From NCBI RefSeq assembly GCF_001194135.2, contig NC_069008.1:17744054-17782316 (forward strand): 38,263 bases of DNA, written 5' to 3'. The notes beneath the pieces were generated by a model. It made no database searches and had not been told where the DNA came from. It saw only the letters and a program-made list of their open reading frames with translations. Origin of the DNA: Octopus bimaculoides (taxonomy: Eukaryota). Both the position numbers and the translations under genes were made by a program. Below are positions 1 to 38,263 of the stretch, in pieces (position 1 is the stretch's first letter; each line of letters opens with the position of its first letter).

Positions 1-689
1 GGTGGTGGTGATTTATAATTGAAGACAGTGATGATGATGATGATGATGATGATGGGGGGGGGTATTGATGACCCAGGGGATGACAAGAGCAATGAGGATG
101 GTTGCAGTAGTGATGAAGGTTGGCGGGGATGGTGACTAGAAGGATGATAGGGGAGGTGGTGGTGGTGGTGGTGGGAGTGGAAAAGGTTAATGGTACAATG
201 GTGGTGGTGGTAGTGGTGGTGGTGTGGTAGTGATGATAATGATGGTAGTAGCTGTGGTGGCAGTGGTGGTGGTGGCGGTGATGACGGTTGTGGTGGTGAT
301 GATGGTGGTGATGACGGTGGTAGTGGTGGTGATGATAACGGTGGTGGTGGTGATGACAATGATGGGTGACGAGGACAGTGGAGGTGGTGGAGATATGATG
401 CGTGACGTGGTGGAACAGGTTGGTGTTGGGCATCATGGTCGTGGTGGACGATGACGATGTAGATGGCACTGACAGCCTGCAACAGACCGACCGGAACAAC
501 AAAACAAGGCTGGGTGATGGTAAGGCAAAGAGAAGGGGGCAGGTGGAAGAAAGAAAATGTCACCAGTTATGGAGAGGAGCAGAGCACAACTGGTGTGTTT
601 ATGGCTGATAATGTGTTTTGTTGTTTAGGTTGGGAAACAAACAATGAGGCGAATCATCAGCTACAATAGAGCAACAACAACAACTGGGG

Positions 690-844
690 AGCAGGAGTGG
701 TTGTGTGGTTAAGGAGATAGTTTCCAAATCTTGTAGCCTTGGGTTCAGTCCCACTGAGTGGCATGTTTCTGCAAGCGTCTTCTACGAAGGCTACAAAGCA
801 ATCCGAGTGGGTTATTTTGTAGATGGAAACTGAAAGAAGCCCAG

Positions 845-846
<2 letters not shown>
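690..846 (+). mobile_element. tRNA-derived SINE family A, 5' half, diverged
   Basis: Head GGAGTGGTTGTGTGG...GGTTCAGTCCCACTG and central GTAGATGGAAACTGAAAGAAGCC, matching the full copy at 2284-2691. Confidence 0.85.
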
Positions 847-882
<36 letters not shown>

Positions 883-914
883 TGTGTGTAAGAGGTTTGT
901 TTCCCAGCTACGTA

Positions 915-1027
915 GTTGGCCCTGGGTTAAATTATAATAGAAGACACTTGCCCAAGGTTGTACACAGTGGAACTGAACCCAGAACCATGTGGTTGGGAAG
1001 CAAACTTCTTACCACACAACCACATCT
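915..1027 (-). mobile_element. SINE family A head fragment
   Basis: Reverse complement of the family A head (agaagacacttgcccaagg...ctgaacccagaaccatgtggttgggaagc). Confidence 0.85.
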
Positions 1028-1029
1028 TC

Positions 1030-2283
<1,254 letters not shown>

Positions 2284-2691
2284 AGGCGTAGGAGTGGCTG
2301 TGTGGTAAGTAGCTAGCTTACCAACCACATGGTCCCGGGTTCAGTCCCACTGCGCGGCACCTTGGGCAAGTGTTTTCTACTATAGCCTCGGGCCGACCAA
2401 AGCCTTGTGAGTGGATTTGGTAGACGGAAACTGAAAGAAGCCCGTCGTATATATATATATATGTATGTGTGTGTGTATGTTTGTATGTGTGTGTTTGTCC
2501 CCCCAACATCGCTTGACAACCGATGCTGGTGTATTTATGTCCCCGTAACTTAGCGGTTCGGCAAAAGAGACCGATAGAATAAGTACTAGGCTTCTAAAGA
2601 ATAAGTCCTGGGGTCGATTTGCTCGACTAAAAGGCGGTGCTCCAGCATGGCCACAGTCAAAAGACTGAAACAAGTAAAAGAGTAAAAGAGT
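2284..2691 (+). mobile_element. Full-length tRNA-derived SINE family A (reference copy in this window)
   Basis: Pol III box A-like TGGCTGTGTGG, box B-like GGTTCAGTCCC, central domain, internal TA/TG microsatellite, 3' body and GTAAAAGA-repeat tail; more than 15 related copies in the window. Confidence 0.92.
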
Positions 2692-3149
2692 ATATATATA
2701 TACGCACACACACATACACACACTCACTATTTTAGAAAGAGAAAATGAAGGAGAGACAGACGGAGAAATAAAGATGGGGGGTAGATCGGTGGAGATTTAT
2801 AGGGGGTTCGGAGATAAGATTCCTCAAAGACTTCATTTCAGTCGGCATCATCATCATCATCATCATCATCTTCTGTCTTACTTCAAATGTCTTGTTAATC
2901 AGATGATCTTAATTCTGGAACTAATCCTTCTTCTGCTAACTGTACTGATTAGTACAGTTACCACCCACCACCACCCACCACCACCATCACATACCAACCA
3001 TGACCATCACTACAGTAGCTTTAGCAGCAGAATTGTTGAGTCTTGAGTGTGGCTGTAGCAGAATGGGTGTATATAAGCAGAATAGGTGTATATAAGCAGA
3101 ATGGACTATGTGTGTGTCTTTGCACCTGTGTGTGTGTGTATAATGTATA

Positions 3150-3510
3150 TATCATTGTCATTTAATGTCCATTGTCCATGCTGGTCTGGGTAGGATGGTT
3201 TGGCCATTGCTGGCAAGTTGGGGAGCGGCACCAGGATCTAGTCTGTTCTAACATGGTCCCCATGGCTGGATGCCCTTCTTAACCCCAACCATTTTACAGA
3301 GCGTGCCGAGTGGCTCTTGTGGCGCTGGCACAGGACTCTTGCAGGGGAGCGTCTATGACACTTCCGCTGCAGAGTATGGCTCATCTTGGGGCCCAGCAAG
3401 GCACCAGGCATCTTGGTCCTTTCTCATCTTGTCCGAAATGTTTAGGGCTCTGAGGTTGTCCTTCAGTACTTCGTCATATATATTACATATATCATCCCTT
3501 TTCCTCACAG
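3150..3510 (-). mobile_element. RTE-clade LINE 3' remnant (RT-ORF C-terminus plus 3' UTR), degenerate
   Basis: Minus frame YDEVLKDNLRALNISDKMRKDQDAW parallels WDE...TEAMTGDRDLW of the 17583 copy; the UTR carries the GGATGCCCTTC motif. Confidence 0.75.
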
Positions 3511-3649
3511 AGGCTTGATTGAGTTCCTTTTGAGTGTTGGGCCTCACGGAGGCAACGACCGATGAGGCCTTTGGCATTGTCGGGCTTGAGAAGAAGATAC
3601 GTCAAACCAAGCAAAATTGCAGTTGTGGCAGACACTGGTGTCACACAAA

Positions 3650-3877
3650 TTGGCACCTGTGCCAGTGGCATGTAAACGCACCCCAGTGTCATGCAAATGG
3701 CATGTAAAAAGCACCCATTACACTCTTGGGGTGGTTGCTATTAAGGAGGGCATCCAGCCGTAGGATACCATGCCACATCAGACTGGAGTCTGGTGCAGCC
3801 TTCCAGTGTGCCAGCCCGATCAAGCTGTCCGACCCATGCCAGCATGGACAGTGGAGGTTAAATGATGATGTTGATGA
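3650..3877 (+). mobile_element. RTE LINE 3' UTR fragment with ATG-repeat tail
   Basis: aaggagggcatccagcc ... acccatgccagcatgg ... gttaaatgatgatg, homologous to 17960-18056. Confidence 0.8.
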
Positions 3878-4837
3878 GATGGAGACAGACAGATAGATAA
3901 ATTGATAGATAGATAGGATTGGATAGAGACACACAGACAGAGAGAGAAAGAGAGAGAGACATAGACAAGGATATATAGATATGAACAGACAGAATAAAAA
4001 CGAAGAAAGAAAGAAAGAAAGAAATAATAAAGTGGGGGAAAGGAAGGAAGGGAGGGAGGNNNNNNNNNNNNNNNNNNNNNNNNNNNNNNNNNNNNNNNNN
4101 NNNNNNNNNNNNNNNNNNNNNNNNNNNNNNNNNNNNNNNNNNNNNNNNNNNNNNNNNNNNNNNNNNNNNNNNNNNNNNNNNNNNNNNNNNNNNNNNNNNN
4201 NNNNNNNNNNNNNNNNNNNNNNNNNNNNNNNNNNNNNNNNNNNNNNNNNNNNNNNNNNNNNNNNNNNNNNNNNNNNNNNNNNNNNNNNNNNNNNNNNNNN
4301 NNNNNNNNNNNNNNNNNNNNNNNNNNNNNNNNNNNNNNNNNNNNNNNNNNNNNNNNNNNNNNNNNNNNNNNNNNNNNNNNNNNNNNNNNNNNNNNNNNNN
4401 NNNNNNNNNNNNNNNNNNNNNNNNNNNNNNNNNNNNNNNNNNNNNNNGGAAGGTGCAGGTATGGAGGTGGCTGAGGGGTAGGAAGAGTAGAAGTGAGAGA
4501 GAGAGAGAGAGAGAGACGGACGATGGGAGGAGGGATGAGTGACGGGGTGAGTAAGTGTGTGGAAATGTGAGAGAGGAGCTGTGAGGGTGAGAGGGAGTGA
4601 GAAGTGTCTGAGTGGGAGAATCAGAGAGGGAGAGAGAGAGAGAGAGAGAGAAAGAAAGAGAGTGAGAGAGATGGATACATAAGAATGAGAGAAAGAAAAA
4701 GGTAGTGAGACAAAGAGAGGGAAGAGAAGAGAAACAATAAAGAGAGAGATAGAGCAAGAATGAGAGAAAGAGAGAGAAAAAGAGAGAGAGAGAGAGAAGC
4801 TAGAAGAAACATGCAACACTCACATGAGACATTGAAT

Positions 4838-4941
4838 GGACCCAGGAATAGTAAAAGGCACTTGTCCAAAGAGCCATGAAGTGGGACTGAACCTGGAACC
4901 ATGGGGTTGGGAAGCAAACCCCTTACCACACAAACATGCAT
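4838..4941 (-). mobile_element. SINE family A head fragment
   Basis: gtgggactgaacctggaaccatggggttgggaagcaaaccccttaccacac. Confidence 0.8.
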
Positions 4942-4948
4942 GCATCTT

Positions 4949-4979
<31 letters not shown>

Positions 4980-4991
4980 TTTTTAAAATTT

Positions 4992-5316
4992 TATTTTATT
5001 TGTTTCAGTCATTTGACTGCAGCCATGCTAGAGCACCACCTTTAGTCAAGTAAATCGACTTCAGGACTTATTCTTTGTTAGCCTAGTACTTATTCTATCG
5101 GTATCTTTTTGCCAAACTGCTAAGGTATGGGAACATAAACACACCAACAAATATATATATATAGGACGAGCTTCTTTCGGTTTCCATCTACCAAATCCAC
5201 CCACAAGTCTTTGGTTGGCCTGTGGGTATAGAAGACACTTGCTCAAGGTGCTACGCAGTGGGACTGGACCCAGAACCATGTGGTTGGGAAGCAAGCTTCT
5301 TACCACACAGCCACTG
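4992..5316 (-). mobile_element. Near full-length SINE family A
   Basis: Tail, body, central domain and head all align in reverse complement to 2284-2691. Confidence 0.9.
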
Positions 5317-5432
5317 TGCAGTTAAAGTGCAACAACATAAGTAATTAGAACTCCACGTGTTTGTTTGTACATCGAGAAATAGGAAAATGCAAAGAGAATC
5401 TGTGTTGTTTTTTCATTGAACTTGGTGACTGC

Positions 5433-5490
<58 letters not shown>

Positions 5491-5941
5491 CAAACACATA
5501 TATGCATTCATATACAGATAGATATATGCATGTATGTTCACAAACAATTTTATGTGGATATTTGGATGCATTACAGATACAAGTGTGTGTGAACTCCTGC
5601 GTAAACATAAACAGAAAATACGCAAACATTTACATATACGCACAAAGATACAAGCCAAAACAATACACCATACAAAGACATACACACACAATACACCATA
5701 TATACACTCACACGTAATGCATAGAGTGACACAAGCCAAACAATACTCACATATACACACGCGCAAAGAACAGACCAAACCACACACACACTGCATGCGC
5801 ACCACACAGAGATGGTACAAACAGCTGCAACTTCCACCCTACTGCACATCCATAGATTCTTCCTTAGGCTCGGCTGCACCATAAACCTGTGCATCGTGTT
5901 TGCAATGTTCAAACACAAGCAGCAGCTGCAACTGAACTTAC

Positions 5942-6163
5942 AATGCATGTCTCAGTGGATACAACAACAACAACAAGGTTAAAAGCAAAATACCTGTAAC
6001 GTACTGGGGGATGTGGTGGACCAATTCAATCGACAAAACTGCACTGCCGCCCCCCCCCCATCTATCATTGACTCCTCCTCCTCCACCACCAGTGCCACAG
6101 CAAACTGGCGCTGTACCAAGAGATGATGTATCTCGTTCCTCAGACATCACCTGTTTTCTCGTT
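5942..6163 (-). CDS. Candidate 222-nt coding exon (phase 2-2) of an unidentified minus-strand gene; encodes (R)TRKQVMSEERDTSSLGTAPVCCGTGGGGGGVNDRWGGGGSAVLSIELVHHIPQYVTGILLLTLLLLLYPLRHA, ending in a signal-peptide/anchor-like hydrophobic run
   Basis: Minus strand: U-rich tract ttttgttttgctgtttaccgtttgttctgtcgaag| as acceptor (AAG, a less common type; alternative aacag| at 6151) and donor CATT|GTAAGT at 5941. Lies in unique, GC-richer sequence inside open ORF 5938-6282. No homology search was possible. Confidence 0.4.
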
Positions 6164-6535
6164 CTTCGACAGAACAAACGGTAAACAGCAAAACAAAACT
6201 CTTTCATCCTTTGTACACGACTGTCGAAGTATCTACGACATAGTGCAGCTGGTGCAACTTCTGCGCACGCATATGCATGCAAACTGACATTGTAGACCTA
6301 CATTGCAGTGCTGCACTCGTGCATCTCTGCAGTACAGCTCACATAACCCTTCACAGACCCTCAGGGCATACCCACATAAGTGCGTCCCGCCACATTTTGT
6401 TCCCTCATAACTTTTAGTAAAGCAGAACCCTAAATGAAATTTTCTACAAATGTCTTACAATTATTTCAGACACAAAGAAATTGCAGAGTGCTCACCCAGG
6501 CAGACACGCCACCAATTTTGCCAGCTTGCACCTTT

Positions 6536-6536
<1 letters not shown>

Positions 6537-6572
<36 letters not shown>

Positions 6573-6780
6573 GCCTTTCTATTATAGGGCACAAGGTCCG
6601 AAATTTGGGGGAGGGGGTTTAAGTCGATTCCTTCGACCCCAGTACGCAACTGGTACTTAATTTATTGATCCAAAAAGGATGAAAGGCAAAGTTGACCTCG
6701 GCAGAACATAGCAATGGCTGAAATACAGCTAAGCATTTTGTCCAATGTACTAATGATTCTGGTAGCAGGTCACCTTAATG
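6537..6780 (-). mobile_element. SINE family D with (TTA)n tail
   Basis: Minus strand ...gaggtcaactttgcctttcatcc...taaattaagtaccagttgcgtactggggtcga... ending in a TTA microsatellite; related fragments at 13380-13590, 30005-30115 and 33115-33230. Confidence 0.75.
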
Positions 6781-6784
6781 ATAA

Positions 6785-7173
6785 TTTCATATGTAATAAA
6801 GGGTATGGGTAAAGACCCTCCCTCAGTCATGAATGACCAGGGGATTGCGCCTAGAAAATTCCCCTCCGTGGCACAATTCTGGGCAAGGTTGTTCATGGAA
6901 GAGTAACAGTCACTCATGCATACCAGCCTCCCCTTCTCCACACCACTGATGTTATCCAAGAAAAAGGGTAAAGAGCAAAGGGAAAGGCAAAGGGGCCAAT
7001 ACAGCTTGGCACCAGTGACATCGCAACTCATTTCTACAGCTGAGAGTTAACTGGAGCAATGTGAAATAAAGTGTCTTGCTCAAGAACAGAACATGCAGCC
7101 CAGTCTGAGAGTCGAACTCACAACCACATCATTGCAAGCCCGACTCTCTAACCACTGAGCCATGCACCTTCAC
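6785..7173 (-). mobile_element. tRNA-derived SINE, family C head/core with an alternative 3' tail
   Basis: Box A-like TGGCTCAGTGG and box B-like GAGTTCGACTC. Core ttcttgagcaagacactttatttcacattgctccagt is shared with 20388 and 32682; the 3' part is unrelated to those copies. Confidence 0.8.
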
Positions 7174-7177
7174 TCAT

Positions 7178-7362
7178 ATCATCATCATCATCATCATCGT
7201 TTAACGTCCGCTTTCCATGCTAGCATGGGTTGGACGATTTGACTGAGGACTGGTGAAACCGGATGGCAACACCAGGCTCCAGTCTAATTTGGCAGAGTTT
7301 CTACAGCTGGATGCCCTTCCTAACGCCAACCACTCGGAGAGTGTAGTGGGTGCTTTTACGTG
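7178..7362 (-). mobile_element. Young RTE LINE 3' end, runs into an assembly gap
   Basis: (CAT)n tail plus cgtttaacgtccgctttccatgctagcatgg...ggatgcccttcctaacgccaacc; 3 mismatches in about 165 nt versus 25761-25941. Confidence 0.9.
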
Positions 7363-7970
7363 NNNNNNNNNNNNNNNNNNNNNNNNNNNNNNNNNNNNNN
7401 NNNNNNNNNNNNNNNNNNNNNNNNNNNNNNNNNNNNNNNNNNNNNNNNNNNNNNNNNNNNNNNNNNNNNNNNNNNNNNNNNNNNNNNNNNNNNNNNNNNN
7501 NNNNNNNNNNNNNNNNNNNNCCTCACCACCTCAGCCCAGGTCATATATAACATGAAAATTAAACACTACATAAACAAACTAAGATCATAGTCCTACATTA
7601 CAATACTGTCCATGTGTATCTCGGATGTTACAGCTTATATGACAGCTAATAGCTACACACAGATAAACACACACAAACTAACATTATAAACTTACAACAC
7701 TGTTCTCATGAATCTAAGCGGATACACACACACACACACAAACGTACCAAAATCATAGACCCACGTGACAATACTGCACTCATGTATCTAGGATAGCACG
7801 ACACATATGACCCCCCCAACACACACACACACACACACACACTTGTAACAGGCTCACAATATGGTGTGCATGTATGTAACGTGACATGACTTCAATGACC
7901 ACCACACAAACACAAACTAAGGTTTGACAGACAGACAGACAGACAGACAATCCTCAGCTCATATAATATA

Positions 7971-8189
7971 TATTCTTTTACTCTCTTTTACTTGTTTCAG
8001 TGATTTGACTGTGGCCATGCTGGAGCACCGCCTTTAGTTAAGGAAATCGACCCCAGGACTTATTCTTTGTAAGCCTAGTACTTATTCTATCGGTCTCTTT
8101 TTGCCGAACCTCTAAGTTACGGGGGACGTAAACACACCAGCATCGGTTGTCAAGCGATGTTGGGGGGGACAAACACAGACACACAAACA
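7971..8189 (-). mobile_element. SINE family A 3' half
   Basis: High similarity in reverse complement to 2490-2691. Confidence 0.9.
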
Positions 8190-8368
8190 ATGCAGGATTA
8201 ATTCAAAACAAAGTGTATAAATAAGCATTACTTTAGACAGAGGAATCTGAATGCTAAAGGGTTAAAATAGGGACCACAGGGACCAGTGAAGGAGCTTCTA
8301 TTTAGTCACTTGACCTTACACAATGTAACAGCCAAATGTCCCATCAACAAACTCCCTACTCTCTTTAA

Positions 8369-8584
8369 CCCTTTAACATGTAAACCAGCCATATCTGGAA
8401 CAAATATTCTACCTGTTTTATGTTCAAATTGAACAGATCTGGCCTCTCACACCTACCCTACAATGTCACTCTAAAAATAAACAATCCCATCATTGAAATT
8501 TCAAAACAGGGAGATAAATGCATGATTTTCATTTAAAACAATGTGAATAAATAAGGATTACAGAATAATCTGGATGCTAAAGGG
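8369..8584. mobile_element. piggyBac-type MITE (~216 bp) with TTAA target-site duplication; an extra right-end fragment at ~8190-8261
   Basis: TTAA|CCCTTTAACAT ... ATGCTAAAGGG|TTAA; TTAA TSD and CCC termini are piggyBac hallmarks. Confidence 0.75.
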
Positions 8585-8678
8585 TTAAACGGTGTACACT
8601 CACAGCAGATACTTTAAAAAAGTGTGGGTACTTCAAAGGGGGTAATCTTAGTGTAGGTAACTTAGGAATGTACACTTA

Positions 8679-9170
8679 GTGCAGGTACCATAGGTGGGGG
8701 ACAGTCCGTGCAGGTACTATGAATGGGGGACGGTCAGTGCAAGTACCATGAATGGGGGACGGTCCGTGTAGGTACCATGAATAGGGACGGTCCGTGCAGG
8801 TACCATGATTGGGGATGGTCCGTGCAGGTACCATGAATAGGGACGGTCCGTGCAGGTACCATGAATGGGGATGGTCCGTGTAGATACTATGATTGGCGAC
8901 GGTCCATGTAGGTACTATGATTGGCGACGGTCCATGTAGGTACTATGATTGGGGACAGTCCGTGCAGGTACCATGAATGGGAGATGGTCCGTGCAGGTAC
9001 CATGAATGGGGATGGTCNNNNNNNNNNNNNNNNNNNNNNNNNNNCGTGCAGGTACCATGAATGGGAGATGGTCCGTGCAGGTACCATGAATGGGGATGGT
9101 TTGTGCAGGTACCATGAATGGGAGATGGTCCGTGCAGGTACCATGAATGGGGATGGTCTGTGCAGGTACC
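8679..9170. repeat. 28/29-bp minisatellite (VNTR), about 17 units, consensus CGTGCAGGTACCATGAATGGG(A)GATGGTC
   Basis: Units visible directly; contains a 27-nt N gap; right-hand units alternate 29/28 bp. Confidence 0.95.
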
Positions 9171-9174
9171 TTAC

Positions 9175-9200
9175 CTCATCTTAAATCTACAGTTAAGCAC
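9175..9200 (-). CDS. Candidate 26-nt microexon GTGCTTAACTGTAGATTTAAGATGAG (VLNCRFKM + AG; phase 0-2)
   Basis: Strong acceptor tgttttatgtgttttcttcaattgcag| and strong donor GAG|GTAAGG. Only one frame is open and it is phase-compatible with the 6163-5942 exon. Confidence 0.45.
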
Positions 9201-9250
9201 CTGCAATTGAAGAAAACACATAAAACAGTATATTATTTTGGTTATTTTTG

Positions 9251-9303
9251 ATAATAATAATAATAATAATAATAACAACATTATTATTATTATTATTATT
9301 ATT
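9251..9303. repeat. Inverted microsatellite (AAT)n-AACAAC-(ATT)n, a perfect 23-bp hairpin
   Basis: 9251-9273 is the reverse complement of 9280-9302. Confidence 0.9.
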
Positions 9304-10549
9304 GCATGGCAGTGGTATAAATGAGCCAGTATTTTCAGATGGCAAATATTAGGATGCGAGAGTACACGATACAAGAGTAGGAGCAAGAAAGATGAGGAAA
9401 ACAGGAATGTAGCAGGATGGAAGGAGCAACAGGGGGGGGGCTGAGACACAGGGCCTACAACGCGAGAGGGGAGAAGGGACAGAACAAGGTGGGGAGTACT
9501 GTGAGGCGTGATGGGAGGCTACAAAGTGTGAAGGTGGCTGATGAAGAGCGGTGGGGGGTGGGGGGCACAAAGCGCCATAAGGAACCCAACAGAGCACAAA
9601 ATGAAGTGCTAGGGGGACAACAAAATGAAGTGCTAGGGGACAACAAAGCAAAAGGGGCCAATGGGGGTGGAAGGAGTCTGAAATAAAAAAGATTTGTTTA
9701 AAAGCTGCACAGCAACAGATAAACCACAAAATAGTGCCACGACGACAGCTATGGGCAGCCCATTTCTGAGGCACGGGCCACAGGAGGCGTGGCTCATCAT
9801 CTGATGGACCACACTAATATTAAAAATTTTAATAACCATTTTCTTCGTGAAATTAAGTGTGTCATTCAGAAACTCAAATAGGTCGCAGTTTGCTTGTGGT
9901 TGTCCTATGCCATCCCTCGATCTGCAAGAAATAGCAGTTAAATCCCTTGTCCCATTCTTACTGTCTTAAGAAAGGAACAAGATTTTTGTATCTAGCAGAG
10001 TATAGCCCTGAGCATATTGTGCTTGGAAATAAGATTGGAAAGTGAGGGCTGGTTAACAACAAGGAAGGAACTTGTGTTCATCTTAATGTGCTCTGTATAT
10101 CGTAATTAGTAACACTACTAAGTGCAGTGATTGACTAAAGCACTAAAGTGGAAGCTGACTGGAGGATGATAGTCTATGTGGAGCTCTAACTCAAATGGTA
10201 GTTGTCATACATCTAACTGTACACACAAGATGTAAATACTTACTTTATAGGTTGGATATTGTTGTTTGGGAGAGAGAGAGAGGGTAAGAGAGAGAGTAAG
10301 AGAGAGAAAGTAAGAGAAAGAGAGTAAGAGAGAAAATGAGAGAGGGTGAATAAGTAAGAGAGACAGAGTAACAGAGAGAGAGGATAAATGAGGGAGTGTT
10401 TGAATGTAGAGTAATAAGAATGGGGGAAGAGAGAGAGAGAGAGAGGGAGGAAAGGGTGGCGTAGCAGTGGGGTGGGTGGGTCTAGATAAGTACCACACTA
10501 ACGGGGAGGGTGGTCGGGTGGTGGGTACCTGGTATCTAGAGCTCTCTAA

Positions 10550-10593
<44 letters not shown>

Positions 10594-10659
10594 CCATCAT
10601 ATCATTAAAACGAGGAGGAAAAAAATCACACCCTTTACATGCACACACACACATATATA

Positions 10660-10696
<37 letters not shown>

Positions 10697-11039
10697 ATGT
10701 GCACGTGCATGATGCTGCGTCTACACACCCACATCTTGTCAGTTGCATTACAGGAAAAAGAAAGACAAGACTGCTTGTGACCCGACCTTTTTTGCGACCT
10801 CGGATGACCTCGTCTAACCAGACAACACAACCTTTCTGCCAACCCTGCTTGGGCTGTGAAGTGGTGGGGGGTGAAGAGGATAACTGGGAGGAGGAGAGAG
10901 GGAGAGGGGGAGAGAAAGAAAAAGGCAGAGAGAGAAACATGCAGAGAGAGAGAGAGAGAGAGAGGCAGAGGGGGAGAGAGGGAGAGACAGGCAGAGAGAG
11001 AGAGAGAGAGAGAGAGATTAGATGAGATAGTCTTAGATA

Positions 11040-11250
11040 AACTAGGTCTGAACAAAAGAGGGTAAGACAGGATGGTCATAAATGGTCCTGTTCTGGTCAC
11101 GGGTCTTCTAGGCTACATAACAACAAAGGACATCTGATAAGACATTTAGTTCTGGACACACTTTGTCTGTTGGGATGGCCACAGTTGGAATATTTCTGAA
11201 CTTAGGTCAGCTTGATCAGGACTGACCTACCTGAGATTAATCAACAACAA
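11040..11250 (-). repeat. Unclassified dispersed repeat (family I); related pieces at 24722-24862, 25250-25320, 29565-29660 and 29950-30000
   Basis: Shared motifs aggtcagtcctgatc...gacct and tgaccatc...taaggcatag...tctaggactaca. Confidence 0.55.
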
Positions 11251-23473: not shown

Positions 23474-23614
23474 CAGCAGGCTTCTTTCAGTTTCCATCTA
23501 CCAAATCCACTCACAATGCTTTGGTTGGTCCAAGGCCATAGTAGAAGACATTTGTCCAAGGTACCATGCAATGGGACTGAACCAGTAACCATGTGGTTGG
23601 GAAGCGAACCTCTT
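23474..23614 (-). mobile_element. SINE family A 5' half
   Basis: ggcttctttcagtttccatctaccaaatccactcac...gggactgaacc. Confidence 0.85.
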
Positions 23615-24499
23615 CCTCTCTCTGTGTATGTGTGAGTATATATATACACACACACACACACACACATGTATGAGTGAGTGTGTATAAGGACCCCACCCAA
23701 ATGGAACAGAAATATCTTCAAAACAAAATCCCTAAAATTCAAACCCTCCTCCTGAAAATATGCAGTCTATCTGTAGAATTCCAAAAGAATTCTAGAAACT
23801 CCAGTTGGTATCCACCCTTCAAGTACCCAGCAACACCACCCCAGTCAGCCCTCTCCACCAGAAATACCAGGCAAAAATGCAGTAACTCCAATTTAAACAT
23901 CTCCGACAAGACCTCAAAACCTAAATAAGTTATTTTATCCGTTTAAAATCTCGTTTTATCTCCTCCTGCACTTAACAGTTTAATGCCATCCTATCTTCGT
24001 TAACAGCAGTGTTTATTATTATTATTGTTGTTGTTGTTGTTGTTGTTGCTGCTGCTGAGGTCAACTTCACTTTTCGTCGCCCCAGACTTGATAAAAGTGC
24101 TGGGATTGATAGTATGGAATCAGACGCCATTGAACAGCACTGAGATGGCCAGTGTTTTTTCTTCTTCAGATCTCCGTGAGGTCAACTCTGCTTTTTTGTC
24201 CATTTAACAAATTTGATATCCTAAAATCTAGGTTCCACATAAGATGCATTGATATTGGTGCTAGGGCCATGTAAAAAGCACTGGTGAATGGCGCTGGTGT
24301 TGGTGCCACCTGAAAAGCACTGGTGCTGGTGGCACATAAAAGGCACTGGTAATGGTAGCTTTCTCTCCTTCTCCAACTGGGGTACCCTTGTATCTCTTCT
24401 ACAGCAAGACTCCTATTTCTCTCTCTCCCTCTATTATTCTTTTAACCTCTCATCAACTGGCACAAAAGCCACCTCCCTAAATACTACCCCACTTCCTCA

Positions 24500-24680
24500 G
24501 GCAAGGGGGTGATCTGTCTTGCAATTGACTTGGTGACCCCCCACAGGTGCTGATGCCACGGAAAAAACCCCCACCCAGTCCACTCTGTAAATTGGTTGGC
24601 GTAGGGAAGGGCATCCATCCATAGAAACCATGCCAACACAGAGAACAGAACTATGCACACATGATGATGATGATGATGAT
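24500..24680 (+). mobile_element. Diverged RTE 3' UTR fragment
   Basis: ggttggcgtagggaagggcatcc...(ATG)n tail. Confidence 0.7.
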
Positions 24681-24867
24681 TACAGCAATCCTGAGTGAGT
24701 GGACCAATCAAATGTGTCCAAGCCTTGACCACCCCATCTGCTGTTAAGGCATAGTGCATCTAGGACTACATAATCTAATGTGTGATTTCTGGTACCTTAC
24801 CTCCAAGACCAGCCCTGATCCAGCAGACCTCCAAATATGACCATCTTGTCATATCTTAATAAAAGGA

Positions 24868-24954
24868 ACAGGAGTGGCTGTGTGGAAAGAAGCTTGCTTG
24901 CTAACCACATGGTCCCGGGTTCAGTCCTACTGCATGGCACCTTGGGCAAATGTC

Positions 24955-25014
<60 letters not shown>

Positions 25015-25243
25015 GATGTATGTATTTGTGTGTGTGTGTTTGGATACATATTTGTCTCCCCACCATCGCTTGGCAACTGATGTTGGTTGTGTTTAGGTCC
25101 CTGTAACTTAACAGTTCAGCAAAAGAGACCGATAGAATAACTACTAGGCTTACAAAGAATAAGTCCTGGAGTCAATTTCTTCAACTAAAGATGATGCTCC
25201 AGCATGGCCGTAGTCAAATGACAAACAAGTAAAAGAGTAAAAG
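24868..25243 (+). mobile_element. SINE family A with the central domain deleted
   Basis: Head and 3' body are present, joined by an expanded (TA)n. Confidence 0.88.
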
Positions 25244-25760
25244 CCATCCATCCATGACCATCCCATCTTTTATTAAGGCATAGCCTATCTAGGACTACAT
25301 TAATCAAACATCATTCCTCGTTTTTTTCCTCCCTTTCTTTTAATACAGCAATGTATGATATGAGAAAGATTTCACTGCTATTTCTAGCAAATCCCACGAC
25401 CACGTAGAACCCACCCTCCTCTGAGTCGATTCACTTTACCAAATGTAGGAATTCTCTGCTGGTGCTGCTCTCTAAGACTCCCATTCTTGTTTATAGTCGA
25501 ATTCTGAGGCAGACTGTTACGAAGATAAGGCAGGCGCACACACAGGAATGGCATTTGAGATTAAATTATGTTTAAAAAGGTTATCACATGGACGATAAAG
25601 ACTTAGCAACTAATGTATGCATGTAGATATGTATATATACTTCATTGATTATATACATACATATTATATACATAAATGTATATATATGCATGTGTGTGTG
25701 TATACATATATACCTGTATAAGTATTTATACATGTGTGTGTATGTGTGTGTGTGTATATA

Positions 25761-25989
25761 TCATCATCATCATCATCGTTTAACGTCCGCTTTCCATGCT
25801 AGCATGGGTTGGACGGTTTGACTGAGGACTGGTGAAACCGGATGGCAACACCAGGCTCCAGTCTGATTTGGCAGAGTTTCTACAGCTGGATGCCCTTCCT
25901 AACGCCAACCACTCAGAGAGTGTAGTGGGTGCTTTTACGTGTCACCCGCACGAAAACGGCCACGCTCGAAATGGTGTCTTTTATGTGCC
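25761..25989 (-). mobile_element. Young RTE LINE 3' end, runs into an assembly gap
   Basis: About 98% identical to 7178-7362. Confidence 0.9.
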
Positions 25990-26433
25990 NNNNNNNNNNN
26001 NNNNNNNNNNNNNNNNNNNNNNNNNNNNNNNNNNNNNNNNNNNNNNNNNNNNNNNNNNNNNNNNNNNNNNNNNNNNNNNNNNNNNNNNNNNNNNNNNNNN
26101 NNNNNNNNNNNNNNNNNNNNNNNNNNNNNNNNNNNNNNNNNNNNNNNNNNNNNNNNNNNNNNNNNNNNNNNNNNNNNNNNNNNNNNNNNNNNNNNNNNNN
26201 NNNNNNNNNNNNNNNNNNNNNNNNNNNNNNNNNNNNNNNNNNNNNNNNNNNNNNNNNNNNNNNNNNNNNNNNNNNNNNNNNNNNNNNNNNNNNNNNNNNN
26301 NNNNNNNNNNNNNNNNNNNNNNNNNNNNNNNNNNNNNNNNNNNNNNNNNNNNNNNNNNNNNNNNNNNNNNNNNNNNNNNNNNNNNNNNNNNNNNNNNNNN
26401 NNNNNNNNNNNNNNNNNNNNNNNNNNNNNNNNN

Positions 26434-26493
<60 letters not shown>

Positions 26494-26736
26494 CATATAT
26501 AAATGTTTATATGTGTGAGTGTATATATGTGTGTGTGGTGTGTGTATATGTGTGTGCATGTGTATGCATACATATATATGTGTATATACACGTGTGTGTG
26601 TGTGTGTATATAAGTGCATACACATATACAAGAGCATATACACGTGTGTGTGCATGTATATATATGTATAAGTGCATATACATATATATATATATGTAAG
26701 TCTATACACACACACACACCTGTGTGTATACTAGAT

Positions 26737-26767
<31 letters not shown>

Positions 26768-26887
26768 AATGCATGCATGTACACATACAGAGCATAAAAC
26801 ATGAAATATCTTGTTTCATTCATTGGACTTTGCCCATGCTGGGGCACCATCTTCAAGAGTTTTGTCAAATGAATAGAGTTCATCTAT

Positions 26888-27560
26888 TTAAAGGCTGTAT
26901 ATGGTTATGGTGCAGCCACACTTGGAATTTGCATCACCTGTCTGGAACCCCTATCTTGCTCAGAACATTGACCTCCTGGAAACTGTTCAGAAGCATCTAC
27001 CATAGGCATCTACCACATTCTAAACGCCTTGCTTCCCTACATTGAAGCTCCGACGTCTGGCAACTGACTTAGTAAACACCCACAAAATTATTAACCACCT
27101 TGAGCACTTTTTTGAAGCTCCATGTGTCTAATACACATGTGGGCATGCTCTACAAAGTCAGAAAACAGCACAGCTCCCATGACTTTCAGAAACATTTCTT
27201 CACACTCAGAGTCGCTGAAGCATGGAACAAACTACCAGCATCAGTTGTTAGTTGCCAAGACATTGCTTCCTTTAAATCCTCCATGTTGCCTGAAATTCAC
27301 CAACACAAAACATGATATCCCCCCCACCCGCCACTCCATACGCATGCACACCTGTCTGTCATGACTCTTACACTTTCCTGACTTTTGCGCATGATTCTGT
27401 CCTGTAGATGCACCTTTGATGAGTTGTGGTGCACCTGAGCACTATACACAATCATTTCATTGTTATAAGGTAAAACAATATTTGCGAGATTCTTTACTTG
27501 TGTGTTGAAGCTTAGTTTGTTGTGTCTGGGGAGAGTCATTCTGTTTTAACGTCTTATTAA
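26888..27560 (+). mobile_element. 5'-truncated CR1-clade LINE (RT-ORF C-terminus plus 3' UTR), frameshifted
   Basis: RLYMVMVQPHLEFASPVWNPYLAQNIDLLETVQK / RHLPHSKRLASL / LKLRRLATDLVNTHKII / HFFTLRVAEAWNKLPASVVSCQDIASFK. PHLEYASPVW, RRLxxDL and FFxxRVxxxWNxLP are CR1/L2-group C-terminal motifs. Confidence 0.9.
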
Positions 27561-27561
27561 T

Positions 27562-27595
<34 letters not shown>

Positions 27596-27954
27596 GTTCA
27601 GTTTCCACTCATTTACTTAGAAAAAGAAAAACGTAGCTCCTACAACAAACAGAGTCAACAACTATTGAAGAGGTTGCAAGAAACAATGAAAATTTGTATA
27701 AAAACAAAAAAGTAAACGAGTGGAAATTGAACCAGTGTGTGTGTTAATTAAGAAAGCATTAACACACGACTCGCTCCAGACATAAATAATTAAAACAATA
27801 CCTTTTCTCATTATAGACATCGCTTTGCATAGTTTACCTAACTTCCTACCTGCATTGCTCAAAAGATGTTTTATCAAACGCTCGTCTCATATACTGCAAT
27901 GCTTCAAACAAATTATCATACACTTTTGAAAGTAAATAAAGTGGAAAAACTCAC

Positions 27955-28022
27955 TGATTCCATGTGGAAAAAGAACAACGGAATTAATGAAAGGTAGGGA
28001 AGAGCCAATTGGATGTACTCAC
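27955..28022 (-). other. AG|GT recursive-splice-site-like junction (28023/28022) with a 68-nt candidate RS-exon
   Basis: Minus strand reads ctaat-ccgttttccttttctttcttttacag|GTGAGT. A second donor TCA|GTGAGT is at 27954 and a third, CAG|GTAGGA, at 27849. An ATG at 27963-27961 gives ATG GAA TCA before the second donor. Confidence 0.5.
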
Positions 28023-28119
28023 CTGTAAAAGAAAGAAAAGGAAAACGGATTAGATAATAGAAATATTAATTATATAGACAGGTGTGATCTAATGATAAAC
28101 AAGTAAAAGACAAAAGCTA

Positions 28120-28207
28120 CAGTGAAAGACAGTTGCCCAAGACGAGGTGCCACGCAGTGAGACTGAACCACAACATTAAGAAGCAAACTTCTTAACCAAA
28201 CAGCCAT
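28120..28207 (-). mobile_element. SINE family A head fragment
   Basis: ttgcccaag...ggtgccacgcagtgagactgaacc...aagcaaacttcttaacc. Confidence 0.8.
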
Positions 28208-28367
28208 TTTTTTTTCTTCGTTTTGATATTTTTTCTAGTCCCCCATCCCCCCTCTTTCATATTTCCCATCCTCACCCACGGAGCAATTTTTAATTAATTA
28301 TAAATGTCTGACCTCTTGCATTAAAAATATGTCATTCCCTATTTAAATAATTACCACACTGTCTTAG

Positions 28368-28595
28368 TTGCATTATGTTAGTGACAGAACCAACGAGAAT
28401 AACAGCACCAACAACATCATGTCCACAGATTCTAACCAGATGCTGGGACAAACCGAAGTTGGCACCATCTGCAAAGACTTGGGATGGGTAGCATTGGCCA
28501 TGGTGGTGGGGTTGCTTTTTTTTTTTTTATCTTGTGTGATTATATTTCTGGCTGTCAAGAATAAGAAAACAAAATTCATGGAAAAGAGAAAATAA
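28368..28595 (+). CDS. Candidate terminal coding exon (or 58-aa microprotein from MSTDS) of a single-pass membrane protein: N/S/T-rich stalk, TM helix, basic tail
   Basis: The ORF starts exactly after acceptor cactgtcttag| in phase 0. It reads LHYVSDRTNENNSTNNIMSTDSNQMLGQTEVGTICKDLG-WVALAMVVGLLFFFLSCVIIFLAV-KNKKTKFMEKRK*, with N-glycosylation sequons (NNS/NST), a 24-aa hydrophobic helix and a positive-inside tail. AATAAA overlaps the stop. Caveat: the FFF stretch comes from a T13 run. Confidence 0.5.
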   Translation: MHYVSDRTNENNSTNNIMSTDSNQMLGQTEVGTICKDLGWVALAMVVGLLFFFLSCVIIFLAVKNKKTKFMEKRK

Positions 28596-28598
28596 ATG

Positions 28599-28877
28599 TT
28601 AGGCGCTGGCACGTCTGTGTGGTAAGAAGCTTGCTTCCAAGCCACATGGTTCTGTGTTCAGTCTCGCGGTGTGGCACTTCAGGAAAGTGTTTTCTATTAT
28701 AGTTTTGTGCCGACCAAAGCCTTGTGAGTGGATTTGGTAGACAGAAACTGAAAGAAGCCCATTGTGTGTGTGAAGACCCATAACAGTTCAGCTGAATAGA
28801 CTGATAAGTACTAGGCTTCAAAAGAATAAGTCCTGGGGTCGATTTGTTTGACTAAAACCCTTCAAAGTGGTGCCCCG
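28599..28877 (+). mobile_element. SINE family A (internally deleted), starting 3 nt after the TM-ORF stop
   Basis: Head, central domain and partial 3' body. Confidence 0.88.
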
Positions 28878-28883
28878 AAGAAA

Positions 28884-29440
28884 GAAAGGTGGACATGGTT
28901 AGCCATGGCGAGAACGTCCATGGAAAAAGGCAGACATGGTTAGCCATGGCGAGAACGTCCATGGAAAAAGGCGGACATGGTTAGCCATGGCGAGAATGTC
29001 CATGGAAAAGCTTAATAACATCTGGAGCAGCAAAAGGTGTCCCAACTCATTTAAAAACAAGGCTGGTGCAGGCATTTGTTTGGCCTGCAAGCTTTTATGC
29101 CTGGGCTTTGAACAGATTTGAACATAATGTGTTTGAGGTGTGAGTGAACAGGAGGATGATATGTGTCACTTAGAAGGGCCATTGGACAAATGGACGAGTG
29201 TTACAAGAAGAAGGGGAAAGACGAGAACAAGTGAACAATGTGGATAAACAAAAGCTCATCTGTTATGGTCATACTTGAAGGAGGTGAGTTCTGAAAAACT
29301 ATCATGGAAGGAAGGGCTGAGGGTAAGTAGATCAAGGGGCAGGCAAAGAATGCAAAGGATGGACAATATCATGAGAGGGTTGGATAAGAGTGGCAAGGAA
29401 GATGGAGAACTAGAGATTAATAGGGAAGACTAGACTGTAA
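28884..29440 (+). mobile_element. Old RTE-group LINE C-terminal remnant (a different family from 17583) with a 41-bp triplication at its 5' end
   Basis: Across frameshifts: RRTWLAMARMSMEKLNNIWSSK...KTRLVQAFVWP...KQKLICYGH...KTIMEGRAEG...SRGRQRM, matching the RTE pattern RRIAMA...KL..IW...YFGH...IMEGKxEGxRxRGRQR. Confidence 0.75.
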
Positions 29441-30184
29441 TTGTATTGCTATCAGTGTCCTACAAGTGTACAATACATGACAACAACAATATGTGCCTAT
29501 GTTTAGCTCTCGGTCAGCAGACCTACAATTGAAGAACTTCCTTCCATGACGACCTCCTCTTGGTAGTGTTGATTTTGTTTAATCCTAGGTTAGTCCTGAT
29601 GAAGCAGACCTACAACCGAAGAACTGCCATCTGTGGCCATCCAGTCTTTTTTTTTTTTTCTTCAGACATAGATAAGACATCTACTACATCATCTTTTATT
29701 TCTCTCACACACTGTACTGTGGCCATACTGGAGCAGCACATCAAAGGATTTAGTTTAACAAATCAACTCTAGTACTTAGTAAGTTTGCTGCTTATTCTGT
29801 CAATCCCTAAGCCAAACTGCTAAGTCATTTTCTTAATATGGTAGACAAATCTTATTTGGAGATTTCACTGCTCTTTCTAGCAGACTGAGAAACCACATAT
29901 AGGCTCGAATGGTTGTAGTGAGGGTGTATTTGTCTGACCACACATAGCAGCTGTGGTTTTCATTTAGCCCCAGGTCAGTCCAGATGAAGTAGGCTCATAA
30001 CTTATGTATTTCATCTGCCTTTACGTTCTGAGTTCAAATTCTACCAAGGTTGACTTTGCCTTTCATCTTTTCGGGCTCAATATTTCAGGCCTTGTGCCTA
30101 GAGTAGAAAAGAAAGCTTAATTAATCCACGGTGGTACCACACAACCTTAAGCTTTCTCTGTTCGTTTAACCAAGCACTTTGCAG

Positions 30185-30327
30185 TTGGTATTTGGTGCAT
30201 TCCCCACCCCACTCGGCACCAGCTCTAGAGAGGTTGTTGAGGACGCCAATCACTGGACAGACAGCTCAGTGGTGGTGCTGGAAGGGGGGACTGCTAGGGC
30301 TGGCGGTGGTGCTGGTGGGTGCTGGTG
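30185..30327 (+). other. Weak candidate exon (143 nt, two open frames)
   Basis: Acceptor gctttctctgttcgtttaaccaagcactttgcag| and donor GTG|GTGAGT; GC-rich unique sequence; no recognisable domain. Confidence 0.25.
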
Positions 30328-30627
30328 GTGAGTATTGGTGTCACTATGGCACCAGCACAGTAAGAGGTGGCGGGGGAGGCCTTTCACACAATATATCAAG
30401 TACTGAGGAATGTAAGGTGTGTGGACAAAGTGGGGGGGGGGATTGAGAGAGAACAATGAAAGCAGGAAAATGAGAAATGTGTGATTAAGGAGGGGTGCAA
30501 CAATGGGTGAACTCAATATACTCAAAAATCGGGTCGCATGCACAGGTTGGTCAGATGATTAAGGAAGGGGAATAGTGAAAAGGAGTAATGACATCAGCAA
30601 GACCAGGACAGGTGGGTGGTGTCATTG

Positions 30628-30835
30628 TCATCATCATCATCGTTTAACGTCCGTTTTCCATGCTGGCATGGGTTGGACGGTTCGACTGGGGTCTGGGAAG
30701 CGCCAGGAGGCTGCACCAGGCTCCAATCTGATCTGGCAGTGTTTCTACAGCTGGATGCCCTTCCTAACGCCAACCACTCCGAGAGTGTAGCGAGTGCTTT
30801 TTATGTGCCACTGACACAGGGGCCAGAGGAGCTGG
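30628..30835 (-). mobile_element. RTE LINE 3' end, sister subfamily
   Basis: (CAT)n cgtttaacgtccgttttccatgctggcatgg...ctacagctggatgcccttcctaacgccaaccactcc. Confidence 0.88.
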
Positions 30836-31469
30836 CATCAACCCTGATCGGAATTGATCCACTTGACTAAAAATTCTTCAAGGCAGTGCCCCAGTATGGT
30901 CGCAGTCTAATTACTGAAACAGATTAAAGATAACAAGATAAAGCGGTGCCAGTTTTGGAAACCTGAAGAAACCAAATATCTTGTTACAGACTGAAGAACG
31001 AAGTCCAAAATTAAACCAAAATCCAGAATGGTTCTGAAGCTGTTTTTCTCTAAGAATTCTTTTGGAGGCCAACAGATAAAAACTCTATTTTTATGGAAGA
31101 AAAATGCGCAATGTTTATAGAATGGTGGTTTGTGATGGAAGGGAGGTTTGGCGTATAATGGACAATGGTTTATTAATGCTGGAGTGGCATGGATGGGTGG
31201 GTGTGATGGGGTGTCTTCAGATAACTTATAGACTATCTTTGAACATAGGTTACTGTTTCTTGTCTGTACCAAAGATGGACAGACACCCTCTATATGTATA
31301 CACACACATATATAGATACACACATCTACACACACAACTATACACATATATAGACACATCTACACACACATATACAGACATCTACACACACATATACAGA
31401 CACATCTACACACACACATATACAGACACATCTACACACATCTACAGACACATGCACATATATAGACAC

Positions 31470-31505
<36 letters not shown>

Positions 31506-32119
31506 NNNNNNNNNNNNNNNNNNNNNNNNNNNNNNNNNNNNNNNNNNNNNNNNNNNNNNNNNNNNNNNNNNNNNNNNNNNNNNNNNNNNNNNNNNNNNNN
31601 NNNNNNNNNNNNNNNNNNNNNNNNNNNNNNNNNNNNNNNNNNNNNNNNNNNNNNNNNNNNNNNNNNNNNNNNNNNNNNNNNNNNNNNNNNNNNNNNNNNN
31701 NNNNNNNNNNNNNNNNNNNNNNNNNNNNNNNNNNNNNNNNNNNNNNNNNNNNNNNNNNNNNNNNNNNNNNNNNNNNNNNNNNNNNNNNNNNNNNNNNNNN
31801 NNNNNNNNNNNNNNNNNNNNNNNNNNNNNNNNNNNNNNNNNNNNNNNNNNNNNNNNNNNNNNNNNNNNNNNNNNNNNNNNNNNNNNNNNNNNNNNNNNNN
31901 NNNNNNNNNNNNNNNNNNNNNNNNNNNNNNNNNNNNNNNNNNNNNNNNNNNNNNNNNNNNNNNNNNNNNNNNNNNNNNNNNNNNNNNNNNNNNNNNNNNN
32001 NNNNNNNNNNNNNNNNNNNNNNNNNNNNNNNGTGTGTTTGTTTGACGTCACATCACCCAAAGTTGAATAACATCACAAACAGGAGGATTGCTGCTCTCAT
32101 TCAATTTGGCAACTGCCCA

Positions 32120-32160
<41 letters not shown>

Positions 32161-32390
32161 TATGTGTGATATACTCAGAAACCCACGTAGATATGTATCT
32201 GCTTGATGCCATCTGTATCACTGTAGTGTACGACTCAGTCAGATGGCACAAATCTAATAATTGCGCATTCAACCAAATGAAATTTAATAACTATACTCCA
32301 CCACGTGTACTGAGTACTTCTACCTTTTAGCTTTCACCAAAACACACAATGCTTGTTTTTATGTCAAGTTATACATATATATATATATAT

Positions 32391-32560
32391 TCTTTTATTT
32401 GTTCCAGCCATTTGACTGTAGCCATGCTGGAGCACGGCCTTTAGTCAAACAAATCAACCCCAGGACTTATTCTTTGTAAGATTAGGACTTATTCTATCAG
32501 AGCTATTTGCCAAACTGCTAAATTACAGGGATGTAAACACACCAACATTGGTTGTCAAGT
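32391..32560 (-). mobile_element. SINE family A 3' half
   Basis: Reverse complement of the family A tail and body. Confidence 0.85.
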
Positions 32561-32681
32561 AAAAGAATAAAGGAGTGTGTGTGTGTGTGAGAGAGAGAGA
32601 GAGAAAGAGAGTGTGAGAGAGAGAGAGAGAGAGAATGTGTGTGAGAGAGAGAGTGTGTGTGTGTGTGTGTGTGTGTGAGTG

Positions 32682-33000
32682 TGCATGTGGCTGAGTGGTT
32701 AGGGCATTTGGGTCATGATTGTAAGGTCGTGAGTTCAAATCCCAGCGCCACATTGTGTCCTTGAGCAAGGCCCTTTATTTCACATTGCTCCAGTCCACAC
32801 AGCTGGCAAAAAAGGAGTAGTGCCTGTACCTCAAAGGGGCCAGCTTTGTCACACTCTGTGTCACGCTGAATCTCCCCGAGAACTGCATTAAGGGTACACA
32901 CGTCTGTAGAATGCTCAACCCCTTGCACGTTAATTTCACGAGCAGGCTGTTCCGTTGATCGGATCAGCTAGGATCCTCGTCATAACTGACAGAGTGCTCC
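32682..33000 (+). mobile_element. tRNA-derived SINE family C, near full length
   Basis: Box A TGGCTGAGTGG, box B GAGTTCAAATCCC, core tgtccttgagcaagg...atttcacattgctccagtcc. Confidence 0.88.
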
Positions 33001-33074
33001 TAAGTATATATATANNNNNNNNNNNNNNNNNNNNNNNNNNNNNNNNNNNNNNNNNNNNNNNNNNNNNNNNNNNN

Positions 33075-33109
<35 letters not shown>

Positions 33110-33764
33110 AGGTGTACAGATGAAAGGAAATCTCACTGCATTGGATTTGAACTCAGAACAGAAAGGTCCATAATTAAATACCACAAGGTATTTTGCTTAA
33201 CGCTACAATGATCCTGGCAACGGGACAACTCAGCGCTAATGAAGATAACAGAAAGAATTTTAAGAAACCTGATTCGTTGAAGTTTAATTAAATAATTAAC
33301 TAGCAAATATTTACTTATGAACTGATGGAAAAGACACACGTACACACATATATCATGCATGCATACACACACGTGTGTATATGCACACATACATACCTCT
33401 ACATCCACACACGCACACACCCCCACGAGAAACCTTCAATATTTATGTTATTTATCCAACTCGTTTGTAAACGTAACCTATTTACGCAGCTCTGTGTGTG
33501 TGTTTGTGTGTGGGTGTGTGTGTGTGTGTGGATGCATATATTAGTGTTTGTGTGTGTGCGTATAAGCGTGGAGGGTGCGAGGCAAGTGAGAGAGAGGAAA
33601 GGGGCCCTCCACTCCCGTTTCCCGAAATTCTAAACATTCTTTACAAACTCCAAGTGCGTTGTTAATATCATTCAGCTTGATTCAGTGCGGAGAACAAAAA
33701 GGCAAAACAAACGTATAAAAGGCCAAGCACCACTCCCTGGATTCAAATTCCACCTAATTCTATC

Positions 33765-34663
33765 TTCTATCTTTTACGTGTTTCAGTCATTTGCCTGTGG
33801 CCATGCTGGGGCACCACCTTCGAGGGTTTTAGTCAAAGAAATCAACCCTGGTACTTGTTTTTTTTCTTCTCTTTACATTTGTTTCAGTGATTTGACTGTG
33901 GCCATGCTGGAGCAATGCCTTCAGTCGAACAAATCGACCCCAGGACTTATTCCTTGTTGAGCCTAGCACTTATTCTATCAGTCACTTTTGCCAAACCGCT
34001 TAGTTACGGGGAAGTAAACACAACAACATCGGTTGTCAAGTAGTGGGGGAGGACAAACATACACACACGATGGGCTTCTTTCAGTTTCCATCTCCCAAAC
34101 CCACTCCCAAAGCTTTGGTCAGGCCGAGGTTATAGTAGAAGACACTTGCCCAAGGTGCCACGCAGTGGGACTGAACCTGGAACCATGTGGTTGGTAAGCA
34201 AGCTTCTCACCACACACACATATGTTCTTTTACTTGTTTCAGTCATTTGCCTGTGGCCTTGCTGGAGCCCCACCTTTAGTCAAACAAATCAACTCCAGGA
34301 CTTATTCTTTGTAAGCCTAGTACTCACTCTATCAGTCTCTTTTGCCAACCGCTAAGTTACAGGGATGTAAACACAGCAACATTGGCTGTCAAGCAATGGT
34401 GGGGGGACAAGCACAGAAACACACACAAATATATACACATATATATACAACAGGCTTCATTCAGTCTCCATCTACAAAATCCACTAGTGTTTAACAGCCA
34501 TTGTTGCTGTGTTTAATTCCTCGTAACTTAGCACTTTAGCAAAAAGACACTGATAGAATAAATATCAGGCCTGAAGGGGGTTGATTTGTTTAACTAAAAT
34601 CCTTCAAGGGGGTGCCCCAGCATGGCCACAGTCTAACGACTGAAACAAGTAAAAGAGTAAAAG
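33765..34663. mobile_element. Cluster of four SINE family A copies: minus 33765-33858, minus 33868-34215 (near full length), minus 34224-34487, plus 34503-34663
   Basis: Each aligns to 2284-2691; the last two are inverted with respect to each other. Confidence 0.88.
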
Positions 34664-34744
34664 TGGAAACCATCCAACAAATACATTAAATTTGAAAAAA
34701 AAGAATTTAAGGTGTGAGGCCCACAGAAAAACTCAATGGTTTGC

Positions 34745-34930
34745 ACGTGGGCTGCAACCCACCTGTCGCCAATCCCTGCTCTAATTGTTCACCTTCTCAA
34801 CAGACTAAATTTACCTGAAACCACAACACTACTGACCAAGGAAGATCTCTCTCTGTTTGTTCACGTTATTCATTTCAATATATACAGAATTAGCCAGGGG
34901 TTGGCCACAAGGGGTGTCGCAGCCCGCAAG
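34745..34930. mobile_element. Two outward-facing hAT-like MITE termini (degenerate)
   Basis: The reverse complement of ...tgtcgccaatccctg (ends 34778) resembles caggggttggccac... (starts 34895); CAGGGGT termini are typical of hAT/Charlie MITEs. Confidence 0.3.
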
Positions 34931-36171
34931 TGTGCCATGGAGGTGGTTGCTCTCCGCAAGCCTCAAACCTTTTAAAATGATTTAAAAAAAAAAAATTCAA
35001 TGTATTTGTGGGGTGTTGGGTGGCTGGCGGGTGGATTTTAGATAGCGTTTTCTGTCAGGGCTGAATTTTTGCACAGGTAGGTTTATGTCATATACATGCA
35101 GGAGGTTATAACCCCAGATACTTAGTAACAGCTTGTTGAGCACTTAAATGAAAAAAGATTATTTTGTGATGCTCATGTATATCTAGTTACATCCTTGTNN
35201 NNNNNNNNNNNNNNNNNNNNNNNNNNNNNNNNNNNNNNNNNNNNNNNNNNNNNNNNNNNNNNNNNNNNNNNNNNNNNNNNNNNNNNNNNNNNNNNNNNNN
35301 NNNNNNNNNNNNNNNNNNNNNNNNNNNNNNNNNNNNNNNNNNNNNNNNNNNNNNNNNNNNNNNNNNNNNNNNNNNNNNNNNNNNNNNNNNNNNNNNNNNN
35401 NNNNNNNNNNNNNNNNNNNNNNNNNNNNNNNNNNNNNNNNNNNNNNNNNNNNNNNNNNNNNNNNNNNNNNNNNNNNNNNNNNNNNNNNNNNNNNNNNNNN
35501 NNNNNNNNNNNNNNNNNNNNNNNNNNNNNNNNNNNNNNNNNNNNNNNNNNNNNNNNNNNNNNNNNNNNNNNNNNNNNNNNNNNNNNNNNNNNNNNNNNNN
35601 NNNNNNNNNNNNNNNNNNNNNNNNNNNNNNNNNNNNNNNNNNNNNNNNNNNNNNNNNNNNNNNNNNNNNNNNNNNNNNNNNNNNNNNNNNNNNNNNNNNN
35701 NNNNNNNNNNNNNNNNNNNNNNNNNNNNNNNNNNNNNNNNNNNNNNNNNNNNNNNNNNNNNNNNNNNNNNNNNNNNNNNNNNNNNNATATATATATATAT
35801 ATATATATATATAATGAGACACATAAAGCCAGGGTAGTCACGACTGGAATGTCCTTTGATCCTGAGTGGACCTGATGAGGTCTGATCAAGGGTTAAACAA
35901 CATCAACCACAAAGAGCCCTTACATTCACTTTCCTCTGTCTCTCCTCCCACCATCACCCCAGCTGGTCTCATCCCTTTCACCTTCCTCTTCTCTCTTTCC
36001 TTCCACCCCAGATCCATACCACACCCTTATACTGCCCACCCCCACCCTGAATCCATTTGCTTTTTTTTCTCTTTCTTTCTTTCCTAAGGTAATAAATATT
36101 AATATATTGCTAAATCGAGACAGGGTGGGTCTGATATCGGACAGATGGACGGACAGACAGGGACACGCCGT

Positions 36172-36204
<33 letters not shown>

Positions 36205-37134
36205 TGAACACACACACTCACGCTGATAGAGGGATGGCCAGATGGACAGGGAGATGCCAGAGAGAGAGGTGAGGAGAGAGAAAGAGAGTAGGGTGGACAA
36301 ACAAATAGGGACATGCCCTCCATACACACACACACACACACACACACATGGATAGACTGACAGACAGGGACATGCAACAGACACACACAGAGACAGATGG
36401 ATGGACGAACTGATAGATATACGCTACAGAGAGAGAGACAGACAGACAGATGGACAGACGGACAGACAGACAGATGGACAGACGGACAGACAGACAGATG
36501 GACAGACGGACAGACAGGGACATGTTACACACACATGGATGGACGAACTGACACATACACTACAGAGAGAGAGAGANNNNNNNNNNNNNNNNNNNNNNNN
36601 NNNNNNNNNNNNNNNNNNNNNNNNNNNNNNNNNNNNNNNNNNNNNNNNNNNNNNNNNNNNNNNNNNNNNNNNNNNNNNNNNNNNNNNNNNNNNNNNNNNN
36701 NNNNNNNNNNNNAGACAGACAGAGAGAAAGACAAAGACAGACAGATGTATGGACAGGCAGACAGACAGGGACACACTACACACACACACACACACAGAAG
36801 GGTGGCTGGGTGGACGGACAGAATGTCTGCATGGCTGCAACGCAAACAAGGAACCTGATAATCAATTATATTTGACATCACCACCACCACCTCCTCCACC
36901 ACCACCACCATTGCCAAAGAAGCAAAGCAACAACTGCGGATGTCGATGACCATTAACCTCTCCCCCTACTCCTCCACTCATACCCTCCCTCCTGAAATTA
37001 CATCACCAACACCCTCAGCAGCAGCACCTGCAGCAACAGGAAGTAATTGTTGAGAGTGAGCCGAGAAAACCAATACTGTAATGACATCATCAACAACAAC
37101 AACAACAACAAACAGAGTTGAGGTAGATATCTGT

Positions 37135-37255
37135 TAGGTAGAAATAGCAGCCAAATCTCCCTCAAATCACACCCTACTCTCTTTTCTATGTATATATGTA
37201 TGTATGAGCCAATGAGGGAGGCCTCTACATGGTAGCTAGATCTGGTAGATATAGC
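37135..37255 (-). repeat. Family E unit spanning the same unit-to-unit junction as the 12510 array
   Basis: The reverse complement is nearly identical to about 12630-12745. Confidence 0.88.
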
Positions 37256-37289
37256 ACATGCATGCACACACACACACACACACACACAC

Positions 37290-37420
37290 ACACCATCATC
37301 ATTTAATATCCACTTTTCCATGCTTGCATGGGTTTGACAGTTTATTTGAAGCAAATTTTCAGTGGCTGGATGCCCTTCCTGTCACTAATCCTCACCTGTT
37401 TCCAAGCAAGGTGATATGTC
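37290..37420 (-). mobile_element. Diverged RTE 3' end
   Basis: catcatcatttaatatccacttttccatgcttgcatggg...ggctggatgcccttcctg. Confidence 0.75.
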
Positions 37421-37544
37421 CCCTTGACCAAACATGGTCTCATAGAATTTTAGAAATGACTGACACTTCTCGTTCAACAGCGACACTTGTTCACAACTAT
37501 CACAAAATGTCCAAGACAAAGAGAGAGACACACAGACACACAAT

Positions 37545-37710
37545 GGGTTACCAATTTGCATTCACTAAATCCACCCGTACACGATGGTCTTCTATCAAAT
37601 TCACTCACAGTCCAGAGCTGTAAATGAAGGCAGTTCTTGATGAAGTTGCCATGCTGTGGGACTGAACACAAAACATTGTAATTGCAAAATAAGCTTCTTA
37701 ACCACACATC
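37545..37710 (-). mobile_element. Highly diverged SINE family A 5' half
   Basis: gtgggactgaac...aagcttcttaaccacac. Confidence 0.6.
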
Positions 37711-38104
37711 TGTACTTGCTTTAATTTAATTATTCAAATTAATTCTGTAGGAAGAGTTTTTTCTGTTTGCTTAAGGATTTTTTTTTTTGTTAAACAAACT
37801 AAAACCGTTTTTATAACAAGTAGAAAAACAAGATATAATTGGATAAAATAAAATGAAAACAAATTTTTTTGACAGATTTTTTGGAAAGATTGGGGGGGAA
37901 AAAATTTTAAATTTCAAGAAATATTTTAAAGAGGGTTTTTTGTTTGTTTGTTTCGGGAAACTTTTTTCAAGGTTTTTAAATTAGATGAAAGATAAAAAAA
38001 AAAAAGAAATATTTAGAACATAAATAGGATTTAAAATGTTTGAAATAAAACAAATTAGAAAAATAAATATTATGTGTTTTCTTTTGAACTTCTGTAATCA
38101 GGGA

Positions 38105-38263
38105 ATATGAGAGAGAGAGACAGAAAGAGAGAGATGGAGAGAGAGAGAGATGGAGAGAGAGAGAGATGGAGAGAGGGAGAGATGGAGAGAGAGAGAGATG
38201 GAGAGAGAGAGAGATGGAGAGAGAGAGAGAGGGAGAGAGAGAGATGGAGAGAGAGAGATGGGG
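38105..38263. repeat. (GA)n/GATG compound repeat (GACA/GATG repeats also at 36170-36780)
   Basis: Direct inspection. Confidence 0.9.

What the first reader, a model, noticed from the sequence alone, without database searches (positions are those of the whole stretch)
27849..28055. Ratchet-point (recursive splicing) architecture on the minus strand, with a 68-nt RS-exon
Seen: the minus strand has a branch-like CTAAT, a ~21-nt polypyrimidine tract and CAG followed with zero spacing by a perfect GTGAGT (junction 28023/28022). A weaker second donor (TCA|GTGAGT) lies 68 nt downstream and a third (CAG|GTAGGA) 173 nt downstream. Established: fused AG|GT sites followed by a short cryptic exon are how Drosophila ratchet points and vertebrate RS-exons subdivide very long introns. 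Inference: this window is part of a giant intron of a minus-strand gene that is removed in steps. I know of no description of this in cephalopods, whose genes have very long, repeat-filled introns, but I have not checked the literature.
Basis: partly seen in the sequence, partly recalled or inferred. Interest (0 to 1): 0.75.

Follow-up and report, generated by a model that had tools for sequence, protein, structure and literature searches.

The report
Fused splice-site motif, function unproven
The minus strand really does carry a textbook acceptor fused to a textbook donor, as at recursive splice sites of flies and vertebrates, but about a hundred equally good sites are expected by chance in a genome this size and nothing reachable here shows that this one is transcribed, conserved or used.

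Summary
On the minus strand there is CTAAT (branch A at -28), a 19-nt unbroken pyrimidine run (19 of 20 Y), then CAG|GTGAGT with the junction at 28023/28022. TCA|GTGAGT lies 68 nt downstream and CAG|GTAGGA 173 nt downstream.

It is the best fused acceptor/donor in the window, and its donor 9-mer ranks first of 4,773 GT sites. About 0.002 sites of this quality are expected per window. That is roughly one per 20 Mb, or about 100 by chance in a 2.7-2.8 Gb genome, and about 10 that also have a GTRAGT 30-200 nt downstream.

The interpretation (a giant minus-strand intron removed in steps) could not be tested:
- No coding exon or Pfam domain was found on either strand in 38 kb.
- No ORF near the site is in the protein or contig collections.
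- No orthologous sequence or RNA data were reachable.
- The organism could not be confirmed.

The site lies in repeat-rich non-coding DNA, 91 nt from a truncated SINE and next to a strong foldback.

My estimates are a fortuitous, unused motif about 0.55, a real recursive site about 0.2, and an ordinary unannotated exon boundary about 0.15. It is a reasonable candidate, not a finding.

The parts
28049..28053 (-). Branch-point-like CTAAT; the candidate branch A at 28050 is 28 nt upstream of the junction
   Evidence: It lies inside the -36 to -21 window reported for fly ratchet-point branch points. This is a sequence match only; usage is untested.
28027..28049 (-). Polypyrimidine tract tccgTTTTCCTTTTCTTTCTTTT: 19 unbroken Y, 22 of 23 overall, TT at -5/-6, no AG before the acceptor
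   Evidence: Only 1.3% of 20-mers on this strand reach 19/20 Y. It looks like a short (CTTT)n-type low-complexity run; on the + strand it reads as an A-rich stretch.
28017..28025 (-). Fused acceptor/donor CAG|GTGAGT, junction between 28023 and 28022
   Evidence: Best joint PWM of 235 AGGT sites. Donor 9-mer ranked 1 of 4,773 GT. Expected 0.0017 per window.
27955..28022 (-). 68-nt segment that would be the cryptic RS-exon. Its length is not a multiple of 3, it has stops in 2 of 3 frames, and the open frame reads EYIQLALPYLSLIPLFFFHMES
   Evidence: A 49-aa ORF containing that peptide has no relative among 5.8 billion protein clusters.
27949..27954 (-). Second donor-like GTGAGT preceded by TCA. 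The intronic half is as good as the first donor but the exonic half is poor
   Evidence: full 9-mer 1.3 bits, rank 306; intronic half 5.2 bits, equal to the first donor. The chance of a GTRAGT 30-200 nt downstream is about 0.10.
27844..27849 (-). Third donor-like CAG|GTAGGA, 173 nt from the junction. The 173-nt segment is closed in all three frames
   Evidence: 9-mer 5.4 bits, rank 26.
28113..28217 (-). Context: truncated 5' fragment (model positions 2-107 of 351) of the window's abundant SINE, same orientation as the motif, ending 91 nt upstream of the junction
   Evidence: nhmmer with an HMM built from six window copies, E = 3.6e-13. No SINE similarity extends over the motif.
27521..27782 (.). 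Context: strong foldback (inverted repeat with an (AC)15 run in one arm), starting about 60 nt beyond the third donor
   Evidence: arms 94% complementary. RNA fold -94.2 kcal/mol, z = -7.0.

Best explanation
The motif is most likely a fortuitous, splice-competent-looking juxtaposition in repeat-rich non-coding DNA. A short CT-rich low-complexity run ends in CAG and happens to be followed by GTGAGT. No biological use has been demonstrated.

Shown: the motif exists and is the best of its kind in the window. The surrounding 38 kb has no detectable coding exon. The motif sits between a truncated SINE and a foldback in sequence that has no second copy in the window.

Inferred: the rate at which such sites arise by chance (about 100 per genome of this size) is comparable to or larger than the number of real recursive sites of this quality one could expect. 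That range runs from about 20 in mouse brain to more than 500 in Drosophila, of which only a fraction have so extreme a motif.

If the minus strand were transcribed as part of a pre-mRNA, the standard spliceosome would be expected to see this site. It would then behave as a ratchet point or cryptic exon, whether or not selection maintains it.
For: - Chance rate: 0.0017 sites per 34 kb of non-N sequence, hence about 90-140 per 2.7-2.8 Gb, and about 10-14 that also have a downstream GTRAGT.
- AGGTRAGT itself occurs at the frequency predicted by composition (2 seen, about 2 expected).
- Pyrimidine-rich 20-mers are 6-7 times commoner on the minus strand because of CT/GA-type simple repeats.
- No exon-like acceptor-ORF-donor candidate and no Pfam domain in any of 121 non-repetitive ORFs of at least 50 aa, on either strand.
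- No second good fused site in the window.
- In mouse brain only 20 RS sites were found among 28,382 transcribed long introns (PMC8797253).
- The candidate exon has no coding signal.
Against: - For a single 38-kb window the site is improbable (p about 0.002).
- It combines every sequence feature of fly ratchet points: strong Y-tract, TT at -5/-6, branch-like motif at -28, consensus donor, and a short downstream cryptic exon with a second donor.
- The best donor 9-mer of the window coincides with one of its three best Y-tract acceptors.
- The minus strand is T-rich across the window, as sense strands of introns are in other animals (my own knowledge; not established for cephalopods).
- The number of real recursive sites in cephalopods is unknown, so the prior is soft.
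Confidence: 0.55

Rival explanations
1. It is a genuine recursive splice site (ratchet point with a 68-nt cryptic RS-exon) inside a long intron of a minus-strand gene.

Proposed mechanism: U2AF and U2 recognise the Y-tract, the branch A at -28 and the CAG. U1 at the downstream GTGAGT (27954) defines a 68-nt exon. The upstream exon is ligated to 28022, which regenerates a strong donor (exon end|GTGAGT). That donor out-competes the weaker TCA|GTGAGT, so the 68 nt are removed together with the rest of the intron.
For: - Sequence features match the published definition: juxtaposed acceptor/donor, prominent Y-tract, TT at -5/-6 (99.5% of fly RPs), branch point within -36 to -21.
- It has a short cryptic exon with its own donor. 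The exon shifts the frame and carries stops, and the donor competition would be expected to favour the ratchet donor.
- Local improbability is p about 0.002, or about 2e-4 including the second donor.
- At least 38 kb has no detectable exon, and the minus strand is T-rich.
Against: - There is no evidence of transcription, host gene, strand, junction reads or conservation.
- The same features are expected about 10-100 times per genome by chance.
- A frame-shifting, stop-containing 68-mer is also what random sequence gives.
- The AT skew is near zero in the bins around the site.
- Recursive splicing has not been reported in any lophotrochozoan in the searchable library. In mammals fully suppressed intronic sites are very rare.
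Confidence: 0.2
2. It is an ordinary splice site of an unannotated exon, either non-coding, UTR, lncRNA, TE-derived or poison exon. There are two versions. In one, the CAG is the acceptor of a 68- or 173-nt exon that merely happens to begin with GTGAGT. In the other, GTGAGT is the donor of an upstream, SINE-containing non-coding exon that happens to end in a pyrimidine run.
For: - In mouse, 46 of 84 junction-read-supported intronic AG|GT candidates turned out to be unannotated exons, against 19 true RS sites (PMC8797253).
- Thousands of expressed exons in mammals start with a GT donor-like sequence.
- The donor here is the best in the window.
- A SINE fragment in the same orientation lies just upstream. 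TE-derived exons are common (my own knowledge).
Against: - There is no coding signal. Only one frame of the 68-nt segment is open, the 173-nt segment is closed in all frames, and the ORF has no homologue.
- No transcript evidence was reachable.
- The expected number of real exons that begin with GTRAGT behind so extreme a Y-tract is only a handful per genome (my estimate from 168,570 exons, and the rates).
Confidence: 0.15
3. The motif belongs to a transposable element, for example the antisense of an A-rich 3' tail of a plus-strand retroposon, as in antisense-Alu exonisation. It would then recur many times in the genome as part of that element's sequence.
For: - On the + strand the Y-tract reads AAAAGAAAGAAAAGGAAAA, which is tail-like.
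- The neighbourhood is a mosaic of SINE fragments, LINE-like ORF remnants and a foldback.
Against: - 27849-28116 has no other copy within the window.
- No target-site duplication or terminal repeat delimits an element. The only candidate is a 17-nt, 88% inverted repeat at 27777/28294 in AT-rich sequence, which is compatible with chance.
- There was no hit for a 25-mer across the junction in metagenome contigs, which is uninformative because that collection is not expected to hold animal genomes.
Confidence: 0.07

Closest known systems
Drosophila intronic ratchet points (Ubx, kuz, Bx, luna; Hatton 1998, Burnette 2005, Duff 2015, Joseph 2018, Pai 2018)
   Same: - Zero-spacing acceptor|donor around AG|GT.
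- Very strong pyrimidine tract with TT at -5/-6.
- Branch-like motif about 28 nt upstream.
- Consensus-type donor GTGAGT.
- A short downstream cryptic exon (68 nt here, about 50 nt in flies) ending in a second donor, frame-shifting and stop-containing.
   Different: Fly sites are defined by junction reads, sawtooth coverage, lariats and strong conservation, and they lie in introns longer than 11 kb. None of this is known here. Repeats flank the site, whereas fly RPs are islands of conservation.
Vertebrate RS-exons in long neuronal genes (Sibley 2015; Blazquez 2018; mouse brain survey PMC8797253)
   Same: Exon-definition architecture: an AG|GT acceptor plus a downstream 5' splice site, with a poison-type cryptic exon that is skipped when the regenerated donor wins the competition.
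   Different: Vertebrate sites sit in first or second introns longer than 50 kb of genes longer than about 300 kb, are highly conserved, and prefer AGGTAAGT. Gene context and conservation are unknown here, and the donor is GTGAGT.
Cryptic (pseudo-)exons and TE-antisense exonisation (e.g. DMD pseudoexons, antisense Alu)
   Same: A strong acceptor-like site formed by a T-rich run next to repeats, with nearby donor-like GTs and no coding capacity.
   Different: Those cases are recognised because the exon appears in mRNA. Here there is no transcript evidence, and membership of a TE was not shown.

Membership tests
Intronic ratchet point (zero-nt recursive splice site, Drosophila type) | [quoted passage not shown] | tested here: met
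   CAG|GTGAGT with 19/20 Y upstream. Top joint PWM of 235 AGGT sites. Top donor 9-mer of 4,773 GT.
Intronic ratchet point (zero-nt recursive splice site, Drosophila type) | TT at -5/-6 and a branch point 21-36 nt upstream | tested here: met
   t28027 and t28028; CTAAT with A at -28 (criteria). This is a sequence match only. Branch usage is not testable here.
Intronic ratchet point (zero-nt recursive splice site, Drosophila type) | Lies on the sense strand inside a long intron (over 10 kb in flies) | tested here: inconclusive
   No exon or Pfam domain in 38 kb on either strand. This fits a long intron and an intergenic region equally well. The weak T>A excess on the minus strand is about 0 near the site. 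No annotation was reachable.
Intronic ratchet point (zero-nt recursive splice site, Drosophila type) | Exon-to-ratchet junction reads, sawtooth intronic coverage, lariats from the regenerated GT | not testable with these tools
   No RNA-seq access. Look-ups that might have reached transcript contigs found nothing.
Intronic ratchet point (zero-nt recursive splice site, Drosophila type) | Motif conserved well above its flanks in related species | not testable with these tools
   No cephalopod DNA collection is available. The metagenome 25-mer scan gave 0 hits and the protein-based routes were empty.
RS-exon (exon-definition recursive splicing, flies and vertebrates) | Downstream 5' splice site that defines a short cryptic exon | tested here: met
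   GTGAGT at +68 and GTAGGA at +173. The chance of a GTRAGT within 30-200 nt is about 0.10.
RS-exon (exon-definition recursive splicing, flies and vertebrates) | Regenerated donor stronger than the RS-exon donor, so the cryptic exon is skipped | tested here: inconclusive
   The intronic halves are identical (5.2 bits each). In the genomic context the 9-mers score 9.1 against 1.3 bits. The regenerated donor depends on the unknown upstream exon.
RS-exon (exon-definition recursive splicing, flies and vertebrates) | Cryptic exon is out of frame or carries stops | tested here: met
   68 nt = 3x22+2, with stops in 2 of 3 frames. Random non-coding sequence gives the same result, so this does not discriminate.
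Ordinary protein-coding cassette exon | Open frame with detectable relatives or a domain | tested here: not met
   Only a 22-aa open frame. The 49-aa ORF containing it shares no word triplet with any of 5.8 billion clusters. No Pfam hit.
Motif carried by an interspersed repeat | Additional copies of the segment, or similarity to the window's SINE | tested here: not met
   No second copy of 27849-28116 in the window. The SINE HMM alignment stops at 28113. Genome-wide copy number is not testable here.

The most novel reading that the evidence does not exclude
The site is a functional, conserved ratchet point with a 68-nt cryptic RS-exon in a long intron of a minus-strand cephalopod gene. It would be the first recursive splice site described in a lophotrochozoan. 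That would imply that stepwise intron removal at AG|GT sites is shared by all three bilaterian superclades, and is either retained or re-evolved wherever neural genes carry very long introns.
Probability: 0.2. Interest if true: 0.55.

Novelty: not a real feature. Interest (0 to 1): 0.27.

Why it matters
If the site were used, it would extend recursive splicing from insects and vertebrates to molluscs. It would also give a concrete locus for asking how large-brained invertebrates process long neuronal introns. That would be a new member of a known kind, interesting but not surprising, because the mechanism needs only the standard spliceosome.

As it stands, the value is mainly methodological. 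One perfect-looking AG|GT motif does not count as evidence in a genome of about 2.7 Gb, where about 100 are expected by chance. The informative experiment is genome-wide: compare sense against antisense enrichment in long introns and use total RNA-seq. A single locus cannot answer the question.

I chose the label 'not a real feature' because my best explanation is a fortuitous motif. The sequence pattern itself is real. About 0.35 of the probability remains on some splicing role.

Tried and rejected
- **Exact look-ups.** Two ORFs flanking the site (71 aa and 90 aa) are not on record in public assemblies.
- **Homology searches, all three allowed.**
  - A transmembrane-like ORF on the + strand at 28368-28592, which would have argued for a plus-strand exon: no candidate.
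  - The nearest SINE ORF, tried to reach same-locus contigs or a taxon: no candidate.
  - The 49-aa ORF spanning the junction, including the only open frame of the 68-nt segment: no candidate.
- **Cluster look-up.** None of the ten longest ATG ORFs is in the collection.
- **DNA pattern scan.** A 25-mer across the junction has 0 hits in metagenome contigs.
- **Pfam.** Nothing for ten local ORFs. Nothing for all 121 non-repetitive ORFs of at least 50 aa, apart from one sub-threshold TPR hit at E = 0.014.
- **RNA genes.** Rfam and ARAGORN found none.
- **Exon scan.** An acceptor-ORF-donor scan gave one weak candidate in low-complexity sequence at 9175-9454.
- **SINE test.** I tested whether the motif lies inside the adjoining SINE. 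The HMM alignment ends 91 nt away, so this was rejected.
- **MITE test.** I considered a 17-nt inverted repeat (27777/28294) as MITE termini bracketing the motif. It is AT-rich, 88% complementary and has no target-site duplication, so it is compatible with chance.
- **SINE orientation** is mixed and uninformative about the transcribed strand.
- **Taxon.** I could not confirm the organism. Searches for SINE core sequences in the paper library returned nothing. The resemblance of the SINE to octopus repeats rests on my memory only.

Full report
**What is there.** Reading the minus strand confirms every element at the stated positions.
- The sequence runs ...tatCTAATccgTTTTCCTTTTCTTTCTTTTaCAG|GTGAGTacatcc..., with the junction between 28023 and 28022.
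- The branch-like A (28050) is at -28.
- The unbroken pyrimidine run is 19 nt (28045-28027), and positions -5 and -6 are TT.
- TCA|GTGAGT follows 68 nt downstream (GT at 27954) and CAG|GTAGGA 173 nt downstream (GT at 27849).
- The 68-nt segment is not a multiple of three and has stops in two frames. The 173-nt segment is closed in all three frames.

**Is it more than chance?** AGGTRAGT occurs twice in the window on both strands, which is what base composition predicts. Only this copy has a pyrimidine tract (19/20 against 10/20). With simple position weight matrices (consensus frequencies recalled from memory, so approximate), it has by far the best joint acceptor plus donor score of 235 AGGT sites. 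Its donor 9-mer is the best of all 4,773 GT dinucleotides.

I used the real sequence for the tract frequency, because shuffles would destroy the simple repeats that create such tracts. There are 3 YAG sites behind at least 19/20 pyrimidines, including this one. A second-order Markov estimate gives P(GTRAGT|AG) of 5-6e-4. The expectation is therefore 0.0017 fused sites per window, 0.013 at 17/20 and 0.047 at 15/20. A GTRAGT 30-200 nt downstream has p about 0.10.

The site is thus unusual for one window, with the threshold set after the fact. The same rate gives about 90-140 equally good sites by chance in a 2.7-2.8 Gb genome (size from PMC10700109). About 10-14 of those would also have the second donor.

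**Context.** The window is a draft scaffold of a repeat-rich eukaryote.
- It has 13 N gaps, more than 100 tandem-repeat rows and at least 17 fragments of one 351-nt SINE in both orientations.
- It has no Rfam family and no tRNA.
- No ORF looks coding. None of 121 non-repetitive stop-to-stop ORFs of at least 50 aa has a Pfam match. An acceptor-ORF-donor scan found nothing convincing.
- The motif lies in a stretch of about 270 bp (27849-28116) with no other copy in the window.
- That stretch is 91 nt downstream of a truncated SINE head on the same strand (28217-28113, E = 3.6e-13). It is just upstream of a strong foldback (27521-27782; -94 kcal/mol, z = -7).
- Plus-strand ORF remnants at 27076-27312 and 28903-29430 look to me like LINE ORF2 C-termini. 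This is from memory, and Pfam does not confirm it.
- After masking tandem repeats the plus strand has A>T (skew +0.066) in every 4-kb bin. This makes the minus strand T-rich, as intron sense strands are in other animals. The skew is about 0 in the bins around the site, and GC skew is nil. I treat it as a weak hint only.

**Attempts to reach outside evidence.** The tools hold no animal genome or RNA-seq collection that can be searched by DNA. The indirect routes all failed:
- exact look-ups of flanking ORFs;
- three homology searches, including the ORF that contains the only open frame of the 68-nt segment;
- exact cluster look-up of the ten longest ORFs;
- a 25-mer scan of metagenome contigs.

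Transcription, host gene, strand and conservation therefore remain unknown. The organism is not confirmed either.

**Comparison with the known systems.** Fly ratchet points have these features (Duff et al.; Joseph/Lai, PMC8605326):
- juxtaposed acceptor/donor sites with a stronger-than-usual pyrimidine tract;
- TT at -5/-6 in 99.5% of cases;
- branch points at -36 to -21;
- strong conservation;
- location in introns longer than 11 kb;
- a short cryptic exon (about 50 nt) with its own donor, which is recognised first and then skipped because the regenerated donor wins.

The sequence-level features are all met here. Those that need context or data are untested. The intronic halves of the first and second donors are identical (GTGAGT). 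The second has a poor exonic half (TCA), so the competition would plausibly favour the regenerated donor. That depends on an upstream exon that is not known.

Base rates caution against accepting the motif alone:
- In mouse brain only 20 RS sites were found among 28,382 transcribed long introns (PMC8797253).
- In the same study 46 of 84 junction-supported AG|GT candidates were simply unannotated exons.
- Only nine fully suppressed intronic sites were definitively noted in mammals, against more than 500 in flies.
- In lungfish, intron expansion did not bring ubiquitous recursive splicing.
- Median octopus introns are about 2.5 kb, so giant introns are a minority.

**Weighing.** I compared about 10-14 chance sites per genome having the full architecture with two other classes. 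One is a handful of ordinary exon boundaries that would look the same. The other is an unknown number of real recursive sites of this quality, perhaps 1-10. On that comparison I put a fortuitous unused motif at about 0.55, a genuine recursive site at about 0.2, an ordinary unannotated exon boundary at about 0.15, and a TE-borne motif at about 0.07. These numbers rest on soft priors and should move sharply with the first RNA-seq or cross-species alignment.

**Novelty and verdict.** No paper in the searchable library links recursive splicing with octopus or cephalopods. A confirmed site would therefore be a new member of a known kind in a new phylum. As submitted, the finding is a correct observation with an untested interpretation. 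It is a reasonable candidate for a genome-wide screen, and it is not evidence that cephalopods use recursive splicing.

Noticed in passing
window 27521-27782: Strong foldback. The inverted-repeat arms are 27584-27618 and 27710-27744 (94% complementary), extended by 27542-27573 and 27735-27766, with an (AC)15 run in one arm. The RNA fold is -94.2 kcal/mol, z = -7.0. It could be a MITE-like element, or in a transcript a long dsRNA of the kind ADARs edit.
   Followed up: partly
window 28368-28592 (+): A 75-aa ORF that looks like a single-pass membrane segment: an NNST site, a hydrophobic run of about 24 aa, then KNKKTKFMEKRK and a stop. It ends where a SINE begins. It has no homologue in the protein collection and only sub-threshold Pfam hits. 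It is probably a by-product of a poly-T run.
   Followed up: yes
window-wide, e.g. 2284-2652 (+), 33900-34230 (-), 5021-5319 (-), 24864-25209 (+), 28601-28878 (+): One SINE family of about 351 nt, with a conserved head, a variable microsatellite core and a conserved tail, accounts for at least 17 fragments in both orientations. ARAGORN and Rfam do not recognise its head as a tRNA.
   Followed up: partly
window 28885-29009, with 28903-29430 (+) and 27076-27312 (+): A 41-bp unit repeated 3 times at 95% identity. It is embedded in plus-strand ORF remnants that resemble LINE ORF2 C-termini (motifs like GRQRMQRMDNI... and FFTLRVAEAWNKLP). The identification is from memory, and Pfam gives no hit.
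   Followed up: partly
window ~7253-7362 (+), 25832-25990 (+), 30616-30870 (+), 3689-3760 (-): A second interspersed repeat, recognisable by the translated motif LQLDALPNANHSESV, occurs at least four times.
   Followed up: no
window 8679-9170; 12511-12853; 38109-38258: Three minisatellites: a 28-bp unit x17 (77% matches, interrupted by an N gap), a 107-bp unit x3.3, and a 16-bp GA-rich unit x9.5 at the window edge.
   Followed up: no
whole window: There is a persistent A>T excess on the plus strand: skew +0.10 raw and +0.066 after masking tandem repeats, with the same sign in all ten 4-kb bins and no GC skew. Pyrimidine-rich 20-mers are 6-7 times commoner on the minus strand.
   Followed up: partly
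window 29284 (+): This is the only other AGGTGAGT in the window (GAG|GTGAGT). It has no pyrimidine tract (10/20) and lies inside the LINE-like remnant.
   Followed up: yes
13 N runs, e.g. 15123-15953, 20747-21489, 35199-35786: The assembly gaps are mostly bordered by (TA)n or (AC)n microsatellites. This indicates a short-read scaffolded draft, and about 10% of the window is unknown sequence.
   Followed up: no
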